Source of the DNA: a virus
Strand: one strand, 5' to 3'
Virus genome (UHGV): UHGV-0217794
Length of the DNA stretch: 27,591 nucleotides
Part shown: positions 1-27,591 of the stretch, piece after piece
How the letters are laid out: the number at the start of each line of letters is the position of its first letter
Position numbering within the stretch: the first letter of the stretch is position 1
Notes under the pieces: model-generated
Seen by the model: the letters and a program-made list of their open reading frames with translations, nothing else
Databases searched by the model: none
Told to the model about the DNA's origin: nothing
Made by a program: the position numbers and the translations under genes

Positions 1-240
1 TGATGTAAAACCGCAAATGGGGCACGTAACGGGAATTTTGAAAAGCGTTTCTCCGGGTTCCAGAACAAAATTTTCTGCGGTCTGATTTTGCTTCTCATAT
101 TTGTGCTCCGCGTCATTGTGAGAGCACATTCTTATTCTGAGTGCCTGTTTAAACTCACTGAAGCTGAGAGCTTCTTCGCCTTCGGCAAGACCTTCGAAGT
201 ATTCTTCGTAAGCCTTTTCCATGATTGTGTCGAAATCCAT
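1..240 (-). CDS. hypothetical leftward early-operon protein, partial (ATG at 238-240, runs off the window edge; at least 80 aa; contains CPICG motif)
   Basis: Open reverse frame from ATG at 240 with AGGTGA Shine-Dalgarno upstream, overlapping the stop of the preceding small ORF; no stop before position 1. Confidence 0.5.
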   Translation of the reverse strand, partial: MDFDTIMEKAYEEYFEGLAEGEEALSFSEFKQALRIRMCSHNDAEHKYEKQNQTAENFVLEPGETLFKIPVTCPICGFTS

Positions 241-241
241 A

Positions 242-397
242 TCACTCACCTGAGTTTCTTTCCAGCCAGCGACGGGCACCATTTTCGGTTTTAAACGTTT
301 TGCTTTTGGTATATGTCATCGCGGTGAACGTACCGTCCTGGTTGGGGAACACGCCACATACCAGAGATTCGCTGTTGCCAAGATCGATAGTATCCAT
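242..397 (-). CDS. small protein, 51 aa (MDTIDLGNSES...), first gene of the leftward operon next to the repressor
   Basis: ATG at 395-397 preceded by GAGG; stop at 242-244; same position and size as the small ydfA-type ORFs beside dicA in Qin-like prophages (positional inference only). Confidence 0.45.
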   Translation of the reverse strand: MDTIDLGNSESLVCGVFPNQDGTFTAMTYTKSKTFKTENGARRWLERNSGE

Positions 398-511
398 GCT
401 GACCTCATTTCCCCTTAACGCCGGGGTCGCGGAACTGTTTGCTGAGAACACCGTGCGGTGTCTTGATGGAAAGTAATTTAGAATAACCTAACACGAGAGG
501 CAAGTGTTTTT

Positions 512-529
512 TGTTAGATTGATCTAACA
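512..529. promoter_or_regulatory. operator-like perfect palindrome TGTTAGA-N4-TCTAACA between the repressor gene and the leftward operon
   Basis: Perfect inverted repeat read directly from the sequence; same half-sites as the palindrome at 1023-1040. Confidence 0.55.
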
Positions 530-565
530 AAAAGAGTGGGCGCAACTAATCACTTGAAAAGAATG

Positions 566-973
566 TTATTTTATTGATTTATTTTTACGCGCTTTAAGCA
601 TTTCTTCGAAGAGTTTGTTGAAGTTTTCTACTCTTGCGCGCATTTCAGACAGCAAGGCTTCCTGCTCGGAAGATGGAAGAGCATCGAATAATTCGATCAA
701 TTCTTTGTGGTTGGGAGTTAGCTCTGTTTCCACATGAAGTTCTTGTGCAGGCACTGGTGCCTTGTCTTCGTCACCAAACATTAGCCATGTAGGTGAGCAC
801 TTCAGAGCATCCGCTAAAGCAAACAATCGTTTTCCGACTGGCTGGGTTTCGTCTCTTTCCCATTGTGAAATTGTGACGTGAGCAACTCCAGCGAGGCGCG
901 CAGCTTCTCGTTGTGTTAAGCGTAATTCTTTTCGTCGCGCCAGAACTCGCTGGCCTAGGGTTCTTGTATCCAT
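566..973 (-). CDS. dicA: HTH-XRE family prophage repressor, DicA-like (135 aa)
   Basis: Translation has the N-terminal HTH (LTQREAARLAGVAHVTISQWER) and C-terminal FALADALKCSPTWLMFGDEDK ... MRARVENFNKLFEEMLKAR, closely matching my recollection of E. coli DicA; same 135-aa length; divergent from a cro-like gene. Confidence 0.9.
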   Translation of the reverse strand: MDTRTLGQRVLARRKELRLTQREAARLAGVAHVTISQWERDETQPVGKRLFALADALKCSPTWLMFGDEDKAPVPAQELHVETELTPNHKELIELFDALPSSEQEALLSEMRARVENFNKLFEEMLKARKNKSIK

Positions 974-995
974 AGTTAGGTAATTCTAATTTTTC

Positions 996-1040
996 TTGAC
1001 TTAGGTATCCCGCGCACAATAATGTTAGAAAAGTCTAACA
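996..1040 (+). promoter_or_regulatory. rightward early promoter (-35 TTGACT 996-1001, -10 AATAAT 1018-1023) overlapped by operator palindrome TGTTAGA-aaag-TCTAACA (1023-1040)
   Basis: Near-consensus sigma70 hexamers with 16-nt spacer immediately upstream of the dicC-like gene; perfect 7-bp half-site inverted repeat overlapping the -10/+1 region. Confidence 0.6.
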
Positions 1041-1053
1041 AGAGGGGGCTTTG

Positions 1054-1281
1054 ATGCTTAAAGTTGACGCAATTACTTTTTTTGGCAGCAAAACAAAGCT
1101 TGCCAATGCCGCAGGAGTGAGACTGGCAAGTGTTGCTGCTTGGGGGATACTGGTTCCTGAAGGTCGCGCGATGCGTCTACAGGAGGCATCTGGCGGGGAG
1201 CTTCAGTATGATCCCAAAGTTTATGACGAATATCGTAAGACGAAGCGGGCGGGGCGGTTGAACAATGAAAATCACTCCTGA
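1054..1281 (+). CDS. dicC: Cro-like regulator, DicC-like (75 aa from ATG 1054)
   Basis: FFGSKTKLANAAGVRLASVAAW ... GRAMRLQEASGGELQYDPKVYDEYRK matches my recollection of E. coli DicC; divergently transcribed from the repressor; AGAGGGGG RBS upstream. Confidence 0.85.
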   Translation: MLKVDAITFFGSKTKLANAAGVRLASVAAWGILVPEGRAMRLQEASGGELQYDPKVYDEYRKTKRAGRLNNENHS

Positions 1282-1786
1282 ACAGGCTCGTGAGGCTCTG
1301 GATGCCTGGATATGTCGACCAGGAATGACACAGGAGCAGGCGACGATATTAATCACTGAAGCATTCTGGGCTTTGAAAGAGCGCCCGAACATCGATGTTC
1401 AGCGTGTCACATATGAAGGTGGCGCGGTTGATCAGCGAGCGCTTAGCGTTAATCGAGTGAAGATATTCGAACGCTGGAAGGCTATCGACACCAGGGATAA
1501 GTGTGAAAAGTTCACAGCGCTAGTGCCTGCAATTATGGAGGCTATCCGGATTAGTGATTTCAGGTTGTATCGTGAGATCAGTGATGGTAAAAGTATTACG
1601 TACATGATCGCCGGGTTAAATAAAGAATATGGCGATGTGGTGGAATCCGGACTGCTTTTTGCAGATCCTGCCGTTGTAGATCGTGAAACTGACGAACTTA
1701 TAGAAAAAGCAATTGCTTTCAAGCTTGCGTATCGACAGCAATACCAACAAAAAGCTGGATGGAATTATGAGTCTTCTTTTTGCTGA
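1265..1786 (+). CDS. putative early regulatory protein (YdaT/CII-like by position), 173 aa
   Basis: ORF overlapping the dicC-like stop, occupying the slot right after the cro-like gene; family assignment is by position and weak resemblance only. Confidence 0.4.
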   Translation: MKITPEQAREALDAWICRPGMTQEQATILITEAFWALKERPNIDVQRVTYEGGAVDQRALSVNRVKIFERWKAIDTRDKCEKFTALVPAIMEAIRISDFRLYREISDGKSITYMIAGLNKEYGDVVESGLLFADPAVVDRETDELIEKAIAFKLAYRQQYQQKAGWNYESSFC

Positions 1787-2732
1787 ACGCCCACTGGTTA
1801 TAAACACGCAGCTGGCAATGAAAATCGGCTTAAACGAAGCCATTGTTTTGCAACAACTGCACTACTGGTTGAGAGATACCAACTCCGGTATGGAATGTGA
1901 TGGTGTTCGCTGGATTTATAACACAACGGAACAATGGCTGGAACAGTTCCCATTCTGGTCAGAGTCAACGTTAAAGCGCGCGTTTGCAAGTCTGAAAACG
2001 CTGGGGCTTTTGCGTTGTGAAAAGCTCAATAAATCAAAGCGCGATATGACCAATTTCTACACGATCAACTATGGGAGCGAGCTTTTAGATGGTGGCAAAT
2101 TGAACGAATCCATCGGTTCAAAATGCGCTGCTCCATCAGGTCAAAATGACACGATGGAAGAGGTCAAAATGAAACGCTCCATTGGTTCAAAACGATCCAA
2201 TGTCATCGGGTCAAAATGGCCTGATGATCTTACAGAGAATACAACAGAGATTACTACAGAGAATAAAAACACTTTTCGTCCGGAAGCTTCGCAACCGGAC
2301 CCGCAGACGACTGAACAGGATTTTTTAACCCGGAACTCCGACGCGGTTGTGTTTAGTGCGAAAAAACGCCAGTGGGGTAGCAGGGAGGATTTGGCGTGTG
2401 CGCAGTGGATCTGGGGGCGGATCGTGGGTCTCTACGAACAGGCAGCCAGTGATGATGGCGAGATCATGCGACCAAAAGAGCCTAACTGGACTGCCTGGGC
2501 CAATGACGTGCGCACAATGCGGATGCTGGATGGCAGAAGCCACAGACAAATTTGCGAAATGTTTGGTCGGGTTCAGCGAGATCCATTCTGGGTAAAAAAC
2601 ATCATGAGCCCGTCAAAGCTCCGCGAAAAATGGGACGAACTGGTCATCCGCCTGGGACGTTCACCTGTACAGCGTTGTGTTAATCATATTTCTGAACCGG
2701 ATACAGAAATTCCGCCTGGTTTCAGAGGATAA
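1767..2732 (+). CDS. replication initiator / replisome organizer (O-like N-terminal domain, DnaT-like C-terminal region), about 321 aa from ATG 1767
   Basis: N-terminal PLVINTQLAMKIGLNEAIVLQQLHYWL motif typical of phage replisome-organizer N-domains; internal direct DNA repeats (iterons) inside the coding sequence; C-terminal RDPFWVKNIMSPSKLREKWDELV resembles DnaT-type C-termini. Confidence 0.7.
   Translation: MSLLFAERPLVINTQLAMKIGLNEAIVLQQLHYWLRDTNSGMECDGVRWIYNTTEQWLEQFPFWSESTLKRAFASLKTLGLLRCEKLNKSKRDMTNFYTINYGSELLDGGKLNESIGSKCAAPSGQNDTMEEVKMKRSIGSKRSNVIGSKWPDDLTENTTEITTENKNTFRPEASQPDPQTTEQDFLTRNSDAVVFSAKKRQWGSREDLACAQWIWGRIVGLYEQAASDDGEIMRPKEPNWTAWANDVRTMRMLDGRSHRQICEMFGRVQRDPFWVKNIMSPSKLREKWDELVIRLGRSPVQRCVNHISEPDTEIPPGFRG
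2112..2275. repeat. putative origin of replication: five direct iterons (core GGT(T)CAAAA(T/C)G at about 2115, 2139, 2162, 2184, 2208; roughly 23-bp period) followed by an A-rich tract with three ACAGAGA repeats (2231-2275)
   Basis: Repeats read directly from the sequence; they sit inside the initiator gene and encode a repeated IGSK peptide, as ori-lambda sits inside gene O. Confidence 0.6.
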
Positions 2733-2772
2733 GTGTTGATTTCAGGTCATGAGGTAATTTTAAGGGGGACTT

Positions 2773-3264
2773 GTGGCAAAAGTTTTTACACAAGAAGAGC
2801 GGGAAAAAATTAAAGGGCAGGTGGTGGAACTCGTGCGCCAGAGCGGTCGTGAGACGTTACGGCAACTGGAAGCTAAAACAGGTGCGACTAGATATCTGAT
2901 GAGCGTTCTTGCCAGAGAGCTGGTAGCCAGTGGCGATGTATACAACTCCGGCTACGGGTTATTCCCGTCTGAACAGGCGCGTAAGGACTGGCAACACGCC
3001 CGCAAAAAACTCTCGAGGGCAAAGGTGAAGAAACCTGCTGTGGTTGATCCGGACCTTATCTGGTCATTACCTGACGGAGAAATACGCCGCTACGACAGTC
3101 GCCTAAACATAATCTGTCGCGAGTGCCGGAAGACTGAAGTTATGCAGCGTATACTCGCATTCTATCAGGGAAATGTTCGATATCTATTGAAGCGACGAGT
3201 AGCGCGCAGGGATAAGAGGGATGGTCCCTTAAAGGGGAGAGCTAATTATCCGGAAGGATTCTGA
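2773..3264 (+). CDS. hypothetical protein, 163 aa (GTG start)
   Basis: ORF with AAGGGGGA RBS upstream of GTG 2773; no recognisable family; sits where a helicase loader (P/DnaC-like) would be in lambda. Confidence 0.55.
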   Translation: MAKVFTQEEREKIKGQVVELVRQSGRETLRQLEAKTGATRYLMSVLARELVASGDVYNSGYGLFPSEQARKDWQHARKKLSRAKVKKPAVVDPDLIWSLPDGEIRRYDSRLNIICRECRKTEVMQRILAFYQGNVRYLLKRRVARRDKRDGPLKGRANYPEGF

Positions 3265-3515
3265 TGATGAACATCGAAGAACTGCGTAAAATTTTTTGTG
3301 AAGATGGCCTCTATGCTGTGTGCGTTGAAAATGGAAATCTTGTTAGTCATTACCGCATTATGTGTTTGCGAAAGAATGGGGCTGCGTTAATTAATTTTGT
3401 GGATGGTCGAGTGACAGACGGATTTATCTTGCGCGAAGGTGAGTTTGTCACTTCATTACAGGCACTGAAAGAGATCGGAATAAAAGCAGGCTTTTCAGCT
3501 TTTGCAGAAGAATAA
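3264..3515 (+). CDS. hypothetical small protein, 83 aa
   Basis: ATG overlaps the upstream stop (TGATG), suggesting translational coupling; no recognisable family. Confidence 0.5.
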   Translation: MMNIEELRKIFCEDGLYAVCVENGNLVSHYRIMCLRKNGAALINFVDGRVTDGFILREGEFVTSLQALKEIGIKAGFSAFAEE

Positions 3516-3581
3516 ACTCATCTACAATCTTGCGCGGGGCTGAACTCCCGCTGAGTAACACCGTGCCACCGGAGAAAACCG

Positions 3582-3860
3582 ATGGCACGCAACGTAAAAT
3601 ATTACAATTCTGATAATTCGCCCGTTCTTGCCTGCACGCACGAGCGGTATTCTCACGCATTCAAGTCTGAATGGTTCCAGCACCCTCCATGCACTGAAGA
3701 GCAGGCTGAATGGATAATTCAGTGTTACCGCAGGCGCGGATACGAGGTTAAGAAAGCCCTTAGTCTCGACTACCGTCACTGGATAATCTCAGTCAGATTG
3801 CCTTACTCCGAACGCCCACCGCGTCCGTCCCGTACATTCCAGCAACGCATCTGGAGGTAA
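3582..3860 (+). CDS. hypothetical small protein, 92 aa
   Basis: ATG 3582 with GGAGA RBS 6 nt upstream; no recognisable family. Confidence 0.5.
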   Translation: MARNVKYYNSDNSPVLACTHERYSHAFKSEWFQHPPCTEEQAEWIIQCYRRRGYEVKKALSLDYRHWIISVRLPYSERPPRPSRTFQQRIWR

Positions 3861-3861
3861 C

Positions 3862-4911
3862 GTGCGGGTATTACTTCGACCTGTTCTGGTACCGGAACTC
3901 GGGCTGGTGGTCGTTAAGCCGGGCCGTGAATCCATGCCGGTATTCCACAATACCCGGTTACTGGTGGAGCCGGAACCGAAAAGCATGCGTAATCTGCCGT
4001 CCGGGGTCGTTCCTGCCGCTCGCCAGCCGCTGGTGGAAGACAAAACATTGCTGCCGTTTTTCAGTAACGCACGGGTGATTCGTGCTGCTGGTGGTGCTGG
4101 TGCATTGTCTGACTGGCTGTTGCGCCATATTAAATCCTGCCAGTGGCCACACGGCGATTATCATCACAGCGAAACCGTCATTCACCGTTATGGTACCGGC
4201 GCAATGGTGTTGTGCTGGCACTGCGACAACCAACTGCGTGACCAGACATCCGAATCACTCGAGCAACTTGCTCATCAAAACCTGTCAGCATGGATGATTG
4301 ACGTCATCGGTCACGCAATAAGCGGTACGCAGGAGCGTGAATTATCTCTGGCTGAATTATCCTGGTGGGCGGTCCGCAATCAGGTGGCGGACGCGCTACC
4401 GGAAGCGGTATTACGTCGTTCGCTGGGGTTGCGTGCGGAAAAAATCCGCTCAATGTACCGTGAAAGCGACATCGTACCGGGAGAGCAGACCGCCACCAGC
4501 ATACTGAAACAGCGCACAAAAAATCTTGCACTGTTGCCTCACGCCCACCAGGAACAACACCCACTACAGGAAAAGACGGTGGTAAGCATTGCCGTTGATC
4601 CTGAGTCTCCGGAATCTTTTATGAAACGACCTAAACGTCGCCGCTGGGTTAACGAGAAATACACACGCTGGGTGAAGACACAGCCGTGTGCGTGTTGTGG
4701 TAAGCCAGCCGACGATCCCCATCACCTGATTGGTCATGGTCAGGGCGGAATGGGGACAAAATCTCACGATATTTTCACGCTACCGCTGTGTCGGGAGCAT
4801 CACAACGAGCTTCATGCGGATCCGCTGGCGTTCGAAGAAAAGCATGGTTCTCAGGTTGATTTAATCTTTCGTTTTCTTGATCACGCCTTTGCAACTGGCG
4901 TGCTTGGGTAA
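3862..4911 (+). CDS. DUF968/YdfU-like protein with C-terminal Cys/His (HNH-like) motif, 349 aa
   Basis: C-terminus CACCGKPADDPHHLIGHGQGGMGTKSHDIFTLPLCREHHNELH; same size and position as Qin prophage YdfU (before rusA and Q); GTG start with GGAGG RBS. Confidence 0.65.
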   Translation: MRVLLRPVLVPELGLVVVKPGRESMPVFHNTRLLVEPEPKSMRNLPSGVVPAARQPLVEDKTLLPFFSNARVIRAAGGAGALSDWLLRHIKSCQWPHGDYHHSETVIHRYGTGAMVLCWHCDNQLRDQTSESLEQLAHQNLSAWMIDVIGHAISGTQERELSLAELSWWAVRNQVADALPEAVLRRSLGLRAEKIRSMYRESDIVPGEQTATSILKQRTKNLALLPHAHQEQHPLQEKTVVSIAVDPESPESFMKRPKRRRWVNEKYTRWVKTQPCACCGKPADDPHHLIGHGQGGMGTKSHDIFTLPLCREHHNELHADPLAFEEKHGSQVDLIFRFLDHAFATGVLG

Positions 4912-4923
4912 AAGAGGTGACTG

Positions 4924-5298
4924 ATGCTCATAGATTTGGTTTTACCTTACCCGCCGACGGTGAACACTTACTGGCGACGCCGTGGCAGCACATATTTTAT
5001 CTCGGAGGAGGGAAAGCGTTATCGCCGGGCTGTGGCGCTTATTGTTCGCCAGCAGCGGCTGAAATTAAGCCTGTCCGGAAGGCTGGCGATAAAGGTGATT
5101 GCAGAGCCACCGGATAAGCGTCGTCGCGACCTGGACAATATCCTGAAAGCACCGCTGGATGCGCTGACGCATGCGGGAGTGTTAATGGACGATGAGCAGT
5201 TTGATGAAATCAATATCGTTCGTGGTCAGCCAGTATCTGGTGGACGTCTGGGGGTGAAGATTTACCCCATAATGCATGAAGAGCAGGTCAAAAAATGA
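4924..5298 (+). CDS. rusA: crossover junction endodeoxyribonuclease RusA (Holliday junction resolvase)
   Basis: 124-aa protein starting MLIDLVLPYPPTVNTYWRRRG with conserved acidic residues (RRDLDNILKAPLDAL); AAGAGGTGA RBS; typical position just upstream of Q. Confidence 0.88.
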   Translation: MLIDLVLPYPPTVNTYWRRRGSTYFISEEGKRYRRAVALIVRQQRLKLSLSGRLAIKVIAEPPDKRRRDLDNILKAPLDALTHAGVLMDDEQFDEINIVRGQPVSGGRLGVKIYPIMHEEQVKK

Positions 5299-6116
5299 AA
5301 CTGGAAGATTTACCGAAATACTACTCCCCAAAATCCCCTTGCCTGACCGATGCATCGGCCTCAACGTCAAAAGATGCGCTGAGTATCACTGATGTGATGG
5401 CCGCGCAGGGCATGACACAGAATCGGGCTGAGATGGGGTTTTCTGCGTTCCTGGGGAAAATGGGCATCAGTATGAATGACAGGGCGCGGGCAACAGAATT
5501 ACTGGCAGATTATGCACTCAGTCGGTGCGATCGTGTGGCGGCGTTGAGAAAACTTCCGGCAGAAATAAAACCGGTAGTGATGCGCATTATGGCTTCGTAC
5601 GCTTTTGAGGATTATGCCCGCAGCGCAGCGAGTAAAAAGCAGTGCCCTTGTTGCTATGGGGAAAAATTTATTGAAAGCGTAGTTTTTACAAACAAGGTCC
5701 AGTATCCGGATGGTAAGCCGCCGGTATGGGCAAAGTGTACGAAAGGTGTGTATCCGTCTTACTGGGAAGAATGGAAAAAAGTCAGGGAGGTGGTAAAAGT
5801 TGCCTGTCCGGAGTGTGGCGGAAAGGGTGAGGTTTCCACCGCCTGTAAGGATTGCCGTGGGCGTGGTGTCGCCATTCACCGTGAAGAGTCGGTAAAACGT
5901 GGTATGCCTGTTATCAGAGACTGCCAGCGTTGTGGTGGTCGTGGCTATGAAAGACTACCATCAACGGAGGCATTTAATGCTATATGCGAGGTGACAAACC
6001 AGATAACACGCGCGTCATGGGAAAAAACAGTTAAGAAATTCTATGATGCGCTGGTGACCCGGTTTGATATTGAAGAAGCATGGGCTGAGCGGCAGTTAAA
6101 AAAGGTAACTAGGTAA
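5295..6116 (+). CDS. late-gene antiterminator, Q family (non-lambda type, multiple CxxC zinc motifs)
   Basis: 273-aa protein with CPCC...C and CPECGGKG...CKDCRGRG...CQRCGGRG motifs; ATGA overlap with rusA; directly followed by a promoter-terminator unit and the late region. Confidence 0.8.
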   Translation: MKLEDLPKYYSPKSPCLTDASASTSKDALSITDVMAAQGMTQNRAEMGFSAFLGKMGISMNDRARATELLADYALSRCDRVAALRKLPAEIKPVVMRIMASYAFEDYARSAASKKQCPCCYGEKFIESVVFTNKVQYPDGKPPVWAKCTKGVYPSYWEEWKKVREVVKVACPECGGKGEVSTACKDCRGRGVAIHREESVKRGMPVIRDCQRCGGRGYERLPSTEAFNAICEVTNQITRASWEKTVKKFYDALVTRFDIEEAWAERQLKKVTR

Positions 6117-6120
6117 CAAG

Positions 6121-6160
6121 GTTGATTTTTCCGGAATCTGTGGTAAATTCATCATAATGA
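6121..6160 (+). promoter_or_regulatory. candidate late promoter (PR'-like) / Q-utilisation region: -35 TTGATT (6122-6127), -10 TAAATT (6144-6149)
   Basis: sigma70-like hexamers directly downstream of Q and about 50 nt upstream of an intrinsic terminator, the lambda PR'-qut-tR' layout; the -10 match is weak. Confidence 0.35.
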
Positions 6161-6198
6161 TGGGCTTTTTATGCCTGACGTTAGAAGAGTTTCTACAA

Positions 6199-6220
6199 CC
6201 CGCCGCCGAGCGGGTTTTTT
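6199..6220 (+). terminator. intrinsic terminator (tR'-like): stem CCCGC/GCGGG followed by six T
   Basis: GC-rich hairpin CCCGCcgccgaGCGGG followed by TTTTTTATT, read directly. Confidence 0.6.
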
Positions 6221-6259
6221 ATTGCGGAATTAATTACGGACCGTTATTATTCTGCTCAC

Positions 6260-6335
6260 GGCCCTTTAGCTCAGTGGTGAGAGCGAGCGACTCATAATCG
6301 CCAGGTCGCTGGTTCAAATCCAGCAAGGGCCACCA
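6260..6335 (+). tRNA. ileZ: tRNA with CAU anticodon, most likely tRNA-Ile2 (lysidine-modified, reads AUA; ileX/ileZ-like); elongator tRNA-Met not excluded
   Basis: 76-nt cloverleaf: acceptor GGCCCTT/AAGGGCC, D-arm GCTCAGTGGTGAGAGC, anticodon loop CTCATAA, T-arm GCTGGTTCAAATCCAGC, 3' ACCA; close to my recollection of E. coli ileX. Confidence 0.85.
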
Positions 6336-6435
6336 TCACAAACCGCCATTAGCTTATCAGGAAGAGCAGACGACGCGATAACAGGGTTGTTGGTGCGGGG
6401 GCGGGTCCCCGATGGCGGTCCATTATCGGTATTCA

Positions 6436-6512
6436 GCGTTGTTAGCTCAGCCGGACAGAGCAATTGCCTTCTAAGCAATCGGTCACTAGTTCGAATCCAG
6501 TACAGCGCGCCA
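6436..6512 (+). tRNA. tRNA-Arg (anticodon UCU, reads AGA/AGG; argN/argO/argU-like)
   Basis: 77-nt cloverleaf: acceptor GCGTTGT/ACAGCGC, D-arm TAGCTCAGCCGGACAGAGC, anticodon loop with TCT, T-loop GTTCGAATCC, 3' GCCA; one mismatch in the T-stem. Confidence 0.8.
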
Positions 6513-6622
6513 TATTCATTCTTCCAGATTCCTTCCGGCAGAGCCTTATACTGAAATATACTTGGCTCAGGATCTTGTTGAAAATATTATATGTTTGTCA
6601 AAAATAAAAGTTCTGTTAAGTA

Positions 6623-6976
6623 TTGATTGAGTGTTTGTTATACCGTCTAATGGTTTTTTCAGCATTAAATATTTATCATTCATATGGTGTGGGTAGAGTG
6701 AATATTGATGAGGCGTCGGGGTGTTTCATCCTTAGGCAGCGTATTGATATAGTCAATGCAGCACGAGCAAAGGCCTTCAGCCGTTTGACAGTTTTGTTTT
6801 GTACTCCTGATCGTCTTTCGGGAAGAGACGTTATTATTCTGAATAGTGATGCTATACAGAGGGTTTGCGATGAGTTCATGGTTGCTAATTCAGAATTATT
6901 TGCTCTTGTTCAGGAGTACAACAGAATAGCCAGGACCTGTGGTATGGATGAACTTCGGATTACTCATCTGGGGTAG
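6623..6976 (+). CDS. hypothetical ORF, 117 aa, doubtful
   Basis: Open frame in the AT-rich moron region but TTG start and no convincing Shine-Dalgarno; may be a gene remnant. Confidence 0.25.
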   Translation: MIECLLYRLMVFSALNIYHSYGVGRVNIDEASGCFILRQRIDIVNAARAKAFSRLTVLFCTPDRLSGRDVIILNSDAIQRVCDEFMVANSELFALVQEYNRIARTCGMDELRITHLG

Positions 6977-7450
6977 ATACATATCTGGATTATCACCTGT
7001 TACGGTAAAAAGTTATTGCTTACTGTTTTTGTGAATGGCATTGCAGCAGCCGGATAATGTCAGTGCTGGCTGACGGTGTGCTGGTGGCGGGTGTGGTGGT
7101 TATTGCTTTCCCGTTGCTGAAAAAGAAAACGCCAGACTGTTAGCCGGGTATCAGTTAGCGGGAGAAATTTTTAAATACTTCACAATTCAGGCGGTTGACT
7201 GTTGTCTGGTTTGCGGGGAGTTTGTTAAAAGAAACTGGCATGGTGAATCCCCCTGTGCGGAGGGGCAATCAGCGAGTAGGTATATGGGATAATCGCGTAT
7301 TCAGGTGCTGGTACTGAATTCACCGGGAGGCACCCGGCACCATGCACTTCAATAGATTCTCTCCACATTATGGATATTCTTTCAGAATATCCCACGCAGA
7401 CTTTGTGTAAATGTTAACAAATGTGCGTTTTATTTGATCTGATTCGCTGT

Positions 7451-7480
7451 TTGAGCGTCCAAAACAACGGTATATATAAT
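7451..7480 (+). promoter_or_regulatory. candidate sigma70 promoter for the lipoprotein moron (-35 TTGAGC 7451-7456, -10 TATAAT 7475-7480)
   Basis: Consensus -10 and good -35 with 18-nt spacer, about 30 nt upstream of the GAGG RBS of the lipoprotein gene. Confidence 0.45.
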
Positions 7481-7509
7481 CCTTTACTATATGACATATG
7501 TGAGGAAAA

Positions 7510-7938
7510 ATGGGTTTTCGTAGCGCATCAATTCTTACGTTGATTATTAGTGGGATTATTATCGGGTGCACTGATGCTGTATCGACAAATTATCATGACC
7601 GTACATCATATTACTCCGATAAAGCAATAGAGACACAGTATGTGAGTTCATCTGAACGTACTTCTGATGTTAGTGAGGATATCCGTCTGTATGCCCATCA
7701 AATCAAGAGCGCCATCGAAAAACAGTTCGGGGATGCGAGTAAGTATTCAGGAAAAGAGTGTACACTGAGAATGCATATGGCCCCGAATGGCCTTCTACTG
7801 GAGGTTAAAAGAGAAAGTGGAGACCTCGATTTATGTCGTGAAGCGATGAATGCGATAAAGAATGCTGATATACCTGCCCCCCCTTCGCCGGAAGTATATA
7901 AAGTATTTCAAAATGGGGTGCTGGATTTTAAACCCTGA
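7510..7938 (+). CDS. lipoprotein with TolA domain-III-like C-terminal domain (142 aa)
   Basis: Signal peptide with lipobox IIGC; C-terminal about 85 aa (YAHQIKSAIEKQFGDASKYSGKECTLRMHMAPNGLLLEVKRESGDLDLCREAMNAIKNADIPAPPSPEVYKVFQNGVLDFKP) aligns residue-by-residue with my recollection of the E. coli TolA C-terminus (YAGQIKSAIESKFYDASSYAGKTCTLRIKLAPDGMLLDIKPEGGDPALCQAALAAAKLAKIPKPPSQAVYEVFKNAPLDFKP). Confidence 0.8.
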   Translation: MGFRSASILTLIISGIIIGCTDAVSTNYHDRTSYYSDKAIETQYVSSSERTSDVSEDIRLYAHQIKSAIEKQFGDASKYSGKECTLRMHMAPNGLLLEVKRESGDLDLCREAMNAIKNADIPAPPSPEVYKVFQNGVLDFKP

Positions 7939-8088
7939 TATTTATTGTTTTGTAATAAACGGTTTCGGCTTAGGTTTGTTCTGACACAACTACGGCACTG
8001 AGCTAAATTTAGCGGATAGTCAGCTCTGAGCCAGTGGCGGACGTAACAACTACTATTGCTGAGATTTTAATGGATTGAGGAGCAAGAA

Positions 8089-8484
8089 GTGGGATTAAAG
8101 AAAATCGTTATGTTGACTTTTTGGGTCGGTTTTGTTGCGGGATGCACACCTTTACACCCTTCAGATTGCCACAAAACTACTGCTACAGGTAGTTGCAGTT
8201 CAGGACGCTGGGATGATCAGGATGAATGGGGGGCGCAAGCGCGGGGAATCAGAGCTGCAATTAATGCCAAACTTGATGAGCCGCATAACTGGAAAGGGAA
8301 AAAATGCAGGTTGCATATGGAATTCTCTCAGGATGGCACGGCGTTAAAAATATCTACCAGTAACGGTGATAAAGCCTATTGCGAAGCGATAAAGTCCGCA
8401 GCTCATAAAGCCAAATTTCCGGCCTTCAACAATCCGGAAGTCTACAGAGATTTTCAGAAATCTGGCTTTGACATGCGAGGTTAG
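8089..8484 (+). CDS. second lipoprotein, divergent paralog of the TolA-III-like lipoprotein (131 aa, GTG start)
   Basis: Signal peptide with lipobox VAGC; C-terminus shares the K-C-L ... G ... GD ... C ... A ... A-FP ... VY ... F ... D pattern with the upstream lipoprotein; GAGGAG RBS 6 nt before GTG. Confidence 0.75.
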   Translation: MGLKKIVMLTFWVGFVAGCTPLHPSDCHKTTATGSCSSGRWDDQDEWGAQARGIRAAINAKLDEPHNWKGKKCRLHMEFSQDGTALKISTSNGDKAYCEAIKSAAHKAKFPAFNNPEVYRDFQKSGFDMRG

Positions 8485-8609
8485 CTCTTCAATTACTATA
8501 TCTCATTCATAGCAAACTGACAGATTTGATGATGTTCTATATACGAAACCTGTGATGTCAAGTCTGAGCTAATACAAATAAACATAATATCAGAGAAATA
8601 CATTTTATT

Positions 8610-8632
8610 AGCTCGCTACGGCGAGCTTTTTA
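8610..8632 (+). terminator. intrinsic terminator closing the lipoprotein moron (stem AGCTCGC/GCGAGCT, loop TACG, T-run)
   Basis: Perfect 7-bp hairpin followed by TTTTTAT, read directly. Confidence 0.6.
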
Positions 8633-8735
8633 TATTGCATCGTCTCCAGCATATATATCAATTATGGCTCTGATTGATGTGTCTGGAAGCCTACACATAA
8701 TAACTATGCCATCCGTTCCGTGCGGAGGTGAGGCT

Positions 8736-8951
8736 ATGAAATCCATGGACAAAATTTCAACAGGCATTGCCTACGGCACCTCCGCAGGCAGTGCTGGCTA
8801 CTGGTTTTTACAGCTGCTCGATAAAGTCACGCCCTCACAGTGGGCAGCAATAGGTGTGCTGGGTAGCCTGGTATTTGGCCTGCTGACGTACCTGACAAAC
8901 CTTTATTTCAAGATTAAAGAAGACAGGCGTAAGGCTGAGAGAGGAGAGTAA
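8736..8951 (+). CDS. pinholin, phage 21 S21-like (dual-start MKSMDK motif)
   Basis: [26 protein letters not shown] ... [35 protein letters not shown] closely matches my recollection of S21 (71/68 forms); GGAGGTGAGG RBS. Confidence 0.9.
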
Positions 8952-8955
8952 TCCA

Positions 8956-9300
8956 ATGACTCAAGTATACGAACTGGTTGTGAAAGGAGTCCGTAATTTT
9001 GAGAATAAAGTTGCGGTAACTTTAGCCTTACAGGACAAAGAACGCTTTGACGGTGAGATTTTTGACCTTGATATCACTATGGATCGTGTTGAAGGTGCTG
9101 CACTGGAGTTTTATGAGGCAGCAGCCAGAAGGAGAATCAGACAGGTGTTCTTGGATGTTGCTGCCGGGTTATGTGAAGGGGATGAGCAGTCGCCGGAAAA
9201 GCGCCCCATAATTTTAGAGGCGCAGAATGTGTGGATAACCTACAAAGGAAAGCTACCAGGAAGAATTACTGGTTATCTGAAGACTCCGCCGGAATGTTAA
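8956..9300 (+). CDS. hypothetical protein between holin and endolysin (114 aa)
   Basis: ATG 5 nt after the holin stop with AGGAGAG RBS; unknown function; same slot as Qin ydfR but homology not verified. Confidence 0.55.
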   Translation: MTQVYELVVKGVRNFENKVAVTLALQDKERFDGEIFDLDITMDRVEGAALEFYEAAARRRIRQVFLDVAAGLCEGDEQSPEKRPIILEAQNVWITYKGKLPGRITGYLKTPPEC

Positions 9301-9538
9301 TTTTAACAGCATATTTCTCTTCCAGTAATGCCACCAGCCACTTGAAGGAATTTTGTTGTTCCTGGGACCATTTGGGGCTGTGTGATTCAAGCTGGAGCGA
9401 TGCCAGTGTTGGTTGCATTTGTTCCCTGGGAATTGACAATGCCAGATATGAAAATGCGACAGTAAGGGCATTAACATCATCCCGAAGCCTGGAAATGCAG
9501 TCGAGCAACTCCTGAAGAGAAATGGTGTTATTGTCCAT
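9266..9538 (-). CDS. hypothetical reverse-strand protein (90 aa) inside the lysis cassette
   Basis: ATG at 9536-9538 preceded by a strong AAGAGGA Shine-Dalgarno at optimal spacing; convergent with and overlapping the 3' end of the upstream gene by 35 nt. Confidence 0.45.
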   Translation of the reverse strand: MDNNTISLQELLDCISRLRDDVNALTVAFSYLALSIPREQMQPTLASLQLESHSPKWSQEQQNSFKWLVALLEEKYAVKINIPAESSDNQ

Positions 9539-9643
9539 AAATAATCCTCTTGATTGTATTTACCTGTTCTCCGCCTGATTCAACAGGTTGGGACAGATAA
9601 ACATATCCTGGGTTCAGAAATCGATAAATCCTGATAAATATCC

Positions 9644-10177
9644 ATGAACGTAAAAGTCAAATACGGCCTGTCGGCTGCCGTTCTGGCGCTGATTGGTGCT
9701 GGTGCATCTGCTCCCCAGATACTTGACCAGTTTCTGGACGAAAAAGAAGGTAACCACACAATGGCATACCGTGATGGTTCCGGCATATGGACCATCTGTC
9801 GGGGTGCCACAGTGGTGGATGGAAAACCCGTTTTTCCCAATATGAAACTGTCGAAGGAAAAATGCGACCAGGTTAACGCTATTGAGCGTGATAAGGCTCT
9901 GGCATGGGTGGAGCGCAATATTAAAGTACCACTGACCGAACCACAAAAAGCGGGTATCGCGTCATTTTGTCCCTATAACATTGGCCCCGGTAAGTGTTTT
10001 CCGTCGACGTTTTATAAACGGCTGAATGCTGGTGATCGTAAAGGTGCATGCGAGGCGATTCGCTGGTGGATTAAGGACAGGGGGCGTGATTGCCGCATTC
10101 GTTCAAATAACTGTTACGGTCAGGTTATTCGTCGTGATCAGGAGAGCGCGTTAGTGTGCTGGGGGATCGACAGATAA
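9644..10177 (+). CDS. SAR endolysin (lysozyme, T4-lysozyme/R21-like with N-terminal signal-anchor-release domain)
   Basis: N-terminal Gly/Ala-rich weakly hydrophobic segment (GLSAAVLALIGAGASA) followed by a lysozyme-like domain; paired with a pinholin as in phage 21. Confidence 0.88.
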   Translation: MNVKVKYGLSAAVLALIGAGASAPQILDQFLDEKEGNHTMAYRDGSGIWTICRGATVVDGKPVFPNMKLSKEKCDQVNAIERDKALAWVERNIKVPLTEPQKAGIASFCPYNIGPGKCFPSTFYKRLNAGDRKGACEAIRWWIKDRGRDCRIRSNNCYGQVIRRDQESALVCWGIDR

Positions 10178-10272
10178 GCAGAATATTTCTCTGAAAAATG
10201 ACGTTGGCCAACGCGAGTGGATAACACGATATTCGTCATAAATGAATTGAAGTAGTGAATAAGAGCAGAACC

Positions 10273-10300
10273 CCCGATTGCGCGAACAGTCGGGTTTTTT
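10273..10300 (+). terminator. intrinsic terminator inside the lysis cassette (stem CCCGATTG/CAGTCGGG, T6)
   Basis: 8-bp stem with one G-U pair followed by TTTTTTGTGTTT, read directly. Confidence 0.55.
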
Positions 10301-10336
10301 GTGTTTCCTGACTCCGGAAAAGCCAAAGGAGAAAGT

Positions 10337-10474
10337 GTGTTTGATTTTAGCAAACTGATTCGGGAGATTCGAACTATGGTTGAAAAATTATCCACCTGGA
10401 AATTCATTCTTTTCTGGCTGGTGTTTGCGATTATGGCCTCCGGTTATTTCATTGCTCAGATACGCTGGTGGTGA
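10337..10474 (+). CDS. putative small membrane protein (45 aa from GTG, or 32 aa from ATG 10376)
   Basis: AAGGAG RBS just upstream of GTG; one hydrophobic helix ([20 protein letters not shown]); stop 1 nt before the Rz start; below the ORF-track size cutoff. Confidence 0.35.
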
Positions 10475-10475
10475 A

Positions 10476-10940
10476 ATGAAACCGGTTCTGTATGCGGTGA
10501 TTGTTATTCTACTGGTGGTCAGTGGTGCGCTGTTGCTGGCAATAGCCCATTACCGCGATAATGCCATCATCTACAAAGAGCAGAGAGATGATGCGAAGAC
10601 AAAACTCAGCCAGGCGAACGCAGCCATTACTGACATGCAGCAGCGCCAGCGTGATGTTACTGCACTCGATGCAAAATACCTGAAGGAATTAGCTGATGCG
10701 AAAGCTGAAAATGATGCTCTTCGTGATGATATTGCCGCTGGTCGTCGTCGGTTGCACATCAGAGCAGTCTGTCAGAGCGTGCGTGAAGCCACCGCCGCCT
10801 CCGGCGTGGGTAATGCAGCCGCCCCCCGACTGGCAGACACCGCTGAACGGGATTATTTCACCCTCAGAGAGCGACTGATAATAATGCAAAAACAACTTGA
10901 AGGGGCACAGCTATACATTCGAGAGCAATGCCTCAGATAA
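10476..10940 (+). CDS. i-spanin Rz
   Basis: N-terminal TM segment then coiled-coil-rich periplasmic domain; contains the embedded +1-frame Rz1 lipoprotein gene; follows the endolysin. Confidence 0.85.
10696..10878 (+). CDS. o-spanin Rz1 (proline-rich outer-membrane lipoprotein embedded in Rz)
   Basis: Signal peptide with lipobox VVGC, PPPPP-rich mature region, fully nested in the Rz gene in the +1 frame. Confidence 0.85.
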
Positions 10941-11257
10941 AAACCGGCCAAGGATAATCCGCTGAAGATTCGCCGGGGCTAGAGAGAGCCAAAGCTTTAA
11001 TTGACACCATTACTCATAGCAAGGCAATGCATCGTTTTTATGAGGTCAATAGATGCCTGATTTATTTCTGTGCTCCGTATCGTCGCTGTATTCCTTCGTT
11101 AACCATGAGTGTAGTCCGACGGGGAGCACGAGTGTATGGGAATAATAAAAAAAGATACACACCTGGGTTTACCGCTTTTATGCTTCGCGGGTTTGCTCTT
11201 CATGCAGCTAGTCCGGTACAGAGGTGTATGAAACCGGACTGCTGATTTAATTAATTC

Positions 11258-11662
11258 CTATATTAATGGTCTGTTATTTTCAACATCTTCCATGTACAAA
11301 AGATCGTGATCAAACGAATAGTAAAACCTTATGTTTTTATCTATATCTGTAATCCAGCGATAAACACCTGCTTTTGCTAAAGTGAGACGATATTGATGAA
11401 ATGTAGATTTACCTGATATAAGATTTCTGGCTGCTTCTTTAATTAATTCTGGTTTCTTTGATGTGCTAACTTTCACAAGTCCTCTACTGCCTCGAACTAA
11501 TAAAATATTATCATCATGAGTAATTAGTCTTATATTATCAGTAGCCAGATAATAAATATAATGCGCAATATTATGGCGTTTTAATTCGGAGTAAAACCAT
11601 GGGAAGTATAAATTACTTCTAACGTGTTCGAATATCTCTTGAAAAATATCTGCCTGCTCCAT
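11258..11662 (-). CDS. hypothetical protein, reverse-oriented moron at the bor-equivalent locus (134 aa from ATG 11662)
   Basis: Opposite strand to all flanking late genes; visibly AT-rich (not computed); AAGAGGA Shine-Dalgarno upstream of ATG; aromatic-rich sequence with no family I recognise. Confidence 0.6.
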   Translation of the reverse strand: MEQADIFQEIFEHVRSNLYFPWFYSELKRHNIAHYIYYLATDNIRLITHDDNILLVRGSRGLVKVSTSKKPELIKEAARNLISGKSTFHQYRLTLAKAGVYRWITDIDKNIRFYYSFDHDLLYMEDVENNRPLI

Positions 11663-11817
11663 CAGGAAATATCCTCTTGTCACTGCTACTTCTTACCATG
11701 AGCTTAGATAGTTTGCATGATTTGTTCTCTCACATCAATCTGATCCGACCTCATTGAGGTGGGCGTTGTGAATACCTGATAAGAAATGTGGGTCCTCCCA
11801 ATGGGGGAGGCTGGCAC

Positions 11818-11829
11818 GGGGCGGGAGCG
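11818..11829. other. candidate cos (cohesive end) site, cosN-like
   Basis: GGGTCCT ... ACG-GGGCGGGAGCGT-CGCGG resembles the lambda right-end/cosN context (GGGTCCTTTCCGG ... ACG-GGGCGGCGACCT-CGCGG) as I recall it; about 190 bp upstream of the small terminase gene. Confidence 0.4.
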
Positions 11830-12014
11830 TCGCGGAAAAAGGCTAGTTTTTGCATTTCCATGGCGGCGGCAGCATGTTTGGTAATTTATTGATAATTAAA
11901 AGTTATTTCCCTTTTCACCTGTACAATATTTTTTTCTTCCTGTCATTAGACCAGTTTGCAATTAATTGAAATATATAAATAAACCTGATTTTCACCTGCC
12001 AGATGGAGTTGCTT

Positions 12015-12542
12015 ATGTCAAATGTGAGCGGGATCGGTGATGCTTATTACTGGAGTGTTTTTAAAATCGCCGAGGCCTTTGGGCTTCACCGGGACACAGT
12101 AAAAAAACGGCTCCTCGCGGCCAACACTCCTGTGGCTGCGACTGTCAGGGGGAACCCCGTTTACGCCCTGCAGCATGTCGGGCCCGCCCTGTTTAGTGTG
12201 AAGCATGAGGGAGCAGACTCTGTTCATGATCCATCCCGTATGGAGCCGAAAGAGAGAAAGGACTGGTACCAGTCTGAAAATGAAAGGATCAAGCTGGAAA
12301 AGGAGCAGCGAAAACTCATCCCAGTTGATGAAGTAGTCATCGTCTATTCGTCCATGAGAAAGGCTGTCGTCCAGGTTCTGGAGACAATTCCGGATGTTCT
12401 TGAACGCGATTGCGCTCTGACTCCTCAGGCCGTCGGCGTTGTACAGCAGGCCATTGATGACCTGCGATACACTCTTCAGGAAAAATCCTACGAGGCTTGT
12501 GCTGCTGAATTAATTCCTGATGAGGAAGGAGAGAGTCTCTAG
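12015..12542 (+). CDS. terminase small subunit (Nu1-like)
   Basis: About 175-aa protein with N-terminal HTH-like segment, immediately upstream of the large terminase; GGAG RBS; start could alternatively be ATG 12003. Confidence 0.7.
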   Translation: MSNVSGIGDAYYWSVFKIAEAFGLHRDTVKKRLLAANTPVAATVRGNPVYALQHVGPALFSVKHEGADSVHDPSRMEPKERKDWYQSENERIKLEKEQRKLIPVDEVVIVYSSMRKAVVQVLETIPDVLERDCALTPQAVGVVQQAIDDLRYTLQEKSYEACAAELIPDEEGESL

Positions 12543-12550
12543 GAGGAATA

Positions 12551-14650
12551 ATGGGTTTTTCATCAGCCCGAAATTTGGGAAGGGACATATCGGCAGGATT
12601 TTCCCCACCACGTCGCATGCCGATTTCGGAGGCTGTTAAAAAATTCATGCGTGTTCCCAAGGGGGCTGGTAACTCGGTGCCATGGGATCCTGAACTGACA
12701 CCCTACATCATTGAGCCCATGAACTGCCTGGCATCGCGTGAATACGATGCGGTGATTTTTGTTGGTCCTGCGCGAACAGGGAAGACCATTGGTCTGATCG
12801 ATGGATGGATTGTCTATACCATCGTTTGCGATCCTTCGGACATGCTCGTTGTGCAGATGACCGAAGATAAGGCCCGCGAGCATTCTAAAAAGCGCCTCGA
12901 CAGAACGTTCAGAAGCAGTGCGGCGGTAAAGAAAAGAATGAGTCCACGTCGTAACGACAATAATGTCCATGATAAGACGTTCAGGGATGGCTCGTTCCTT
13001 AAAATTGGTTGGCCCTCGGTCAACATTATGTCGTCGTCGGATTACCGGTTTGTCGCCTTAACCGATTACGACCGTTTTCCGGAGAATATCGACAGCGAGG
13101 GTGATGGTTTCTCCCTGGCCTCAAAACGTACCACCACATTTATGTCCGCCGGGATGACTCTGGTGGAGAGCTCGCCGGGACGTGACATCTGCGACAGCAA
13201 ATGGCGACGTAAGTCGCCTCATGAAGCGCCACCGACGACTGGTATTCTTTCCCTTTACAATCGTGGTGACCGCCGCCGCTGGTACTGGCCATGTCCGCAC
13301 TGCGGTGAATATTTTCAGCCAGCTATGGATGCCATGACCGGCTACCGTAATGAACCGGATCCCTTTAAAGCCAGTGAGGCGGCGTATCTACTTTGCCCGC
13401 ACTGCAGCGGCATTATCACTGCGGAGAAAAAGCGTGAGCTCAATAGTGCAGGAGTCTGGTTGCGTGAAGGTCAGGTCATTGATCGTAACGGCAACGTTTC
13501 CGGTGAACCGCGCCGCTCCCGTATCGCCAGTTTCTGGATGGAAGGGCCAGCTGCTGCGTATCAGACCTGGGCGCAACTGGTTTACAAATTACTGACTGCA
13601 GAACAGGAGTATGAAGCGACAGGAAGCGAAGAAACACTCAGGGCGGTTATCAACACCGACTGGGGATTGCCTTATCTTCCTCGTGCCAGCATGGAGCAAC
13701 GAAAAAGTGAACTGCTTGAGCAGCGGGCAGAGCCAGTTCCTTCCTGCAGTGTGCCGGATGGCGTTAATTTCCTTGTGGCGACAGTGGATGTTCAGGCGGG
13801 ACGTCATCGCCGTTTTGTGGTTCAGGTAACTGGCTATGGCAGTCGTGGCGAACGCTGGATTATTGATCGTTACAATATCACGCAGTCATTGCGCAGTGAC
13901 TGCGACGGGGAGAGCCAGCGAATTGATCCGGCCAGCTATCCGGAAGACTGGGATGTCCTGCTGACGGATGTTTTTCATAAAAGCTGGCCGCTGGCCTCCG
14001 ATCCTTCTCAACAAATGCGACTGATGGCAATGGCGGTGGACTCCGGCGGTGAAGACGGGGTCACTGATAATGCCTATAAATTCTGGCGTCGTTGCCGTCG
14101 TGATGGCCTTGGTAAACGTATTTACCTGTTTAAGGGCGACAGCATCCGGCGCGCAAAACTGATCACCCGTACATTCCCTGATAACACCGGACGAACGGGC
14201 CGACGGGCGCAGGCCGCAGGTGATGTGCCGCTCTGGCTTCTTCAGACGGATGCACTGAAAGACCGGGTGAATAACGCGTTATGGCGTGACTCGCCAGGTC
14301 CCGGCTATGTGCATTTCCCTGACTGGCTGGGGAGCTGGTTTTACGACGAACTGACGTATGAAGAGCGGAGCAGTGACGGGAAATGGAGTAAGCCGGGTCG
14401 CGGTGCCAACGAAGCTTTTGACCTGATGGTGTATGCCGAGGCTCTGGTCATTCTGCATGGATACGAAAAGATCCGCTGGCCGGATGCACCGGAGTGGGCG
14501 AGCCGGGAAACCTGGCTGGAGTGTGTCCCGGACAGTACCGAACCGTCACCCTCACCGGAACCGGTATCCACGCCTGTTAAAAAACAAAAACGGAAGAAAA
14601 CAGTAACTGACGATGTTAACCCCTGGCTGACTTCCGGAGGATGGTTATGA
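12551..14650 (+). CDS. terminase large subunit (lambda gpA family)
   Basis: 699-aa protein with Walker-A-like GPARTGKT and a CPHCGEYFQ motif (lambda gpA has CPHCGEEQY); AGGAGGA RBS. Confidence 0.9.
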   Translation: MGFSSARNLGRDISAGFSPPRRMPISEAVKKFMRVPKGAGNSVPWDPELTPYIIEPMNCLASREYDAVIFVGPARTGKTIGLIDGWIVYTIVCDPSDMLVVQMTEDKAREHSKKRLDRTFRSSAAVKKRMSPRRNDNNVHDKTFRDGSFLKIGWPSVNIMSSSDYRFVALTDYDRFPENIDSEGDGFSLASKRTTTFMSAGMTLVESSPGRDICDSKWRRKSPHEAPPTTGILSLYNRGDRRRWYWPCPHCGEYFQPAMDAMTGYRNEPDPFKASEAAYLLCPHCSGIITAEKKRELNSAGVWLREGQVIDRNGNVSGEPRRSRIASFWMEGPAAAYQTWAQLVYKLLTAEQEYEATGSEETLRAVINTDWGLPYLPRASMEQRKSELLEQRAEPVPSCSVPDGVNFLVATVDVQAGRHRRFVVQVTGYGSRGERWIIDRYNITQSLRSDCDGESQRIDPASYPEDWDVLLTDVFHKSWPLASDPSQQMRLMAMAVDSGGEDGVTDNAYKFWRRCRRDGLGKRIYLFKGDSIRRAKLITRTFPDNTGRTGRRAQAAGDVPLWLLQTDALKDRVNNALWRDSPGPGYVHFPDWLGSWFYDELTYEERSSDGKWSKPGRGANEAFDLMVYAEALVILHGYEKIRWPDAPEWASRETWLECVPDSTEPSPSPEPVSTPVKKQKRKKTVTDDVNPWLTSGGWL

Positions 14651-14859
14651 ACCAGAATGATATCGAAGCCATGATTCAGCGTTATACGGAAGCTGAAATG
14701 GCGGTGCTGGACGGAAAATCCGTCACCTTTAATGGTCAGCAGATGACCATGGAAAACTTATCTGAGATCCGGCAGGGACGGCAGGAGTGGGAGCGCCGCC
14801 TTGCGGCTCTGATTACACGACGACGGGGGCATCCCGGGTACCGGCTGGCGAGGTTCTGA
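14647..14859 (+). CDS. head-tail joining protein (lambda gpW-like)
   Basis: About 70-aa protein ending RRRGHPGYRLARF (lambda W ends RRRGPAGFYV); overlaps the terminase stop. Confidence 0.8.
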   Translation: MNQNDIEAMIQRYTEAEMAVLDGKSVTFNGQQMTMENLSEIRQGRQEWERRLAALITRRRGHPGYRLARF

Positions 14860-16367
14860 TGGCAATTCTTGATGATGTGATTGGCGTTTTTTCACCAGGA
14901 TGGAAAGCGGCAAGGCTGCGTTCCCGGGCGGTGATCCAGGCTTATGAGGCCGTAAAAACGACGCGGACACACAAAGCCCGGCGGGAAAACCGAACTGCCG
15001 ACCAGTTAAGCCTCTACGGGGCCGTGTCGTTACGTGAGCAGGCCCGTTACCTTGATAACAACCACGATCTGGTCATTGGTGTATTTGACAAGCTGGAAGA
15101 ACGGGTGGTGGGGAAAAACGGGATTATTGTCGAGCCACATCCGGTATTACGCAATGGGGCCATTGCCCGTGATCTGGCAGCGGAGATACGCACCCGATGG
15201 AGTGAATGGTCTGTCAGTCCGGAAGTTACCGGGCAGTTTACCCGTCCGATGCTGGAACGTCTGATGCTGCGTACCTGGCTGCGCGATGGTGAGGTGTTTG
15301 CCCAGATGGTTTCCGGGCGCATAAACAGCCTGACGCCTTCTGCCGGTGTTCATTTCTGGCTGGAGGCACTCGAGCCAGACTTTATTCCCATGACCAGTGA
15401 TGAGAGCAACAGGCTGAATCAGGGCGTGTTTGTTGATGACTGGGGGCGTCCCGAAAAATATCTGGTGTATAAAAGTCGTCCTGTATCCGGACGGCAGATG
15501 GAAACCAAAGAAGTGGATGCAGAGCGAATGCTGCATCTTAAATTTGTTCGCCGTCTGCACCAGATGCGCGGGACGTCTTTATTGTCCGGTGTGCTGATCC
15601 GCCTCAGTGCCCTGAAAGAATATGAAGATTCTGAGCTGACTGCAGCAAGGATCGCTGCTGCTCTGGGGATGTACATCCGCAAAGGCGACGGACAGAGCTA
15701 TGAAACGGATGGTAATGACAGCAAGGAGAATGAACGCGAGCTTACCATTCAGCCAGGCATTATTTACGACGATCTGAAACCCGGCGAAGAAATCGGAATG
15801 GTGAAGTCGGATCGCCCCAATCCTAACCTTGAAACTTTTCGTAATGGTCAGTTGCGTGCCGTGGCGGCGGGCAGTCGTCTGAGTTTTTCCAGTACAGCGC
15901 GCAACTATAACGGCACTTACAGCGCCCAGCGTCAGGAGCTGGTTGAATCCACTGATGGCTACCTGATCCTGCAGGACTGGTTTATTGGTGCCGTCACCCG
16001 CCCGATGTATCGTGCCTGGCTGAAACAGGCTGTGGCATCCGGTGTTATCAGGCTACCCCGCGATCTTGACCGTTCTTCACTGTATACCGCGGTGTATTCC
16101 GGACCGGTGATGCCGTGGATTGACCCTGTTAAGGAGGCTGAGGCCTGGAAAATTCAGATTCGTGGTGGAGCGGCGACAGAATCAGACTGGGTACGTGCAG
16201 GTGGTCGTAATCCGGATGATGTCAAACGTCGGCGCAAGGCAGAAATTGATGAAAACCGCAAGCTGGATCTGGTATTTGATACCGATCCGGCCAGTGATAA
16301 AGGAGGCAGCAGTGCCGCAACGAAACGACAGGAGCCGCAGCACACCGACGACCAGTCCGAAGAATAA
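14859..16367 (+). CDS. portal protein (lambda gpB-like)
   Basis: About 502 aa; ATG overlaps the W stop (TGATG); position between W and the prohead protease. Confidence 0.85.
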   Translation: MAILDDVIGVFSPGWKAARLRSRAVIQAYEAVKTTRTHKARRENRTADQLSLYGAVSLREQARYLDNNHDLVIGVFDKLEERVVGKNGIIVEPHPVLRNGAIARDLAAEIRTRWSEWSVSPEVTGQFTRPMLERLMLRTWLRDGEVFAQMVSGRINSLTPSAGVHFWLEALEPDFIPMTSDESNRLNQGVFVDDWGRPEKYLVYKSRPVSGRQMETKEVDAERMLHLKFVRRLHQMRGTSLLSGVLIRLSALKEYEDSELTAARIAAALGMYIRKGDGQSYETDGNDSKENERELTIQPGIIYDDLKPGEEIGMVKSDRPNPNLETFRNGQLRAVAAGSRLSFSSTARNYNGTYSAQRQELVESTDGYLILQDWFIGAVTRPMYRAWLKQAVASGVIRLPRDLDRSSLYTAVYSGPVMPWIDPVKEAEAWKIQIRGGAATESDWVRAGGRNPDDVKRRRKAEIDENRKLDLVFDTDPASDKGGSSAATKRQEPQHTDDQSEE

Positions 16368-16380
16368 TTCCTGGTTCAGG

Positions 16381-18339
16381 ATGCAGGCTGGTCACCAGAG
16401 TGACGCGGATATTTATATTTATGACGAGATTGGTTTCTGGGGTGTTACAGCGAAGCAGTTTATCAGTGATCTGAATGCACTGGGCGATATCACCCACATT
16501 AATCTCCATATCAATTCACCGGGTGGCGATGTCTTTGAAGGCATCGCCATTTTTAATGCGCTGAAAACACATGGTGCGTCCATTACCGTTTATGTCGACG
16601 GTGTGGCGGCGTCAATGGCGTCGGTCATTGCGATGGTGGGAAACCCGGTCATTATGCCGGAAAACACCTTCATGATGATTCATAAACCATTTGGCTTTAC
16701 GGGCGGTGATGCGGAGGACATGCGCACCTATGCCGACCTGCTCGATAAGGTTGAGGCGGTTCTGTTACCCGCTTATGCACAGAAAACCGGGAAAACCACC
16801 GATGAAATTGCTGCCATGCTGGCGGATGAGACCTGGATGTCCGGTGCCGAATGTCTGGCACATGGATTTGCTGATCAGGTGACGCCAGCCGTTAAGGCAA
16901 TGGCATGTATTCAGTCAAAACGTACAGAGGAATTTAAAAAGATGCCGGAATCCATTCGAAACATGATTACTCCGCCACGCAACAGTGCTCCACGCGTACA
17001 GGATGATGAACCTGCAGCCTCCCGGACGCCAGTGCAGGCAGCAGCACCCGTGGTGGATGAAAACAGTATCCGTGCGCAGGTACTGGCAGAGCAAAAAGCG
17101 CGTGTAAACGGTATTAATGATCTGTTTGCCATGTTTGGCGGGCGTTATCAGACGCTGCAGGCTCAGTGTCTTGCCGATCCTGAGTGTTCGCTGGAGCAGG
17201 CCCGCGAAAAGCTGTTGAACGAGATGGGGCGCGAGTCCACGCCATCCAATAAAAATACACCGGCTCATATTTATGCTGGTAACGGTAATTTTGTGGGGGA
17301 CGGGATCCGCCAGGCGCTGATGGCGCGTGCCGGATTTGAAAAAACCGAACGTGATAATGTCTACAACGGGATGACCCTGCGTGAATATGCCCGTATGTCA
17401 CTGACTGAACGGGGTATTGGGGTTTCCGGTTATAACCCGATGCAGATGGTCGGTGCGGCGTTCACCCACAGTACGTCTGACTTCGGTAATATTCTGCTGG
17501 ATGTTGCGAACAAAGCCATTCTGCAGGGCTGGGAAGATGCTCCTGAAACCTATGAACAATGGACGCGGAAAGGTCAGTTGTCTGATTTTAAAATTGCCCA
17601 TCGTGTGGGTATGGGGGGCTTCAGTGCTCTGCGTCAGGTGCGTGAAGGGGCGGAATATAAATACGTCACCACCGGAGATAAACAGGCCACTATTGCACTG
17701 GCGACCTATGGCGAGCTGTTCAGTATCACCCGTCAGGCCATTATCAATGATGATCTGAATATGCTGACCGATGTCCCGATGAAACTGGGCCGTGCGGCGA
17801 AATCCACTATTGCCGATCTGGTTTATGCCATTCTGACGTCTAACCCGAAAATCTCCACAGATAATGTAAGTCTGTTCGATAAAGCGAAACATGCAAACGT
17901 ACTGGAGAGCGCTGCAATGGACGTGGCATCGCTGGATAAAGCCCGCCAGTTGATGCGCGTTCAGAAAGAGGGGGAGCGTCATCTGAATATTCGTCCTGCG
18001 TTCGTACTGGTACCGACGGCGATGGAGTCTGTTGCTAACCAGGTCATTCGCTCCTCAAGTGTCAAGGGGGCTGACATTAACGCCGGTATTATTAACCCGG
18101 TGAAAGATTTTGCGACCGTTATTGCAGAGCCTCGTCTTGATGATAACAGCCAGACCACCTTCTACCTGGCTGCGTCAAAAGGCTCCGATACGATTGAAGT
18201 GGCTTATCTCAACGGTGTGGATACGCCATATATTGATCAGATGGAGGGCTTCAGTGTGGATGGCGTGACAACGAAAGTGCGTATTGACGCCGGTGTCGCG
18301 CCAGTTGATCACCGCGGTCTGGTGAAATGTACGGCGTAA
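16381..18339 (+). CDS. prohead protease (ClpP/S14-like) - scaffold-like linker - major capsid protein, single fused ORF (652 aa)
   Basis: N-terminus has ClpP-type motifs (YDEIGFWGV ... INSPGGDV ... VAASMASVIAM); central coiled-coil-like segment; C-terminal about 350 aa capsid-like; no in-frame stop between domains. Confidence 0.75.
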   Translation: MQAGHQSDADIYIYDEIGFWGVTAKQFISDLNALGDITHINLHINSPGGDVFEGIAIFNALKTHGASITVYVDGVAASMASVIAMVGNPVIMPENTFMMIHKPFGFTGGDAEDMRTYADLLDKVEAVLLPAYAQKTGKTTDEIAAMLADETWMSGAECLAHGFADQVTPAVKAMACIQSKRTEEFKKMPESIRNMITPPRNSAPRVQDDEPAASRTPVQAAAPVVDENSIRAQVLAEQKARVNGINDLFAMFGGRYQTLQAQCLADPECSLEQAREKLLNEMGRESTPSNKNTPAHIYAGNGNFVGDGIRQALMARAGFEKTERDNVYNGMTLREYARMSLTERGIGVSGYNPMQMVGAAFTHSTSDFGNILLDVANKAILQGWEDAPETYEQWTRKGQLSDFKIAHRVGMGGFSALRQVREGAEYKYVTTGDKQATIALATYGELFSITRQAIINDDLNMLTDVPMKLGRAAKSTIADLVYAILTSNPKISTDNVSLFDKAKHANVLESAAMDVASLDKARQLMRVQKEGERHLNIRPAFVLVPTAMESVANQVIRSSSVKGADINAGIINPVKDFATVIAEPRLDDNSQTTFYLAASKGSDTIEVAYLNGVDTPYIDQMEGFSVDGVTTKVRIDAGVAPVDHRGLVKCTA

Positions 18340-18362
18340 ACGTCGCAGACAACAACTCTGAT

Positions 18363-18382
18363 GGCCCGTAAGGGCTTTTTTT
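18363..18382 (+). terminator. short GC hairpin plus T7 after the capsid gene (attenuator-type terminator)
   Basis: GGCCC-GTAA-GGGC followed by TTTTTTT, 24 nt after the capsid stop; a second 7-bp hairpin (CAGCCCC/GGGGCTG) follows at 18394-18412. Confidence 0.45.
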
Positions 18383-18425
18383 GTACCTGAAATCAGCCCC
18401 TGAACGGGGCTGTGCGGAGACAGTT

Positions 18426-18749
18426 ATGGCAAAGAATTTTGTAGAAGAAGGAAAAACGGTGGCGATTGTTGCCAGTGCAGCCATCAGCAGCGGAGAGCTG
18501 GTGCAGGTGGGTGATGTTTTTGCGGTGGCGCTGACCGATATTCCACAGGGTGAAACAGGCGACGGCATGACCGAAGGTGTGTTTATGCTGCCTAAGCTGA
18601 AAACGGATGACATGAAAACGGGTAAGAAGGTTTATCTGAAGTCCGGAAAAGTTCAGCTGACTAACAGCGGCTCTGATCCGCTGGTCGGGGTTGTCTGGGC
18701 AGATGCCGGAACCAGTGCAGAAGAAGTGCCGGTAAAACTCAATGTCTGA
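18426..18749 (+). CDS. small head protein (decoration/DUF2190-like, about 107 aa)
   Basis: ATG 18426 with GGAGA RBS; small Gly/Val-rich protein directly after the capsid gene; family assignment tentative. Confidence 0.55.
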   Translation: MAKNFVEEGKTVAIVASAAISSGELVQVGDVFAVALTDIPQGETGDGMTEGVFMLPKLKTDDMKTGKKVYLKSGKVQLTNSGSDPLVGVVWADAGTSAEEVPVKLNV

Positions 18750-19017
18750 TCCCTTTTCCCGGCTGGCAGCGCGTATGGATGCGATCACGGTCAGAAAGAT
18801 GGGAAAGACAGCCTCGATTAATGATGTCGATATGACTGTGATCCCGGGAGAAACACTGGCAGAGCTGAATGCTCTGTCCGGACCTGCGGTCTCTCTGGTG
18901 GTGTTTTCTTCGGGATACCGCCCACGGCGCGGGGATCGCGTTGTTTATGACGGACAACAATGGACGGTCACACGGCATGAACGCTTTAACGGTAAGCCAA
19001 TGATCTTTATTGAGTAA
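18742..19017 (+). CDS. head-tail connector, lambda gpFII-like
   Basis: C-terminal RRGDRVVYDGQQWTVTRHE resembles the lambda FII RRGDTLTIGEENFWVDR region; position between head and tail genes. Confidence 0.6.
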   Translation: MSDPFSRLAARMDAITVRKMGKTASINDVDMTVIPGETLAELNALSGPAVSLVVFSSGYRPRRGDRVVYDGQQWTVTRHERFNGKPMIFIE

Positions 19018-19028
19018 AGAGGTGTGGG

Positions 19029-19619
19029 ATGAAGGGGCTTGAGAATGCCATCCGCAATCTGAACAGCCTTGATACCCGTATGGTGCCACAGGCCAGCGCA
19101 TGGGCGATAAACCGTGTGGCACAGAAAGCGGTCTCGGTTGCCACCCGGCAGGTTGCCGGGAATACCGTTGCGGGAGATAACCAGGTGAAAGGGATCCCCC
19201 TGAAACTGGTACGTCAGCGTGTCCGGGTGTTTAAAGCCAGTCCGTCAGGAAAAATGACGGCCAGGATCCGCGTTAACCGGGGCAATCTGCCCGCCATCAA
19301 ACTGAACACAACACGGCGGCGTGCTGGTGAAGGACTGAGAGTGGGAAAATACTTTTTCCGGGGGGCATTTGTTCAGCAACTGGCGAATGGCCGCTGGCAT
19401 GTTCTGAGGCGTCTTCCTGAAGCGCGTTTTGCAACAGGGCATGACCATCAGGGCAGGCCAAGAAAAAATCGTCTTCCTGTGGAGGTAGTGAAAATCCCGC
19501 TGTCCGGACCGCTGACACAGGCATTTGAAGATGCCCGCAACCACATCATTGCTGCGGAAATGCCGAAACAGCTGGGGTATGCACTGAAACAACAACTGAG
19601 GTTATGGCTGACCCGATGA
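19029..19619 (+). CDS. minor tail protein Z (lambda gpZ-like)
   Basis: MKGLENAIRNL ... GAFVQQLANGRWHV ... LGYALKQQLRLWLTR parallels lambda Z (AIKGLEQAVENL ... GAFIQQLKNGRWHV ... LGYALQHQLRMVIKR). Confidence 0.9.
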   Translation: MKGLENAIRNLNSLDTRMVPQASAWAINRVAQKAVSVATRQVAGNTVAGDNQVKGIPLKLVRQRVRVFKASPSGKMTARIRVNRGNLPAIKLNTTRRRAGEGLRVGKYFFRGAFVQQLANGRWHVLRRLPEARFATGHDHQGRPRKNRLPVEVVKIPLSGPLTQAFEDARNHIIAAEMPKQLGYALKQQLRLWLTR

Positions 19620-20017
19620 ACCGACATACACAAATCCGCCAGGTCGTACTGGCACGCCTTCGGGAACAGTGTGGAGACAGCGCCACGTTTTTTGACGGGC
19701 TTCCGGCATTTATTGATGCGCAGGAACTGCCTGCCGTGGCGGTGTGGCTGAGTGATGCTCAGTACACCGGAAAAATGACGGATGAAGATGACTGGCAGGC
19801 TGTTCTGCATATTGCCGTCTTCATCCGGGCACAGGCACCGGATTCAGAGCTGGATATGTGGATGGAGAGCACCATTTTCCCGGCCCTGAATGATGTACCG
19901 GCATTTTCCGGACTCATCGACACCCTGAACCCACTCGGTTTTAACTATCAACGTGATAATGAGATGGCCACCTGGGCGATGGCGGAAATCACGTACCAGA
20001 TCACGTACACGAATTAA
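19616..20017 (+). CDS. minor tail protein U (lambda gpU-like)
   Basis: ATFFDGLPAFIDAQELPAVAVWLSDAQYTG ... PDSELDMWMES parallels lambda U (ATFFDGRPAVFDEADFPAVAVYLTGAEYTG ... PDSELDAWMES); ATGA overlap with Z. Confidence 0.9.
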   Translation: MNRHTQIRQVVLARLREQCGDSATFFDGLPAFIDAQELPAVAVWLSDAQYTGKMTDEDDWQAVLHIAVFIRAQAPDSELDMWMESTIFPALNDVPAFSGLIDTLNPLGFNYQRDNEMATWAMAEITYQITYTN

Positions 20018-20027
20018 GGAGGTGGTA

Positions 20028-20771
20028 ATGACCACACCAAATCCACTGGCAAAGACGAAAGGTGCGGGGACGACGTTCTGGATGTATACCGGCAACGGCG
20101 ATGCGTTTGCGAACCCTTTGTCGGACACTGACTGGCTGCGTCTTGCGATGGTGAAGGATCTGCAACCTGGCGAAATGACCGCTGATGCAGAAGATGACAC
20201 TTATCTCGATGATGAAGATGCAGACTGGAAAACGACAACCCAGGGGCAGAAATCCGTTGGTGATACTTCGGCGACGCTGGCCTGGCGTCCGGGTGACAGC
20301 GGGCAGAAAAAACTGGTTCAGTTGTTCGACTCCGGTGAAGTCTGCGCGTTTCGTATCAAATATCCCAACGGCACTGTTGATGTTTTCCGTGGCTGGCTGA
20401 GCTCACTGGGTAAAACCATTGCCTCAAAAGACGTGATGACCCGCACTGTGAAAATCAGCGGTGTGGGGCGTCCGTATCTGGCAGAGGAAGGCACTGAAAC
20501 CGTGAGCGTTACCGGGCTGACAGTATCACCGGCGTCTGCCAATGTAAAAGTGGGAGCAACCACCACGCTGACCTTTACAGTAAAACCTGACGGAGCCAGT
20601 GACAAAGCGATCAGTGTGCATTCGTCAGATCCACAGACTGCCACGGTTACCCTGAACGGACTTGTGGCCACGGTAAAAGGCGTGAAGCAGGGCAGTGTCA
20701 GCATTGTGGGCATGACCGCTGACGGGAATTTTGTGGCTGTGACTGCGGTGACTGTCAGCGCAGCAGGTTAA
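20028..20771 (+). CDS. major tail protein V (lambda gpV-like, C-terminal Ig-like domain)
   Basis: KGAGTTFWMYTGNGDAFANPLSD ... YLDDEDADW ... NGTVDVFRGW conserved relative to lambda V; GGAGGTGG RBS. Confidence 0.9.
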   Translation: MTTPNPLAKTKGAGTTFWMYTGNGDAFANPLSDTDWLRLAMVKDLQPGEMTADAEDDTYLDDEDADWKTTTQGQKSVGDTSATLAWRPGDSGQKKLVQLFDSGEVCAFRIKYPNGTVDVFRGWLSSLGKTIASKDVMTRTVKISGVGRPYLAEEGTETVSVTGLTVSPASANVKVGATTTLTFTVKPDGASDKAISVHSSDPQTATVTLNGLVATVKGVKQGSVSIVGMTADGNFVAVTAVTVSAAG

Positions 20772-20791
20772 CAGGACGATACTCATCATTT

Positions 20792-20815
20792 GCCCCGGTT
20801 ATGCGGGGCTTTTTT
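20792..20815 (+). terminator. intrinsic terminator/attenuator after the major tail gene (stem GCCCCG/CGGGGC, T6)
   Basis: 6-bp GC stem plus TTTTTT, 14 nt before the G start codon. Confidence 0.5.
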
Positions 20816-20828
20816 GCAGGTGGAGAAC

Positions 20829-21218
20829 ATGATGTTTCTGAAACAGGACACGTTTAATTATGAAAAACAGTCCGTGGTGCTCAGTGAGCTGTCCGGGCTG
20901 CAGAGAATTGAATATCTGACGTTTGTTCAGCAGCGAACGGCAAAGTTTGATGCCGTGGAGGGAGAACTGCCGGAGGCTGAACGACAGATTGCTTTTCTGC
21001 GGATGGGGATGGATATCAATGCCTGGCTGGTTTCCCGCTCACTGTGGAATGCGGATCAGTCTAAGGATGTAGAGACGCTTTGCGCATCCGTTATTACAAC
21101 ATGGTCGTATGATGCCCTGGGTGCGGGGGCGGAGATGGTTCTGTCGCTGAGCGGTATGGGGGCCATTGATAATGCCGTGGATGATGAGCATGAGGCGCTG
21201 ACGCCGGAAAAGTCCTGA
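20829..21218 (+). CDS. tail assembly chaperone G (lambda gpG-like)
   Basis: MMFLKQDTFNYEKQSVVLSELSGLQRIEYL parallels lambda G (MFLKTESFEHNGVTVTLSELSALQRIEHL); start may be ATG 20829 or 20832. Confidence 0.85.
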   Translation: MMFLKQDTFNYEKQSVVLSELSGLQRIEYLTFVQQRTAKFDAVEGELPEAERQIAFLRMGMDINAWLVSRSLWNADQSKDVETLCASVITTWSYDALGAGAEMVLSLSGMGAIDNAVDDEHEALTPEKS

Positions 21219-21556
21219 CGCGGGAAATGCAGTTTGTCATGCGGCTTGCCCGGGAGTTCCGGCGGGCAGACTGGCGGCGGATGCTGTCGGAAATGTCGGC
21301 CACTGAGCTTGGTGAGTGGGGCGATTATTTCCGGATGCAGAGCTTCAGTGATGTGTGGATGGATGCGCAGTTTGCCTCGCTGAAGGCATTGATCGTGAGA
21401 ATGGTGTCCGGCAGCAGTGATGCTGCGGTGGCTGATTTCAGCCTTTTACCGGAAGAGAACGGGATACCGGAGCGAACGGACGAAGAACTGATGCATCTTG
21501 GGGAAGGTATTTCCGGAGGTGTGCGTTATGGACCAGATAGCCAACCTGGTCATTGA
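21194..21556 (+). CDS. tail assembly chaperone T segment, expressed as G-T fusion by programmed -1 frameshift near the end of G
   Basis: The -1 frame relative to G opens at 21194 (stops at 21167, 21170, 21182, 21185 and 21191 close it upstream) and overlaps only the last 7 codons of G; a conserved G/T arrangement in lambdoid tail gene clusters. Confidence 0.7.
   Translation, partial: GADAGKVLTREMQFVMRLAREFRRADWRRMLSEMSATELGEWGDYFRMQSFSDVWMDAQFASLKALIVRMVSGSSDAAVADFSLLPEENGIPERTDEELMHLGEGISGGVRYGPDSQPGH
21206..21212 (+). other. putative -1 frameshift slippery site G-GAA-AAG
   Basis: The only place the shift can occur is 21194-21215; this heptamer is lambda's G-GGA-AAG with one substitution. 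Confidence 0.4.
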
Positions 21557-24500
21557 TTTGGGGATTGATGCGGCAGAGTTTAAAAATGAAATTCCCCGTA
21601 TCAAAAACCTTCTGAATGGTGCAGCCAGCGATGCAGAACGGTCTTCTGCCCGTATGCAGCGTTTTATGGAGCGTCAGACTCAGGCCGCCCGGCAGACAAC
21701 GCAGGCAGCTTCTTCGGCTGCAACAGCCGCATCCGTCCATGCGCAGACGGTGGAGAAGAACGCACAGGCTCATGAACGCATGGCCCGCGAGGTGGAGAAA
21801 ACCCGCCAGCGCATGGAGGCACTGAGCCAGAAAATGCGCGAGGAACAGGCGCAGGCCATCGCTCTGGCGGAGGCTCAGGATAAAGCGGCTGCTGCGTTTT
21901 ATCGTCAGATTGACAGTGTGAAACAGGCCAGTGCGGGGCTGCAGGAATTACAGCGTATTCAGCAGCAGATCCGACAGGCCAGAAACAGTGGCGGGATTGG
22001 TCAGCAGGATTATCTGGCGCTGATTTCTGAGGTTACGGCGAAAACCCGTGTTCTTACGCAGGCTGAGGCAGAGGCTACCCGACAGAAAGTGGCGTTTATC
22101 CGTCAGCTTAAAGAGCAGGCAACCCGCCAGAATCTTTCTTCTTCTGAGTTGCTTCGTGCCAGGGCTGCCCAGCTGGGGGTAAGCAGTGCTGCAGAAGTGT
22201 ATATCCGCAAAATGGAGCGGGCAGGAAAAGCCACGCATTCGCTGGGTCTGAAAAGTGCAGCGGCCCGCCAGGAGATAGGCGTTCTGATAGGTGAACTGGC
22301 CCGCGGCAATTTAGGGGCGCTGAGGGGATCCGGGATAACGCTGGCTAACCGTGCCGGATGGATAGACACACTGATGTCACCGAAAGGCATGATGCTGGGC
22401 GGGGTTATTGGCGGTATTACCGCGGCCGTCTATGGTCTGGGTAAAGCCTGGTATGACGGTCAGAAGGAGGGGGAAGAATTTAACCGCCAGCTGTCGCTGA
22501 CGGGGCATTATGCCGGAGTCACTGCCGGGCAGCTGTGGACGCTCAGTCGTGCTATTTCCGGGAATGGTATCACGCAACATGCTGCAGCCGGTGCGCTGGC
22601 TCAGGTGGTGGGGAGTGGTGCATTTCGTGGAAACGATATCGGTATGGTGGCGAGAGCTGCCGCACAGATGGAGCGATCGGTTGGCCAGTCGGTCAGCGAT
22701 ACCATAAATCAGTTTAAGCGGCTGAAGGATGATCCTGTAAATGCCGCGAAGTCTCTGGACAATGAGCTGCATTTTCTTACTGCCACTCAGCTTGAGCAGA
22801 TACGCGTCCTTGGAGAGCAGGGGCGGTCCAGTGATGCGGCACGGATAGCCATGTCTGCACTGGCAGAGGAAACCGGTCGGCGTACTGCGGATATTGATAA
22901 TAACCTCAATGCGCTGGGCAGTACGCTGCAAACTTTGTCTGACTGGTGGAAGCAGTTCTGGGATGCGGCCATGAATATTGGTCGTGAAGATTCGCTGGAT
23001 GCGCAGATTGCCACTTTGCAGGAGAAAGTGTCGCGGGCGAAAAGACTCCCCTGGACGGCATCATCTTCTCAGGTTGAATACGATCAGCAGCGTCTTAACG
23101 ATCTTCAGGAGAAAAAACGCCAGAAGGATTTGCAGGATGCAAAAGAGCAGGCAGAGCGGAATTATCAGGAGCAACAGAAACGCCGTAATGCTGAAAATGC
23201 TGCACTGAACCGGATGAATGAAACGGAAGCTGCACGACATCAGCGTGAAATTGCGCGTATTAATGCCATGCAGTACGCCGATCAGGCTGTCAGGGATGCG
23301 GCGATACAACGTGAAAATGAACGTTACGAGAAAGCCCTGGCATCCGGTAAGAAAAAAACACGCGAAACCCGTAATGATGAGGCCACCCGGTTATTGCTGC
23401 AGTACAGTCAGCAACAGGCACAGGTGGAAGGACAGATTGCTGCTGCCAGACAGTCAGCAGGCATTGCCACGGAAAGGATGACAGAAGCGCATAAACAGCT
23501 CCTGGCTCTGCAGCAGCGCATCAGCGACCTGGACGGGAAAAAACTGACGGCAGATGAAAAGAGTGTGCTGGCCCGTAAAGATGAACTGATTCAGGCACTG
23601 ACGCTGCTGGATGTAAAACAGCAGGAGCTTCAGAAACAGACGGCACTCAACGAGCTGAAGAAAAAAACAATTCAGCTGACCAGTCAACTGGCTGAAGAAG
23701 AGCGCGCTCAGCGTCAGCAACATGACCTGGATATCGCCACGGTGGGTATGGGTGATCAGCAGCGACAGCGATATCAGGTACAACTGAGTCTTCGCCAGAA
23801 ATACCAGCAACAGCTGGAGCAGTTGAGGCGGGATAGTGAGCAGAAAGGGACATATAACACGGATGACTACAGAAAGGCCGAGCAGGCGCTGACGGAGAGC
23901 CTGAACCGACAACTGAATGAGAATCGCCGTTACTGGCAACAGCTTGAAGTTGTGCAGGGTAACTGGAAAAACGGAGTCCTGCGTGCATTTCAGGATTTTA
24001 CCGTGGATGCAGATAATACGGCAGAAACAGCAGAACAGGTGTTCTCGTCAGCCTTCAGCAACATGGGAAATGGCCTGGCAACTTTTGTCACTACCGGCAA
24101 ACTCAATTTCAAATCCTTCACCTCTTCTGTGCTGTCAGATATGGCGAAAATCCTGGCGCAGGCAACCATGATGAAATCGATAAAAGGGATTGGCAGTGTA
24201 CTGGGATTTGATCTCAGCAGCCTTTCCCTGAATGCCAATGGGGGGATTTATCAGTCTGCTGATTTGAGTCGTTACAGTGGCACGGTGGTTAACCGTCCGA
24301 CGTTTTTTGCTTTTGCAAAAGGCGCGGGTGTGATGGGGGAAGCGGGACCTGAAGCCATTCTGCCATTGCGTCGTGGTGCTGACGGTAAGCTGGGGGTTGT
24401 GGCGGATATTGGGGGTTCAGGTATGGCGATGTTTTCCCCGCAGTACAACATCGAGATCAATAACGATGGCACGAACGGGCAGATAGGTCCGGCTGCCCTG

Positions 24501-24593
24501 AAGGTGGTTTATGACCTTGGGAAAAAAGCGGCAGCGGACTTTATGCAACAGCAGGCCCGTGATGGTGGTCGGTTAAGTGGAGCATATCGGTAA
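21528..24593 (+). CDS. tail tape measure protein (lambda gpH-like)
   Basis: About 1021-aa protein, long Ala/Gln/Arg-rich coiled-coil regions, position between G-T and M; GGAGG RBS. Confidence 0.9.
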   Translation: MDQIANLVIDLGIDAAEFKNEIPRIKNLLNGAASDAERSSARMQRFMERQTQAARQTTQAASSAATAASVHAQTVEKNAQAHERMAREVEKTRQRMEALSQKMREEQAQAIALAEAQDKAAAAFYRQIDSVKQASAGLQELQRIQQQIRQARNSGGIGQQDYLALISEVTAKTRVLTQAEAEATRQKVAFIRQLKEQATRQNLSSSELLRARAAQLGVSSAAEVYIRKMERAGKATHSLGLKSAAARQEIGVLIGELARGNLGALRGSGITLANRAGWIDTLMSPKGMMLGGVIGGITAAVYGLGKAWYDGQKEGEEFNRQLSLTGHYAGVTAGQLWTLSRAISGNGITQHAAAGALAQVVGSGAFRGNDIGMVARAAAQMERSVGQSVSDTINQFKRLKDDPVNAAKSLDNELHFLTATQLEQIRVLGEQGRSSDAARIAMSALAEETGRRTADIDNNLNALGSTLQTLSDWWKQFWDAAMNIGREDSLDAQIATLQEKVSRAKRLPWTASSSQVEYDQQRLNDLQEKKRQKDLQDAKEQAERNYQEQQKRRNAENAALNRMNETEAARHQREIARINAMQYADQAVRDAAIQRENERYEKALASGKKKTRETRNDEATRLLLQYSQQQAQVEGQIAAARQSAGIATERMTEAHKQLLALQQRISDLDGKKLTADEKSVLARKDELIQALTLLDVKQQELQKQTALNELKKKTIQLTSQLAEEERAQRQQHDLDIATVGMGDQQRQRYQVQLSLRQKYQQQLEQLRRDSEQKGTYNTDDYRKAEQALTESLNRQLNENRRYWQQLEVVQGNWKNGVLRAFQDFTVDADNTAETAEQVFSSAFSNMGNGLATFVTTGKLNFKSFTSSVLSDMAKILAQATMMKSIKGIGSVLGFDLSSLSLNANGGIYQSADLSRYSGTVVNRPTFFAFAKGAGVMGEAGPEAILPLRRGADGKLGVVADIGGSGMAMFSPQYNIEINNDGTNGQIGPAALKVVYDLGKKAAADFMQQQARDGGRLSGAYR

Positions 24594-24922
24594 TGGAGAC
24601 GTTTCACTGGAAAGTGCGCCCGGATATGAATGTGGTATCAGAGCCGAAAGTGGTGACAGTGAAGCTGGGCGATGGTTATGAACAGCGTCGTGCGGCGGGA
24701 CTGAATAACCAGTTGTCGACTTACAGCGTGACGATACGTGTTCGTAAATGTGAACACCCATCTTTAAAAGCCTTTCTGGAACGGCACGGTGGCGTCCGCG
24801 CATTTCAGTGGACGCCACCTTATGACTGGAGGCCGATCAGGGTGGTTTGTCGTAAATGGTCGGCAAGCGTGGGGGCGCTGTGGGTAACCATAACGGCAGA
24901 TTTTGAACAGGTCGTGGCATAG
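24593..24922 (+). CDS. minor tail protein M (lambda gpM-like)
   Basis: 109 aa; METFHWKVRPDM ... GDGYEQR ... ERHGG ... WTPPYDWRPIRVVC ... DFEQVV parallels lambda M. Confidence 0.9.
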   Translation: METFHWKVRPDMNVVSEPKVVTVKLGDGYEQRRAAGLNNQLSTYSVTIRVRKCEHPSLKAFLERHGGVRAFQWTPPYDWRPIRVVCRKWSASVGALWVTITADFEQVVA

Positions 24923-24931
24923 GAGGCCCTG

Positions 24932-25630
24932 ATGCAGGATATTCCACAGGAAACACATCATGAGACGACACGCCTTACTCAGTCAGCCCTGGTGGTGCTC
25001 TGGGAAATCGATCTGACAGAGGTCGGTGGTGAACGTTATTTTTTCTGTAATGAGCAGAACGAAAAAGGTGAGCCGGTCACCTGGCAGGGGCGGCAGTATC
25101 AGGCATACCCCATTCAGGGGACGGGATTTGAACTGAACGGTAAGGGCAGTGCTGCCCGTCCGACACTGACGGTCTCTAACCTGCACGGCATGGTCACCGG
25201 GATGGCGGAAGACCTGCAGAGTCTGGTCGGCGGAACGGTGGTCAGGCGTAAGGTTTACGCCCGTTTTCTGGATGCGGTGAACTTCGTCAACGGAAACAGC
25301 GACGCCGATCCGGAGCAGGAGGTGATCAGCCGCTGGCGCATCGAGCAGTGCAGCGAACTGAGTGCGGTCAGTGCCTCCTTTGTGCTCTCCACACCGACGG
25401 AAACGGATGGTGCTGTTTTTCCGGGGCGCATCATGCTGGCCAACACCTGCACCTGGACCTATCGCGGTGATGAGTGCGGTTATCATGGTCCGGCTGTCGC
25501 GGATGAATATGACCAGCCGACGTCCGATATCACGAAGGATAAATGCAGCAAATGCCTGAGCGGCTGTAAGTTTCGCAATAACGTCGGCAACTTTGGCGGC
25601 TTCCTTTCCATTAACAAACTTTCGCAGTAA
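24932..25630 (+). CDS. minor tail protein L (lambda gpL-like)
   Basis: 232 aa, lambda-L-sized, with C-terminal Cys cluster (CSKCLSGCKFRNN); AGGAGG RBS. Confidence 0.9.
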   Translation: MQDIPQETHHETTRLTQSALVVLWEIDLTEVGGERYFFCNEQNEKGEPVTWQGRQYQAYPIQGTGFELNGKGSAARPTLTVSNLHGMVTGMAEDLQSLVGGTVVRRKVYARFLDAVNFVNGNSDADPEQEVISRWRIEQCSELSAVSASFVLSTPTETDGAVFPGRIMLANTCTWTYRGDECGYHGPAVADEYDQPTSDITKDKCSKCLSGCKFRNNVGNFGGFLSINKLSQ

Positions 25631-25634
25631 TCCC

Positions 25635-26378
25635 ATGACACAGACAGAATCAGCGATTCTGGCGCACGCCCGGCGATGTGCGCCAGCGGAGTCGTGCGGC
25701 TTCGTGGTGAGAACGCCGGAAGGGGAAAGATATTTTCCCTGCGTGAATATCTCCGGTGAGCCGGAGGCGTATTTCCGGATGTCGCCGGAGGACTGGCTGC
25801 GGGCAGAGATGCAGGGTGAGATTGTGGCGCTGGTCCACAGCCACCCCGGTGGTCTGCCCTGGCTGAGTGAGGCTGACAGGCGGCTGCAGGTGCAGAGCGA
25901 TTTGCCTTGGTGGCTGGTCTGCCGGGGTGAGATTCATAAGTTCCGCTGTGTGCCGCATCTTACCGGGCGGCGCTTTGAGCACGGGGTGACGGACTGTTAC
26001 ACGCTGTTCCGGGATGCTTATCATCTGGCGGGGATTGAGATGCCGGACTTTCATCGTGAGGATGACTGGTGGTGTAACGGCCAGAATCTCTATCTGGATA
26101 ATCTGGAGGCCACAGGGCTGTATCAGGTGCCGTTGTCAGCGGCGCAGCCGGGCGATGTGCTGCTGTGCTGTTTTGGTTCATCGGTGCCGAATCATGCCGC
26201 CATTTACTGCGGCGACGGTGAGCTGTTGCACCATATTCCTGAACAACTGAGCAAACGAGAGAGGTATACCGACAAATGGCAGCGACGCACACACTCCCTC
26301 TGGCGTCACCGGGCATGGCACGCATCTGCCTTTACGGGGATTTACAACGATTTGGCCGCCGCATCGACCTTCGTGTAA
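25635..26378 (+). CDS. tail assembly protein K (lambda gpK-like)
   Basis: MTQTESAILAHARRCAPAESCGFVV ... HSHPGG ... essentially collinear and near-identical with lambda K as I recall it. Confidence 0.92.
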   Translation: MTQTESAILAHARRCAPAESCGFVVRTPEGERYFPCVNISGEPEAYFRMSPEDWLRAEMQGEIVALVHSHPGGLPWLSEADRRLQVQSDLPWWLVCRGEIHKFRCVPHLTGRRFEHGVTDCYTLFRDAYHLAGIEMPDFHREDDWWCNGQNLYLDNLEATGLYQVPLSAAQPGDVLLCCFGSSVPNHAAIYCGDGELLHHIPEQLSKRERYTDKWQRRTHSLWRHRAWHASAFTGIYNDLAAASTFV

Positions 26379-26923
26379 AAACGGGGGCTGAAGCCATCCG
26401 GGCGTTGTCCACACAGCTCCCGGCGTTTCGTCAGAAACTGAATGACGGCTGGTATCAGGTGCGCATTGCCGGGCGTGATGCAGGTGAAACCGAATTATCT
26501 GCCCGTCTTAATGAGCCGCTGGCAAATGGTGCCGTGATCCACATCGTGCCGCGTCTGGCGGGAGCTAAAAGTGGCGGTGTGTTTCAGGTGGTGCTGGGGG
26601 CGGCGCTGATTGCGGTGGCATGGTGGAACCCTGTGGGCTGGCTGGGTGCCGCGGCTGTATCGGGCATGTATGCGGCAGGGGCCAGTATGATCCTGGGTGG
26701 TGTGGCCCAGATGCTGGCACCGAAAGCCCGGACGCCCACAGCGACCAGCACGGATAACGGTAAGCAGAACACCTATTTCTCATCACTGGATAACATGGTT
26801 GCCCAGGGCAATGTTCTGCCTGTTCTGTACGGTGAAATGCGCGTGGGGTCGCGGGTGGCTTCTCAGGAGATCAGCACGGCAGACGAGGGGGACGGTGGTC
26901 AGGTTGTGGTGATTGGTCGTTGA
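26276..26923 (+). CDS. tail assembly protein I (lambda gpI-like)
   Basis: MAATHTLPLASPGMARICLYGDLQRFGRRIDL ... NGKQNTYFSSLDNMVAQGNVLPVLYGEMRVGSRV matches lambda I; overlaps the K 3' end as in lambda. Confidence 0.92.
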   Translation: MAATHTLPLASPGMARICLYGDLQRFGRRIDLRVKTGAEAIRALSTQLPAFRQKLNDGWYQVRIAGRDAGETELSARLNEPLANGAVIHIVPRLAGAKSGGVFQVVLGAALIAVAWWNPVGWLGAAAVSGMYAAGASMILGGVAQMLAPKARTPTATSTDNGKQNTYFSSLDNMVAQGNVLPVLYGEMRVGSRVASQEISTADEGDGGQVVVIGR

Positions 26924-26941
26924 TGAAAAACGTTTTATGTG

Positions 26942-26968
26942 AAACCGCCTCAGGGCGGTTTTGTCGTT
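26942..26968 (+). terminator. hairpin AAACCGCC-tcag-GGCGGTTT with U-rich tail between I and J (possible attenuator)
   Basis: 8-bp perfect stem read directly; the T-tract is interrupted (TTTTGTCGTTTC). Confidence 0.35.
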
Positions 26969-26983
26969 TCTGGAGCGTGAGGA

Positions 26984-27591
26984 ATGGGTAAAGGCAGCAG
27001 TAAGGGGCATACCCCGCGCGAAGCGAAGGACAACCTGAAATCATCCCAGATGCTGAGCGTGATAGACGCCATCAGTGAAGGGCCGATTGAAGGTCCGGTG
27101 GACGGATTAAAAAGTGTGCTGCTGAACAGTACGCCGGTGCTGGACAGTGAGGGGAATACCAATATCTCCGGTGTCACGGTGGTGTTCCGGGCAGGTGAGC
27201 AGGAGCAGACACCGCCGGAGGGATTTGAATCCTCCGGCTCCGAGACGGTGCTGGGTACGGAAGTGAAGTACGACACGCCGATTACCCGGACCATCACGTC
27301 TGCAAACATCGACCGTCTGCGCTTTACCTTCGGTGTGCAGGCACTGGTGGAAACCACCTCAAAGGGGGACCGGAATCCGTCGGAAGTCCGCCTGCTGGTT
27401 CAGATACAGCGTAACGGTGGCTGGGTGACGGAAAAAGAGATCACCATTAAAGGCAAAACCACCTCGCAGTATCTGGCCTCGGTGGTGGTGGATAACCTGC
27501 CGCCGCGCCCGTTTAATATCCGGATGCGCAGGATGACGCCGGACAGCACCACAGACCAGCTGCAGAACAAAACGCTCTGGTCGTCATACAC
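26984..27591 (+). CDS. tail tip / host specificity protein J (lambda gpJ-like), N-terminal part only; continues beyond window
   Basis: MGKGSSKGHTPREAKDNLKS ... LSVIDAISEGPIEGPVDGLKSVLLNSTPVLD matches the lambda J N-terminus; GAGGA RBS; no stop before the window end. Confidence 0.92.
   Translation, partial: MGKGSSKGHTPREAKDNLKSSQMLSVIDAISEGPIEGPVDGLKSVLLNSTPVLDSEGNTNISGVTVVFRAGEQEQTPPEGFESSGSETVLGTEVKYDTPITRTITSANIDRLRFTFGVQALVETTSKGDRNPSEVRLLVQIQRNGGWVTEKEITIKGKTTSQYLASVVVDNLPPRPFNIRMRRMTPDSTTDQLQNKTLWSSY

Follow-up and report, generated by a model that had tools for sequence, protein, structure and literature searches.

The window analysed here is a stretch of 27,591 nucleotides from the virus genome UHGV-0217794. 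It opens with part of a leftward operon, a repressor gene, a divergent Cro-like gene and operator-like sites that flank the repressor gene. The features are given below in their order along the window, with + for rightward and - for leftward reading.

1-240, - strand: 5' part of the second leftward gene; its first 34 codons match ydfB, after which it diverges and leaves the window
242-397, - strand: ydfA (DUF1391, 51 aa; PF07151, E 8.8e-28), first gene of dicBF, the operon for a cell-division inhibitor
398-468, - strand: dicBF leader, 94-98% identical to the K-12 leader, with conserved hairpins at 448-461 and 411-426
475-503, - strand: putative dicB promoter (dicBp); -35 TTGCCT (503..498), 17-nt spacer, -10 TAAATT (480..475)
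476-493, unstranded: ObP, proximal operator-like site, ATTTAGAATAACCTAACA, three mismatches to the motif TGTTAGA-N4-TCTAACA
512-529, unstranded: ObD, distal operator, TGTTAGA-TTGA-TCTAACA, aligning with the dicBp-side site of K-12
566-973, - strand: DicA-like repressor, 135 aa (Pfam HTH_3, E 1.5e-14)
974-991, unstranded: Oa-like site, AGTTAGGTAATTCTAATT, four mismatches, adjoining the repressor start codon
996-1023, + strand: dicC promoter; TTGACT (996-1001), 16-nt spacer, AATAAT (1018-1023), 10 of 12 consensus positions matched
1023-1040, unstranded: Oc, TGTTAGA-AAAG-TCTAACA, over the expected dicC start site, aligning with K-12 Oc
1054-1281, + strand: DicC-like Cro protein, 75 aa (Pfam P22_Cro, PF14549, E 4.9e-12)
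1265-1786, + strand: YdaT-family gene (PF06254), next in the rightward operon
3264-3512, + strand: rem, the DicA antirepressor gene of K-12 (tblastn, 96.4% identity to K-12 Rem over 83 aa)

Repressor, Cro-like protein and antirepressor

The repressor aligns with K-12 DicA over its full length (57% identity, E 4e-55), and GenBank holds a protein 94% identical to it that is already named 'DicA' in a partial prophage record. The nearest solved structures to its N-terminal domain are those of the P22 C2 N-terminal domain (1adr and 2r1j, E 1.3e-18); identity to P22 C2 is 45% over residues 1-80, and matches end at about residue 80 of 135. The Pfam scan of the repressor returned HTH families only, with no Peptidase_S24 or autocleavage domain. 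The Cro-like protein is 86% identical to K-12 DicC, with all differences (about 11 residues, in the HTH part) confined to residues 1-33. These comparisons bear out an earlier note on this DNA, which had called the repressor DicA-like and the divergent gene DicC-like. The same note had placed the inverted repeat at 1023-1040 over a promoter between the two genes, and a consensus scan indeed found a sigma-70-like promoter there (996-1023), pointing toward the Cro-like gene. Because Oc begins at the last base of its -10, Oc covers the expected dicC start site.

Further to the right, Rem is 96% identical to K-12 Rem, though its presumed target repressor is only 57% identical to DicA. When the repressors of the window and of K-12 are compared, their last ~35 residues are far better conserved than the HTH part; because of this, Rem may, as far as the sequences suggest, target the conserved C-terminal repressor segment and so serve several immunity types. 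At ~3187-3200 the window is without a variable island that near-identical prophages carry between a DUF977 gene and rem. In one relative (L001) the island carries an ABC-three-component defence system plus hokD, in another (L024) hokD together with QueH and a KwaB-like protein. The DUF977-rem interval of the window looks like an unoccupied hotspot for defence genes.

Operator sites around the repressor gene

A motif scan of the whole 27.6-kb window found exactly two matches to TGTTAGA-N4-TCTAACA, at 512-529 and 1023-1040. All 14 arm bases are equal between the two sites, which lie 511 bp apart. The arms of 512-529 extend to 11 bp (508-518 and 523-533), and those of 1023-1040 have no extension. 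A pattern with 14 specified bases is expected about 1e-4 times per 27.6 kb; when up to three mismatches are allowed, the window holds four matches, compared with a mean of 0.47 in dinucleotide-preserving shuffles. One of the three-mismatch matches (CGTTAAAAATATCTACCA, 8342-8359) is remote from the immunity region and is most likely a chance match at such stringency.

The two sites with the same half-sites that the earlier note had reported on either side of the repressor gene are therefore both present. Its description of them as perfect 18-bp palindromes does not hold, since only the 7-bp inverted arms of each are perfect, and the 4-bp centres between them (TTGA and AAAG) are non-palindromic. 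Its count of two operators stands as a pair, not as a total: operator-like sites also occur at 476-493 and 974-991. The latter is the positional counterpart of K-12 Oa and is invariant across 80 loci with a repressor at least 99% identical, and a half-site at ~999-1016 corresponds to K-12 Om.

The dicB promoter and the leftward operon

The position of dicBp is deduced from a -35, 17-nt spacer and -10 layout that is conserved in 14 DicA-family loci. Its hexamers are weak (each 4 of 6 consensus positions), and the consensus promoter scan missed it. Reading leftward from the repressor stop codon, ObD (529..512) begins after 36 nt and is followed by 8 nt, the -35 TTGCCT, 4 nt, the proximal site TGTTAGGTTATTCTAAAT (493..476) and then the leader. 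The near edge of ObD thus lies 8 bp upstream of the putative -35 and its centre at about -52. ObP starts 4 nt beyond the -35 and spans the spacer and the -10; its last bases form the TAAATT hexamer, which reaches one base past the site. The 51-aa ORF that had been said to head a leftward operon behind the second operator is YdfA, and the site does precede that operon; the refinement is that the perfect left-hand site is promoter-distal and that the core promoter is covered by the weaker site at 476-493.

The two leader hairpins are kept in other DicA-family loci with changed stems (ACACCG/CGGTGT versus AATCAC/GTGATT; CCCC/GGGG versus CCCT/AGGG versus GCC/GGC), and other family members have CCCGGAAAGACGGG, which resembles lambda boxB, at the hairpin position. 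These hairpins may be a nut-like or processing signal. A scan of the leftward region of a matching genome at Rfam gathering thresholds assigned them to no family, and DicF was the sole match.

Beyond ydfA, the equivalent of 1-240 is annotated by PGAP as a partial ydfB, and DNA identity to K-12 starts at about window position 143. In a matching relative (L001) the ydfB-like ORF continues (11665-12240), is much longer and includes a CPICG motif; in the PGAP annotation it is a ydfB pseudogene. Just past the window edge, the other strand of the same relative (11683-12003, +) has an unannotated 106-aa ORF that is membrane-protein-like.

Related prophages in E. coli

Several E. coli chromosomes match the first 1,300 bp of the window at 100% identity. 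Of 5,426 complete genomes, 3,877 contain parts of this segment and 460 cover 80% or more of it. In two matching genomes the region lies inside a lambdoid prophage adjoining rspB, and the leftward operon there reads ydfA, a ydfB-like ORF, an unannotated DicF, dicB, ydfD, an exonuclease gene, xis and int. Judged by its place next to rspB and by its gene order, this is the Qin attachment site of K-12.

In the matching chromosomes DicF and dicB lie ~0.6-1 kb past the window edge, the window ending before dicF; DicF in a matching genome scores 64.8 bits in Rfam against a gathering score of 48. A search leftward of position 1 in the relatives that match 1-1300 thus located both genes, and the suggestion that the truncated operon might encode a function like that of dicB and dicF was confirmed in them and in viral contigs. 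With the gap set to 488-498 bp, the paired-site pattern recurs in 67 viral contigs, and the same 493-bp gap recurs among them. A full repressor ORF is present in 66 of the 67, always identical to the window repressor at 134 or more of 135 residues. Among paired-operator contigs with enough flank, DicB was found in 49 of 50, dicF in 48 of 50 and YdfA on the left in 60 of 65.

Comparison with K-12 Qin

The dicA/dicC-dicBF region of Qin was described by Bejar et al. (1986/1988, as cited in PMC10448788), and the window has its gene order: dicC diverging from dicA, followed by dicBp, ydfA and, in the matching genomes that adjoin rspB, dicF, dicB and ydfD. Protein lengths agree (135 aa for both repressors, 75 aa here versus 76 aa for DicC), the operator core TGTTAG-N6-CTAACA stands at the same aligned positions, and rem is present in both. 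Oc at 1023-1040 and K-12 Oc (TTGTTAGTTATGACTAACAA) align position by position, and 512-529 aligns with TGTATGCTATAGCTAACA, an operator-like sequence in front of K-12 dicBp.

Sliding identity along the DNA alignment is strongly uneven. The leader and ydfA (139-463) and the 3' half of dicC (1152-1300), which encodes its C-terminal half, are mostly 94-100% identical to K-12, with a fall to 84-88% inside ydfA (~314-388). Between them, ~464-1151 is only ~40-80% identical, and this diverged block consists of exactly the dicBp sites, the repressor gene, the dicA-dicC intergenic region with Oa and Oc, and DicC codons 1-33. By this alignment it is a swapped immunity module between near-identical flanks, that is, an immunity mosaic. 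We read the block as support for the switch because its parts are those that must co-evolve.

Further differences from K-12 lie in the operators and in the prophage as a whole. At the innermost position of the Oc arm, K-12 has T/A and the window A/T. In the window the arms of Oc and of the distal dicBp site are perfect, whereas the K-12 dicBp sites are degenerate (5/7 and 4/7). The prophage in the window looks complete, with YdaT-like, replication, lysis, head and tail genes, whereas K-12 Qin is a remnant.

Published work on K-12 bears on these sites. K-12 Oc, an inverted repeat of 20 nt, is bound by DicA in vivo and loses this binding through one A-to-C change; from Oc, DicA represses dicC and activates dicA, and isolated Om and Oa do not bind DicA on their own (PMC3441716). 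Deletion of dicA derepresses dicBp 22-fold and deletion of dicC does not; the intergenic regions on both sides of dicA hold operator sequences like lambda PR and PL (PMC10448788). Rem acts as an antirepressor that derepresses dicBp 165-fold, and spontaneous or urea induction of dicBp needs neither rem nor recA, mitomycin C being no inducer (PMC10448788).

Covariation and conservation of the operators

A single scan of species-representative genomes yielded 21 loci of the DicA family, 14 of them non-redundant, and all 14 have a dicBp -35, 17-nt spacer and -10 together with a distal and a proximal site. The centre-to-centre distance between distal and proximal sites is 35-36 bp in 10 of the 14 and 33-37 bp overall. 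An unanchored comparison of the best 18-mers in upstream and downstream zones over all locus pairs was noisy (11.9 within versus 10.7 between loci), some of the zones being too short, and we replaced it with sites anchored on promoter hexamers. In the anchored comparison, 18-mers were taken at fixed positions (23 nt from the dicCp -35, and 8 nt upstream and 4 nt downstream of the dicBp -35), a shift of up to 2 nt was allowed equally everywhere, and the score was the number of matches among the 14 arm positions.

Oc versus ObD: 11.4 within locus, 9.0 between loci, permutation p = 5e-5
Oc versus ObP: 10.7 within locus, 8.8 between loci, permutation p = 5e-5
ObD versus ObP: 11.2 within locus, 8.8 between loci, permutation p = 5e-5

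Half-site classes also track the recognition helix of the repressor: SQWE goes with TGTTAG, SLWES with TTGAG/CTCAA or TGTTGAG, and FKWE with TAAC/GTTA or CTTAAC.

Conservation within the allele was scored in 80 viral contigs. As these were picked by repressor identity (at least 99%), the sample is unbiased as to operators. The region downstream of the repressor falls into 35 haplotypes in this sample, and the number of haplotypes differing per position was as follows.

ObD arms: 0.57
ObD 4-bp centre: 6.5
ObP arms: 0.07
Other intergenic positions: 3.83
Oc arms: 0.5
Oc centre: 3.75

Operators of the P22/434 type show this pattern of arms that stay the same around a free centre. At Oc, the innermost arm base (1034) is T, C or A among these contigs (L093-L172, with an essentially identical repressor), while the outer six are fixed, so the constrained operator core is probably 6 bp, TGTTAG/CTAACA, as in K-12. 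Because that core is common to both alleles, the window allele and the K-12 allele may not be fully hetero-immune.

Alternative readings of the left-hand site

Very probably, the start of the window is the immunity region of a lambdoid E. coli prophage of Qin type that looks intact and whose repressor silences both promoters. Short A/T-rich inverted repeats are frequent in intergenic DNA, and on that ground the second motif copy might be accidental; we give this almost no credence. The expectation of ~1e-4 occurrences in 27.6 kb, the shuffled mean of 0.47 even at three mismatches and the recurrence of the pair in 67 viral contigs all speak against it, and the shuffles, that recurrence and the conservation of the arms rule out a chance origin. 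It is also highly improbable that 512-529 is a terminator or RNA stability hairpin of the repressor gene and no operator. Its location 36 nt past the repressor stop codon would suit such a role, as would the 11-bp hairpin that it forms as RNA (MFE -14.8 kcal/mol for 86 nt, z = -3.2). The terminator scan reported no intrinsic terminator between the stop codon and dicBp (530-565), which leaves no other terminator-like site between dicA and the toxic operon, and three family members (L007, L013 and L017) have a GC-rich hairpin followed by a T run at the equivalent place. The stem of 512-529, however, is A/U-rich, a U run stands before the hairpin on either strand, and the bases after it on the transcribed strand are A. 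As an intrinsic terminator the site was rejected, since the scan did not report it and it has neither a G+C-rich stem nor a trailing U run. Against any hairpin role, it shares all 14 arm bases with Oc at a distance of 511 bp, its sequence covaries with Oc across immunity types and makes a poor hairpin in most other types, and arm changes in the 80 contigs are rare and not compensatory.

The remaining alternatives accept the site as a protein-binding site and differ over what binds it, or how. It might be used, like 1023-1040, mainly by DicC or a host factor, with the DicA-like repressor acting at 1023-1040 only. ChIP-seq in K-12 was performed on DicC and infers one site on each side of dicA (PMC11430063), the host regulator YjdC represses DicA targets when DicA is absent according to work cited in PMC11430063, and Reg-Seq lists the DicA site at dicB as low-evidence with its location unknown (PMC7567609). 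K-12 dicBp nevertheless responds to loss of dicA and not of dicC (PMC10448788). Throughout the family, moreover, the half-sites at dicBp track the recognition helix of DicA. CI and Cro use common operators in lambdoid switches, which again argues against a division of sites between the two proteins, and we consider such a division improbable. A reading with appreciable, if minority, weight is that 512-529 is a true repressor site whose chief task is to nucleate binding at the weak core site, perhaps with looping to Oc, or to roadblock read-through from dicA. The position of 512-529 relative to the -35, the distal-proximal spacing of 35-36 bp kept in 10 of 14 family members, the pairing of a perfect distal with a weak proximal site in the window allele and the lack of a terminator between dicA and dicBp would fit. 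That support is purely positional, with dicBp and its start site themselves deduced; 36 bp is ~3.4 helical turns, so the phase is not obvious, and both K-12 dicBp sites are degenerate and still give 22-fold repression (PMC10448788).

Proposed mechanism

For the preferred reading, a repressor that silences both promoters, we propose the following scheme. A dimer of the 135-aa repressor would bind 18-bp operators with the core TGTTAG-N6-CTAACA. At Oc it would sit on the dicC start site and keep the rightward operon off (DicC, the YdaT-like gene and replication genes) and, by analogy with K-12, would also aid its own weak promoter. On the strong distal site 512-529 and the weak proximal site 476-493 it would hold the operon running from ydfA through dicF, dicB, ydfD, exo and xis to int silent. 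DicC would use the same operators and repress dicA when the switch flips, and its DNA-binding part travels with the module. As the repressor has no cleavage domain, induction should run through the Rem antirepressor and not through RecA cleavage.

That the window allele binds its operators, that the two dicBp sites cooperate and where the promoters start are inferences from the sequence. With ObD upstream of the -35, a dimer bound there alone would be a poor steric block. In most of the DicA family the distal operator lies upstream of the -35, and in the window allele it is also the best site. Weak sites may not be filled alone, because isolated Om and Oa of K-12 failed to bind DicA. Since a weak operator alone lies on the core promoter and the best leftward one is upstream of the -35, dicBF might be silenced through cooperative or looped assemblies, in which the distal site nucleates and perhaps bridges to Oc 511 bp away, or through a block to read-through at the distal site; we rate this as rather unlikely.

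Relation to other switches and significance

The P22 immC region shares several traits with the window: the N-terminal domain of its repressor is the nearest solved relative, the Cro-like protein falls in Pfam P22_Cro, and the operators, 18 bp long, have a 7-bp arm on either side of a 4-bp centre, which varies freely here. In the literature on PDB 2r1j, the P22 C2 operators are reportedly ATTTAAG-N4-CTTAAAT, a different half-site sequence. The repressor in the window also differs from C2 in its length (135 versus 216 aa) and in lacking an S24 peptidase/RecA-cleavage domain (PMC10448788), and its induction is proposed to proceed via an antirepressor. Like lambda CI/Cro, the locus has a divergent pair with operator clusters that flank the repressor gene and control rightward and leftward early promoters, and the repressor gene and leftward promoter read the same way. 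Unlike lambda, it has two recognisable leftward sites, 35-36 bp apart, rather than three; the strongest is promoter-distal, the clusters lie 0.5 kb rather than 2.3 kb apart, and there is no autocleavage. Gifsy-type Salmonella repressors, compared here by their description in PMC10448788, are likewise short, non-cleavable and inactivated by a small prophage antirepressor.

The window is another, hitherto uncharacterised allele of the published Qin architecture and holds no new biology; as a natural variant of a system known from E. coli K-12, the locus is ordinary. Its value lies in what it adds to that system. Intact relatives of the K-12 Qin remnant occupy its chromosomal site and carry a swapped immunity module. 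The unusually clean, symmetric operators of the window allele make it a handy natural template for mapping DicA-type binding at dicBp; together with covariation across the family, they pinpoint where DicA-type repressors should bind dicBp, a location listed as unknown in K-12 (PMC7567609). The correspondence of half-sites with recognition helices could steer specificity studies of this widespread repressor family.

Follow-up and report, generated by a model that had tools for sequence, protein, structure and literature searches.

The window analysed here is a 27.6-kb stretch of viral DNA without the prophage left arm; most of it is 95–99% identical to phage HannyBb, whose sequence spans the whole genome. 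A rightward early operon is headed by a pR-like promoter that lies between a DicA-like repressor gene (566–973, minus strand) and a DicC/Cro-like gene, a position that fits pR. The YdaT/CII-like gene overlaps the start of the replication initiator gene by 20 nt (Table 1). The initiator ORF (1767–2732, plus strand, 321 aa) and three small ORFs behind it (2773–3264, 163 aa; 3264–3515, 83 aa; 3582–3860, 92 aa) are real and have the positions and sizes given in a first-pass annotation. The longest form of the initiator ORF begins with TTG at 1713; RefSeq relatives start at the ATG at 1767. The 92-aa gene stops 1 nt before the DUF968 gene, the next gene in the nin-like region.

Table 1. Features of the replication region in window coordinates.
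Feature	Position	Strand	Basis and remarks
pR-like promoter, TTGACT-16-AATAAT	996..1023	+	10/12 consensus match alone; heads the rightward early operon with the module
Cro/DicC-like regulator	1051..1281	+	Pfam P22_Cro 5e-12; relatives labelled Cro/CI family or DicC
YdaT/CII-like activator	1265..1786	+	Pfam YdaT_toxin 8.6e-05; PHROG 163 'CII-like' 1e-40
Replication initiator, 321 aa	1767..2732	+	PHROG 391 'replication initiation O-like' 1.4e-91
N-terminal winged helix, predicted origin-binding domain (residues ~10-105)	1794..2081	+	AlphaFold, Foldseek, family profile
Five iterons, core GGTCAAAATG	2108..2226	+	Repeat search; presumed origin
A/T-rich stretch, TACAGAGAATACAA ... TACAGAGAATAAAA	2231..2276	+	Sequence reading and repeat D5; presumed unwinding region
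Lambda-O-type C-terminal domain (residues 183-296)	2313..2654	+	34-36% identity to lambda O ~130-270
DnaT-type tail VQRCVNHISEPDTEIPPGFRG (residues 301-321)	2667..2729	+	BLASTP vs E. coli DnaT
Initiator-DUF977 spacer	2733..2772	+	DUF977 starts 41 nt after initiator stop; optional cassette site in sister phages
DUF977/Ren-like ('LygF') gene proper	2773..3195	+	Pfam DUF977 4.6e-28; PHROG 142 1.6e-44
DUF977 read-through extension, 23 codons	3196..3264	+	Crosses deletion junction into rem leader
rem, 83 aa, Qin-prophage rem homologue	3264..3515	+	100% DNA matches annotated 'rem: protein Rem' in many E. coli genomes
92-aa conserved hypothetical, PHROG 1212	3582..3860	+	PHROG 1212 5e-36; RefSeq WP_023147795.1 at same position
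DUF968/HNH-type protein, YdfU-like	3862..4911	+	Pfam DUF968 4.6e-77; PHROG 96 'HNH endonuclease'

The small ORFs had been described as belonging to no recognisable family, and all three could be assigned: to DUF977/Ren, Rem and PHROG 1212. The DUF977 match (PF06163) covers residues 1–135 against positions 1–133 of 134, and PHROG 142 is named 'Ren-like exclusion protein'. DUF977 and lambda Ren have a common C-terminal motif (N..CRECR...M.R.LA.Y), and in lambda a Ren-like gene also follows the replication genes. On these similarities DUF977 is the Ren-position gene after the replication genes in this phage group, with a putative exclusion function. In relatives the protein has 133–140 aa. In the window its stop codon is lost (TGA to CGA at 3193–3195), and the added codons match DNA that in HannyBb is the non-coding leader ahead of rem. 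Window positions 1000–3199 align with 1501–3701 of a relative (L001), and the window from 3198 aligns with L001 from 6082. The 163-aa ORF and its overlap with rem are due to a local deletion of ~2.4 kb, in which removal of a cargo-plus-hokD segment joined DUF977 to rem. The TGATG overlap behind the earlier notion that the 163-aa and 83-aa ORFs are translationally coupled is present, but it results from this deletion.

Both rem (PHROG 340, unknown function) and the 92-aa gene are 100% identical in HannyBb; the latter has no Pfam, NCBIfam or PADLOC match. Relatives carry a variable cargo slot that separates these two genes from the replication module, and both form part of the nin-like accessory region downstream of it, where the first-pass annotation had correctly put them. 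The accompanying hint of anti-defence or host-takeover functions was not borne out, as PADLOC gave no hits and no such function was found. All three are known, uncharacterised prophage genes and are probably not part of the loading machinery.

Architecture of the initiator

The initiator comprises four elements: a winged helix, an internal presumed origin, a lambda-O-type C-terminal domain and a 20-residue DnaT-type tail. Its PHROG 391 match is full length (residues 17–321 against profile positions 11–298 of 298, E 1.4e-91), and it is 99.4% identical to the HannyBb initiator. Relatives are labelled 'phage replication protein O', 'Primosomal protein I' or 'hypothetical'.

The AlphaFold model of the N-terminal domain has helices at residues 14–78 and strands at 82–101, with pLDDT mostly 62–79 and dips near 50 at residues ~41–50 and 81–100. 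The best Foldseek matches are the N-terminal domains of staphylococcal plasmid RepA (4pql/5kbj; E 0.02, TM 0.55), and the family profile matches the DnaD N-terminal domain (2v79/2vn2, E 0.003). Neither a BLASTP alignment to lambda O residues 1–129 nor a Pfam match was obtained. A lambda-O-type iteron-binding domain was therefore rejected for this part of the protein. The N-terminus, called O-like in the first-pass annotation, is instead predicted from the model to be a winged helix of the DnaD/RepA_N type.

The iterons are spaced by 23/23/23/24 bp (repeat families D1/D2) and are encoded in a disordered linker (pLDDT <30), where they appear as SIGSK peptide repeats. All matches to the iteron core with ≤1 mismatch fall within the array, save one at 9963 on the minus strand. 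The array is presumed to be the origin and, by analogy with ori-lambda, the A/T-rich stretch is presumed to be the unwinding region. Lambda O likewise follows cro and cII-like genes and carries iterons, four where the window has five, and an A/T-rich tract inside the initiator gene in a disordered linker.

Residues 142–294 align with lambda O 130–270 (BLASTP 1e-26, 34% identity over ~150 residues; tblastn to lambda 2e-16) and, judged by this alignment, are homologous to the linker and C-terminal domain of O, the part that contacts P in lambda. The C-terminal domain has 2844 relatives at E≤0.001 in a representative library and a helical model (pLDDT ~65–88); it matches no Pfam family.

The last ~25 residues differ between the two proteins. 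Lambda O ends in ..KPKLDLTNTDWIYGVDL and the window initiator in ..SEPDTEIPPGFRG, which is of the DnaT type. In the tail 14/20 residues are identical to E. coli DnaT residues 160–179 (pairwise BLASTP 4e-08), and it matches DnaT PDB chains 2ru8, 6aep and 9zbt as well as the NCBIfam DnaT model, for which the initiator scores 16 bits against a cutoff of 201. The DNA-binding three-helix domain of DnaT (Pfam PF17948, DnaT residues 89–154) is absent from the initiator. Pairwise BLASTP and a three-way alignment revealed neither the N-terminal oligomerisation domain nor the acidic PriB-binding linker, and similarity is confined to the tail. The 'DnaT-like C-terminal region' proposed earlier thus holds for the last 20 residues, but the C-terminal domain in front of them is of the lambda O type. 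Within the tail IPxGFRG is nearly invariant among homologues at 70% identity. Nucleotide identity with dnaT is just 40/66, so the residues are conserved while synonymous sites have diverged, which indicates that the tail is not a recent DNA capture.

The same tail occurs on at least five architectures. Besides the lambda-O-type C-terminal domain these are DUF1376, as in Rac YdaU, DUF1376 with the Pfam DnaT domain, an unknown N-terminal domain with the Pfam DnaT domain, and HTH_36 with Phg_2220_C. A sixth tail-bearing initiator type has no Pfam match. From these comparisons the tail appears to be a portable module found on at least five unrelated initiator architectures. The named tail-bearing representatives are all from Enterobacterales, a host range that fits a lineage-specific partner.

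Loader genes and tail partners across phages

As the first-pass annotation had stated, no P-, DnaC- or DnaB-like gene follows the initiator. Loaders were sought by phmmer and tblastn with single reference proteins, a search that a very divergent or novel loader would escape. Over the whole window, tblastn with E. coli DnaC, Rac YdaV, lambda P and E. coli DnaB returned nothing at E≤1 but one lambda P segment at chance level (E 0.15). No other similarity to lambda P or PF06992 was detected in the window, and Pfam, PHROG and NCBIfam revealed no loader family among the small ORFs. A diverged loader among the small proteins would have refuted the first-pass interpretation; none of the three looks like one. 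No homologue of DnaC, P or DnaB (the last by tblastn with E. coli DnaB) is encoded by HannyBb (complete, 45,272 bp) or Shigella phage VIT_AJPSC (complete, 39,758 bp), phages deposited as isolates whose plaque-forming ability is taken from database records. The same loader-less module is found in the deposited phages mEp460_ev081 and Tritos, and the loader-less junction with its 41-nt spacer in 1873/5426 complete E. coli genomes. Recurrence of the arrangement in one third of complete E. coli genomes and in deposited phages shows that the lack of a loader is natural, and the module appears to be functional.

Two relatives (L023 and L024), when compared, are homologous up to the initiator stop and again from ~10 nt before the DUF977 start. 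The cassette at this site contains a 248-aa DnaC-like ORF and a 256-aa DUF1627 ORF. Near-identical 325-aa initiators with identical tails occur both with and without it. Since sister phages insert a DnaC homologue directly after the same initiator, a phage-borne loader is optional. The host dnaT-dnaC operon, with a gap of 2 nt, has the same order of a tail-bearing protein followed by DnaC.

Partner genes were counted in the 99 viral loci that carry the tail and extend far enough downstream. In 59/99 a DnaC-like gene with 50% identity to host DnaC starts 7 nt after the stop, and in 31/99 DUF977 lies at +41 without DnaC. No P-like or DnaB-like ORF was present anywhere in any of 119 tail-bearing loci. 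Within 2.5 kb downstream, none of these partner genes was present in another 80 SfV-like loci, whose tail is ..DYSQIPAGFRG. Thus, P or DnaB follows a DnaT-type tail in 0/199 loci, a count that includes many closely related loci and therefore represents far fewer independent events. In contrast, P is the next gene in 75/76 loci with lambda-type tails (..NTDWIYGVDL). Lambda-type tail and P likewise occur together in mEp237, Stx phage ST2-8624 and L295, and the HWNSAEAWENTL tail is also accompanied by a P-family gene.

Rac carries regulators (RacR/YdaS/YdaT) of the same kind as the DicA-, DicC- and YdaT-like genes of the window, and DUF977 follows in Rac relatives. YdaU ends in ..VSLPDSAIPPGFRG but has another C-terminal domain, and YdaV, a DnaC homologue, begins 7 nt later, whereas the window has none. 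K-12 YdaW has no detectable similarity to the window DUF977. Lambdoid modules that, as here, have an O-type initiator gene containing the origin but no phage-encoded loader or helicase include those of SfV-like Shigella phages. They are reportedly termed 'initiator-solo' by Weigel and Seitz (FEMS Microbiol Rev, 2006). In the literature searched, which did not extend to that review, no link between this arrangement and a DnaT-type tail was found.

Proposed route of helicase recruitment

We consider it reasonably probable that the region is the complete replication module, in an 'initiator only' form, of a Qin/DicA-type lambdoid phage. Lambda-like prophages of this kind are very common in E. coli. 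The N-terminal domain would bind the iterons and assemble an O-some-like complex, by which the A/T-rich region would be opened. The tail would then dock the host DnaB-DnaC complex, most likely via DnaC, and the phage origin would enter helicase loading at the step that DnaT serves in replication restart. In lambda this task falls to the O tail together with P. The loader-less phage thus probably recruits host DnaC/DnaB through its DnaT-type tail, which we infer to be a portable DnaC/DnaB-recruiting peptide. Recruitment through the initiator C-terminus, as first proposed, is the best-supported reading on comparative grounds, but the element appears to be the 20-residue tail and not a DnaT-like domain.

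Three alternatives to this route were weighed. If the module were the decayed remnant of a cryptic prophage that had lost its loader and did not replicate on its own, the local deletion of cargo and hokD, the lost DUF977 stop codon, the DnaC-like gene at the spacer in sister phages and the IS elements in the related PhiR42_1 record would be explained. This is very improbable, as the identical 41-nt spacer recurs in the 1873 E. coli genomes, 31 viral contigs, HannyBb, mEp460_ev081 and Tritos, HannyBb matches most of the window closely, and the initiator ORF, iterons and tail are intact and conserved. Small non-AAA+ helicase loaders exist, and a small downstream protein, most plausibly DUF977, might replace P or DnaC as a novel loader or adaptor of a size comparable to SPP1 G39P or P2 B. 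DUF977 is always directly downstream at +41, and other loader-less modules have a small HTH-type ORF there (PerC-like, 164 aa, in the SfV group; 131 aa in a Klebsiella phage). In sister modules with a DnaC-like gene (most of the 59 loci) DUF977 is equally present downstream of that gene, and this coexistence argues that DUF977 is not a loader substitute. It matches neither P, DnaC, DnaB nor any replication family, and it shares its C-terminal motif and position with Ren, whose gene lies after P and is not needed for lambda replication. The variable cargo slot separates rem and the 92-aa gene from the module, and rem persists in the K-12 Qin prophage, which we take to have lost its replication genes. 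A small loader is thus quite improbable. Finally, helicase loading might not be directed by the initiator at all, with replication started by transcription or R-loops and PriA, or by recombination through the phage exonuclease/recombinase, and the O-like protein acting mainly as a regulator. The absence of a loader gene and the large exodeoxyribonuclease VIII-like exonuclease in the left arm of HannyBb-type genomes would fit. Iterons, an A/T-rich tract inside the gene and a conserved O-type C-terminal domain are hallmarks of a theta-type lambdoid origin, and conservation of the tail implies selection for a protein partner; we give this alternative very little credence.

The tail could also have another job, binding PriA/PriB and so feeding the origin into the PriA primosome, or serving in ssDNA binding or oligomerisation, with the helicase recruited otherwise, for example via the lambda-O-type C-terminal domain. 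The C-terminal domain of DnaT docks on PriA and filaments on ssDNA (PMC13377028). Removal of DnaT residues 154–179 by truncation at residue 153 about halves ssDNA affinity (Kd 12.9 to 27.1 uM) and lowers cooperativity, with a lower Hill coefficient (PMC4132743), which makes DNA, rather than a protein, a conceivable target of the tail. Its acidic-then-IPxGF composition loosely resembles the SSB C-terminal tip, and its low pLDDT is that of a linear motif with any partner. We regard another job as unlikely. The tail sits on C-terminal domains unrelated to the DnaT DNA-binding domain, which makes a role tied to DnaT filament geometry unlikely, and PriA binding alone would not deliver DnaB-DnaC. 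Its strict pairing with a DnaC-type loader or none, and never with P or DnaB, points to the loader step. According to two recent structural papers, the way in which DnaB/DnaC is brought in by DnaT or the preprimosome is unknown (PMC13377028, PMC4132743); a 2026 preprimosome paper speculates that the N-terminal domain of DnaT, not the tail, does so (PMC13377028).

The phage initiator and DnaT have the C-terminal 20 residues in common, and sister phages reproduce the host order of tail protein and DnaC-type loader. The N-terminal and DNA-binding domains of DnaT are missing from the initiator, and DnaT is recruited to forks by PriA/PriB (PMC13377028), whereas the phage protein is a predicted sequence-specific origin binder with its own iterons. 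Another system with a related fusion is DopC-DopE of Cellvibrionales/Oceanospirillales (Brezellec et al. 2017, PMC5509034). DopC also joins an O-like N-terminal HTH to a DnaT C-terminal motif, works with a P-like loader in bacteria that lack DnaC, and was proposed to aid in handling the replicative helicase (PMC5509034). It differs in being a domesticated chromosomal gene without iterons, in its DnaT C-terminal domain (HHpred to 2ru8), which is not of the lambda O type, and in its P-like loader.

One 13–20-residue peptide has thus been moved by evolution between DnaT and several unrelated phage initiators, and in the loci examined it travels with DnaC-type loaders or none, never with P or DnaB. 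A wider reading, which we offer tentatively and as a whole, is that the shared C-terminal peptide [ST]xPDxxIPxGFRG-COOH is the missing link of E. coli restart, the docking element by which DnaT and at least five unrelated phage initiator families hand DnaB-DnaC to opened DNA. Under the same reading tails would form a partner code, in which the DnaT type selects DnaC and the lambda-type NTDW and HWNS..W tails select P, and domestication of an initiator-loader pair from a phage would have given rise to the host dnaT-dnaC operon. The phage data give a small, easily mutated candidate element for the recruitment of DnaB-DnaC by DnaT. Recruitment through the tail would also account for single-gene replication in a large class of lambdoid phages, and suggests that tail swaps, not whole-domain changes, may re-wire phage origins to other helicase-loading routes. 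As a genomic object the module is ordinary: about one complete E. coli genome in three has it, and pipelines already label its initiator 'replication protein O' or 'primosomal protein I'.

Gene order and domains of the initiator

The E. coli prophage that makes up the window is lambdoid and of the Qin/DicA type; the ORF boundaries assigned by the first-pass annotation were all confirmed. Over most of its length it is 95–99% identical to Escherichia phage HannyBb, whose genome record of 45,272 bp lists it as a phage from bird faeces. Parts of the region from ~10.2 to 11.8 kb have no match to HannyBb. The segment at 11001–12000, inside the late region, has a GC content of 38% compared with 44–58% elsewhere. 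The sRNA family STnc100 gave a full-length match (108 bits) after the two tRNAs.

Features of the window, in order along the strand
Feature	Position (nt)	Direction or place
DicA-like repressor	566–973	minus
pR-like promoter	996–1023	heads the rightward operon
DicC/Cro-like gene	1051–1281	rightward
YdaT/CII-like gene	1265–1786	rightward
Initiator, 321 aa	1767–2732	rightward
Five iterons	2108–2226	within initiator gene
DUF977	2773–3264	rightward
rem	3264–3515	rightward
92-aa gene	3582–3860	rightward
DUF968/HNH	3862–4911	rightward
RusA, Q, two tRNAs, then lysis and structural genes		downstream of DUF968/HNH
tRNA-Met(CAT) (tRNA-Ile or tRNA-Met in relatives)	6260–6335	downstream of Q
tRNA-Arg(TCT)	6436–6512	downstream of Q
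STnc100	7209–7399	after the two tRNAs

The initiator had been described as having an O-like N-terminus and a DnaT-like C-terminal region. Alignment with lambda O is confined to initiator residues 142–294 (O residues 130–270, 34% identity, E 1e-26), which rules out an O-like N-terminus. It is the linker and C-terminal domain of the protein that resemble O. The N-terminal ~105 residues form a winged helix in the predicted structure. Its nearest solved structures are the N-domain with which a staphylococcal plasmid RepA binds iterons (E 0.02 by Foldseek) and, from a family profile, the DnaD N-domain (E 0.003).

Likeness to DnaT is limited to the last 20 residues, QRCVNHISEPDTEIPPGFRG, of which 14 are identical (E 4e-08). 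That much of the DnaT-like region stands. The DnaT DNA-binding domain (DnaT residues 89–154) is absent by Pfam search, profile-profile comparison with it gave 0.1% probability, and fold searches using the C-domain model alone (pLDDT 69) did not return DnaT. The initiator is not a member of the DnaT family, with which it has only the tail in common. Its C-domain and origin layout place it among the O-like initiators; its N-domain and its partner do not.

The five iterons (core GGTCAAAATG, spacing 23/23/23/24 bp) lie in the segment coding for the disordered linker and are followed by a 45-bp A/T-rich stretch, the same layout as in ori-lambda.

A replication module without a loader gene

E. coli DnaC, Rac YdaV, lambda P and E. 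coli DnaB were used as tblastn queries against the whole window. None gave a match, a lambda P segment at E 0.15 being at chance level, and the claim that no loader or helicase gene follows the initiator therefore holds. Profile searches found no replication family among the three small ORFs downstream. The initiator 3′ end, a 41-nt spacer and the DUF977 5′ end are contiguous in 1873/5426 complete E. coli genomes. The same junction occurs in the phage records of HannyBb, Tritos and mEp460_ev081, whose initiator is annotated 'Primosomal protein I'. PhiR42_1 was dropped as proof of a viable phage in favor of these three, as its record has IS elements. No DnaC, P or DnaB homologue was found in the whole genome of HannyBb or of VIT_AJPSC, an SfV-like Shigella phage with a related initiator. 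The loader-less state is real and appears functional. The module is nevertheless common, and was partly mis-described in the first-pass annotation. Loader-less lambdoid modules were reportedly catalogued as 'initiator-solo' by Weigel and Seitz in 2006.

Other loader-less modules, too, have a small ORF at the initiator stop, in a place like that taken by DUF977 and Ren. In SfV-like loci (L213–L292) a PerC-like 164-aa ORF overlaps or directly follows the stop (e.g. L213, 4439–4933), and in a Klebsiella phage (L209, 3381–3776) a 131-aa ORF with no Pfam match overlaps it or lies just after.

Association of the tail with DnaC-type loading

The main interest lies in a portable DnaT-type tail that is strictly associated with DnaC-type loading. 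IMG/VR was scanned for D[ST]xIPPGFRG followed by a stop, yielding at least 120 loci. Among the matches listed, the tail is borne by proteins with a lambda-O-type C-domain, YdaU-type proteins, proteins with a true Pfam DnaT domain (some of them also carrying DUF1376), an HTH_36 plus Phg_2220_C protein, and a type without Pfam match. Rac YdaU is an unrelated DUF1376 initiator that ends in the same tail and is followed by the DnaC homologue YdaV. The host dnaT-dnaC operon has the same order. At the DNA level the tail matches dnaT at only 61% of positions while its residues are conserved, which reflects selection on the peptide; the low nucleotide identity rules out recent capture from host dnaT. 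Every tail-bearing representative with an organism name is from Enterobacterales.

Of the listed tail loci that extend 900 nt or more past the initiator, a DnaC-like ORF, 50% identical to host DnaC, begins 7 nt past the stop in 59/99, and DUF977 lies at +41 without DnaC in 31/99. A P-like or DnaB-like ORF was found in 0/119 listed tail loci, counted over whole loci. Some near-identical 325-aa initiators share an identical tail and differ in whether the DnaC-like cassette is present. This cassette is a clean 1.5 kb, encoding the DnaC-like protein (248 aa) and DUF1627 (256 aa, two HTH-like regions), and sits exactly between initiator and DUF977 (+7 to +1545 from the initiator stop in locus L023, compared with L024). 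DUF1627 always accompanies the longer cassette form.

In a further 80 SfV-like loci, which carry the variant tail ..DYSQIPAGFRG, the 2.5 kb downstream hold no ORF resembling DnaC, P or DnaB. As a control, the lambda-type tail (..NTDWIYGVDL) is followed by P in 75/76 loci, and likewise in mEp237, an Stx phage and locus L295. After a third tail class (HWNSAEAWENTL) a Pfam P-family gene comes next. In one locus a P-like ORF overlaps the initiator by more than 60 nt. Tail classes beyond close relatives were sampled by separate queries and phage records; the alignment intended to cover diverse C-domains gave close relatives only.

Alongside the directly observed domain layout, internal iteron array, tail identity, absence of loader genes and association pattern, we propose a mechanism that we regard as probable. 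The initiator N-domain would bind the iterons, the adjacent A/T-rich tract would then open as in lambda, and the tail would dock host DnaB-DnaC, probably via DnaC, with phage-borne DnaC an optional extra. The module would thus work like lambda O-P with a host loader in place of P. DnaC is favored as the docking partner because tail class tracks loader class, DnaB being common to all these phages. The main rival, in which PriA, PriB or ssDNA is the tail's binding partner, appears unlikely but draws on the roughly two-fold weaker ssDNA binding of DnaT cut at residue 153 (PMC4132743). From preprimosome structures published in 2026, the DnaT N-domain was speculated to recruit DnaB/DnaC (PMC13377028); both papers state that the recruitment mechanism is unknown.

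DUF977, which directly follows the initiator, could instead be a cryptic loader, but it coexists with DnaC-like genes and this role is therefore very improbable. Decay of the module is contradicted by the phage genomes and is also very improbable. The strict association with DnaC-type loading makes the tail a concrete, testable candidate for helicase recruitment by DnaT and by these phages. No report of the DnaT tail in phage initiators, or of its link to loader-less lambdoid modules, was found in the searchable literature. In the domesticated DopC, an O-like HTH is fused to a DnaT C-terminal element and paired with a P-like loader (PMC5509034).

The extreme C-termini of proteins with a lambda-O-type C-domain (P0121–P0269; L294, L295, L210, L211) can be sorted into a small number of recurring motifs: IPxGFRG; LDxxNTDW..G..; HWNSxEAWENTL / WNTEEGWRGML; ..G[IV]xVPxGEVxL; and QDYRAGxxPDGSF. 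The first three are tied to a loader type. Proteins that join a genuine Pfam DnaT DNA-binding domain to the tail are encoded on the viral contigs L043, L063 and L083 (271 aa), L010 and L122 (276 aa), and L035 and L091 (137–139 aa). Some such proteins are fused to DUF1376 with a DnaC-like gene next, forming phage-borne DnaT-DnaC-like pairs. A DnaC-like ORF also comes next in L035 and L091; the 271-aa class has none within 3 kb. The 90%-identity cluster of P0124, a 323-aa tail-bearing initiator, also holds many 242–246-aa 'DnaC / ATP-binding protein' entries, probably a clustering artefact due to gene calls that are fused or overlap where initiator and dnaC meet.

The small genes and a local deletion

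The three small ORFs, previously considered unrecognisable, all fall in known families of unknown function (Pfam, PHROG, RefSeq). The first is DUF977 (PF06163, 4.6e-28; PHROG 142 'Ren-like exclusion protein'), named 'LygF' in phage records. Lambda Ren has a C-terminal motif in common with DUF977 and holds the same position, after P. K-12 YdaW was discarded as a reference, having no similarity. The second is annotated 'protein Rem' in RefSeq, and the third belongs to PHROG 1212 (RefSeq 'hypothetical protein'). Pfam, PHROG, NCBIfam and PADLOC gave no support for a hidden loader among them.

In relatives, DUF977 is 133–140 aa and lies ~2.4 kb from rem. The interval holds hokD and variable cargo, which may be an Sll1717-family P-loop ATPase, NUDIX plus HAD hydrolases, or a hypothetical protein of 495 aa. 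This slot between DUF977 and hokD resembles a moron or defence hot spot. Comparison of window 3193–3199 with loci L001 (3697–6084), L002 and L003 showed that the window has lost both slot and hokD. The DUF977 stop is also changed (TGA to CGA). As a result of the missing segment and the lost stop, the ORF gains 23 codons, running through what in HannyBb is the non-coding rem leader, and overlaps the rem start. This junction was found in no complete E. coli genome. The overlap behind the proposed translational coupling of DUF977 and rem thus exists, but the coupling arose by local accident rather than by design. As accessory genes the three are ordinary, and a deletion has distorted one of them. 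The 92-aa ORF stop lies 1 nt ahead of the DUF968/HNH GTG start (window 3860–3862); unlike DUF977 and rem, this pair is tightly linked in relatives as well (L001, 6466–6744 and 6746–7795).

What the first reader, a model, noticed from the sequence alone, without database searches (positions are those of the whole stretch)
2112..2275. Iteron-type replication origin embedded in the initiator gene
Five direct repeats with core GGT(T)CAAAA(T/C)G at about 23-bp spacing lie inside the replication-initiator coding sequence and encode a repeated IGSK peptide. They are followed by an A-rich tract with three ACAGAGA repeats. This is the ori-lambda-within-O architecture with different iteron sequences, so the phage likely has its own initiator/origin specificity.
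Basis: partly seen in the sequence, partly recalled or inferred. Interest (0 to 1): 0.5.

Follow-up and report, generated by a model that had tools for sequence, protein, structure and literature searches.

The report
Phage replication origin inside initiator gene
The repeats are real and are almost certainly the replication origin of a Qin/lambda-like prophage, sitting inside its own initiator gene; this is a textbook layout, but here in a widespread initiator family that databases still call "hypothetical protein".

Summary
Confirmed. Five GKTCAAAAYG cores lie at 2116-2218, spaced 23-24 bp (0.36 expected by chance). A sixth, degenerate copy lies at 2088-2110. Three 12-bp TACAGAGAnTA repeats follow at 2231-2266. 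All sit inside a 321-aa O-like initiator gene (1767-2732).

The cores fall in all three reading frames. Synonymous sites are conserved in the array and almost frozen in the 12-mers. The encoded peptide (aa 110-175) is predicted to be disordered. The constraint is therefore on the DNA.

In 68 of 84 loci with the same N-domain, from Enterobacterales to Staphylococcus and Lactobacillaceae, the same order recurs: winged-helix domain, semi-palindromic iterons at 22-24 bp, then CAGAGA 12-mers. Residue 67 of the predicted recognition helix tracks the iteron arm (S-GGT, D-GGG, K-GGA, N-ACC, M-TAT), which argues for direct binding.

The N-domain is not lambda-O type. Its fold is RepA_N/DnaD-like. The C-domain is lambda-O-like. 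There is no P, DnaC or DnaB gene, and the protein ends in a DnaT-like tail.

Verdict: an ordinary architecture and a new member of a known kind, with some interesting side leads. Nothing was tested experimentally.

The parts
1767..2732 (+). Replication initiator gene (321 aa, O-like). It contains the origin.
   Evidence: ORF list. PHROG 391 'replication initiation O-like', E=1.4e-91. No Pfam or NCBIfam family. Annotated 'DNA replication protein O' or 'replication initiation O-like protein' in 96-99% identical phages.
1767..2081 (+). Coding region of the N-terminal winged-helix DNA-binding domain (aa 1-105). The predicted recognition helix is aa 66-78, and S67 is the predicted specificity residue.
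2088..2110 (+). Iteron 0, degenerate in this phage (GATGGTGGCAAATTGAACGAATC).
   Evidence: It is in register 23 bp upstream of iteron 1. Relatives have an intact GAGGTCAAAGTGA here.
2111..2133 (+). Iteron 1 (CATCGGTTCAAAATGCGCTGCTC).
2134..2156 (+). Iteron 2 (CATCAGGTCAAAATGACACGATG), the most palindromic and most conserved copy.
   Evidence: Core identity among relatives is 0.98.
2157..2179 (+). Iteron 3 (GAAGAGGTCAAAATGAAACGCTC).
2180..2202 (+). Iteron 4 (CATTGGTTCAAAACGATCCAATG).
2204..2226 (+). Iteron 5 (CATCGGGTCAAAATGGCCTGATG).
2227..2275 (+). AT-rich (71%), purine-skewed tract holding three 12-bp repeats: TACAGAGAATAC, AACAGAGATTAC and TACAGAGAATAA at 2231-2266. Proposed unwinding and helicase-entry element.
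   Evidence: The least stable 40-mer inside the gene is 2230-2269 (dG -44.3 against a window mean of -55.7, sd 4.3), as in lambda O. Third-codon identity is 0.97. Glu is GAG in 129 of 129 cases. The element is shared with O genes that have unrelated N-domains.
2352..2648 (+). Coding region of the C-terminal domain, homologous to the lambda O C-terminal domain.
   Evidence: BLASTP against lambda O: 34% identity, E=1e-26, aa 142-294 against 130-270. Helical in the AF2 model.
2667..2729 (+). C-terminal tail ...VQRCVNHISEPDTEIPPGFRG, matching the last 20 residues of E. coli DnaT.
   Evidence: PDB sequence hits 2ru8, 6aep and 9zbt_D. NCBIfam DnaT model positions 160-179. The tail anti-correlates with helicase or loader genes downstream.
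996..1023 (+). pR-like promoter upstream of cro-cII-initiator. Its transcript runs through the origin.
   Evidence: 10 of 12 consensus match. Gene order cI(-)/cro/cII/O.

Best explanation
Window 2088-2275 is the vegetative (theta) replication origin of a Qin/lambda-like temperate phage. It is embedded in the linker-coding part of the phage's own initiator gene.

Inferred mechanism: the pR-type transcript produces the initiator. Its N-terminal winged-helix domain, probably as a dimer, binds each semi-palindromic iteron (core GGTCA-AAA-TGAcc). S67 at the start of the recognition helix reads the arm base next to the invariant CA/TG. Five to six sites spaced 23 bp apart assemble a nucleoprotein complex. 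That complex destabilises the adjacent AT-rich tract of three 12-bp CAGAGA repeats, where the host DnaB helicase enters.

The phage encodes no helicase or loader. The C-terminal part, a lambda-O-like domain plus a DnaT-like tail, is proposed to recruit host machinery.

Shown here: the anatomy, the DNA-level selection, and the co-variation between N-domain and iteron. Inferred: binding, unwinding and helicase recruitment.
For: (1) The repeats are far beyond chance and regularly spaced.
(2) The constraint is on the DNA. The cores lie in three reading frames. Third-codon identity among 10 enterobacterial relatives is 0.82 in cores, 0.79 in spacers and 0.97 in the 12-mer tract, against 0.56 in the N-domain and 0.59 in the next linker stretch. 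The encoded aa 110-175 are predicted disordered, with pLDDT 23-30. In peptide-defined T-E-x-T repeats, Glu is GAG in 129 of 129 cases against 46% elsewhere in the same genes.
(3) The layout matches the annotated ori-lambda. Lambda has 4 iterons spaced 20, 24 and 23 bp at 39-48% of O, followed by the least stable 40-mer of the gene. Here the array is at 34-48% of the gene and is followed in the same way.
(4) 68 of 84 loci with this N-domain have at least 2 NNNCANNNTGNNN cores at 22-24 bp spacing right after the domain; CAGAGA 12-mers follow the iterons in 59 loci. Arm complementarity is 0.63 against 0.42 +/- 0.013 in shuffles.
(5) Specificity co-varies. Residue 67 carries 1.41 of 1.73 bits of information about the arm class. 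Among N-domains at least 70% identical, a different residue 67 means a different arm in 46 of 46 pairs. S-GGT recurs in an E. coli phage and a Staphylococcus caprae prophage only 51% identical.
(6) The N-domain fold is closest to RepA_N initiator NTDs, including one solved on its iteron DNA. RepA_N iterons are described as semi-palindromic repeats converging on a poly-A tract (PMC7145576), lying centrally in the rep gene (PMC5703833).
(7) Isolated viable phages carry this module at 96-99% identity. In the one complete genome listed in full (HannyBb) it is the only annotated replication gene.
Against: There is no experimental evidence for binding, unwinding or autonomous replication. I found no paper describing this origin. 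The iterons in this window are less palindromic than in relatives; their right arms vary. The co-variation statistics are not corrected for phylogeny. The AF2 model is of modest quality (mean pLDDT 60, shallow alignment). Some Bacillaceae relatives of the N-domain show no obvious iterons or 12-mers, so the architecture is not universal. The role of the 12-mers as an unwinding element is by analogy only, and their conservation could also reflect a recombination junction.
Confidence: 0.85

Rival explanations
1. The repeats are initiator-binding sites used only for control, such as autoregulation, a transcriptional roadblock or handcuffing. The true start site of replication lies elsewhere in the phage genome.
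For: Iterons in plasmids serve both initiation and control (established knowledge; PMC4980987 was listed but not read). The sites lie inside the initiator's own transcript.
Against: No further iteron copies occur elsewhere in the window beyond chance. The array always sits next to the least stable tract of the gene and the conserved 12-mers, which is the iteron-plus-unwinding-element arrangement of known origins. Both lambda and the RepA_N plasmids with this layout initiate there (PMC5703833).
Confidence: 0.07
2. The repeats are a protein-level repeat (IGSK and TENTTEITTE) in a flexible linker. The DNA similarity is a by-product and has no cis-acting role.
For: Three copies do encode IGSK. The 12-bp period is a multiple of 3 and always encodes T-E-x-T in one frame.
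Against: The five cores occupy all three frames. Synonymous positions are conserved. GAG is used in 129 of 129 cases and ACA/ACT in 229 of 230. The peptide is predicted disordered. Iteron arms keep dyad symmetry and co-vary with a recognition-helix residue.
Confidence: 0.03
3. The palindromic units act as RNA hairpins in the initiator mRNA, affecting translation or stability.
For: RNA folding of 2085-2280 gives a z-score of -2.95, with hairpins on iterons 2, 4 and 5.
Against: There is no Rfam match. The hairpins are the expected by-product of dyad-symmetric protein sites. The arm sequence tracks an amino acid of a DNA-binding helix. The invariant CA/TG and the A-tract centre match RepA_N-type DNA sites (PMC7145576). 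Copies 1 and 3 are poor hairpins.
Confidence: 0.03

Closest known systems
Bacteriophage lambda O protein and ori-lambda (and the Stx-phage O/ori variants with six iterons, PMC7466680)
   Same: The origin lies inside the initiator gene, between the DNA-binding N-domain and the C-domain. There are 4-6 direct repeats with internal dyad symmetry and a TCAAAAYGA-like centre, spaced 20-24 bp, followed by an AT-rich purine-skewed tract that is the least stable part of the gene. The C-terminal domain is homologous (34% identity, E=1e-26). The context is the same: cI / cro / cII / initiator transcribed from a pR-like promoter.
   Different: The N-domain is not in the Phage_rep_O family (PF04492/TIGR01610). 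It gives no Pfam or NCBIfam hit and hhalign probability is 0.05%. The iteron arms differ (GGTCA...TGACC against CCCTC...GAGGG). No P gene follows. The protein has a DnaT-like tail that lambda O lacks. The tract after the iterons is an ordered 12-bp repeat.
RepA_N theta replicons of Gram-positive plasmids (pSK41, pTZ2162) and Vibrio PLE RepA
   Different: There is no sequence match to Pfam RepA_N, and identity in the structural alignments is 12-16%. Here the replicon is a temperate phage of Enterobacteria, with a lambda-O-type C-domain instead of a DnaG-binding one. The CAGAGA 12-mers are not part of the published RepA_N description as far as I read.
E. coli DnaT (primosomal protein I), extreme C-terminus only
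   Same: The last 20 residues are nearly identical: VNHISEPDTEIPPGFRG against VNTVSEPDSQIPPGFRG.
   Different: Nothing else is similar. The whole-protein score is 16 bits against a cut-off of 201. The function of this DnaT tail is not stated in the papers read (PMC13377028, PMC4132743).

Membership tests
ori-lambda type origin (lambda O / ori) | Origin repeats lie inside the initiator ORF, between the N-terminal DNA-binding domain and the C-terminal domain | tested here: met
   The array at 2088-2226 is at 34-48% of ORF 1767-2732. It encodes aa 108-153, within the predicted disordered linker aa 110-175. Lambda's array is at 39-48% of O.
ori-lambda type origin (lambda O / ori) | Four or more direct repeats of about 18-19 bp with internal dyad symmetry, spaced about 20-24 bp | tested here: met
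   There are 5 copies plus 1 degenerate copy, spaced 23-24 bp. The dyad symmetry is partial here and clear across the family. Lambda spacing is 20, 24 and 23 bp.
ori-lambda type origin (lambda O / ori) | AT-rich, easily melted, strand-asymmetric tract immediately after the last iteron | tested here: met
   2227-2275 is 71% AT and 61% purine. The least stable 40-mer of the gene is 2230-2269. Lambda is 77% AT and 70% purine at the same relative position.
ori-lambda type origin (lambda O / ori) | Initiator N-domain belongs to Phage_rep_O (PF04492 / TIGR01610) | tested here: not met
   No Pfam hit at E<=0.01. No NCBIfam hit, while lambda O scores 5.4e-39. hhalign probability is 0.05%.
ori-lambda type origin (lambda O / ori) | C-terminal domain homologous to the lambda O C-domain (the P-binding part) | tested here: met
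   34% identity over 153 aa, E=1e-26.
ori-lambda type origin (lambda O / ori) | P-type (or other phage-encoded) helicase loader gene next to the initiator | tested here: not met
   The next genes are DUF977/Ren-like, an unknown gene, DUF968/HNH, RusA and Q. No helicase or loader is annotated in the complete genome of HannyBb or in the flanks of relatives.
ori-lambda type origin (lambda O / ori) | Initiator binds the repeats, and the fragment supports autonomous replication | not testable with these tools
   Only indirect evidence: co-variation between residue 67 and the iteron arm.
RepA_N-type replicon | Sequence membership in Pfam RepA_N (PF06970) | tested here: not met
   No Pfam family at E<=0.01.
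RepA_N-type replicon | N-terminal winged-helix domain of the RepA_N/DnaD-NTD fold | tested here: inconclusive
RepA_N-type replicon | Semi-palindromic direct repeats converging on a poly-A tract, located centrally within the rep gene | tested here: met
   GGTCA-AAA-TGAcc cores lie centrally in the gene. The feature is as described in PMC7145576 and PMC5703833.
RepA_N-type replicon | Central linker encoded by the origin is dispensable for protein function; the C-domain is host-specific | not testable with these tools
   The linker is predicted disordered. C-domains are swapped among relatives that keep the same N-domain and iterons. Dispensability needs an experiment.
DnaT (primosomal protein I) | Full-length match to the DnaT family model | tested here: not met
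   16.4 bits against a cut-off of 201. Only model positions 160-179 align.

The most novel reading that the evidence does not exclude
Two things go beyond 'another iteron origin'.

(a) The 12-bp (T/A)ACAGAGAnTAC repeats may be a previously undescribed, cross-phylum origin element. They follow the iterons of at least three unrelated initiator N-domain classes, and their synonymous codons are frozen from E. coli to Staphylococcus. They would act as the sequence-specific unwinding or helicase-entry site.

(b) In Enterobacterales these initiators carry a mimic of the DnaT C-terminal tail. This tail may plug the origin complex directly into the host restart primosome or the DnaB-DnaC pathway, so that a single phage protein suffices for replication.

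In addition, residue 67 would be a simple, re-programmable determinant of origin specificity.
Probability: 0.3. Interest if true: 0.7.

Novelty: new member of a known kind. Interest (0 to 1): 0.4.

Why it matters
It gives a function and a cis-acting site to a gene that RefSeq calls 'hypothetical protein'. The origin segment is present in 1957 of 5426 complete E. coli genomes, including B strains such as BLR(DE3) and E. coli C.

Origin and initiator specificity determines which co-resident lambdoid prophages can cross-activate or interfere with one another.

The family-wide regularities offer simple, testable handles on how phage initiators choose their origin and how they recruit a helicase without a loader. 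These regularities are a one-residue specificity code, a conserved 12-mer element, and a DnaT-like tail that replaces a loader gene.

Tried and rejected
- Literature: full-text searches for the iteron and 12-mer sequences, and for the tail motif, found nothing relevant. A search on lambdoid iterons returned lambda and Stx work only.
- Remote homology of the N-domain to the lambda O N-domain was rejected (hhalign probability 0.05%).
- A sequence search of the PDB with the protein and with a 38-sequence profile found no solved homologue. It gave only the DnaT tail and weak PadR-like winged-helix matches.
- Rfam gave no hit in 1000-3500.
- No sigma-70-like promoter or terminator lies in the array. 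No DnaA box lies near it.
- Extra iteron copies elsewhere in the window are at chance level.
- My first GAG-codon test was circular, because the motif used to find the repeats required GAG. I redid it with repeats defined on the peptide only.
- I tried to learn what the DnaT tail binds from PMC13377028, PMC13220808, PMC8509808 and PMC4132743. None states it.
- A Pfam scan through alignment A4 was not run, because it would not give per-locus results. I used local clustering plus representative scans instead.

Full report

Yes. GKTCAAAAYG occurs five times in the 27,591-bp window, all on the + strand, at 2116, 2139, 2162, 2185 and 2209. Chance expectation is 0.36, and none of 100 shuffles reached five. 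The repeat finder recovers 23-nt units spaced 23, 23, 23 and 24 bp. A sixth unit at 2088-2110 is degenerate here (GTGGCAAATTGA) but intact in relatives (GAGGTCAAAGTGA). Three 12-bp repeats follow at 2231, 2243 and 2255 (TACAGAGAATAC, AACAGAGATTAC, TACAGAGAATAA). The motif occurs 4 times in the window against 0.40 expected.

Everything lies inside ORF 1767-2732 (321 aa), which matches PHROG 391 'replication initiation O-like' at E=1.4e-91. Only copies 1, 4 and 5 therefore encode IGSK.

**2. Context**

The gene order is a cI-like repressor (566-973, minus strand), a pR-like promoter (996-1023), a cro-like gene (1051-1281), a cII/YdaT-like gene (1265-1786), the initiator, DUF977/Ren-like (2773-3264), DUF968-HNH, RusA, a Q-like gene, and then late genes.

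The region is 96-99% identical to the isolated phages PhiR42_1, HannyBb and mEp460_ev081, which annotate the gene as replication protein O or O-like.

The 196-bp origin segment is present in 1957 of 5426 complete E. coli genomes, including E. coli B strains such as BLR(DE3) and C2566, and E. coli C. There it sits in a Qin-type prophage (dicB, ydfD, hokD, rem), and the gene is called 'hypothetical protein'. Pfam and NCBIfam have no model for the protein.

**3. Is the constraint on the DNA or on the protein?**

It is on the DNA, for four independent reasons.
- The cores are kept in all three reading frames.
- Among ten enterobacterial relatives, third-codon-position identity is 0.56 in the N-domain and 0.59 in the linker stretch after 2268. 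It is 0.82 in the iteron cores, 0.79 in the spacers and 0.97 in the 12-mer tract.
- The AF2 model predicts aa 110-175 to be disordered (pLDDT 23-30). This stretch is encoded by nt 2094-2291, which covers almost all of the array (2088-2226) and the whole 12-mer tract. The flanking domains are folded.
- I defined the T-E-x-T repeats on the peptide alone in 47 loci. In them Glu is GAG in 129 of 129 cases, against 46% elsewhere in the same genes. Thr is ACA or ACT in 229 of 230 cases. This also holds in low-GC hosts. An earlier version of this test was circular and was discarded.

**4. Comparative anatomy**

A pattern search with the N-domain alignment returned 80 loci. They span Enterobacterales, Pseudomonas, Acinetobacter, Psychrobacter, Staphylococcus, Lactobacillaceae, Bacillaceae, Thermomicrobiales and others. 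With the window and three phage loci (L002, L003, L007) added, 84 loci were analysed.

In 68 of the 84 loci, at least two NNNCANNNTGNNN cores lie 22-24 bp apart immediately after the N-domain coding part. CAGAGA-type 12-bp repeats follow in 59 loci.

The outer 3-bp arms differ between lineages but stay complementary. Examples are GGTCAAAATGACC, GGGCAAATTGCCC, GGACAATCTGTCC, GATCAAAATGATC, TATCAAAATGATA, ACCCAAAATGGGT and CGACAGATTGTCG. Arm complementarity is 0.63 against 0.42 +/- 0.013 in shuffles. This is the signature of a two-fold-symmetric protein site.

**5. Evidence that the N-domain reads the repeats**

The alignment column with the most information about the arm class is window residue 67, in the motif FPFWSE-S-TLKR. 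It carries 1.41 of 1.73 bits. The pairings are S with GGT, D with GGG, K with GGA, N with ACC and M with TAT.

Among N-domains at least 70% identical elsewhere, a different residue 67 goes with a different arm in 46 of 46 pairs, and the same residue goes with the same arm in 115 of 145 pairs. For example, Pantoea prophages 85-89% identical differ D/K at this position and have GGGCA against GGACA arms. The S-GGT pairing recurs in the E. coli phage and in a Staphylococcus caprae prophage only 51% identical. Staphylococcal relatives with S-V-M instead have TATCAAAATGATA.

In the AF2 model, residue 67 is at the N-terminal end of helix 66-78. This is the second helix of a helix-turn-helix and is followed by a beta-hairpin wing. 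These statistics are not corrected for phylogeny. The close-pair and cross-phylum cases reduce that concern but do not remove it.

**6. What family is it?**

The N-domain is not of the lambda O type. It gives no PF04492 or TIGR01610 hit, whereas lambda O scores 5.4e-39, and hhalign probability is 0.05%.

The published description of RepA_N replicons fits closely. pSK41 Rep is 319 aa. Its NTD binds four Rep boxes that lie centrally within the rep gene. The central part of the protein is a linker encoded by the origin. The CTD is host-specific (PMC5703833). [quoted passage not shown]

By sequence, however, Pfam RepA_N is not matched. The C-domain is homologous to that of lambda O (34% identity, E=1e-26). 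The protein is therefore a mosaic: a RepA_N/DnaD-like winged helix with its own iterons, a shared 12-mer tract, a lambda-O-type C-domain and a short tail.

Relatives show the same modularity. Klebsiella and Pantoea phages keep the N-domain and iterons but carry a Phg_2220_C-type C-domain.

**7. Direct comparison with ori-lambda**

In the annotated lambda record, the four iterons start at 39034, 39054, 39078 and 39101, giving spacings of 20, 24 and 23 bp. They lie at 39-48% of gene O. The least stable 40-mer of the gene follows immediately (77% AT, 70% purine).

Here the array lies at 34-48% of the gene. The least stable 40-mer of the gene is 2230-2269 (dG -44.3 against a window mean of -55.7, sd 4.3; 71% AT, 61% purine). 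Both iteron types share a TCAAAAYGA centre.

Strict family membership fails on two features: the N-domain and the missing P gene.

**8. The 12-mers**

The tract is the best conserved DNA of the gene. It is shared at 97.5% identity over 40 bp with the O genes of Stx phages, and the one examined in detail (Stx2_14040) has an unrelated N-domain. That gene has its own 23-bp-spaced iterons (AAACCCNNTTTCG) followed by the same CAGAGA repeats. A third class (phage 606R7) has GTCACG iterons followed by ACAGATAAAGAT three times.

The element is therefore independent of the iteron-reading domain. I interpret it as the unwinding and helicase-entry element. This rests on analogy with the 13-mers of oriC and of iteron plasmids, which is established knowledge and was not tested here. 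A role as a recombination junction for module exchange is not excluded.

**9. Helicase recruitment (a side lead, partly followed)**

No P, DnaC or DnaB gene follows the initiator here or in close relatives. The complete genome of phage HannyBb has no other annotated replication gene.

The protein ends in VNHISEPDTEIPPGFRG, which is nearly identical to the last residues of E. coli DnaT. Relatives with unrelated C-domains keep an (I/V)PxGFR(G/S) tail.

Across 78 loci, none of the 25 tail-bearing initiators has a DnaB, DnaC/IstB or lambda-P gene among the next two genes. Among tail-less initiators, 27 of 53 do (Fisher 1.7e-6, not corrected for phylogeny).

The papers I read do not say what this part of DnaT contacts (PMC13377028 and others). 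The partner therefore remains open; PriA, PriB and DnaB-DnaC are candidates.

**10. Rival explanations**

- A purely protein-level repeat is contradicted by the results in section 3.
- RNA hairpins give a fold z-score of -2.95. They are the expected by-product of dyad-symmetric sites and would not explain the link to a DNA-binding helix. There is no Rfam hit.
- Control-only binding sites, with the origin elsewhere, cannot be excluded without experiments. This is unlikely, given that the melting-prone 12-mer tract is always adjacent and no other iteron cluster exists.

**11. Verdict**

It is an ordinary, well-known architecture, and counts as a new member of a known kind.

Its modest extra value lies in four points:
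- naming a very common 'hypothetical' E. coli prophage gene;
- the one-residue specificity correlation;
- the cross-phylum 12-mer element;
- the DnaT-like tail.

All functional steps (binding, unwinding, helicase loading) are inferred.

Noticed in passing
window 2667-2729 (aa 301-321 of the initiator): The C-terminal tail VQRCVNHISEPDTEIPPGFRG is nearly identical to the last 20 residues of E. coli DnaT. An (I/V)PxGFR(G/S) tail is kept in relatives with unrelated C-domains. It is mutually exclusive with a DnaB, DnaC or P gene downstream: 0 of 25 tail-bearing loci against 27 of 53 tail-less loci.
   Followed up: partly
window 2231-2266; also L006 2508-2552, L008 1928-1963 and 59 loci: The 12-bp-period (T/A)ACAGAGAnTAC repeats follow the iterons of at least three unrelated initiator N-domain classes, in hosts from E. 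coli to Staphylococcus and Lactobacillaceae. Their synonymous codons are frozen (GAG in 129 of 129 cases).
   Followed up: partly
window 1965-1967 (codon of S67) and the same column in 68 loci: A single residue at the start of the predicted recognition helix tracks the iteron arm base triple: S-GGT, D-GGG, K-GGA, N-ACC, M-TAT. The data suggest a simple specificity switch.
   Followed up: yes
window 2670-2800: The tail-coding end of the initiator gene, the intergenic spacer and the start of the DUF977/LygF gene are 91-95% identical in DNA to phages whose initiator is otherwise unrelated (606R7, Evi, Tritos). A mosaic junction therefore lies inside the initiator gene. A second junction is the 40-bp 12-mer tract shared with Stx phages.
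   Followed up: partly
window 2773-3264: The gene in the position of lambda P is a DUF977/Ren-like ('LygF') winged-helix protein, not a helicase loader. Klebsiella and Pantoea relatives have a Dam methylase or a PerC-like gene there instead, so the initiator has no conserved partner gene.
   Followed up: partly
window 1-6200 as a whole; L089: The early region is a Qin-type prophage module (dicB, ydfD, hokD, rem and DUF968 neighbours in BLR(DE3)). The origin segment occurs in 1957 of 5426 complete E. coli genomes, and RefSeq annotates the initiator as 'hypothetical protein'.
   Followed up: yes
L070 (Shigella flexneri CP182557) about 3050-3230: This copy has a 1-bp insertion in iteron 1 (GGTTCAAAAATG) and a broken reading frame (30-aa ORF). 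It is apparently a decaying prophage copy of the same module.
   Followed up: no
L010, L011, L057, L068, L071: Contigs labelled Veillonella, Bacillota, Collinsella, Nocardioides and Micromonospora carry sequences identical or near-identical to the E. coli or staphylococcal phage module. Contamination or mis-binning of those assemblies is likely.
   Followed up: no
window 1265-1786 / 1767: The cII-like gene (Pfam YdaT_toxin, PHROG 'CII-like activator') overlaps the initiator start by 20 bp. Several database entries (P0001, P0002, P0004; 448 aa, PF06254) match the initiator over 99% of its length and also carry the YdaT domain, which is probably an annotation or frameshift artefact.
   Followed up: no
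L053, L055, L056, L061-L063, L069 (Bacillaceae): These relatives of the N-domain show no clear iterons or 12-mers after the domain, and their proteins end in acidic EDF-x-FDDE tails. They may place their origin elsewhere or use a different site type.
   Followed up: no

Follow-up and report, generated by a model that had tools for sequence, protein, structure and literature searches.

A ydfU-family gene before rusA and Q in a lambdoid prophage and its predicted zinc-stabilised HNH nuclease domain

What does the protein encoded immediately in front of the Holliday-junction resolvase gene rusA in the virus genome UHGV-0217794 do, and does its position there point to a functional partner? The window, by which we mean the whole analysed stretch of 27,591 nucleotides, carries a gene of the ydfU family; it lies in the early 'nin' region, at the end distal to the promoter, with the replication genes on one side and the late antiterminator gene Q on the other. 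The gene, its translation signal and its neighbours are as follows.

3582..3860, + strand: 92-aa open reading frame upstream of the ydfU-type gene, PHROG 1212, function unknown
3853..3857, + strand: Shine-Dalgarno sequence GGAGG, read from the sequence, 4 nt upstream of the GTG
3862..4911, + strand: ydfU-type gene (DUF968 family), 349 aa with a GTG start, matched by Pfam and PHROG
4924..5298, + strand: rusA, Holliday-junction resolvase, Pfam RusA at E 2.1e-17 and PHROG 34
5295..6116, + strand: Q-type late antiterminator (PF03589), Pfam/PHROG match
6197..6216, + strand: GC-rich terminator-like hairpin with a T-run after Q, from a signal search

The ydfU-type reading frame is genuine, running from its GTG to a TAA stop at 4909-4911, and in the alignment its homologs begin at the same position, with MR[VA]LL. 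The stop codon of the 92-aa frame (3858-3860) lies 1 nt before this GTG, so that translational coupling is likely. In a survey of 160 loci, found with a 14-sequence alignment and comprising 87 close, Escherichia-type loci and 73 divergent ones, a homolog of the 92-aa frame directly preceded the ydfU-type gene at 84 of the 87 Escherichia-type loci and at no divergent locus. On the other side rusA follows directly, as a sequence-only reading of this DNA had stated; that reading also had the stop of the ydfU-type gene overlapping the region before rusA, but there is no overlap, and a 12-nt spacer containing AGAGGTGA separates the TAA from the rusA ATG at 4924. The start of Q, in turn, overlaps the stop of rusA through an ATGA at 5295-5298. 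Inside the DUF968-rusA-Q block no strong promoter or terminator was found, and nothing above shuffled expectation. The ydfU-type gene appears to be co-transcribed with its neighbours and is probably translationally coupled to them.

The protein is matched by Pfam DUF968 (PF06147) over aa 160-346 and model positions 1-171 (258.3 bits, E 4.6e-77, gathering cut-off 27.8), and over its full length by PHROG 96, 'HNH endonuclease' (E 5e-175), matches far stronger than chance would give. Along the whole protein it is 85% identical to YdfU (b1560) of the cryptic Qin prophage of Escherichia coli K-12, which has the same length (349 aa versus 348 aligned) and the same motifs and likewise lies upstream of a PF03589-type Q gene; Qin is a defective prophage in which ydfU is followed by Q (ydfT) directly, whereas in the window rusA stands between the two. 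Annotated E. coli genes for a 'DUF968 domain-containing protein' show up to 99.9% DNA identity to the window gene, complete E. coli genomes contain near-identical DNA in 84% of cases (4545 of 5426), and ydfU-like DNA often occurs in several copies per genome. The viable phages mEp460, Evi and Tritos have a version of the gene that is 91-93% identical. A search of protein representatives gave 3064 relatives at E<=1e-3, and prophages of many Enterobacterales genera carry relatives of 45-56% identity in a stable operonic position. A classification published in 2017 had already assigned DUF968 to group 7 of the His-Me finger (HNH) superfamily, had named RusA and Q as its neighbours and had arrived at the same functional guess as the one made here (PMC5714182). 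The window gene is thus an ordinary ydfU-family copy of an E. coli lambdoid prophage, whose HNH nature was already known. The searchable literature yielded no published nuclease assay for YdfU or its short relative YbcO, and the earlier remark that DUF968 has no established function is still apt for YdfU itself. It is out of date for the wider family, where Gp16 of the Staphylococcus aureus phage PhiNM1 has been described as a RecA-dependent nickase (PMC12817073).

The protein appears to consist of three parts: an N-terminal module with a probable zinc site, a helical middle followed by a disordered linker, and a putative C-terminal HNH nuclease. They are described here on an AlphaFold model built with a 34-sequence alignment of representatives at 24-82% identity (pLDDT 87); a single-sequence model (pLDDT 42) was discarded in its favour.

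3862..4245, + strand: N-terminal module, aa 1-128, with short strands, helices and a beta-hairpin plus helix, pLDDT 81-96
4138..4230, + strand: predicted second zinc site, C93, H101, C118 and C121 (CQWPHGDYHH...LCWHCDN), from conservation
4252..4539, + strand: helical middle region of the model, aa 131-226, its second half being Pfam DUF968 positions 1-60
4540..4581, + strand: disordered linker, aa 227-240, pLDDT <50, variable and gapped in the alignment
4594..4908, + strand: C-terminal His-Me finger/HNH domain, aa 245-349, Pfam DUF968 positions 70-171
4687..4815, + strand: HNH core, with predicted zinc ligands C276, C279, C310 and H313 and predicted catalytic residues H288, D303, H314 and H318

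The Cys/His motifs on which the sequence-only reading had based its suggestion of a zinc finger or HNH signature are present as quoted: CACCGKP at aa 276-282, DDPHH at 284-288 and LPLCREHHNELH at 307-318. The model has strands at 285-288 and 306-309 and a helix at 311-319 (pLDDT 94-98 there), with H288 ending the first strand, and the hallmarks of a beta-beta-alpha-metal His-Me finger, namely the hairpin-helix arrangement, H288, the pair H314/H318 and D303, are all found in this modelled structure. The suggestion was sound: none of the hallmarks of a zinc-stabilised His-Me finger is missing from the C-terminal ~105 aa, which are homologous to YbcO, to Ref of phage P1 and to Gp16. By its motifs, its model and these analogies the C-terminal domain is predicted to be a metal-dependent nuclease. 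The CxxC...CxxH zinc site would hold the domain together, H288 would act as the general base, and the catalytic divalent metal would be held by H314 and H318 with help from D303. Among the 34 representatives D303 is invariant (34/34), H288 is kept in 31 and H314 and H318 in 30 each; position 313 is Cys or His in 26/34, an exchange of one ligand for the other. The zinc ligands co-vary, C279, C310 and position 313 tending to disappear together, and the resulting zinc-less variants mostly retain the catalytic histidines. A conserved basic lead-in, VDPExP..FM.RPK..RW (P257, K258), belongs to the same domain. With the whole chain as query, the top Foldseek matches in the PDB were all HNH domains (8zp7_B/Cas5-HNH, IscB, Cap5 and ScoMcrA), weak ones at E 0.46 or worse over 74-115 aligned columns, and in BFVD short phage DUF968/HNH proteins were significant matches of the C-terminal domain (E 2.6e-7); no match came from searching the PDB by sequence or by profile.

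The likeness to Gp16 (ABF73046; HNHc_6, PF16784) extends to individual residues. The two HNH cores are homologous (hhalign 94.6%, E 6e-8), Gp16 residues C145, C148, H157, C181, H184, H185 and H189 match the core of the window protein residue for residue, with H185/H189 corresponding to H314/H318, and both proteins have the identical motif C-R-E-H-H-x3-H within the pattern CxxC...H...C-R-E-H-H-x3-H. Gp16 scores above the Pfam DUF968 threshold; in the opposite direction the window protein does not reach the HNHc_6 gathering threshold (23.3 bits in full, 25.1 for its C-terminal piece, cut-off 26.6). Gp16 is the product of an early gene, with RusA in the same PhiNM1 module, and was reported in 2026 to be a RecA-interacting, RecA-dependent nickase required for phage DNA replication (PMC12817073). 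The middle region of the window protein (aa 154-226) aligns weakly with Gp16 aa 43-105 in hhalign. Gp16, of 223 aa, has a NinB/Orf-like N-terminal domain that its RecA binding needs (PMC12817073), whereas the N-terminal ~230 aa of YdfU are different and contain a Cys/His site of their own. An Orf/NinB-like N-terminal domain, as proposed for Gram-positive 'DUF968' proteins (PMC4118853), is not supported for the enterobacterial type, hhalign of the 34-sequence profile giving a probability of 0.1% against lambda Orf and DLP12 YbcN; lambda Orf (1PC6) was also not among the Foldseek matches.

Similarly, P1 Ref, a RecA-dependent HNH endonuclease (RecA_dep_nuc, PF16786; PDB 3PLW), aligns with the window protein in its core and zinc site, residues 86-146 of Ref pairing with aa 266-328 at hhalign 80.6% and E 1.3e-5 in the core only, and a basic segment before the HNH core is common to Ref and YdfU. 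The RecA_dep_nuc threshold is not reached by the window protein (15.7 bits versus 26.9). The N-terminus of Ref is reported to be a disordered basic tail (PMC4330346), whereas that of YdfU is predicted to be folded, and the contexts differ as well, Ref lying in the P1 immunity region and YdfU in the lambdoid nin region. The similarity of the window protein to Gp16 and Ref is mainly confined to the ~60-aa HNH core. A further relative, the predicted nuclease YbcO of DLP12 (YbcO/DUF1364, PF07102; PDB 3g27), gives hhalign 83.5%, shares His-Me finger group 7 with DUF968 (PMC5714182) and stands immediately in front of rusA and Q in its lambdoid prophage. With 96 aa, YbcO is the HNH module alone, lacking the N-terminal and middle regions, and its first zinc knuckle reads GVCN where YdfU has CxxC; Pfam PF07102 does not match the window protein, so that this kinship is one at profile level only. 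Lambda Rap (NinG, PF05766), a His-Me finger protein of the nin region and a structure-specific endonuclease acting on recombination intermediates, offers a functional analogy; the window protein has no Pfam match to NinG/Rap, and hhalign (6%) shows nothing meaningful beyond CxxC...H.

Taken as a whole, with a probability that we put at roughly 0.6, the gene is best explained by analogy as encoding a lambdoid ydfU-family HNH nuclease with a Gp16/Ref-like mechanism. After prophage induction the YdfU-type protein would nick or cut duplex DNA, its substrates probably being recombination or replication intermediates, and host RecA might stimulate this activity. Phage replication and recombination would draw on this cleavage, and the junctions that it produces would be resolved by RusA, encoded in the same module. 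What the analysis shows directly is the identity and family of the gene, its intact motifs, the predicted fold, the homology to Gp16, Ref and YbcO and the gene-order counts; that the protein is a nuclease, what it cuts, whether RecA matters to it and whether it works with RusA we infer from the analogies as most likely. The 2026 work on Gp16 offers a testable hypothesis for YdfU, namely that of a RecA-stimulated nickase promoting phage replication.

The N-terminal module adds an element of its own. Pfam has no match to aa 1-128 even at E<=10, and Foldseek returned no match outside the HNH part in either the PDB or BFVD. Yet the four ligands of its Cys/His site are strictly kept among the 34 representatives, with Cys at position 93 in 34/34, Cys or His at 101 in 33/34, Cys at 118 in 34/34 and His or Cys at 121 in 34/34. 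As judged from the sequences, the site probably binds zinc; it appears to be previously undescribed, and the zinc-type module, a domain without annotation so far, could be given a family of its own. In both the N- and the C-terminal module a helix is followed by a Cys knuckle, a hairpin, L-C-x-H-H and a second helix. An internal duplication was examined by aligning the two, and the alignment was collinear; because it was not significant (hhalign E 0.088, probability 0.65%), the duplication is kept as speculation. One may nevertheless imagine a two-module zinc protein, in which the N-terminal module would be a degenerate, non-catalytic HNH/treble-clef copy targeting branched or RecA-bound DNA, and the C-terminal HNH domain a host-factor-stimulated nickase that drives, together with RusA, recombination-dependent lambdoid replication. 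We regard this elaboration as rather unlikely. If true, it would make YdfU a Gram-negative counterpart of PhiNM1 Gp16 with another targeting domain.

The second part of the question concerns RusA. The sequence-only reading had proposed a nuclease-like protein coupled to the resolvase as a recombination or DNA-processing pair. In its strong form, this would be an obligate pair, in which the DUF968 nuclease makes or targets a branched intermediate that RusA resolves, the two co-evolving and depending on each other. In the window 12 nt separate the two genes, and RusA is directly downstream of DUF968 in 64 of the 75 usable Escherichia loci; YbcO stands directly before rusA in DLP12, and PhiNM1 has RusA in the module of Gp16. 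In addition, the C-terminal HNH allele and the downstream gene go together: alleles with 85% identity or more to that of the window are followed by RusA in 64/65 loci, and those of 70-85% identity directly by Q in 14/14. However, the gene contains a mosaic joint, with phage records that match nt 1-751 and others that match nt 733-1025, and such a correlation is what physical linkage across that joint would be expected to give. Outside the Escherichia-type loci the adjacency is lost: RusA is directly downstream in none of the 73 loci from other Enterobacterales and lies upstream in 53 of them, mostly with an antirepressor-like gene in between. Of the 160 loci, 123 have RusA on the same strand no more than 4 kb away, and the other 37 (20/73 divergent and 17/87 close) lack it within that distance. 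As both flanks are complete in 29 of those 37, RusA cannot be a requirement. K-12 Qin, too, has ydfU followed by Q and no rusA, and the sole DUF968-RusA 'fusion' (P0057) is a singleton, a deletion or read-through product. Given the variable position and presence of RusA, DUF968 and RusA share a recombination/replication module, and an obligate pair of the two is unlikely. The shared module is what survives of the earlier proposal; the coupling itself is weakly supported.

The constant neighbour of DUF968 is the Q antiterminator and not RusA. In 61 to 68 of the 73 divergent loci Q comes next after DUF968, and this Q belongs to any of four or five unrelated Q families. These neighbour statistics carry a warning, in that adjacency in mosaic lambdoid early operons is poor ground for functional coupling.

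A different possibility is that the protein acts mainly on the host, nicking host DNA and arresting host replication or growth after induction, with no processing of phage intermediates. Overexpression of Gp16 in S. aureus causes RecA-dependent growth arrest and nucleoid condensation (PMC12817073), as one of the two halves of the Gp16 model has it, and P1 Ref is reported to raise ciprofloxacin lethality (PMC4713147). The persistence of the gene in the cryptic Qin prophage of K-12 speaks against such a host-takeover effector, as does the PADLOC search, where the protein matched no defence-system model at E<=0.01, toxin models included. This role seems quite improbable in its exclusive form, and it overlaps the preferred reading of a phage nuclease rather than excluding it.

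The constant position before Q, whichever Q family is present, could also suggest a mainly non-catalytic DNA-binding or regulatory protein with a role in the early-to-late switch, its N-terminal zinc module being the functional core and the HNH domain a DNA clamp. The ligands of the N-terminal site are indeed more strictly conserved (34/34) than the catalytic residues (30-31/34). Four of the 34 representatives lack the catalytic residues, histidines included, and keep the N-terminal Cys/His site, so that the protein may have some function independent of cleavage, and among the family members one bears the annotation of a transcriptional regulator. On the other hand, the window protein, like about 30 of the 34 representatives, retains all of its catalytic and zinc-binding residues, homologs with the same motif are proven nucleases, and the conserved order of lambdoid early operons also explains the adjacency to Q. 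A mainly non-catalytic role is in our view quite unlikely.

Finally, phage HNH domains frequently serve in homing or assist the terminase (PMC12817073) and a mosaic joint does lie inside this gene, but a selfish free-standing homing endonuclease is at odds with the stable operonic position across many Enterobacterales genera, which is not sporadic, and with the absence of NUMOD or AP2-type targeting modules from the window protein in Pfam, while an HNH protein of the HK97 gp74 type assisting terminase cos cleavage would hardly be placed in an early operon ~7.6 kb upstream of the DUF1441/terminase genes (12003 onward) and away from the small terminase subunit, which makes both roles highly improbable.

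Fusions and fragments were left out as evidence for domain mobility or coupling. The N-terminal part is found fused to tail-fibre, portal and other proteins (P0143, P0190, P0193 and others); these products look chimeric or misassembled, because one shared N-terminal sequence is joined to unrelated phage proteins. The 'N-terminal only' proteins are frameshifted fragments, and a DUF968-Q fusion (P0038), present on 4 contigs, is a rare deletion or read-through product.

The 349-aa ORF at 3862-4911 on the plus strand is real and belongs to a populous, already classified family of prophage genes: it is a ydfU ortholog of the DUF968 family, carried on an Escherichia coli lambdoid prophage with the following layout.

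Features of the window in gene order
cI-like HTH repressor, minus strand, first in the listed gene order
1265-1786, YdaT-like ORF preceding the 339-aa ORF
1713-2732, 339-aa ORF with a TTG start, at the expected replication-initiator position, no Pfam match
DUF977 gene, between the 339-aa ORF and two small ORFs
3264-3515, 83-aa ORF, function unknown, upstream of the DUF968 gene
3582-3860, 92-aa ORF, PHROG 1212, function unknown, directly upstream of the DUF968 gene
3862-4911, plus strand, DUF968 gene, followed by RusA and then Q
4138-4230, second Cys/His cluster of the DUF968 protein, CQWPHGDYHH...LCWHCDN, aa 93-123
6197-6216, clear terminator-like hairpin with T-run, after Q
6260-6335, tRNA-Met (CAT), between Q and the lysis cassette
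6436-6512, tRNA-Arg (TCT), same interval
7209-7399, STnc100-family sRNA (108 bits), same interval
7510-7938 and 8089-8484, adjacent ORFs with TolA C-terminal domains (Pfam E 2e-23 and 1e-14)
holin, DUF1327, lysozyme and Rz, after the TolA-like ORFs
DUF1441, terminase and head genes, after Rz

The DUF968 gene starts with GTG. A GGAGG (3853-3857) precedes this codon by 4 nt, the TAA stop of the 92-aa ORF lies 1 nt before it, and the start residue is shared with the homologs in a 34-sequence alignment. The sequence-only reading had its stop overlapping the region just before rusA; the genes are tightly packed, yet 12 nt apart, the stop at 4909-4911 being followed by a spacer containing AGAGGTGA and the rusA ATG at 4924. 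The rusA stop, by contrast, shares ATGA (5295-5298) with the start of the Q antiterminator gene, and between the genes of this operonic DUF968-rusA-Q block promoter and terminator signals did not rise above background. All the quoted Cys/His motifs were located: CACCGKP at aa 276-282, DDPHH at 284-288 and LPLCREHHNELH at 307-318. Chance is excluded for the ORF and its motifs by the scores against Pfam DUF968 (258 bits, E 4.6e-77) and PHROG 96, 'HNH endonuclease', which covers the full length (E 5e-175).

Over its whole length the protein shares 85% identity with YdfU from the Qin prophage of K-12. Of 5426 complete E. coli genomes, 4545 contain DNA at least 80% identical, in up to nine copies each, and copies with 99.9% identity bear the annotation 'DUF968 domain-containing protein'. 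The functional phages Evi, mEp460 and Tritos carry genes 91-93% identical, the database clusters of DUF968 homologs have thousands of members, and matches at E<=1e-3 number 3064 among the cluster representatives. The sequence-only reading of an HNH-like, nuclease-like protein was correct, but it is not new: Jablonska et al. 2017 (PMC5714182) had assigned DUF968, with YdfU named explicitly, to the His-Me finger superfamily, put it together with DUF1364/YbcO (PDB 3g27) in group 7, and given RusA, Q and antirepressors as its usual neighbours. Earlier, Kaur and Subramanian 2016 (PMC4999995) had used the treble-clef fold of YbcO to predict that it is a nuclease, and in Gram-positive 'DUF968' proteins Curtis et al. 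2014 (PMC4118853) had recognized HNH joined to an Orf-like domain. A literature search on 'YdfU' did not find a functional study.

The earlier suggestion of a recombination or DNA-processing pair with RusA was assessed in 80 viral contigs (proteins 86-98% identical) and, with one genome taken per species, in 80 further loci (45-94% identical, spanning many Enterobacterales genera), with neighbouring ORFs classed by clustering and Pfam. The order DUF968-RusA-Q was seen in 64 of the 75 usable viral loci and DUF968-Q in 11; the seven close (Escherichia-type) genome loci divided three to four. Among the 73 divergent loci from other Enterobacterales, RusA was never directly downstream; the next gene was a Q antiterminator in 61, from four different Pfam Q families, and an unassigned 201-aa protein in seven more. 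A RusA profile search of the ±4 kb flanks placed the gene in 70/87 close and 53/73 divergent loci, in the latter always upstream (adjacent in 8, no more than 1.2 kb away in 40), where an antirepressor-like gene typically intervenes. K-12 Qin has ydfU then Q, without rusA; DLP12 has ybcO, rusA, ylcG and Q. In sum, the two genes usually belong to one early recombination/replication module, their order varies and RusA is dispensable. Its coupling to DUF968 amounts to a lineage-specific arrangement, and what stays constant is the position of DUF968 immediately ahead of Q. An obligate functional pair with RusA, for which the viral loci would speak, is unlikely.

Within Escherichia, alleles whose C-terminal part is at least 85% identical to that of the window have RusA next in 64 of 65 loci, those at 70-85% have Q directly next in all 14, and N-terminal identity varies independently of the downstream gene. 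This correlation fits a mosaic joint inside the gene, and linkage alone would yield it. Such a joint lies at about nt 733-751 (window 4594-4612, aa 245-250, VDPESP), and many phage records match the gene only at nt 1-751 or only at nt 733-1025.

The C-terminal part has an HNH fold in prediction. An AlphaFold2 model (mean pLDDT 87, pTM 0.57), built with an alignment of 34 full-length representatives at 24-82% identity, on which all residue counts rest, shows helices at aa 131-226, a disordered linker at 227-240 and a C-terminal domain at 245-349 whose strands (285-288, 306-309) and helix (311-319) form the beta-beta-alpha signature. Canonical HNH logic fits the conservation of the zinc ligands (C276 in 34/34, C279 in 26, C310 in 28, position 313 Cys in 15 and His in 11), the putative general base H288 (31/34), the structural D303 (34/34) and the metal ligands H314 and H318 (30/34 each). 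In the basic lead-in RPKRRRW, P257 and K258 are near-invariant or invariant. Foldseek gave only weak PDB matches (best E 0.46), of which the top ones, Cas5-HNH, IscB, Cap5 and ScoMcrA, are all HNH domains; BFVD gave six at E<1e-3, to short (~90-125 aa) phage DUF968/HNH proteins aligning only with the last ~90 aa, and a Ref-like protein at E 0.08. Eight representatives replace C279, most also without C310 and/or the ligand at 313, and are zinc-less HNH variants, because all eight keep the catalytic histidines. Four others have lost these histidines, as a mainly non-catalytic DNA-binding or regulatory role would allow; the window protein has the full zinc and catalytic set, and such a role seems rather improbable.

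Conservation across the family peaks in the N-terminal region, modelled at aa 1-128 as short strands, helices, a beta-hairpin (105-110, 113-118) and a helix (119-125). A Pfam search relaxed to E<=10 gives no match for residues 1-135, nothing in PDB or BFVD aligns with the region, and similarity to lambda Orf/NinB or DLP12 YbcN was not found, so the Orf-HNH architecture of the Gram-positive relatives is not supported here. Its Cys/His cluster (consensus CQxxDGxYC...LCWHHDN) has Cys at 93 in 34/34, Cys or His at 101 in 33/34, Cys at 118 in 34/34 and His or Cys at 121 in 34/34, with W119 and D122 nearly invariant. The interchange of Cys and His at two of the four positions points to a metal site, probably a second structural zinc. 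Both modules run helix, Cys knuckle, hairpin and LC-x-H-H at a helix start, and hhalign aligns them collinearly; since its E of 0.088 is not significant, duplication is only speculation. Seemingly N-terminal-only proteins are frameshift fragments, and those apparently fused to tail fibres look like chimeric assemblies. This unannotated, strictly conserved module retains some residual interest.

Among characterized relatives, hhalign relates YdfU 274-321 to YbcO (probability 83.5%, E 8e-6), YdfU 266-328 to residues 86-146 of phage P1 Ref (80.6%, E 1.3e-5) and, most strongly, YdfU 154-330 to residues 43-202 of Gp16 from Staphylococcus aureus phage PhiNM1 (94.6%, E 6.4e-8, 153 columns); lambda NinG/Rap reached 6%, through CxxC...H only. 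Gp16 is a strong HNHc_6 member that also exceeds the DUF968 gathering threshold (29.1 vs 27.8 bits), and the window protein falls just under that of HNHc_6 (23-25 vs 26.6 bits). Gp16 C145/C148, H157, C181-R-E-H184-H185 and H189 correspond one-to-one to C276/C279, H288, C310-R-E-H313-H314 and H318. According to Xu et al., NAR 2026 (PMC12817073), Gp16 is made early, binds dsDNA, nicks and then degrades plasmid DNA, is inactivated by C181A, binds and is stimulated by RecA, arrests host growth in recA+ cells only, and is required by the phage to replicate its DNA efficiently. Ref, too, is a RecA-dependent HNH nickase, and it acts at D-loops.

By analogy, Gp16 and Ref are the best guides to the YdfU mechanism. 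After induction the protein, using a divalent metal, would nick or cut duplex or branched DNA and promote phage replication and recombination, with RusA, if present, resolving junctions; the N-terminal zinc module and RPKRRRW would supply DNA or partner binding. We give this general picture a probability of roughly 60%. Stimulation by host RecA is possible, but RecA dependence specifically is much less probable, and YdfU lacks the N-terminal domain that Gp16 requires for RecA binding. The growth arrest by Gp16 could suggest a mainly host-directed effector; none of the PADLOC defence models match the window protein, and we doubt this reading as much as a non-catalytic one. A homing or packaging HNH is highly improbable for a gene with so stable an operonic position. 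The Gp16 work makes the function of a very common E. coli y-gene directly testable.

Several side observations concern the surroundings and the databases. In PhiNM1 (7706-8113 in locus L165), rusA lies ~3 kb downstream of the Gp16 gene in the same early module, echoing the enterobacterial association. A homolog of the 92-aa ORF is the upstream neighbour in 84/87 Escherichia-type and in none of the divergent loci. The two tRNAs and the sRNA are placed beyond the hairpin at 6197-6216, and the TolA-like ORFs occupy the cargo position between Q and holin. Singleton or rare database clusters (P0001, P0002, P0038, P0057) comprise internal tandem duplications (449 and 393 aa), a Q fusion (607 aa) and a RusA fusion via deletion (447 aa), probably assembly errors or pseudogenes. 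Enterobacterial-type ydfU prophage regions in assemblies labelled Veillonella parvula, Geobacteraceae, Vagococcus and Actinomycetes (L086, L090, L134, L141), three of the four being MAGs, probably reflect binning or contamination errors.

Follow-up and report, generated by a model that had tools for sequence, protein, structure and literature searches.

By the late 1990s, lambdoid prophages, those of Stx phages among them, were known to carry the ileZ-argN-argO cassette, now a textbook accessory, and the rare-codon rationale for phage tRNAs is decades old. In the Stx phages (Sakai Sp5, Stx2a_WGPS8, and those of the 933W type), the cassette consists of three intact genes, Ile(CAU), Arg(UCG), and Arg(UCU), separated by 7-13 nt and placed after Q and its PR'-tR' unit, with the cargo, stxAB, following. 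The late unit itself has well-described relatives: in the lambda PR'-6S RNA-tR' unit, whose 6S RNA is 194 nt long, and in the StxS unit, a constitutive late promoter, a pause element with GGG, and a terminator lie 3' of Q. The tRNA sets of large lytic coliphages such as T4 likewise include Ile (AUA-reading) and Arg(UCU) members, and T4-type phages thereby supply decoders of rare host codons that are over-used by their own AT-richer genes. A literature search of a limited collection returned no relevant papers on ileZ, argN, or argO.

Here, we analyzed a 27.6-kb window (the whole stretch of DNA considered), which is a mosaic lambdoid prophage with an E. coli host. In its early part, cI/cro-like, YdaT, hok-type, rem, DUF968, and rusA genes precede Q and the tRNAs. 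After the tRNAs come an AT-rich accessory region and then the genes for holin, DUF1327, lysozyme, and Rz, while 3' of Rz the minus strand carries an AT-rich DUF1398 gene, after which come the terminase, portal, capsid, and tail genes. For the 3-kb segment around the tRNAs (positions 5300-8300), many E. coli chromosomes carry identical DNA (100%), and phage mEp460_ev081 matches it at 99.3%. The cassette lies between Q/PR'-tR' and the accessory slot, upstream of the lysis genes, a layout matching that of Stx2a_WGPS8 and Sakai Sp5, with the same order and strand (Table 1). It also shares with the Stx-phage cassette the ileZ gene (76/76 identical positions), argO (75/77), the block upstream of ileZ, and the flanks of argN; it differs in that argN is not intact. 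On the chromosomal E. coli DNA that is 100% identical to this segment, the RefSeq/PGAP annotation already includes a tRNA-Ile and a tRNA-Arg. The two-tRNA cassette is thus a Stx-type cassette in a non-Stx prophage, already known and annotated; mildly new are a widespread unannotated argN relic and a sequence-level definition of the cassette promoter.

Table 1. Position of the features discussed in the text
Feature	Coordinates	Strand	Evidence
Q, late antiterminator, 273 aa	5295..6116	+	PF03589 Antiterm plus DnaJ-type Cys-rich region; Pfam E = 6e-55
PR'-like late promoter with sigma70-dependent pause element (putative)	6122..6164	+	comparison with lambda PR'
tR'-like intrinsic terminator (putative)	6197..6220	+	terminator scan; hairpin found again in the fold of 6156-6226
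Conserved promoter-like block of the tRNA cassette	6222..6250	+	conservation across arrays
tRNA-Ile2 (anticodon CAU, ileZ allele), CCA encoded	6260..6335	+	ARAGORN, Rfam, RefSeq tRNA-Ile
Degenerate argN (pseudo-tRNA)	6343..6422	+	alignment to Stx-phage argN(UCG)
tRNA-Arg (anticodon UCU, argO allele), CCA encoded	6436..6512	+	ARAGORN, Rfam, RefSeq tRNA-Arg
First cargo gene after the tRNAs, small protein of unknown function	6623..6976	+	phrog_2873, E = 4e-70

The Q protein, annotated in RefSeq as "antitermination protein," is of a different type from that of the Stx phages. Directly 3' of its gene, the PR'-like element consists of a -35 hexamer TTGATT (6122-6127), a 16-nt spacer, a -10 hexamer TAAATT (6144-6149), CATCAT, AATGAT (6156-6161), and GGG (6162-6164). 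Lambda PR' (NC_001416) reads TTGACT-17-TAAATT-TGACTC-AACGAT-GGG, so that the two have in common the -10 hexamer, the 6-nt gap, the AA(C/T)GAT element, and the GGG at lambda spacing. The tR'-like hairpin (6197-6216) has a 7-bp stem with five G-C pairs and a 6-nt loop, followed by T6. The element-by-element match to lambda PR' makes the presence of a lambdoid PR'-tR' late unit at this place well supported, and the element would act as a promoter in a Q-dependent unit. On this model, the short RNA running from a start near 6156 to the terminator would be about 65 nt long, compared with 258 nt, processed to 74 nt, for StxS. The placement of the tRNAs downstream of a Q promoter-terminator, as proposed in the initial annotation, is correct as to position, the lambda-like arrangement spanning 6122-6220. 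The Rfam matches to Trp leader, isrK, and P9 in the interval 6117-6223 were sub-threshold (18 bits for isrK) and were discarded as terminator-driven artefacts.

ARAGORN called two tRNA genes only in the whole window, both on the plus strand and with anticodons CAT and TCT. Both scored far above the Rfam gathering score of 29 (RF00005), with 72.5 bits and E = 3e-14 for ileZ (6260-6332) and 62.5 bits and E = 2e-11 for argO (6436-6509). The tRNA-Ile2(CAU) and tRNA-Arg(UCU) previously proposed for this place are therefore recognized by ARAGORN, Rfam, and RefSeq alike. ARAGORN labels the CAU tRNA "Met," which reflects the literal anticodon and nothing more.

The window ileZ, identical to that of the Stx2a phage, matches K-12 ileX at 68/76 positions (89%) and has the same anticodon stem-loop. 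Its acceptor strands, GGCCCUU and AAGGGCC, form the pairs C4-G69 and C5-G68, which we take to be TilS determinants, and the discriminator base is A73. On its likeness to ileX, these acceptor pairs, and A73, the CAU tRNA is assigned to the Ile2 type. A scan of species-level genomes with the 3' half of ileZ gave matches only in Escherichia/Shigella and in a few metagenome-assembled genomes, and offered no deep divergence for covariation analysis. An antisense Rfam match to "Plastid-ycf2" on ileZ is a tRNA-antisense artefact, and the two open reading frames running over the tRNAs (6314-6478 on the minus strand and 6387-6554 on the plus strand) are spurious.

The argO gene shows more variation. 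The Stx-phage argO reaches 70.1 bits in Rfam, i.e., 7.6 more than the window gene, and both differences between the two weaken stems: one produces a U4:G69 wobble in the acceptor stem, and the other (gene position 53) leaves the fourth pair of the T stem as an A:C mismatch. The U:G acceptor variant is common in arrays of the window's type. The G53A allele responsible for the A:C mismatch was found in 0/96 other sampled arrays and in 4 IMG/VR contigs; it has exact matches in 106 E. coli records, out of 2,368 genomes carrying an argO-type gene. It is a minority allele. Other argO copies carry a compensated swap in the T stem, C51G together with G65C (n = 7), which indicates that this stem is normally under selection. 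Minimum free energy (MFE) folding of the single tRNAs did not return a cloverleaf even for the known functional ileZ or Stx argO, and it is therefore uninformative on the mismatch. We consider the window argO, judged on its sequence, to be probably functional; the uncompensated A:C mismatch and the lower Rfam score suggest that a weakening of at least one of the two tRNAs may be tolerated at no obvious cost.

Then, we considered codon usage, counting codons in a curated gene set (a greedy set of open reading frames was dropped because of antisense artefacts) and using 42 K-12 core genes as the host sample. The first gene after the tRNAs has candidate starts at TTG 6623, ATG 6650, and GTG 6698 and carries no RefSeq annotation. 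It was taken as real because it matches phrog_2873 end to end and because homologues at 54-60% identity keep the frame. It occupies the slot held by stxAB in Stx phages, where stx2A has 72 AUA+AGA+AGG codons per 1000 and AUA provides 15/20 Ile codons; the window gene contains 8-9 cognate rare codons in 91-116 codons and, with 8 in 91, has a load similar to that of stx2A. The rest of the window cargo consists of DUF3927, the STnc100 sRNA, and two TolA-C lipoproteins.

The frequency of AUA+AGA+AGG was 4.3 per 1000 codons in the host sample, 12.2 in the structural genes, 27.0 in the early genes, 34 in the supported plus-strand cargo (47 when the first cargo gene is included), and 41 in the lysis genes. 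Early, lysis, and accessory genes thus use these codons 3 to 11 times as often as the host core sample. The gene richest in them is DUF1398, with about 90 per 1000, which lies on the opposite strand and outside the late operon, and the genes for the most abundantly made proteins (capsid/protease fusion, gpV, and gpU) have nearly none.

The initial annotation had expected the AT-rich morons next to the tRNAs to be enriched in exactly these codons. Enrichment of the downstream cargo over the structural genes was found (odds ratio [OR] about 3-5); for cargo plus lysis genes, the OR was 3.25 (p = 1e-6), and for AGA alone 7.2. The same-composition control, ATA versus ATT, gave an OR of 3.4 for the same comparison. 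However, the early and lysis genes share the enrichment: cargo plus lysis genes did not differ significantly overall from the early genes (p = 0.14), although AGA alone did (p = 0.006), and rare-codon frequency tracked GC3 (rho = -0.51, p = 0.002). The enrichment therefore exists and is strongest next to the tRNAs, yet it is general to the non-structural, lower-GC prophage genes and is not specific to the morons. Tests of the idea that phage tRNAs feed rare-codon cargo should take into account that the enrichment is shared by all non-structural prophage genes and follows GC3.

The reading that we favor, and consider reasonably likely, is that the cassette adds to the supply of the two scarcest host decoders, being probably expressed from its own promoter in the lysogen and also from PR' after induction, and helps all AT-richer prophage genes rather than specifically the adjacent morons. 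More in detail, the cassette takes the form of ileZ, a dead argN, and argO, is set between the Q-PR'-tR' switch and the accessory-gene slot, and adds one gene copy each of tRNA-Ile2 and tRNA-Arg(UCU), the two scarcest E. coli decoders. The former would read AUA after lysidinylation by TilS, and the latter AGA and, less well, AGG. Transcription would most likely start about 2-3 nt before ileZ, from a sigma70-type promoter of the cassette itself (TTGCGG-17-TATTAT), so that the tRNAs would be present in the lysogen. Upon induction, Q-modified RNA polymerase would pass tR' and add further tRNA transcription. Processing by RNase P and trimming at the 3' side would yield the free tRNAs, the CCA ends of which are encoded, and the AT-richer early, lysis, and accessory genes would be the beneficiaries. 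The identity, homology, and position of the genes, the conservation of the promoter block, and the codon frequencies were shown directly, and from them we infer the expression of the tRNAs, their modification, and the translational benefit. Unlike the T4-type phages, to which it can be likened in supplying such decoders, the window is a temperate prophage, and its cassette, of two genes, is probably active in the lysogen too.

One point on which this reading departs from the initial annotation is the promoter. By placing the tRNAs after PR' and Q, that annotation implied a dependence on them, which is probably only part of the picture. The promoter-like block consists of TTGCGG (6222-6227), a 17-nt spacer, and TATTAT (6245-6250), followed by 9 nt to tRNA position +1. 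We compared 218 arrays, with 48 distinct upstream sequences: TATTAT is present at a fixed offset in 195/218 (column conservation 0.90), and the TTG is conserved. Upstream of -40, homology is lost, with at least four unrelated contexts and a mean majority-base fraction of 0.47 across the 218 arrays. Homology of the window prophage to the Stx phages starts at about 6220, roughly 40 nt before ileZ, and the same block precedes ileZ in Sakai Sp5. In a dRNA-seq study of EHEC Sakai, a primary transcription start site (TSS) driving these tRNAs is described in uninduced-type cultures (Sy et al., PMC7547250); it presumably arises from the conserved block. Taken together, the conserved block and the Sakai TSS suggest that tRNA expression is probably not purely Q-dependent, and, if the link between the two holds, the tRNAs would have two sources, expression in the lysogen and Q-dependent read-through. 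The terminator that follows argO in Sp5 is absent from the window, in which the terminator scan found none 3' of argO, and transcription could therefore run on into the first cargo gene. For annotation purposes, this means that the cassette carries its own conserved promoter-like block along with it.

These observations also bear on the possibility that the cassette has no promoter of its own, the tRNAs being produced from PR' by Q read-through, during lytic growth only, for the downstream cargo and lysis genes. Coherent with such an arrangement are the location of the tRNAs in the late operon, on the same strand and 40 nt 3' of the tR' hairpin, the 41 cognate codons per 1000 of the lysis genes, and a consensus promoter scan, which listed no promoter before ileZ (the -35 matches at 3/6 positions). 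Nevertheless, we regard a late-only expression as unlikely: the TTGNNN-17-TATTAT block stays with the cassette even where the sequences upstream are unrelated, the homologous tRNAs have the Sakai TSS mentioned above, and the early genes, which are on before Q acts, are equally AUA-rich.

Here, ileZ and argO are 100 nt apart, and the intervening sequence aligns to argN(UCG) of the Stx phages. The 5' acceptor strand and the D arm are kept (CCGCCATTAGCT...), as are the T stem, the 3' acceptor strand, and the CCA (...CGATGGCGGTCCA). The anticodon arm, with UCG in the intact gene, has been swapped for an unrelated sequence, and the T loop reads GCGGGT instead of TTCGAGT. ARAGORN made no call in this interval, nor did Rfam return a tRNA match there even at E <= 10. 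The locus therefore holds three tRNA-derived elements, the two called tRNA genes and a decayed argN. The resemblance to the Stx-phage ileZ-argN-argO arrangement put forward in the initial annotation thus stands for ileZ, argO, and their place in the prophage, whereas that annotation had overlooked that argN is present in degenerate form.

The relic is widespread. In IMG/VR arrays, intact argN was found in 60-65 and the window-type variant in 26, so that the two-tRNA derivative with a dead argN accounts for 26/97 sampled arrays. Furthermore, the relic was matched in 1,760 of 5,426 complete E. coli genomes (~32%), and none of the listed E. coli records has an annotated feature at its position. 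Single chimeric argN variants carry one lesion without the other, which shows that the anticodon-arm and T-loop lesions are separable. Among 114 further relic copies, anchored on the 5' part alone, all changes were uncompensated: two different G-to-A changes break acceptor pairs (in 3 and 5 copies), the length of a G run varies, and single-base deletions occur in the T arm. The variant argN is nearly clonal (pi = 0.008), while intact argN, with 0.074, is the most variable member of the array; since the variant is a young allele, nucleotide diversity is indecisive as a test of pseudogene status. In our reading, the relic is a pseudogene that is retained as a passenger of the functional genes on either side of it.

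The loss of argN also speaks to how closely tRNA supply follows demand. The codons read by argN, CGA and CGG, are over-used about threefold (20 per 1000 in the structural genes versus 6 in the host sample), and whether the argN of an array was intact or dead made no difference to their use in the cargo (16.4 against 14.5 per 1000, p = 0.09, on crude open reading frame calls). That argN is dead although its codons are over-used, together with the equal use of these codons in the cargo, argues against a tight matching of tRNAs to demand.

The decay of argN also enters into another explanation, according to which the cassette brings little or no translational benefit and persists, while slowly decaying, as a conserved patch of homology that borders the cargo slot and favors the exchange of modules among lambdoid phages. 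A dead argN in the window and in about a third of the complete E. coli genomes, as well as the uncompensated mismatch of the window argO, would fit such a passenger. So would the extent of the homology to the Stx phages, from about 6220 to just past the CCA of argO, which marks the cassette out as one unit of a mosaic. Recombination inside the array is apparent from chimeric argN variants and from argN/argO fusion genes, and in a relative an IS200 has inserted beside the cassette. However, the diversity of ileZ in the population arrays is 0.005-0.012, so that the gene is nearly invariant, and this, with the compensated stem change of argO, indicates that structure is subject to purifying selection; at the population level, the cassette is under selection. 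Conservation extends to the promoter hexamers, and both retained tRNAs decode exactly the scarcest codons over-used by the prophage. On balance, we think it quite unlikely that the cassette is maintained mainly as a recombination linker, and we retain the supply of scarce decoders as the preferred reading.

A role for the relic at the RNA level was also considered. The relic would be co-transcribed with the two tRNAs between which it sits and could be excised by RNase P, and its acceptor stem is a perfect 7 bp; it might then persist as a stable non-decoding tRNA-like RNA. A second possibility concerns the downstream side: given the missing terminator 3' of argO, the tRNA promoter might give rise to a tRNA-mRNA co-transcript that would express the rare-codon-rich first cargo gene in the lysogen. 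We hold both ideas to be very unlikely. The acceptor-pair changes and T-arm deletions among the relic copies fit a pseudogene.

Phage tRNAs counter tRNA-targeting defences in other systems, and a role in replacing host tRNAs cut by anticodon nucleases, e.g., those of the colicin D type acting on tRNA-Arg, has been proposed for the tRNAs of tRNA-rich lytic phages. The window tRNAs have the same anticodons as host ileX/ileY and argU, from which they differ in being clustered and prophage-borne. The window argO is about 72% identical to argU, the differences lying in the stems of the acceptor, anticodon, and T arms. The anticodon stem, AUUGC/GCAAU in argO and ACGAC/GUCGU in argU, diverges in a way that could suit a replacement tRNA. 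However, the two share the loop CUUCUAA, A20, and G73, and both anticodon loops of the cassette match those of host ileX and argU exactly, which gives no sign of a loop-based evasion. The choice of rare-codon isoacceptors is more simply explained by codon supply, and an anti-defence function is in our view highly improbable.

Finally, tRNA genes are common integration sites, and a preprint on the Pas sRNA interpreted tRNA matches near prophage sRNAs as integration-site remnants, but it is scarcely credible that the matches found here are a leftover chromosomal attachment site captured by prophage rearrangement, as both genes are full length with an encoded CCA and a conserved promoter-like block, lie mid-prophage, with Q on one side and the lysis genes on the other and well away from any integrase, and occur as the same cassette in deposited Stx phage genome records. 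Matches to tRNAs near prophage sRNAs are thus not automatically integration-site remnants.

A full-length match to the STnc100 sRNA family lies downstream of the tRNA genes in the window, and the positions of this and of the other features discussed here are collected in the table below. A 2026 preprint related STnc100 to the PasD sRNAs, which are found near PF03589-type Q genes, and took the tRNA matches beside such sRNAs as remnants of integration sites. Contrary to that reading, the tRNAs near STnc100 in the window are a phage-borne cassette.

Comparing the IMG/VR loci, we observed that the tRNA array is recombinogenic. In some contigs a single gene, which fuses the 5' part of argN to the 3' part of argO and carries a UCU anticodon, is placed directly 3' of ileZ. 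Other contigs present different tRNAs after ileZ (one with the loop CCTTTAA, followed by one with the anticodon TGT), and in a few argO is truncated 3' of the anticodon arm. In the closest full-length relative, E. coli C6 (NZ_CP195945.1, record L004), an IS200C transposase gene has inserted between Q and the tRNA-Ile gene (L004:12768-13226).

Upstream of the cassette, the PR'-tR' unit would yield in the lysogen a terminated RNA of ~65 nt (predicted at 6156-6222, + strand), analogous in origin to the 6S RNA of lambda and to StxS, the regulatory sRNA of Stx phages. The Rfam search returned a resemblance to isrK at this RNA, below threshold only.

Features of the window, with their coordinates, strand and supporting match
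Feature	Coordinates	Strand	Match or property
First cargo ORF	6623-6976	+	PHROG match: phrog_2873, E = 4e-70; start codon uncertain
STnc100 sRNA	7209-7399	+	RF02076, full-length; 108 bits vs gathering score 47
Small lipoprotein-like protein	7510-7938	+	TolA C-terminal domain PF06519; phrog_5772
Small lipoprotein-like protein	8089-8484	+	TolA C-terminal domain PF06519; phrog_5772
90-aa ORF	9266-9538	-	phrog_2411, end-to-end, E = 3e-53
Small ORF flanking Rz	10301-10474	+	phrog_6632 (unknown-function family)
Small ORF flanking Rz	11027-11245	+	phrog_6954, weak Rz-like spanin match
DUF1398 gene	11258-11683	-	Very AT-rich, GC 0.32

The first cargo ORF occupies the location that in Stx phages is the stxAB slot. 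It is not annotated in RefSeq. Its reading frame is kept in homologues with 54-60% identity, which are confined to E. coli and Shigella. Further downstream, in the stretch separating the holin from the tRNA cassette, the two PF06519 proteins are paralogues, and the pair may have a role in excluding colicins or phages requiring the Tol system. RefSeq labels the first of the two as a tolA pseudogene fragment, but the ORF is intact in the window (142 aa).

The minus-strand 90-aa ORF is flanked by DUF1327 and the lysozyme gene and has no Pfam match; the closest RefSeq relative sharing the tRNA region lacks this segment. The DUF1398 gene is placed between the lysis and packaging modules, on the opposite strand to them, and exceeds every other gene of the window in AUA/AGA codon density (~90 per 1000).

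Follow-up and report, generated by a model that had tools for sequence, protein, structure and literature searches.

Two predicted lipoproteins carrying TolA domain III in the stx-equivalent slot of a phage genome

A two-gene unit between Q and the holin gene

The window, that is, the whole stretch of DNA that was analysed (27,591 nucleotides of the virus genome UHGV-0217794), contains the late region of a lambda-like prophage in the order Q, tR'-like terminator, two tRNAs, two-gene unit, holin, and endolysin, and an identical prophage is found in E. coli 55989. The features of this region are as follows.

5295..6116, + strand: late antiterminator Q (open reading frame; E. coli 55989, whose prophage is identical, has it annotated as "antitermination protein")
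6197..6216, + strand: tR'-like intrinsic terminator, just 3' of Q (terminator scan; 7-bp stem, 5 GC pairs, T-run)
6260..6512, + strand: two phage tRNA genes, tRNA(CAT) at 6260-6335 and tRNA-Arg(TCT) at 6436-6512 (ARAGORN)
7451..7480, + strand: predicted sigma-70 promoter-like site, TTGAGC-18-TATAAT (10/12 consensus matches, the best within 6000-9000)
7510..7938, + strand: gene 1, encoding a 142-aa lipoprotein-type protein (open reading frame, lipobox, PF06519)
8089..8484, + strand: gene 2, encoding a 131-aa lipoprotein-type protein, start GTG 8089 (open reading frame, lipobox, PF06519)
8610..8635, + strand: predicted intrinsic terminator, 8610-8627 plus T-run (7-bp GC-rich stem, UACG loop, U-run)
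8736..8951, + strand: holin (essD-type), first gene of the lysis cassette (open reading frame and annotation in the identical 55989 prophage)

The tRNA(CAT) gene at 6260-6335 is tRNA-Ile in the RefSeq annotation.

A sequence-only reading of this DNA had described genes 1 and 2 as a self-contained moron with its own promoter and terminator. Both open reading frames are indeed present at 7510-7938 and 8089-8484, and the two flanking signals are recovered as predictions, being consensus matches only: a promoter-like site with 10/12 positions matched and, at 8610, a good hairpin, for which the folding computation gives -13 kcal/mol (z = -3.8) and which sits between the two-gene unit and the holin gene. 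By alignment, the promoter at 7451-7480 is not conserved 5' of gene-1-only variants, where the upstream regions are non-homologous. The description of the unit as AT-rich is only moderately true, in that its GC content (0.39-0.46) is below that of the upstream region (0.50-0.55) but near that of the lysis genes (0.44-0.48). The unit is located within the Q-dependent late transcript, directly 5' of the holin, endolysin, and spanin genes. As expected of a moron, it is inserted between conserved modules and absent from close relatives: among the 562 phage records that match the window, the unit is carried by one, mEp460_ev081. Furthermore, relatives of gene 1 are found as solitary genes between Q/tRNAs and nanS-p/holin in Stx-phage-like prophages, and the corresponding slot is filled by other cargo in relatives, which supports the proposal that this is the stx-equivalent locus. 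The arrangement shares its slot, and by prediction its regulatory logic, with the Stx-phage moron, in which stxAB lies between Q/tRNAs and nanS-p/holin and is served by its own promoter and by pR'/Q read-through; however, the cargo of that moron is a toxin, whereas the cargo here is a predicted envelope lipoprotein.

Domain assignment and lipoprotein signals

The C-terminal ~85 residues of both proteins are confirmed as TolA domain III (TolA-III), far beyond chance, in agreement with what had been proposed from motifs. Both proteins exceed the gathering cutoff of Pfam PF06519 (25 bits), gene 1 at 82.6 bits (2.4e-23) and gene 2 at 54.6 bits (1.3e-14), and in phmmer searches both match TolA-III entries in the PDB (1s62, 3qdp, 2x9a, and 1tol), at ~1e-27 for gene 1 and at ~5e-9 for gene 2. 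They share family, fold, and disulfide Cys pair with TolA-III of the Tol-Pal system (E. coli TolA 325-421; 1S62, 1TOL, 3QDR, 2X9A, 6S3W), and this pair is invariant in the alignments (A1 and A2).

Gene 1 encodes a signal peptide (residues 1-19), Cys20, an S/T/Y-rich linker of ~34 residues, and the TolA-III domain (55-142), which shares 52 of its 88 residues (59%) with E. coli TolA 334-421. In TolA, the β3 strand LDFKP binds g3p, ColN, and TolB, the ColA box, Y340, I344, and I348 are binding determinants, and roles of D418 and K420 in the β3 strand have been described (PMC4339652). Gene 1 retains the α2 residues Y340, I344, and I348, and the ColA box LLDIKP of TolA reads LLEVKR. The β3 edge strand LDFKP, which TolA uses in β-strand addition, is identical in gene 1, where the proline-free edge strand reads VLDFKP. 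Judged by its sequence, gene 1 is a close mimic of E. coli TolA-III, and the near motif-for-motif agreement noted earlier is upheld. A single-sequence AlphaFold model of gene 1 was poor (pLDDT 56.6) and was left unused; its fold is assigned from sequence identity to a solved domain.

Gene 2 encodes Cys19, a conserved Cys-containing linker (PLHPSxCHKTTATGSCSSGRWDDQDEWG), and a TolA-III domain at ~45-131 that is ~32% identical to that of E. coli. Y340 and the ColA box are missing, and the β3 strand is GFDMRG, also proline-free. The AF2 model of this protein has a pLDDT > 90 over residues 40-131, and Foldseek superposes it on TolA-III (2x9a, 3qdp, 3qdr, 1tol) with an rmsd of 1.0-1.2 Å and a target-normalised TM of 0.85-0.89; the top structural match is 2x9a, the solved IF1 g3p-TolA complex. 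We considered the linker motif SSGRWDDQDEWG as a mimic of the colicin TolB box, which we take to be DG[ST]GWSSE, and rejected it given mismatches in key residues and in W-W spacing.

The earlier claim that both are lipoproteins also agrees with the lipoboxes, IIGC in gene 1 and VAGC in gene 2, each with Thr at +2. Both satisfy a PROSITE PS51257-type rule (positively charged n-region, hydrophobic h-region, [LVI][ASTVI][GAS]C, Cys at 15-35), as do 115 of 120 members of the gene 2 family and 6 of 8 members of the gene 1 family. For gene 2 this requires reading from GTG 8089; the PGAP start, ATG 8110, fails the rule, and a plasmid homologue has an ATG start at the codon equivalent to GTG 8089. Under the established +2 rule for lipoprotein sorting, Asp at +2 is the residue of interest, and it is absent from the lipoboxes of both proteins and across both families. 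We infer from this that both proteins are probably lipidated and sorted to the outer membrane.

The two proteins differ from TolA in having neither the transmembrane domain I nor the long helical domain II; at 142 and 131 aa, they consist of a lipoprotein signal peptide, a ~30-residue linker, and domain III, and thus they would not be coupled to TolQR and the proton motive force. Unlike tolA, moreover, their genes are prophage-borne and lie outside a tol-pal operon, between the phage Q/tRNAs and the holin gene.

Two families on phages, plasmids, and chromosomes

Several lines of evidence indicate that gene 2 is not a divergent copy of gene 1, as the sequence-only reading had supposed. The two proteins are 29% identical, the relatives of gene 1 occur alone, and the blocks that plasmids have in common with gene 2 have borders tight around the gene. 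Thus, we reject a tandem duplication and regard the genes as members of two independent families. A recent capture of the 3' end of host tolA was also rejected, since megablast against 5,426 genomes left chromosomal tolA unmatched and the gene 1 domain is just 59% identical to that of TolA. Purifying selection acts on both families, with dN/dS of 0.34-0.36 for gene 1 and 0.08-0.12 for gene 2, whose linker and domain are equally constrained. The family of gene 2 is distinct from that of gene 1 and older, and it has an additional conserved motif at the N-terminus; its ligand may be different or additional. The conservation of gene 2, linker included, is very strong across genera.

The exact two-gene unit is found in 774 of 5,426 complete E. 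coli genomes (14%), and 1341 of the 5426 have any match; E. coli K-12 is without gene 2, like most of the collection. A tblastn search of 50,697 phage records found only mEp460_ev081, and the gene 2 model matched nothing at E ≤ 0.001 among the viral structures of BFVD (Foldseek), so that the domain is rare in catalogued phages. A scan of IMG/VR returned 80 loci and adds no diversity, as all gene 1 matches are 99-100% identical.

Gene 2 has a counterpart with 87-88% nucleotide identity on hundreds of plasmids of the IncF, IncI, and IncK types, among them pO157, and 488 of the 917 plasmid matches are typed as conjugative. On pO157, which is typed as non-mobilizable and retains the homologue, the gene follows psiB, psiA, and hok; on IncK2/Z and IncI-gamma/K1 plasmids, it is co-oriented with the relaxase gene and starts 68 bp beyond it. 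The gene is absent from plasmid F. Small ColRNAI plasmids of Klebsiella carry an operon of a TolA-III lipoprotein and a Sec-secreted TonB C-terminal domain (TonB-CTD), which adjoins genes for a colicin-like tRNase bacteriocin, its immunity, and lysis. These plasmids thus place free copies of both import-energising domains beside a toxin.

On chromosomes, the gene 2 family is found as a stand-alone gene in Enterobacter, Leclercia, Lelliottia, Raoultella, Klebsiella, Citrobacter, Yokenella, Buttiauxella, and Serratia. The context varies between species and is not conserved, and the loci therefore resemble single-gene insertions. Many of them neighbour metabolic genes, with mobile-element and defence genes absent. 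Some adjoin defence genes (PARIS AriAB, PtuA, NsnA/GmrSD with a HEPN protein, and an ATPase-Toprim protein); PADLOC neighbours are present at ~4 of 22 chromosomal loci in a scan that covered flanking large ORFs and whose first batch was picked by eye, and the adjacency to defence genes is accordingly modest. The other flanking ORFs scanned encode integrases, an omptin, a YadA-like adhesin, or AAA_33 kinases, or match nothing. Stand-alone TolA-III lipoproteins make up a large family. Among the short stand-alone TolA-III proteins in the top 150 cluster representatives at 50% identity, at least 60 of 95 have a lipobox, which suggests a recurrent selected architecture.

Possible decoys, envelope modulators, or accessory lipoproteins

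TolA-III is a common entry hub: group A colicins and the g3p of filamentous phages (Ff, If1, IKe, CTXφ types) bind it for entry, and it contacts the TolB N-terminus. It is also known that overproduction of engineered periplasmic TolA-III, g3p, or colicin T-domains confers colicin or phage tolerance. [quoted passage not shown] The principle would be shared with the phage proteins, namely that an uncoupled periplasmic copy of one partner in the TolA-invader pair blocks Tol-dependent import; however, the engineered constructs are soluble, overexpressed, and made in the laboratory, whereas the phage copies are natural, mobile, conserved, and predicted to be lipid-anchored. Both genes belong to a widespread TolA-III-only family on phages and plasmids, for which a role as a sponge for colicins and filamentous phages is most plausible. 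For the two proteins here, we favor, at somewhat less than an even chance, the hypothesis that they are outer-membrane-anchored periplasmic TolA-III decoys that catch Tol-dependent colicins and the g3p of filamentous phages. This function is one that we infer, and it is strengthened by context, in particular by the Klebsiella operon of TolA-III and TonB-CTD beside a bacteriocin operon.

In a lysogen, the proteins would be made from the unit's own promoter, with more produced from pR' after induction. They would be exported and lipidated by Sec, Lgt, LspA, and Lnt, their conserved Cys pair would be oxidised by DsbA, and linkers of ~30 residues would tether them beneath the outer membrane, where they would meet colicin translocation domains and g3p-N1 before the energised TolA of the host does. 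Capture of these ligands would occur through the same β-strand addition, and import would stall for want of a link to TolQR and the proton motive force. The ColN-TolA complex has a KD of 1 µM and the TolA-TolB complex one of 40 µM; β-strand addition is a promiscuous mode of binding (PMC4339652). As the TolA-III ligands of parasites bind much tighter than TolB, a modest level of decoy could block invaders with little harm to Tol-Pal. Consistent with decoys, gene 1 retains the experimentally defined binding determinants of TolA-III, the lipoboxes and the Cys pair are conserved, both families evolve under purifying selection, the structure closest to gene 2 is a g3p-TolA complex, and the terminator at 8610..8635 is predicted to shield the holin gene from lysogenic read-through. 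The gene 2 family is moreover carried by conjugative IncF, IncI-gamma, and IncK plasmids, whose pili serve filamentous phages, and some of its chromosomal copies adjoin defence genes. Against decoys, that adjacency is modest, gene 2 has only ~32% identity to E. coli TolA-III and is without Y340 and the ColA box, the conservation of gene 2 resembles binding to a conserved host partner more than arms-race mimicry, binding of the TolB N-terminus should cost envelope integrity, the promoter match lacks conservation 5' of the gene-1-only variants, plasmid F does without the gene, and there is no PADLOC family.

A broader proposal, which we advance more tentatively, is that TolA-III-only lipoproteins, with or without secreted TonB-CTD-only proteins, constitute a widespread, hitherto unrecognised class of envelope-level decoy immunity borne by prophages, conjugative plasmids, and bacteriocin plasmids, the ligand ranges of the two proteins here being complementary. 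If this proposal is true, decoys of both import hubs would protect about a quarter of sequenced E. coli from Tol- and Ton-dependent colicins and from pilus-specific filamentous phages.

As decoys, the proteins would be comparable to Cor (phi80, N15, HK022), Llp (T5), and TraT (F), the superinfection-exclusion proteins of prophages and plasmids, which are likewise small outer-membrane lipoproteins of mobile elements and which, when expressed, protect the carrier at its envelope, as is proposed here. Cor, Llp, and TraT block an outer-membrane receptor (FhuA or OmpA), whereas the proteins described here would mimic a periplasmic co-receptor. No sequence relationship links the two groups: searches with both proteins found no Cor, Llp, or TraT domains in Pfam, matched none of the PADLOC families, and among PHROGs matched only phrog_5772, of "unknown function". 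A search of the full-text literature found no functional study of these TolA-III-only lipoproteins, and databases name the domain and give no function, in agreement with the earlier reading, to which no described phage system of this kind was known. If the decoy hypothesis is correct, these proteins embody a simple defence principle, the mimicry of a periplasmic co-receptor instead of the blocking of a surface receptor, for which we found no description in the literature; it would bear on the ecology of colicins and klebicins, on bacteriocin therapeutics, on phage-display hosts, and on the conflict between conjugative plasmids and pilus-specific phages.

The main alternative, which we nonetheless consider unlikely, is that the proteins modulate Tol-Pal by binding the TolB N-terminus, Pal, or CpoB at the outer membrane, deliberately dampening its action and loosening the link between outer membrane and peptidoglycan. 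The benefit could be more vesicles, induction of Rcs and capsule with resistance to a broad range of phages, or, under strong transcription from pR', an envelope that is more readily disrupted to let virions out, and in that event the proteins would be natural tools for the control of outer-membrane stability and vesiculation. The place of the unit in the late transcript immediately before the lysis genes is consistent with this possibility, as are the intact TolB-binding β3 strand of gene 1, the fit between the cross-genus conservation of gene 2 and a conserved host target, and the leakiness of cells that overproduce periplasmic TolA-III. Furthermore, TolA β3 proline mutants without TolB binding have an unstable outer membrane and the complete tol phenotype (PMC4339652), which points the same way. 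However, the weak TolA-TolB affinity of 40 µM means that effective competition would require high levels of the proteins, and the unit's own predicted promoter and terminator suggest expression in the lysogen and not solely from the late transcript. A permanent tol phenotype would come at a price; nevertheless, the unit persists in 14% of complete E. coli genomes; in many species the gene is retained as a lone chromosomal gene; and the pairing with TonB-CTD beside a bacteriocin operon would be left unexplained.

Somewhat less probable still is that gene 2, at least, encodes an ordinary accessory envelope lipoprotein of Enterobacteriaceae that plasmids and the phage carry as cargo, gene 1 being an independent pick-up of a TolA fragment. 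The TolA-like domain and the Cys-loop/WDDQDEW linker would then serve the physiology of the host, for example, by taking part at the outer membrane in a process related to Tol, Ton, or peptidoglycan. The stand-alone chromosomal genes in nine genera from Enterobacter to Serratia argue for such a role, as do the low dN/dS of 0.08-0.12 with its equally constrained linker and the many loci with metabolic neighbours and neither mobile-element nor defence genes. Nonetheless, the chromosomal context differs between species as it would for single-gene insertions, the gene recurs at ~88% identity on several unrelated types of mobile element, it is missing from K-12 and from most E. coli genomes of the collection (any match in 1341/5426), and the lipoboxes in at least 60 of the 95 short TolA-III proteins again suggest a recurrent selected architecture.

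Finally, it is very improbable that the proteins aid the transfer or establishment of a mobile element through local remodelling of the donor or recipient envelope for passage of pilus or DNA, with later co-option by the phage: the leading-region position on pO157 after psiB, psiA, and hok, the genes 68 bp behind the relaxase in IncK2/Z and IncI-gamma/K1 plasmids, and the 488/917 conjugative matches would fit, but non-mobilizable pO157 keeps the gene, plasmid F transfers well without it, related genes are found on small mobilizable ColRNAI plasmids and on chromosomes, and we know of no need for Tol in lambdoid phages.

A minor observation concerns nomenclature. Matches of the two proteins to the TolA profile span only positions 293-386 of 387, and both fall below the cutoff of the NCBIfam equivalog NF007065, 213 bits (107.8 for gene 1 and 53.7 for gene 2). 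For TIGR02794, gene 1 passes the cutoff of 59.45 with 75.6 on its C-terminal domain alone, and gene 2 is below at 47.2. The RefSeq annotation already recognises the domain and names gene 1 "cell envelope integrity protein TolA", which, for a protein with TolA-III only, amounts to over-naming.

Domain assignment and setting of the unit

The C-terminal domain of both proteins encoded by the unit is a member of PF06519. The two genes and the features around them are as follows:

5295-6116: Q antiterminator
6197-6216: tR'-like terminator
between the tR'-like terminator and the unit: tRNA(CAT) and tRNA-Arg(TCT)
7451-7480: predicted promoter-like site, TTGAGC-18-TATAAT, 10 of 12 consensus matches
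7510-7938, plus strand: gene 1, ORF of 142 aa
8089-8484, plus strand: gene 2, ORF of 131 aa, start GTG 8089
8610-8627: predicted intrinsic-terminator-like hairpin followed by a T-run, from a terminator scan
downstream of the unit: holin, endolysin and Rz-like genes

Over their C-terminal ~85 residues, the products of genes 1 and 2 match the Pfam family at 2.4e-23 and 1.3e-14, respectively, and solved TolA-III structures in phmmer at ~1e-27 and 5e-9; gene 1 shares 52 of 88 residues with E. coli TolA 334-421. For gene 2, AlphaFold run on an input alignment of 37 sequences gave a model that has pLDDT >90 over residues 40-131 and superposes on 2x9a, 3qdp, 3qdr and 1tol at 1.0-1.2 Å, with the IF1 g3p-TolA complex as its best structural match. 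The two domain cysteines are invariant in the alignments A1 and A2.

Both proteins begin with a lipoprotein-type signal, MGFRSASILTLIISGIIIGC followed by TDA in gene 1 and (GTG)MGLKKIVMLTFWVGFVAGC followed by TPL in gene 2, and both pass a PROSITE PS51257-style rule. Lipoprotein sorting is read from the +2 residue and, because neither protein has Asp there, both are predicted to be sorted to the outer membrane. GTG 8089 is a better start for gene 2 than the ATG 8110 of RefSeq/PGAP (124 aa), with which the charged n-region is lost and the lipoprotein rule fails; a GAGGAG Shine-Dalgarno sequence precedes the GTG, and the plasmid homologue has an ATG at the equivalent codon. The unit is thus real and well delimited, its domain is correctly assigned, and the sequence-only reading of two lipoprotein-type genes with TolA-III C-termini stands.

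The unit is set in a lambdoid late region. As had been proposed, the unit lies between Q with its tRNAs and the holin, in the slot that holds stxAB in Stx phages, and the promoter and terminator suggested for it are recovered as predictions, the hairpin folding at -13 kcal/mol (z = -3.8); its supposed AT-richness holds only mildly.

Two independently acquired families

The two genes had also been described as a paralogous tandem. We reject a duplicated pair, given 29% identity between them and a different family for each gene; they are two independently acquired families. The gene 1 family is small and Escherichia-restricted, with members 65-91% identical and dN/dS ~0.35. Its other members occupy the corresponding slot in Stx-phage-like prophages singly, and the order there is Q, tRNAs or other cargo, the tolA-like gene, nanS-p (SASA esterase), DUF1378, DUF826 and holin.

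The gene 2 family is under strong purifying selection (dN/dS 0.08-0.12). At the nucleotide level, the block at 8059-8487 is 87-88% identical to a gene that hundreds of E. coli plasmids carry, and ~600 PLSDB records hold a protein 88% identical to gene 2. On pO157 (L003 5815-6246) the homologue, of ~88% amino-acid identity, follows psiB, psiA and hok, and on IncK2/Z and IncI-gamma/K1 plasmids (L014 7965-8396, L100 8965-9396) it starts 68 bp past the end of the relaxase gene; plasmid F lacks it. In chromosomes of Enterobacter, Leclercia, Lelliottia, Raoultella, Klebsiella, Citrobacter, Yokenella, Buttiauxella and Serratia, members of 69-89% identity are single-gene inserts in contexts that are not conserved. 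Two 8-kb MAG contigs, binned as Lachnospiraceae (L108) and Treponemataceae (L109), also carry an 88% identical homologue; most probably these contigs are pieces of enterobacterial plasmids that were binned wrongly, rather than evidence of family members outside Enterobacterales.

Between its lipid Cys and the TolA-III domain, gene 2 has a linker, C-x-PLHPSxCHKTTATGSCSSGRWDDQDEWG (8146-8220, residues 20-44), that is nearly invariant over at least eight genera in A1 and A2, with two additional conserved Cys and an acidic W...W motif. The linker's dN/dS equals or falls below that of the domain, and AF2 confidence over it is low. This linker has the look of a further functional module.

Of the 5,426 complete E. 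coli genomes, 774 have the whole 1.3-kb unit in exact form (>=99% identity), and 1,341 have at least part of it or a plasmid homologue. Among 50,697 phage records, 562 match the window and only mEp460_ev081 carries the unit, the kind of presence/absence polymorphism that characterizes morons. When 1.84 billion cluster representatives were searched with a profile, 584 clusters matched at E <= 1e-3; among the best 150 of these, 95 are <=170 aa, at least 60 of them with a lipobox. The members that carry names, all of them automatic, are from Klebsiella, Enterobacter and Serratia. Since there are many such short clusters and other plasmid-borne versions are also lipoproteins (lipoboxes LTAC, ITAC and VAGC), the architecture of lipoprotein signal, short linker and TolA-III is recurrent and diverse.

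Proposed function and its rivals

Lacking domains I and II, lying outside the tol-pal operon and scoring below the NF007065 cutoff, the unit's proteins are not TolA, and for the same reasons the RefSeq name of gene 1, 'cell envelope integrity protein TolA', is an over-annotation. PHROGs lists the family as phrog_5772, of unknown function; PADLOC has no family matching these proteins, and a full-text literature search found only passing mentions. The nearest functional analogues are the exclusion lipoproteins of the Cor, Llp and TraT type, alike by proposed function and with no homology, and laboratory overproduction of TolA-III. [quoted passage not shown] A function of this kind is plausible and would place the unit among the factors with which mobile elements bring about exclusion or tolerance at the envelope.

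We tentatively favor a decoy mechanism in which lipid-anchored TolA-III copies capture incoming Tol-dependent ligands. In the lysogen, both proteins would be expressed from the unit's own promoter, with the terminator blocking read-through to the holin gene; upon induction, read-through by Q-modified polymerase would raise expression. On linkers of ~30 residues, the proteins would hang in the space that separates outer membrane and peptidoglycan, and would there engage the translocation domains of incoming colicins, or g3p-N1, by β-strand addition; colicin-activated TolB N-termini could be a further ligand bound in this way. A captured ligand would not be pulled in because the copies would be uncoupled from TolQR and the proton motive force.

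The C-terminal β3 strand of TolA-III (A415-K420) is the binding site of g3p-N1, ColN and TolB alike, through backbone β-strand addition; the site of ColA is 375-LLDIKP-380, and Y340, I344 and I348 of helix α2 are important (PMC4339652). At those sites gene 1 has VLDFKP, LLEVKR, and Y, I and I; in gene 2 the edge strand, GFDMRG, is still free of proline, whereas the ColA box and Y340 are lost. Because the KD is 1 µM for ColN-TolA vs 40 µM for TolA-TolB (PMC4339652), an uncoupled TolA-III copy could titrate invaders preferentially.

The main rival is deliberate damping of Tol-Pal, which would promote vesiculation, lysis, or the induction of Rcs or capsule. It is favored by where the unit lies, directly ahead of the lysis cassette, and by the way gene 2 is conserved; we consider it rather unlikely. 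A plain host-physiology role for the gene 2 family is unlikely, and a role in the mobile element's own transfer is very unlikely.

Genomic contexts

On small Klebsiella ColRNAI plasmids (K. pneumoniae NZ_CP028788.2, L002 4908-5641), a TolA-III lipoprotein (PF06519 2.4e-24) shares an operon, with a 4-nt gene overlap, with a Sec-secreted protein consisting only of a TonB C-terminal domain (PF03544 8.9e-11), and next to the pair lie the genes for a colicin-like tRNase bacteriocin and for its immunity and lysis proteins. Free copies of both import-hub domains beside a bacteriocin are hard to explain other than by import interference. The TolA-III query matches hundreds of Klebsiella plasmids; on Klebsiella IncF plasmids the gene is paired with a periplasmic thioredoxin-fold protein, a partner in keeping with a periplasmic product that contains disulfide bonds. 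TolA-dependent filamentous phages exploit the pili made by the conjugative plasmids on which gene 2 occurs.

In some chromosomes, TolA-III lipoprotein genes abut a PARIS AriAB fusion (Klebsiella indica, 1e-180), PtuA (Leclercia adecarboxylata, 7e-139), an ATPase-Toprim/PtuA-like protein (L. tamurae) and NsnA/GmrSD together with a HEPN protein (Serratia marcescens), and a third Serratia family directly follows type I-F cas genes (Cas7f/Cas6f). Defence-gene neighbours lie at the following loci:

L107: 6541-8508
L114: 7089-8156
L121: 7146-8774
L009: 6957-8736
L103, L104 and L105: upstream

Further flanks held integrases (L116, L123), an omptin (L111), kinases or nothing. With ~4 of 22 loci, the first batch picked by eye, this association is suggestive, not decisive. 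At L113, a full-length tonB lies near the TolA-III locus.

In essence, the window corresponds to the E. coli 55989 prophage (L001). The TolA-III unit is identical in the two; past the holin/DUF1327 region (~9300-9650), a ~300-bp indel offsets the endolysin coordinates. From tRNA-Arg to the promoter-like site (6513-7450) there is an unannotated 117-aa ORF at 6623-6976 and, following the 55989 annotation, a tiny DUF3927 gene (~7057-7143) and a minus-strand gene fragment; this segment looks like debris of earlier cargo turnover at the slot. Just 3' of the lysis cassette, 11000-11800 has a low GC of 0.33-0.39 and a minus-strand 141-aa ORF (11258-11683); at the matching position, the 55989 annotation has a DUF1398-family gene, and the patch may be another moron-like insert.

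What the first reader, a model, noticed from the sequence alone, without database searches (positions are those of the whole stretch)
8956..9640. Extra gene pair inserted between pinholin and SAR endolysin, one on the opposite strand
In phage-21-type cassettes the holin and endolysin are normally adjacent. Here about 690 bp separate them, holding a 114-aa ORF translationally coupled to the holin (8956-9300) and a convergent 90-aa minus-strand ORF (9266-9538) with an excellent Shine-Dalgarno, overlapping by 35 nt. A reverse-strand gene inside a late lysis operon implies its own promoter, and antisense transcription across the lysis genes could itself regulate lysis timing. Neither protein is recognisable to me.
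Basis: partly seen in the sequence, partly recalled or inferred. Interest (0 to 1): 0.5.

Follow-up and report, generated by a model that had tools for sequence, protein, structure and literature searches.

The report
Backward-facing add-on gene beside ydfR
Between the holin and endolysin genes of this E. coli-type prophage lie ydfR, a common gene of poorly known role, and an optional, uncharacterised backward-facing small gene that recurs in other prophage operons, always facing a forward partner, much like a known prophage defence/antidote pair.

Summary
The 114-aa plus-strand ORF (8956-9300) and the 90-aa minus-strand ORF (9266-9538) exist, overlap by 35 nt, and both are real genes (dN/dS about 0.35).

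The forward ORF is not unrecognisable. It is a YdfR/DUF1327 protein, the usual occupant of this slot in Qin, BP-4795 and 80% of complete E. coli genomes.

The reverse ORF (phrog_2411, 'Ybl58') is an optional cargo of about 295 bp, present in 22% of E. coli genomes, including REL606 and ST131, but in only 3 sequenced phages. The same slot can be empty or hold an unrelated reverse gene (phrog_2572).

Distant homologues sit in tail, early-left and holin-upstream positions of other enterobacterial prophages. They are always antisense to the operon. They always converge on a small operon-sense ORF, and in four genera (Escherichia, Citrobacter, Atlantibacter, Yersinia) that ORF's C-terminus carries the 'ITGxLKxP' tail found at the end of this YdfR. 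A structure-conserved hairpin precedes them.

This matches the layout of the Pseudomonas Tab/anti-Tab defence pair, but there is no sequence homology. Best reading: a moron expressed from the prophage, paired with a late-expressed partner. Function is untested. Antisense control of lysis timing is not supported.

The parts
8736..8951 (+). S21-type class II holin (pinholin). Met1 and Met4 give the dual start typical of S21 71/68.
   Evidence: PF04971, E 4.3e-36. phrog_20 and phrog_9876, holin. The dual-start reading rests on established knowledge of S21.
8956..9300 (+). ORF-A: ydfR-family gene (DUF1327), 114 aa, translationally coupled to the holin. It has an N-domain (residues 1-72, three beta strands plus a helix) and a C-terminal tail (residues 73-114).
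   Evidence: PF07041, 142.4 bits. phrog_406 and phrog_2091. Annotated 'YdfR family protein' in E. coli genomes. AF2: N-domain pLDDT 70-89, tail below 50. dN/dS 0.38.
9244..9297 (+). Conserved tail motif KGKLPGRITGYLKTPPEC at the YdfR C-terminus. The same motif ends the small ORFs that converge on ORF-B homologues in Citrobacter, Atlantibacter and Yersinia prophages.
   Evidence: Translations. A tail HMM finds the held-out Yersinia partner at E 6.5e-5 among 2434 background ORFs. The tail is nearly invariant within the YdfR family.
9266..9538 (-). ORF-B: 90-aa acidic (pI 4.6) cytoplasmic three-helix protein, family phrog_2411 / 'Ybl58'. It is the optional reverse-strand cargo (moron).
   Evidence: phrog_2411, E 3.4e-53. 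dN/dS 0.36, intact in 48 of 49 cassettes. Codon-usage LLR +27 bits. AF2 pLDDT 77.7 with helices 8-35, 38-52 and 59-78. 129 homologue clusters in Enterobacterales. pI.
9266..9300 (.). 35-nt convergent 3' overlap of ORF-A and ORF-B. The last 11 codons of each lie antisense to the other.
   Evidence: The same overlap (7-47 nt) recurs in every prophage context of the family and in Tab/anti-Tab of phage JBD26 (47 nt).
9195..9223 (-). Weak terminator-like hairpin downstream of ORF-B, inside ydfR: GCGCC, 13-nt loop, GGCGC, then TTTTCC. This is a candidate only.
   Evidence: Read from the sequence. The terminator scan did not call it because the loop exceeds 8 nt. It is also present in cassettes that lack ORF-B.
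9293..9592 (.). Variable segment (about 295 bp), present here and absent from cassettes such as phage 606R7 and BP-4795. It carries ORF-B apart from its last codons, plus its leader.
   Evidence: Three-way alignment with 606R7 and K-12 Qin. The insert is in 1221 of 5426 E. coli genomes and 3 phage records.
9545..9551 (-). Shine-Dalgarno AAGAGGA of ORF-B, 6 nt before the ATG.
9574..9587 (-). Leader hairpin CCTG-TTGAAT-CAGG (GCCTG/CAGGC in most E. coli copies). It is the counterpart of an 8-bp hairpin conserved by covariation upstream of the cargo genes in other prophages.
   Evidence: Invariant 5' arm and loop among 49 cassettes. The window leader folds at -21.1 kcal/mol, z -2.85. In six diverged contexts, 93.8% of cells are paired, 6 of 8 pairs carry compensatory double changes, and 0 of 500 shuffles reach the observed value.
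9600..9628 (-). Candidate weak sigma-70 promoter of ORF-B: -35-like TTTATC (9628-9623), 17-nt spacer, -10-like TATGTT (9605-9600). It lies within a conserved block, CCC(T/A)GG(A/T)TATG(T/A)T.
   Evidence: Only 7 of 12 consensus matches, below the scan threshold. The block is invariant in E. coli cassettes and recurs next to the cargo in Citrobacter, Atlantibacter and phage 2H10.
9644..10177 (+). SAR-type phage lysozyme (R21-like). It has no obvious SD in this arrangement.
   Evidence: PF00959, E 2.7e-23. phrog_7, endolysin. Upstream sequence CCTGATAAATATCCATG.
10443..10940 (+). Rz spanin, with embedded Rz1 (10696-10878). This marks the end of the lysis cassette.
   Evidence: PF03245, E 1.1e-48. 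The Rz1-like lipoprotein ORF appears.

Best explanation
The holin-endolysin gap holds a resident gene plus an optional reverse-strand accessory cassette.

ydfR (DUF1327) is the usual gene in this slot. It is co-transcribed and translationally coupled with the pinholin.

Between ydfR and R lies a polymorphic slot. It can be empty, or it can carry one of at least two unrelated small reverse genes. Here it carries ORF-B, a 10-kDa acidic, cytoplasmic three-helix protein.

Inferred mechanism:
1. ORF-B is transcribed leftwards from its own weak promoter (TTTATC-17-TATGTT, 9628-9600). Its leader begins with a conserved hairpin.
2. It is therefore made in the lysogen while the late operon is silent, and it serves the lysogen, most plausibly as a phage-exclusion or defence protein.
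3. Its constant companion is an operon-sense ORF that converges on it and overlaps its 3' end. Here that ORF is the C-terminal 'ITGxLKxP' tail of YdfR.
4. The companion is made only when late transcription runs. By analogy with anti-Tab, it neutralises ORF-B during the prophage's own lytic cycle.

Shown: both are genes; ORF-B is optional; the family is mobile between operons and always antisense to them; the partner motif and the leader hairpin are conserved.

Inferred: the promoter, expression in the lysogen, the protein-protein antagonism and the defence role.
For: Gene status:
- dN/dS, codon usage and distant homologues.

Optional cargo:
- The alignment with 606R7 and Qin shows a segment of about 295 bp present only here.
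- ORF-B is in 1221 of 5426 E. coli genomes, while ydfR is in 4349.
- Phage 2H10 and 314 E. coli genomes carry an unrelated 86-aa reverse ORF (phrog_2572) in the same slot behind the same upstream block.

Mobility and orientation. Homologues are found:
- upstream of the holin in Citrobacter;
- between tail genes M and L in Atlantibacter;
- between tail genes I and J in Yersinia;
- near the terminase;
- between a cI-like repressor and recT.
In each case the gene is on the strand opposite to the operon.

Partner:
- A convergent, overlapping operon-sense ORF is present in every prophage context.
- The tail motif is shared by E. coli, Citrobacter, Atlantibacter and Yersinia. The held-out Yersinia sequence scores E 6.5e-5.
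- The YdfR tail is predicted to be disordered on its own (pLDDT below 50), as short binding motifs often are.
- The YdfR C-terminus changes with the cargo: 114 aa with ORF-B, 176-183 aa with phrog_2572.

Leader hairpin:
- Conserved by covariation.

Precedent, Tab/anti-Tab of phage JBD26:
- Tab is an 83-aa reverse gene with its own promoter.
- Anti-Tab is an 83-aa late-operon-sense gene. The two converge with a 47-nt overlap between two late genes.
- The proteins bind each other, and anti-Tab alone lets a phage escape Tab (PMC10884400).

Orphan states fit this logic:
- Partner only, in free phages (606R7, BP-4795).
- ORF-B only, in a decayed cassette next to iha, on a plasmid, and in Serratia chromosomes.
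Against: - There are no expression data. The promoter candidate matches only 7 of 12 consensus positions, and no terminator was called.
- There is no sequence homology to Tab or anti-Tab (hhalign probability 0.1).
- There is no hit in PADLOC, Pfam, NCBIfam or PDB, and no structural neighbour.
- The tail motif is statistically supported in only four genera. It is weak (E about 2) in the Serratia ficaria-type partners and undetected in the P0096 context.
- Tail-bearing YdfR without ORF-B is the commoner state in sequenced phages. With phrog_2572 the tail persists, so the tail is not strictly tied to ORF-B.
- The only experimental data on YdfR concern its N-domain binding RNase E (PMC13232886). 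They say nothing about ORF-B.
Confidence: 0.4

Rival explanations
1. Plain moron with no functional link to ydfR. ORF-B is an independently expressed lysogenic-conversion gene. Its role could be a small host-physiology regulator, as its Serratia homologue's position between dinI and bssS might hint. It simply landed at a permissive junction. The convergent ORF tail is conserved for a reason of its own.
For: - Presence/absence polymorphism, and a different cargo in the same slot.
- Partner-less chromosomal homologues in Serratia, Sodalis and a metagenomic taxon.
- ORF-B remains intact in a decayed cassette beside iha and on a plasmid.
- Tail-bearing YdfR commonly occurs without ORF-B.
Against: - A convergent overlapping partner recurs in seven independent prophage contexts.
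- A peptide motif is shared across four genera while the nucleotide sequence is not.
- The YdfR C-terminus co-varies with cargo type.
Confidence: 0.3
2. The reverse transcript acts as an antisense RNA across ydfR, and perhaps the holin, and so tunes lysis timing. The protein would be secondary.
For: - A 35-nt 3' overlap with ydfR and no strong terminator after ORF-B, so read-through into ydfR and S is possible.
- The convergent overlap is conserved.
- R loses its translational coupling in this arrangement.
Against: - The family is under protein-level selection and keeps a conserved three-helix core at 26-43% identity.
- It occurs in tail and early operons and in host chromosomes, where no lysis gene is nearby.
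- In Citrobacter it lies upstream of the holin, pointing away from it, and its 3' end is antisense only to the small partner ORF.
Confidence: 0.1
3. ORF-B is not a gene. It would be a chance ORF, or the shadow of a plus-strand gene (9231-9515), inside a non-coding spacer or RNA element.
For: - Codon-position diversity is atypical: position 1 is lower than position 2, which is about equal to position 3.
- dN/dS is the same for the phase-locked plus-strand frame.
- A structured element lies in the leader.
Against: - Codon-usage LLR is +27 bits for the minus strand and -8 for the plus frame.
- ORF-B has a strong SD.
- The AF2 three-helix model reaches pLDDT 78 from a shallow alignment.
- Homologues with 26-43% identity and the same length exist in other genera and contexts.
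- In-frame indels only occur in several variants.
Confidence: 0.04

Closest known systems
essQ-ydfR-rrrQ of the K-12 Qin cryptic prophage, and the S-ydfR-R cassettes of BP-4795, mEp460 and 606R7
   Same: The same S21-type holin, a DUF1327/YdfR gene coupled to it, and the same SAR lysozyme and Rz/Rz1. The N-domain of ORF-A is about 90% identical to K-12 YdfR.
   Different: - K-12 and mEp460 YdfR (103 aa) have a different C-terminal tail, and their stop codon overlaps the R start. There is no reverse gene.
- BP-4795 and 606R7 have the ITGxLKTPP tail and a 50-63-nt spacer, but no cargo.
- Here a reverse gene sits in the spacer.
Tab / anti-Tab of Pseudomonas phage JBD26 (Patel et al. 2024, PMC10884400)
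   Same: - A reverse-strand small protein (83 aa against 90 aa) between two late genes.
- It faces an operon-sense small gene that is coupled to the preceding late gene.
- The two converge with overlapping 3' ends (47 nt against 35 nt).
- Orphan 'antidote-only' phages are expected under this logic, and they are seen here.
   Different: - No detectable sequence similarity of ORF-B to Tab, or of YdfR to anti-Tab.
- Different host clade and phage type.
- Tab homologues are always between the terminase genes, whereas this family occupies many slots.
- No functional data exist here.
Classical lambdoid morons (lambda bor and lom, HK97 gp15; Juhala et al. 2000, cited in PMC10884400)
   Same: An extra gene present in some closely related phages and absent from others at the same junction, often antisense to the late operon, and thought to be expressed from the prophage.
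   Different: - Textbook morons carry a clear sigma-70 promoter and a factor-independent terminator. Here both are weak or uncalled.
- This one travels with a convergent partner ORF and a structured leader.
phrog_2572 reverse ORF of phage 2H10 (the alternative cargo of the same slot)
   Same: The same junction, the same orientation, a similar size (86 aa), the same upstream block GGATATGTT plus hairpin, and an overlap with the 3' end of an (extended) ydfR.
   Different: Unrelated sequence (hhalign probability 0.2). It is paired with a YdfR of 176-183 aa that carries an extra C-terminal segment. It is found in 314 genomes, against 1221 for ORF-B.

Membership tests
YdfR / DUF1327 (PF07041), for ORF-A | Sequence match above the Pfam gathering score. 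| tested here: met
   142.4 bits against a cut-off of 25, E 5.3e-42, covering residues 1-112. phrog_406, E 1e-63.
YdfR / DUF1327 (PF07041), for ORF-A | Position between the class II holin and the lysozyme of an Escherichia lambdoid lysis cassette. | tested here: met
   Same synteny as Qin, BP-4795 and 606R7.
YdfR / DUF1327 (PF07041), for ORF-A | Binding of the RNase E catalytic domain and co-purification of RNA, as reported for K-12 YdfR residues 1-72. | not testable with these tools
Phage-21-type lysis cassette | S21-type class II holin, SAR lysozyme and Rz/Rz1, in that order. | tested here: met
   PF04971, PF00959 and PF03245. The N-terminal hydrophobic segment KYGLSAAVLALIGAGASA of R is visible.
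Moron (Juhala/Hendrix sense), for ORF-B | Present in some closely related phages and absent from others at the same junction. | tested here: met
   (606R7 and Qin lack it). It is in 1221 of 5426 genomes, against 4349 with ydfR. It is in 3 of 101 ydfR-bearing phage records.
Moron (Juhala/Hendrix sense), for ORF-B | Its own promoter upstream and a terminator downstream. | tested here: inconclusive
   No site passes the scan. The best candidate, TTTATC-17-TATGTT, scores 7 of 12 but lies in a conserved block. Only a weak hairpin plus a run of four T lies downstream.
Moron (Juhala/Hendrix sense), for ORF-B | Expression from the repressed prophage. | not testable with these tools
   No transcript data are available here.
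Moron (Juhala/Hendrix sense), for ORF-B | Base composition different from the neighbouring genes. | tested here: inconclusive
   GC is 0.44 for the insert, 0.49-0.51 for S, R and Rz, and also 0.44 for the ydfR N-domain.
Tab / anti-Tab defence pair | Sequence homology to Tab (for ORF-B) or to anti-Tab (for YdfR). | tested here: not met
   hhalign probability 0.1 for both comparisons.
Tab / anti-Tab defence pair | Architecture: a reverse small gene, plus an operon-sense small gene coupled to the preceding late gene, converging with overlapping 3' ends inside a late operon. | tested here: met
   Window compared with JBD26 genes 30 and 31. The architecture recurs in seven prophage contexts.
Tab / anti-Tab defence pair | Direct binding of the two proteins. 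Anti-phage activity of the reverse gene. Lethality of losing the partner alone. | not testable with these tools
   This needs two-hybrid or pull-down assays, phage challenge and phage genetics.
Known defence or toxin-antitoxin families | A match to a PADLOC, Pfam or NCBIfam model. | tested here: not met
   No hit for ORF-B in PADLOC, NCBIfam or Pfam.

The most novel reading that the evidence does not exclude
ORF-B and the 'ITGxLKxP' tail are the two halves of a portable defence/self-immunity cassette of enterobacterial temperate phages. It would be analogous to Tab/anti-Tab but built from unrelated proteins. It inserts into late or early operons. Its defence half is read backwards from the prophage, behind a structured leader. 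Its antidote half is read with the host operon. The ydfR-R junction would then be a hot spot where such cassettes are exchanged, with at least two cargo types. The C-terminus of many DUF1327 proteins would be a fused antidote, and 22% of E. coli genomes, including the B strain REL606, would carry an undescribed anti-phage gene.
Probability: 0.3. Interest if true: 0.7.

Novelty: new member of a known kind. Interest (0 to 1): 0.5.

Why it matters
ydfR is one of the commonest prophage genes in E. coli and still has no accepted role. ORF-B is an uncharacterised family found in about one E. coli genome in five, including the laboratory B strain REL606 and ST131.

If the pair works like Tab/anti-Tab, three things follow:
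- It would add a new prophage defence/counter-defence module for lambdoid phages.
- It would explain the variable C-termini of DUF1327 proteins.
- It would mark the ydfR-R junction as a swap site for small accessory genes.

The hypothesis is cheap to test in strains that already carry the cassette. If it is only a moron of unknown function, it remains an ordinary piece of lambdoid mosaicism.

Tried and rejected
- **Function of ORF-B by homology or fold.** Nothing was found in Pfam, NCBIfam, PADLOC, PDB sequences (single sequence and profile), Foldseek against PDB (best E 1.8) or BFVD (best E 0.5). The afdb50 library was unavailable.
- **Strand assignment by dN/dS alone.** This failed because the plus-strand ORF 9231-9515 shares third codon positions with ORF-B. 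Codon usage and distant homologues resolved it.
- **LexA box upstream of ORF-B.** The inverted repeat CTGTT-N13-AACAG has the wrong spacing for a LexA site. Rejected by reading the sequence.
- **The CCTGTT/AACAGG stem (9564-9588).** It is not conserved among E. coli cassettes. The conserved element is the inner GCCTG-TTGAAT-CAGGC hairpin.
- **An alternative -10, TACAAT, 14 nt before the ATG.** Rejected because its transcript would start inside the SD.
- **Rfam.** No known RNA family lies in 8956-9640.
- **Literature.** There are no papers on 'ybl58'.
- **Searches that yielded little.** The search for related loci on genome contigs with the diverse alignment failed because there was no conserved word. 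Viral-contig searches with distant members added few loci.
- **Homology between the 2H10 reverse ORF and ORF-B.** Rejected, hhalign probability 0.2.
Full report
**1. What is there**

The window is a lambdoid prophage late region. In order it contains:
- Q antiterminator, 5295-6116
- tRNA-Met and tRNA-Arg
- an STnc100 sRNA match
- two TolA-C-terminal-domain lipoprotein-like genes
- the lysis cassette
- a reverse DUF1398 gene
- terminase and morphogenesis genes

The lysis cassette is of the phage-21 type:
- S21-type holin, 8736-8951
- SAR lysozyme, 9644-10177
- Rz/Rz1, 10443-10940

- ORF-A (8956-9300, +, 114 aa) starts 4 nt after the holin stop, behind a GAGGAG.
- ORF-B (9266-9538, -, 90 aa) has AAGAGGA 6 nt before its ATG.
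- The two converge and overlap by 35 nt.

**2. Are they genes?**

I fetched 80 IMG/VR loci with ORF-B. All are collinear with the window from the holin to the lysozyme.

Pairwise dN/dS over 49 unique cassettes:

| Gene or frame | dN/dS |
|---|---|
| holin | 0.09 |
| lysozyme | 0.10 |
| ORF-A | 0.38 |
| ORF-B | 0.36 |
| out-of-phase frames | 0.6-1.9 |

ORF-B is intact in 48 of 49 cassettes.

There is a complication. The plus-strand ORF 9231-9515 shares third codon positions with ORF-B, so it shows the same dN/dS. The codon-position diversity of ORF-B is also atypical. The strand is settled by other evidence:
- Codon usage gives +27 bits for the minus frame and -8 for the plus frame. Known genes of the window score +23 to +80, and their antisense frames score -31 to -90.
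- ORF-B has a strong SD.
- AF2 gives a three-helix model at pLDDT 77.7.
- Homologues of the same length at 26-43% identity exist in other genera, with a shared core, ELL..I..LR..VN.L..AFSYLAFS...E.....I.AL.FES.N.

ORF-B is acidic (pI 4.6) and has no signal peptide or transmembrane segment.

**3. ORF-A is YdfR**

ORF-A matches DUF1327 at 142 bits against a cut-off of 25. It is annotated 'YdfR family protein' in E. coli.

The same gene lies between essQ and rrrQ in K-12 Qin. It also lies between S and R in BP-4795, mEp460 and many induced E. coli phages.

Its distribution:
- 4349 of 5426 complete E. coli genomes.
- 101 of the 427 phage records that carry this holin type.

The only functional data are recent. 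K-12 YdfR residues 1-72 bind the catalytic half of RNase E in two-hybrid and pull-down assays, and the protein co-purifies RNA (PMC13232886).

**4. ORF-B is an optional cargo in a polymorphic slot**

Phage 606R7 has S-ydfR-63 nt-R. Against it, the window has an extra segment of about 295 bp (roughly 9293-9592). This segment holds ORF-B apart from its last codons, plus about 50 nt of leader.

K-12 Qin and mEp460 have a 103-aa YdfR with a different tail, and its stop codon overlaps the R start.

The insert is found in:
- 1221 of 5426 E. coli genomes, including REL606 and ST131 strains.
- 28 plasmid places.
- only 3 phage records: Chlobot, phiSTEC1575-Stx2k and 783R2.

The exact protein of the window is on 428 contigs. 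Some sources call it Ybl58, and no paper mentions that name.

Phage 2H10 and 314 E. coli genomes carry an unrelated 86-aa reverse ORF (phrog_2572) in the same slot. It is unannotated in the 2H10 record, and there ydfR is extended to 176-183 aa.

**5. The family is mobile and always antisense**

A profile search raised the family to 129 clusters. They come from Escherichia, Shigella, Citrobacter, Atlantibacter, Yersinia, many Serratia species, Sodalis and relatives.

| Context | Position of the homologue |
|---|---|
| Citrobacter prophage | just upstream of the holin |
| Atlantibacter prophage | between tail genes M and L |
| Yersinia prophage | between tail genes I and J |
| metagenomic phage contig (taxon unknown) | near the terminase |
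| Serratia ficaria-type prophages | between the cI-like repressor and recT |
| Serratia species chromosome | between dinI and bssS |
| Sodalis and one metagenomic taxon | chromosomal |

In every prophage case the gene is on the strand opposite to the surrounding operon.

Two diverged E. coli copies lie outside any cassette. One is next to iha, where remnants of ydfR and R flank an intact ORF-B. The other follows an autotransporter gene on a plasmid.

**6. A constant partner**

In every prophage context a small ORF converges on the family member and overlaps its 3' end. It is 52-85 aa long, depending on the start codon chosen (52-71 aa as called on the contigs). It is co-oriented with the host operon.

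The C-termini share a motif:

| Source | C-terminal sequence |
|---|---|
| window YdfR | ...KGKLPGRITGYLKTPPEC |
| Citrobacter | ...NGETRNEKITGSLRAPIKL |
| Atlantibacter | ...KGNIFSDQIFGDLKKPPSY |
| Yersinia | ...DGELYSERITGSLFAPLSAHPSE |

I built an HMM from the first three plus BP-4795. It retrieves the held-out Yersinia ORF at E 6.5e-5 among 2434 background ORFs. The Serratia ficaria-type partners score only E about 2, and the partner in the P0096 context is not detected. The motif is therefore solid for four genera and only suggestive beyond them.

The nucleotide sequences of these regions do not align, so the conservation is at the peptide level. The partners are not DUF1327 proteins, and their N-termini differ.

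Within YdfR the tail half is the most conserved part, yet AF2 cannot fold it alone.

**7. A conserved leader**

Upstream of the cargo genes lies a block, CCC(T/A)GG(A/T)TATG(T/A)T, followed by a hairpin.

In six diverged contexts the 8-bp stem behaves as follows:
- 93.8% of cells are paired.
- 6 of 8 pairs carry compensatory double changes.
- 0 of 500 shuffles reach the observed value.
- Slid controls give 15-42% pairing.

In the window the counterpart is CCTG-TTGAAT-CAGG (9587-9574, minus strand). Its 5' arm and loop are invariant among E. coli cassettes. The leader folds better than shuffled sequences, z -2.85.

TATGTT (9605-9600), with TTTATC 17 nt upstream, is the only positionally conserved promoter candidate. 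It matches only 7 of 12 consensus positions, and the scan called nothing. The promoter is therefore inferred, not shown.

**8. How it most likely works**

The layout has four features:
- a reverse small gene between two late genes;
- an operon-sense small gene facing it;
- that operon-sense gene coupled to the preceding late gene;
- overlapping 3' ends.

This is the layout of Tab/anti-Tab in Pseudomonas phage JBD26. There Tab (83 aa) has its own promoter and is made from the prophage as a defence protein. Anti-Tab (83 aa) is made with the late operon and binds Tab. Anti-Tab alone lets another phage escape Tab (PMC10884400). In the JBD26 record, genes 30 and 31 overlap by 47 nt.

There is no sequence similarity between the two systems. 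This is a 'works like' argument, not a membership claim.

The model accounts for three observations:
- Tail-only phages (606R7, BP-4795) would be carriers of the counter-defence.
- ORF-B-only copies in decayed prophages and in Serratia chromosomes would be retained defence genes.
- The YdfR C-terminus changes with cargo type.

| Claim | My estimate |
|---|---|
| ORF-B is a protein-coding gene | about 0.9 |
| It is an independently expressed moron | about 0.7 |
| It pairs with the tail as a Tab-like module | 0.3-0.4 |
| Antisense control of lysis timing is its main role | about 0.1 |

**9. Verdict**

ORF-A belongs to a known family in its usual place. ORF-B is a new, uncharacterised member of a known kind, the prophage moron. 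It has an unusually well-defined architecture of partner tail, leader hairpin and exchangeable slot, which makes a specific hypothesis testable. Interest is moderate.

Noticed in passing
window 7510-7938 and 8089-8484 (+): Two tandem lipoprotein-like genes with a TolA C-terminal domain (PF06519, E 2e-23 and 1e-14) lie in the accessory region between Q and the holin. A Citrobacter prophage that carries an ORF-B homologue also has one (L088 651-1094).
   Followed up: no
window 7209-7399 (+); 6260-6335; 6436-6512: An STnc100 sRNA match (108 bits against a gathering score of 47), plus tRNA-Met(cat) and tRNA-Arg(tct), lie downstream of Q.
   Followed up: no
window 11258-11683 (-): A reverse-strand DUF1398 (ydfO-like) gene with only 32% GC lies just after Rz/Rz1. 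It looks like a second reverse moron flanking the lysis cassette.
   Followed up: no
L112 (phage 2H10, NC_049950), locus 1292 down to 1035, minus strand: An unannotated 86-aa reverse ORF (phrog_2572, E 1e-53) occupies the same ydfR-R slot behind the same GGATATGTT-plus-hairpin block. It is present in 314 of 5426 E. coli genomes. In some of these, PGAP marks the extended ydfR as a pseudogene.
   Followed up: partly
window 9574-9587 (-); alignment A5 of L088, L094, L099, L097, L102, L112: A hairpin upstream of the reverse cargo genes is conserved as structure, not sequence. Six of 8 pairs carry compensatory changes. Two close relatives (L094 and L099, about 92% protein identity) have completely different perfect 8-bp stems. 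Its function is unknown; it could be a 5' stabiliser of the mRNA.
   Followed up: partly
L086 2946-3218 (E. coli GF60, next to iha); L085 2960-3229 (plasmid pUTAK-5-1): Diverged ORF-B copies (about 73% nucleotide identity) lie outside any lysis cassette. The iha-adjacent copy is flanked by recognisable remnants of ydfR and R, and only ORF-B is intact. The plasmid copy follows an autotransporter gene. Both are surrounded by IS elements.
   Followed up: partly
L087 5001-5282; L091 and L092 4001-4279 (Serratia): Serratia species carry a chromosomal homologue (92-93 aa) between dinI and bssS, on the same strand, downstream of the dinI terminator and with no convergent partner.
   Followed up: partly
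window 9231-9515 (+): A 94-aa plus-strand ORF is the phase-locked antisense of ORF-B. It stays open in 44-48 of 49 cassettes and shows the same dN/dS, but it has antisense-like codon usage. It shows how dN/dS alone can mislead about the coding strand.
   Followed up: yes
window 9620-9646 (+): The lysozyme gene has no evident Shine-Dalgarno sequence here (CCTGATAAATATCCATG). In K-12 Qin the ydfR stop codon overlaps the R start. The cargo therefore breaks the translational coupling of R.
   Followed up: no
L026; H18 (E. coli ECC-1470): Some cassettes are interrupted. There is an insertion of about 1.3 kb inside ydfR in L026, and an ISEc52 transposase lies within the cassette in ECC-1470.
   Followed up: no
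L084 (REL606, NC_012967 1416625-1418524): In E. coli B REL606 the whole essD-ydfR-ORF-B-R-Rz cassette sits inside the Rac remnant, directly after sieB/ydaF and before trkG. It is detached from any Q gene or late promoter.
   Followed up: no

Follow-up and report, generated by a model that had tools for sequence, protein, structure and literature searches.

A mobile terminator and membrane-peptide cassette between the R and Rz lysis genes of an Escherichia coli prophage, with a candidate sar-like antisense RNA

In the K-12 prophages DLP12 and Qin, the endolysin gene R overlaps the spanin gene Rz. In the virus genome UHGV-0217794, these two genes are separated by 298 nt (10178-10475), and because of the overlap in DLP12 and Qin the content of this gap is regarded as an insertion. 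What was inserted, and how might it be expressed within a lysis operon? The window analysed here, the whole 27,591-nt stretch of UHGV-0217794, is an E. coli prophage whose R-Rz gap houses a mobile cassette. Of 5426 complete E. coli genomes, 1299 contain the full gap at a coverage of at least 80%, and the gap sequence is also present in Stx1, Stx2 and H-19B phages. The R product begins, as read from its translation, with a Gly/Ala-rich hydrophobic segment, and the gene is labelled rrrQ/lysozyme in the annotation of identical genomes. An earlier sequence-only reading of the window had described a terminator and a short hydrophobic-peptide ORF between R and Rz; all of the gap features claimed there were recovered, displaced by no more than 1-2 nt (Table 1). 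At gathering thresholds, Rfam gave no match in the gap; its matches elsewhere in the window were STnc100 and two tRNAs.

Table 1. Features in and around the R-Rz gap of the UHGV-0217794 window (promoter and antisense RNA are predictions)
Feature	Positions	Strand	Description	Basis
R	9644-10177	+	177 aa, phage-21-type SAR lysozyme	PF00959, E 2.7e-23; phrog_7
85-nt flank	10178-10262	+	R-module tail; conserved blocks CTGAAAAATG, GGATAACA, AGTGAATAA	
Predicted antisense RNA	10262-10338	-	about 73 nt; 5' end about 10336-10338	Promoter-terminator geometry
Hairpin and T-run	10273-10304	both	Stem-loop 10273-10294; 8 pairs (5 G-C), 6-nt loop	
Leader	10305-10336	+	SD AAGGAG at 10326-10331, 5 nt before GTG	
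Small ORF	10337-10474	+	45 codons; GTG start 10337, TGA 10472-10474	
Predicted antisense promoter	10344-10372	-	-35 TCGAAT (10372-10367), 17-nt spacer, extended -10 TGC-TAAAAT (10352-10344)	
Rz (i-spanin)	10476-10940	+	154 aa; ATG start 10476	PF03245, E 9e-49
Rz1 (o-spanin)	10696-10878		Embedded in Rz	PF06085, E 3.4e-18

Comparison with other copies divides the gap into two parts. The 85-nt flank immediately 3' of R is part of the R module and lies outside the terminator cassette. The hairpin, the leader and the 45-codon ORF, judged from their distribution, form one self-contained mobile unit. This cassette is intact after a lysozyme of only 31% identity in a Salmonella P22-like phage and directly follows an unrelated endolysin in Citrobacter. 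In Rac-SA53, in the Salmonella phage SEN34 and in 41 E. coli genomes, it is flanked by baseplate genes. The hairpin was always found together with the small ORF, whether beside different endolysins or in baseplate operons, and the ORF runs directly into the next gene. Like a moron, the cassette is extra DNA between genes that are adjacent in relatives; its terminator, however, stands upstream rather than downstream, and no sense promoter of its own was found.

The sequence-only reading placed a strong intrinsic terminator at about 10273-10300, and the hairpin at this site indeed has the canonical GC-rich stem, short loop and U-tract on the sense strand (3' tail TTTTTTGTGT, with T6). Its reality was judged from its conservation and not from the number of terminators in the window, which at two, against 3.5 expected in shuffles, is not above chance. 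In an alignment of nine divergent copies, which takes in the P22 sar terminator as one of them, 91.5% of the stem cells pair and four pairs show compensatory changes. The covariation score was 0.256, compared with 0.116 in shuffles (1 of 500 reached 0.256), and the structure was better than every slid register. By these features, the hairpin is a sense-direction intrinsic terminator. Antitermination by Q is established for lambdoid late operons (PMC7547250). The window encodes Q at 5295-6116, with a PR'-like promoter also upstream of the terminator. Since an intrinsic terminator stands between R and Rz, expression of Rz and Rz1 should need Q-modified polymerase, as had been proposed from the sequence. 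The cassette terminator resembles tR' and other lambdoid late-operon terminators in being intrinsic, on the late strand and preceded by both a Q gene and a PR'-like promoter. Unlike these, it lies between lysis genes that are contiguous elsewhere and is linked to the gene that follows it.

The same hairpin may also serve the opposite direction. Both strands fold, the minus strand doing so in all variants. Because most homologues carry an A-run before the stem and a T-run after it, the hairpin appears to be bidirectional in most of them, and most copies have U5 after the hairpin on the minus strand. The minus-strand U-tract of the window is weaker (GGGGGUUCUGCUC) and resembles the tail of the true P22 sar terminator. 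The hairpin is presumed to be the terminator of an antisense RNA as well. Where Rz follows the cassette in E. coli, the sense hairpin is the more stable one (a sense U-G pair becomes C-A in the antisense strand), so the antisense-terminator role may be secondary.

Downstream of the hairpin, the short ORF had been said to possess a good AAGGAG ribosome-binding site and to stop 1 nt before Rz; the junction is indeed TGA, a single A and the Rz ATG. This TGA-N-ATG arrangement is kept in 92 of the 94 loci that have the small ORF. A small hairpin can form in the leader and cover part of the SD, and the leaders of homologues fall into three types, each with a short stem beside the SD. The description of the product as a one-helix hydrophobic peptide was also borne out. 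It matches phrog_6632 over positions 1-45 of 45 (E 2.9e-26), its Kyte-Doolittle hydropathy reaches a maximum of 2.03 over residues 24-42, and AlphaFold predicts one helix over residues 4-44 (pLDDT 89). The peptide comprises a charged amphipathic N-terminal part and one transmembrane helix. Relatives from E. coli, E. albertii, Salmonella and Shigella group into 27 protein clusters, a Citrobacter braakii copy was found by tblastn, and PGAP annotates the ORF in some genomes. Its dN/dS is about 0.07-0.16 (0.05/0.72; about 0.25/1.6-2.0), and purifying selection extends to the far 3' half of the ORF. On this evidence, the small ORF is a genuine conserved membrane-peptide gene closely joined to Rz. 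No relatives of the peptide were found in Pfam, NCBIfam, PADLOC or the PDB, and nothing relevant came from literature searches by sequence and accession of the peptide or on small lysis-cassette proteins. The presence of the hairpin-ORF cassette in baseplate operons weakens a purely Rz-specific role for the peptide.

Within the ORF, Met14 (ATG 10376-10378) does not vary among copies; a GGGAG lies 9 nt before it, and a second translation start is possible there. In comparison with the dual starts of holin/antiholin genes, the two products would differ by 13 residues, not 2-3. The nucleotides upstream of Met14, in the GGGAG region, are the same ones that make up the predicted antisense promoter described below.

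This minus-strand promoter is predicted within codons 3-12 of the ORF, directed at the hairpin (element TGCTAAAAT). It ranked fourth among 55,110 positions of the window in a scan with a home-made, approximate sigma-70 matrix that also recovers Pant, Pmnt and the true Psar of P22. All variants keep the promoter, at a distance of 50-55 nt from the hairpin. EDL933, whose ORF has a replaced 5' end, has another strong minus-strand promoter, TGGACA-18-TATACT (top 0.02%), 77 nt from the hairpin. Synonymous divergence is suppressed only over the promoter footprint (dS 0-0.4 in codons 2-13, 1.0 to saturated in codons 14-45). In the most divergent pairs dN is not lowered, which argues against recent recombination as the cause of the low dS; constraint on translation initiation, or an internal start at Met14, could also account for it. 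Transcription from this promoter to the hairpin would yield an RNA with complementarity to the leader of the small ORF, its SD and its start codon; in all variants the predicted RNA folds as a 5' stem-loop followed by the terminator hairpin. A plus-strand promoter candidate within the ORF, TTGATT-17-GAGATT (score 8.28, start near Met14), was rejected, as it is lost in Salmonella and Citrobacter.

The closest known parallel to this arrangement is sar of phage P22, an antisense RNA that pairs at the ribosome-binding site of ant and blocks its translation (PMC12197685; PMC2629481). In the P22 RefSeq record, the order is minus-strand terminator, leader, ant ATG and, in the first 35 nt of ant, Psar; the annotated 5' end of sar is next to the ant ATG. 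Both loci accordingly run from an upstream gene through a minus-strand hairpin terminator and an SD leader of about 35-40 nt to a start codon, and each has a TG-extended -10 minus-strand promoter, in the cassette a predicted one, within ~35 nt of the beginning of the downstream ORF. In both, the 5' end of the RNA, predicted in the cassette, abuts the start codon, the RNA consists of a 5' stem-loop and a terminator hairpin, and the lengths are similar (68-70 nt for sar, about 73 nt predicted here). The two differ in target, which here is a 45-aa membrane-peptide gene followed by Rz or a baseplate gene and not ant, and in setting, a lysis cassette as opposed to immI. The P22 hairpin is moreover tuned to the antisense strand, whereas that of the cassette also has a strong sense U-tract.

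The similarity extends beyond gene order. A covariance model (R1) built from ten predicted antisense RNAs of the cassette aligned with P22 sar from end to end (23.6 bits, E 3.5e-4); outside the family, the best match had an E-value of 0.16. Hairpin and loop resemble the sar terminator in the copies of the window, Salmonella and SEN34 (z 4.2-4.8); the hairpin type common in E. coli is unlike sar in sequence. P22 was not reached when the cassette was compared with phages by BLAST, so that the resemblance was seen only with the covariance model and the local hairpin alignment. With respect to the features expected of a sar-type RNA, a Rho-independent terminator lies in the intercistronic region and the geometry of a putative minus-strand promoter is present in the sequence. 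Against the Rfam sar family (RF00262, gathering threshold 43 bits), the window scored 14.1 bits and the Salmonella copy 18.7 bits, and other Rfam families that contain a terminator score like RF00262 on the cassette. The common E. coli copy gave no Rfam sar match, and permissive scans yielded only weak, non-specific matches of terminator type. Since these scores are far below the threshold, the predicted cassette RNA is placed outside the sar family.

Taken by analogy with P22, these features suggest how the locus may work. The gap consists of two units, the 85-nt tail of the R module and a self-contained hairpin-leader-ORF cassette set in line in late operons. The sense terminator would halt ordinary polymerase after R, so that the peptide and Rz/Rz1 would be made only from Q-modified late transcription. 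The peptide would be an inner-membrane protein whose single transmembrane helix likely leads from a cytoplasmic N-terminus to a short RWW tail on the outer side, and it would be translated just ahead of Rz, probably in a coupled manner. We infer that the extended -10 promoter on the minus strand fires and that the resulting RNA of ~73 nt, complementary to the ORF start codon and SD, ends at the hairpin. As with sar, this RNA would pair with late mRNA; the peptide would then be translated less or later, and so, through coupling, would Rz. We regard this combined reading of a two-unit gap with a terminator, a membrane peptide and sar-like antisense control as evenly balanced between acceptance and doubt.

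A wider proposal is considerably more tentative and, on present evidence, rather unlikely to hold in full. It sees the cassette as a device by which temperate enterobacterial phages, lambdoid ones among them, regulate their genes. A constitutive sar-like RNA, transcribed from within its own target gene, would set a threshold or delay for the peptide and the spanin in late development and could exclude related phages from lysogens, and the peptide would be a new inner-membrane lysis accessory or toxin employed in lysis and baseplate operons. In that case, the antisense RNA of a lysogen could pair with late mRNA of an incoming related phage. STnc6030 is an RNA-based exclusion factor in phage BTP1.

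About a quarter of complete E. coli genomes and many Stx1/Stx2 phages carry the gap sequence, in an operon whose timing governs Shiga toxin release. If real, the antisense RNA would, in the literature found, be the first case of such control within a lambdoid lysis cassette, and the P22 sar design would have come into use a second time, independently. If it is not, the gap holds an ordinary read-through terminator and a small hypothetical late gene.

The latter possibility, a plain in-line insertion, is the most serious alternative, although we consider it the less probable account. Here the minus-strand promoter would merely reflect AT-rich codons (D-F-S-K-L) or would, at most, give rise to pervasive antisense transcription without function. 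Promoter-like sequences are common in AT-rich horizontally acquired genes and often non-functional. The canonical sense hairpin and U-tract, on what is the more stable strand in Rz-followed E. coli copies, agree with such an insertion, as do the weak minus-strand U-tract of the window and the absence of a specific Rfam sar match. The literature likewise yielded no published sRNA that maps to the R-Rz gap. A by-product of codon choice, however, would hardly be expected to rank so high in the promoter scan and to stay invariant where synonymous sites are otherwise saturated, or to be succeeded in the same place by a non-homologous promoter in EDL933. The linkage of the hairpin to the ORF in three unrelated gene contexts is also unlike an end-of-gene terminator, and R1 matches the whole of P22 sar.

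If antisense control is granted, the cassette might be read instead as a type I toxin-antitoxin-like system, the 45-aa peptide being a membrane toxin and the antisense RNA an antitoxin that silences leak-through in lysogens, with the terminator as part of a double lock. The peptide does fall within the bounds of such toxins (fewer than 60 aa, one transmembrane helix, a charged end). As in hok/sok, ibs/sib and zor/orz, a small hydrophobic single-helix peptide has its RBS covered by a short antisense RNA, here a predicted cis-antisense RNA. The R-Rz gaps of other prophages, moreover, hold arrays of similar small hydrophobic ORFs. Unlike the toxins of those systems, the cassette peptide is encoded in a late operon, always in line with the next late gene; no sense promoter was found between hairpin and ORF that could give it a transcript of its own, and it has no sequence relation to known toxin families and no match to PADLOC models. 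This reading is improbable.

Sar-like control of the cassette would also differ from the sRNA control already described for lambdoid late regions. AgvB/AsxR (anti-sRNAs), PasA-D, StxS/STnc100 and HnrS, prophage sRNAs of pathogenic E. coli, are likewise short, terminator-ended RNAs of these regions, some of them in convergent pairs. AgvB, AsxR, PasA and PasC are encoded upstream of the holin gene, StxS, STnc100 and PasD at PR', and HnrS downstream of Rz. All of these act in trans via Hfq, whereas the proposed cassette RNA is cis-antisense. As candidates for an RNA of the R-Rz gap, AgvB, AsxR, the Pas RNAs, StxS and HnrS were all rejected, since each maps elsewhere.

A different RNA had been suggested in the sequence-only reading, namely that the ~95 nt in front of the terminator could be a small RNA. 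Such a plus-strand sRNA, reaching from the R stop to the hairpin, would be either independent or derived from the R 3' UTR. A terminator is present at a suitable distance, and the flank is more conserved (72-78% identity, with invariant blocks) than the synonymous sites of R in the same copies (dS 0.7-0.9). The suggestion nevertheless lacks support on several counts. The best plus-strand promoter in the flank has its -10 at 10228 and a matrix score of only 7.6, far under the minus-strand site and also under the true Psar control, and a stricter consensus scan gave no plus-strand site there. The fold is no better than that of shuffles (z -0.65). There is little covariation outside the hairpin: a weak flank helix has several of its pairs broken and compensatory changes in just two cells, and in the consensus fold covariation contributes an unfavourable term. 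Flank and hairpin also occur apart. In Sakai Sp9 the flank is present, as checked in the sequence, and is followed by an ant gene with no hairpin. The R-gap-ant layout recurs in Sp6 and Sp15, which likewise give no model match. In all three inspected Sakai prophages, ant stands in place of the cassette. Conversely, the Citrobacter copy, in which the cassette directly follows a different endolysin, and the baseplate copies have the hairpin without the flank. Rfam gave no match for such an RNA. The Hfq-CRAC screen of Tree et al. (Table S2), which omitted sites within 100 bp of coding sequence, has no EcOnc entry in the inspected Sakai R-Rz regions; its candidates EcOnc33, 49, 52, 11 and 12 all lie outside the R-Rz gap by their Sakai coordinates. 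A conserved mini-ORF in the flank was rejected as well, because stops and frames vary among copies. A plus-strand sRNA is thus very improbable, and the antisense RNA, on its promoter and terminator geometry, is probably the likelier sRNA of the two.

It is equally far-fetched that the small ORF is non-functional as a protein and only brings ribosomes to the Rz start after the insertion had split R from Rz: the 1-nt junction in nearly all copies and the overlap of R and Rz in cassettes lacking the insertion would fit, but the amino acid sequence is under strong purifying selection as far as the 3' half, the ORF is retained where no Rz follows, and the IRWW at its end recurs, encoded by different codons, in a peptide family of EDL933 that is unrelated.

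That family is one of several. In EDL933, E2348/69 and Sakai, alternative single-helix small ORFs of PHROGs 4493, 4906, 3246 and 1115 occupy the same position; the window peptide is a full-length member of PHROG 6632. PHROG 6632 and these siblings all carry the annotation 'unknown function', and the literature searches turned up no work on them. At least four single-helix small-ORF families, that of the window peptide among them, replace one another at the R-Rz junction, which makes it a defined place to seek new lysis or membrane-targeting functions.

The lysis cassette of the window is of the phage-21 type (see table). Between the lysozyme R and the i-spanin Rz lies a gap of 298 nt (10178-10475), which holds a hairpin, a leader and a small ORF, together referred to here as the gap cassette. 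The sequence-only reading had described this gap as a terminator, an AAGGAG ribosome-binding site and a small ORF joined to Rz. This anatomy was correct within a base or two, with Rz starting at 10476. The observation was thus confirmed; its interpretation was supported in part only, a proposed plus-strand small RNA being the part that fell.

Features of the lysis region and of R-Rz junctions in other prophages
Feature	Position	Details
S21-type pinholin	8736-8951	PF04971
YdfR/DUF1327 gene	8956-9300	
90-aa ORF	9266-9538	opposite strand (-); phrog_2411 full length, E 3.4e-53
Lysozyme R	9644-10177	SAR-like N-terminus
Hairpin	10273-10294	followed by TTTTTTGTGT; found by scan
AAGGAG	10326-10331	
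Small ORF	10337-10474	GTG start, 45 codons; TGA, one base, Rz ATG
Rz	10476-10940	
Rz1	10696-10878	embedded in Rz
EDL933 junction	L004 (EDL933 locus) 2502-2839	37-aa ORF
E2348/69 junction	L005 (E2348/69 locus) 2001-2645	four small ORFs in tandem
Sakai Sp9 junction	L099 (Sakai Sp9 locus) 1488-2480	ant and 48-aa ORF

The R and Rz genes of K-12 DLP12 and Qin overlap, leaving no gap. From such comparisons, the R-Rz gap is an insertion built of separable modules. Its sequence is found at 80% or greater coverage in 1299 of 5426 complete E. coli genomes, mostly as copies about 84% identical to the window (identical copies are rare), and also in H-19B and many Stx1 and Stx2 phages. Comparing copies revealed three units, namely an 85-nt flank directly past the R stop, the gap cassette and Rz. 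Judged by sequence, the flank travels with R, being 72-78% identical among cassettes whose R genes are at dS 0.7-0.9. In Sakai Sp9, where the sequence was checked, the flank is present, an antirepressor gene comes next and the hairpin is absent; Sakai Sp6 and Sp15 share this R-gap-ant layout. Hairpin, leader and ORF remain linked in every context compared. A Salmonella P22-like prophage has them behind another holin and a lysozyme with 31% identity to R; in Citrobacter braakii, an unrelated endolysin directly precedes them and the flank is missing; and 41 E. coli genomes, as well as phage Rac-SA53 and Salmonella phage SEN34, carry them between baseplate genes. Within the flank (10190-10262), the blocks CTGAAAAATG, GGATAACA and AGTGAATAA are near-invariant across E. 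coli and one Salmonella copy; no promoter, ORF or structure accounting for them was found.

The hairpin is real by comparative analysis. Nine divergent copies, with the P22 sar terminator among them, had 91.5% of stem cells paired and four pairs with compensatory change. Only one of 500 shuffles and no slid register reached the covariation score. The intrinsic terminator claimed earlier is therefore upheld, the sense hairpin being of textbook form with a U-tract of 4-6 and a covarying stem. In E. coli copies with Rz next, the sense hairpin is the stabler one, since a sense U-G pair is an antisense C-A mismatch. An A-run before the stem in most copies gives CGGGGUUUUUACUUUU on the minus strand. 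The minus-strand tail of the window is weaker (GGGGGUUCUGCUC), yet no worse than that of the authentic P22 sar terminator, and the hairpin is predicted to terminate transcription on both strands.

Both strands of the whole window (55,110 positions) were scanned with an approximate sigma-70 matrix, which as a control recovered P22 Pant (16.4), Pmnt (12.6) and the true Psar (9.2), the last likewise TG-extended. The minus-strand site TCGAAT-17-TGC-TAAAAT, from 10372 to 10344, ranked fourth. This predicted promoter coincides with codons 3-12 of the small ORF, faces the hairpin 50-55 nt away and is kept in each of the 29 different sequences found among 174 loci, the Salmonella and Citrobacter form being TGCTAATAT. 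Synonymous divergence is 0-0.4 over codons 2-13, whereas in the same pairs it runs from 1.0 to saturated over codons 14-45. Over codons 2-13, dN is not lowered in the pairs that diverge most, which argues against recent recombination as the cause of the low dS; the combination points to an overlapping nucleotide-level element. EDL933 has had the ORF's 5' end replaced; there, a different strong predicted promoter on the minus strand, TGGACA-18-TATACT (top 0.02%), lies 77 nt from the hairpin. The predicted antisense RNA would start at about 10336-10338, end past the hairpin and measure about 73 nt, complementary to the start codon, SD and leader of the small ORF. Folding gave a 5' stem-loop and the terminator hairpin in all variants. 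This computationally predicted antisense element, missed by the sequence-only reading, appears to be the most interesting part of the gap. No paper on the peptide, terminator or antisense RNA in a lambdoid R-Rz gap was found in the literature.

The gap cassette resembles the arc-sar-ant region of P22 in order and, nearly, in distances. The curated P22 record shows arc, the minus-strand sar terminator, a short leader and the ant ATG, with Psar within the first 35 nt of ant and the sar 5' end adjoining the ATG. The sar RNA represses ant by pairing at the ribosome-binding site (PMC12197685, PMC2629481). A covariance model built from ten predicted antisense RNAs was searched against 147 kb and matched the whole of P22 sar (23.6 bits, E 3.5e-4, such E-values being rough); the next unrelated match was P22 tR' (E 0.16). 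No match was obtained in Sakai Sp9, Sp6 or Sp15. Hairpins of the window, Salmonella and SEN34 types share about 80% identity with the sar terminator, loop included (z 4.2-4.8). In contrast, the common E. coli hairpin type lacks this likeness. The Rfam sar model scored the cassette far below threshold, so it is not a member of RF00262 and would instead, by analogy, work like sar. The two may be of common ancestry.

Beside the observed anatomy, conservation, selection and linkage of the cassette, a regulatory scheme can be proposed. From established Q biology, polymerase without antitermination would halt after R, and the Q-modified late transcript would supply the peptide and Rz/Rz1. The antisense RNA, by analogy with sar, may pair with the mRNA where translation of the small ORF is initiated, lowering or delaying synthesis of the peptide and, across the 1-nt junction, of Rz as well. 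Late transcription running toward the antisense promoter may for its part weaken it. It is quite possible that the gap holds a plain terminator and a small gene, antisense transcription being merely incidental. A type I toxin-antitoxin module is unlikely: the antisense element would be common to both readings, but a promoter for the toxin is missing.

The plus-strand small RNA proposed for the roughly 95 nt upstream of the terminator was rejected and is highly improbable. The top plus-strand promoter-like site in the flank scored 7.6, far below the minus-strand site, and a stricter consensus scan of that strand of the flank found none. The 128-nt stretch folded no better than shuffles (z -0.65), and covariation outside the hairpin was slight, a weak flank helix having only two compensatory cells. 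Also, flank without hairpin and hairpin without flank both occur.

The stop codon of the small ORF, one base and the Rz ATG recur in 92 of 94 loci; that the ORF serves for coupling only is scarcely credible. Comparative evidence marks the small ORF as a genuine gene. Its match to PHROG 6632 spans the full length (E 2.9e-26), PGAP annotates it as a hypothetical protein of 45 aa, as do some phage records, and pairwise dN/dS is 0.05/0.72 between the common and baseplate types and about 0.25/1.6-2.0 against the Salmonella type. Homologues form only 27 clusters among 5.8 billion proteins, in E. coli, E. albertii, Salmonella and Shigella, and a genome scan added one copy in Citrobacter braakii. The peptide is thus conserved, as the earlier reading had asked to see, and its one hydrophobic helix was borne out by a hydropathy maximum of 2.03 (residues 24-42) and a single AlphaFold helix (residues 4-44, pLDDT 89). 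The N-terminal 22 residues are charged, so by the positive-inside rule the N-terminus is likely inside and the C-terminus outside. No relatives were found in Pfam, NCBIfam, PADLOC or the PDB. The peptide could act as a lysis accessory, as a toxin or in exclusion; since baseplate operons encode it too, a role tied to Rz alone is less likely.

The R-Rz junction is a hot spot: in other prophages, the place of this small single-helix ORF is taken by others of the same kind (see table). Those of EDL933, E2348/69 and Sakai belong to PHROGs 4493, 4906, 3246 and 1115, annotated as of unknown function. The window (10460-10474) and EDL933 (L004 2821-2835) peptides, otherwise unrelated, both end in IRWW-stop through different synonymous codons (ATA CGC and ATC CGT respectively), a sign that either the C-terminal residues themselves or the ribosome-binding site of Rz, GGTGGTGA, may be under selection.

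Other elements were noted around the lysis genes. The best sigma-70-like site of the window, TTGATT-16-TGn-TAAATT (-10 at 6144), lies directly past the Q gene (5295-6116) and is probably PR'. Past this putative PR' (6110-6150) are two tRNA genes (6260-6509) and, 1 kb further, an STnc100 match of 108 bits (7209-7399). Between the Q/PR' region and the holin, two neighbouring ORFs (7510-7938 and 8089-8484) with TolA C-terminal/TonB-like domains (PF06519) are moron-like cargo. A second terminator-like hairpin (8610-8627; AGCTCGCTACGGCGAGCT, then TTTTT), matching no Rfam family, lies just upstream of the holin, a spot that in EHEC/EPEC prophages is the site of AgvB/AsxR/Pas-type convergent sRNAs. 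The 90-aa minus-strand ORF, hypothetical in PGAP, lies partly over the 3' end of the ydfR-like gene, with a good promoter-like site on the same strand, TTGAAT-19-TACAAT (score 10.98, -10 from 9558), just upstream of the ORF; the ORF looks like a reverse-oriented moron between holin and endolysin. Downstream of Rz, 11064-11254 (minus strand) shows about 75% similarity to the stretch between genes in Sakai Sp9 that contains HnrS (EcOnc12), for which no Rfam family exists. HnrS is an Hfq-binding sRNA that represses Hha (PMC13502914), and by this similarity the window may encode an HnrS-like sRNA there.
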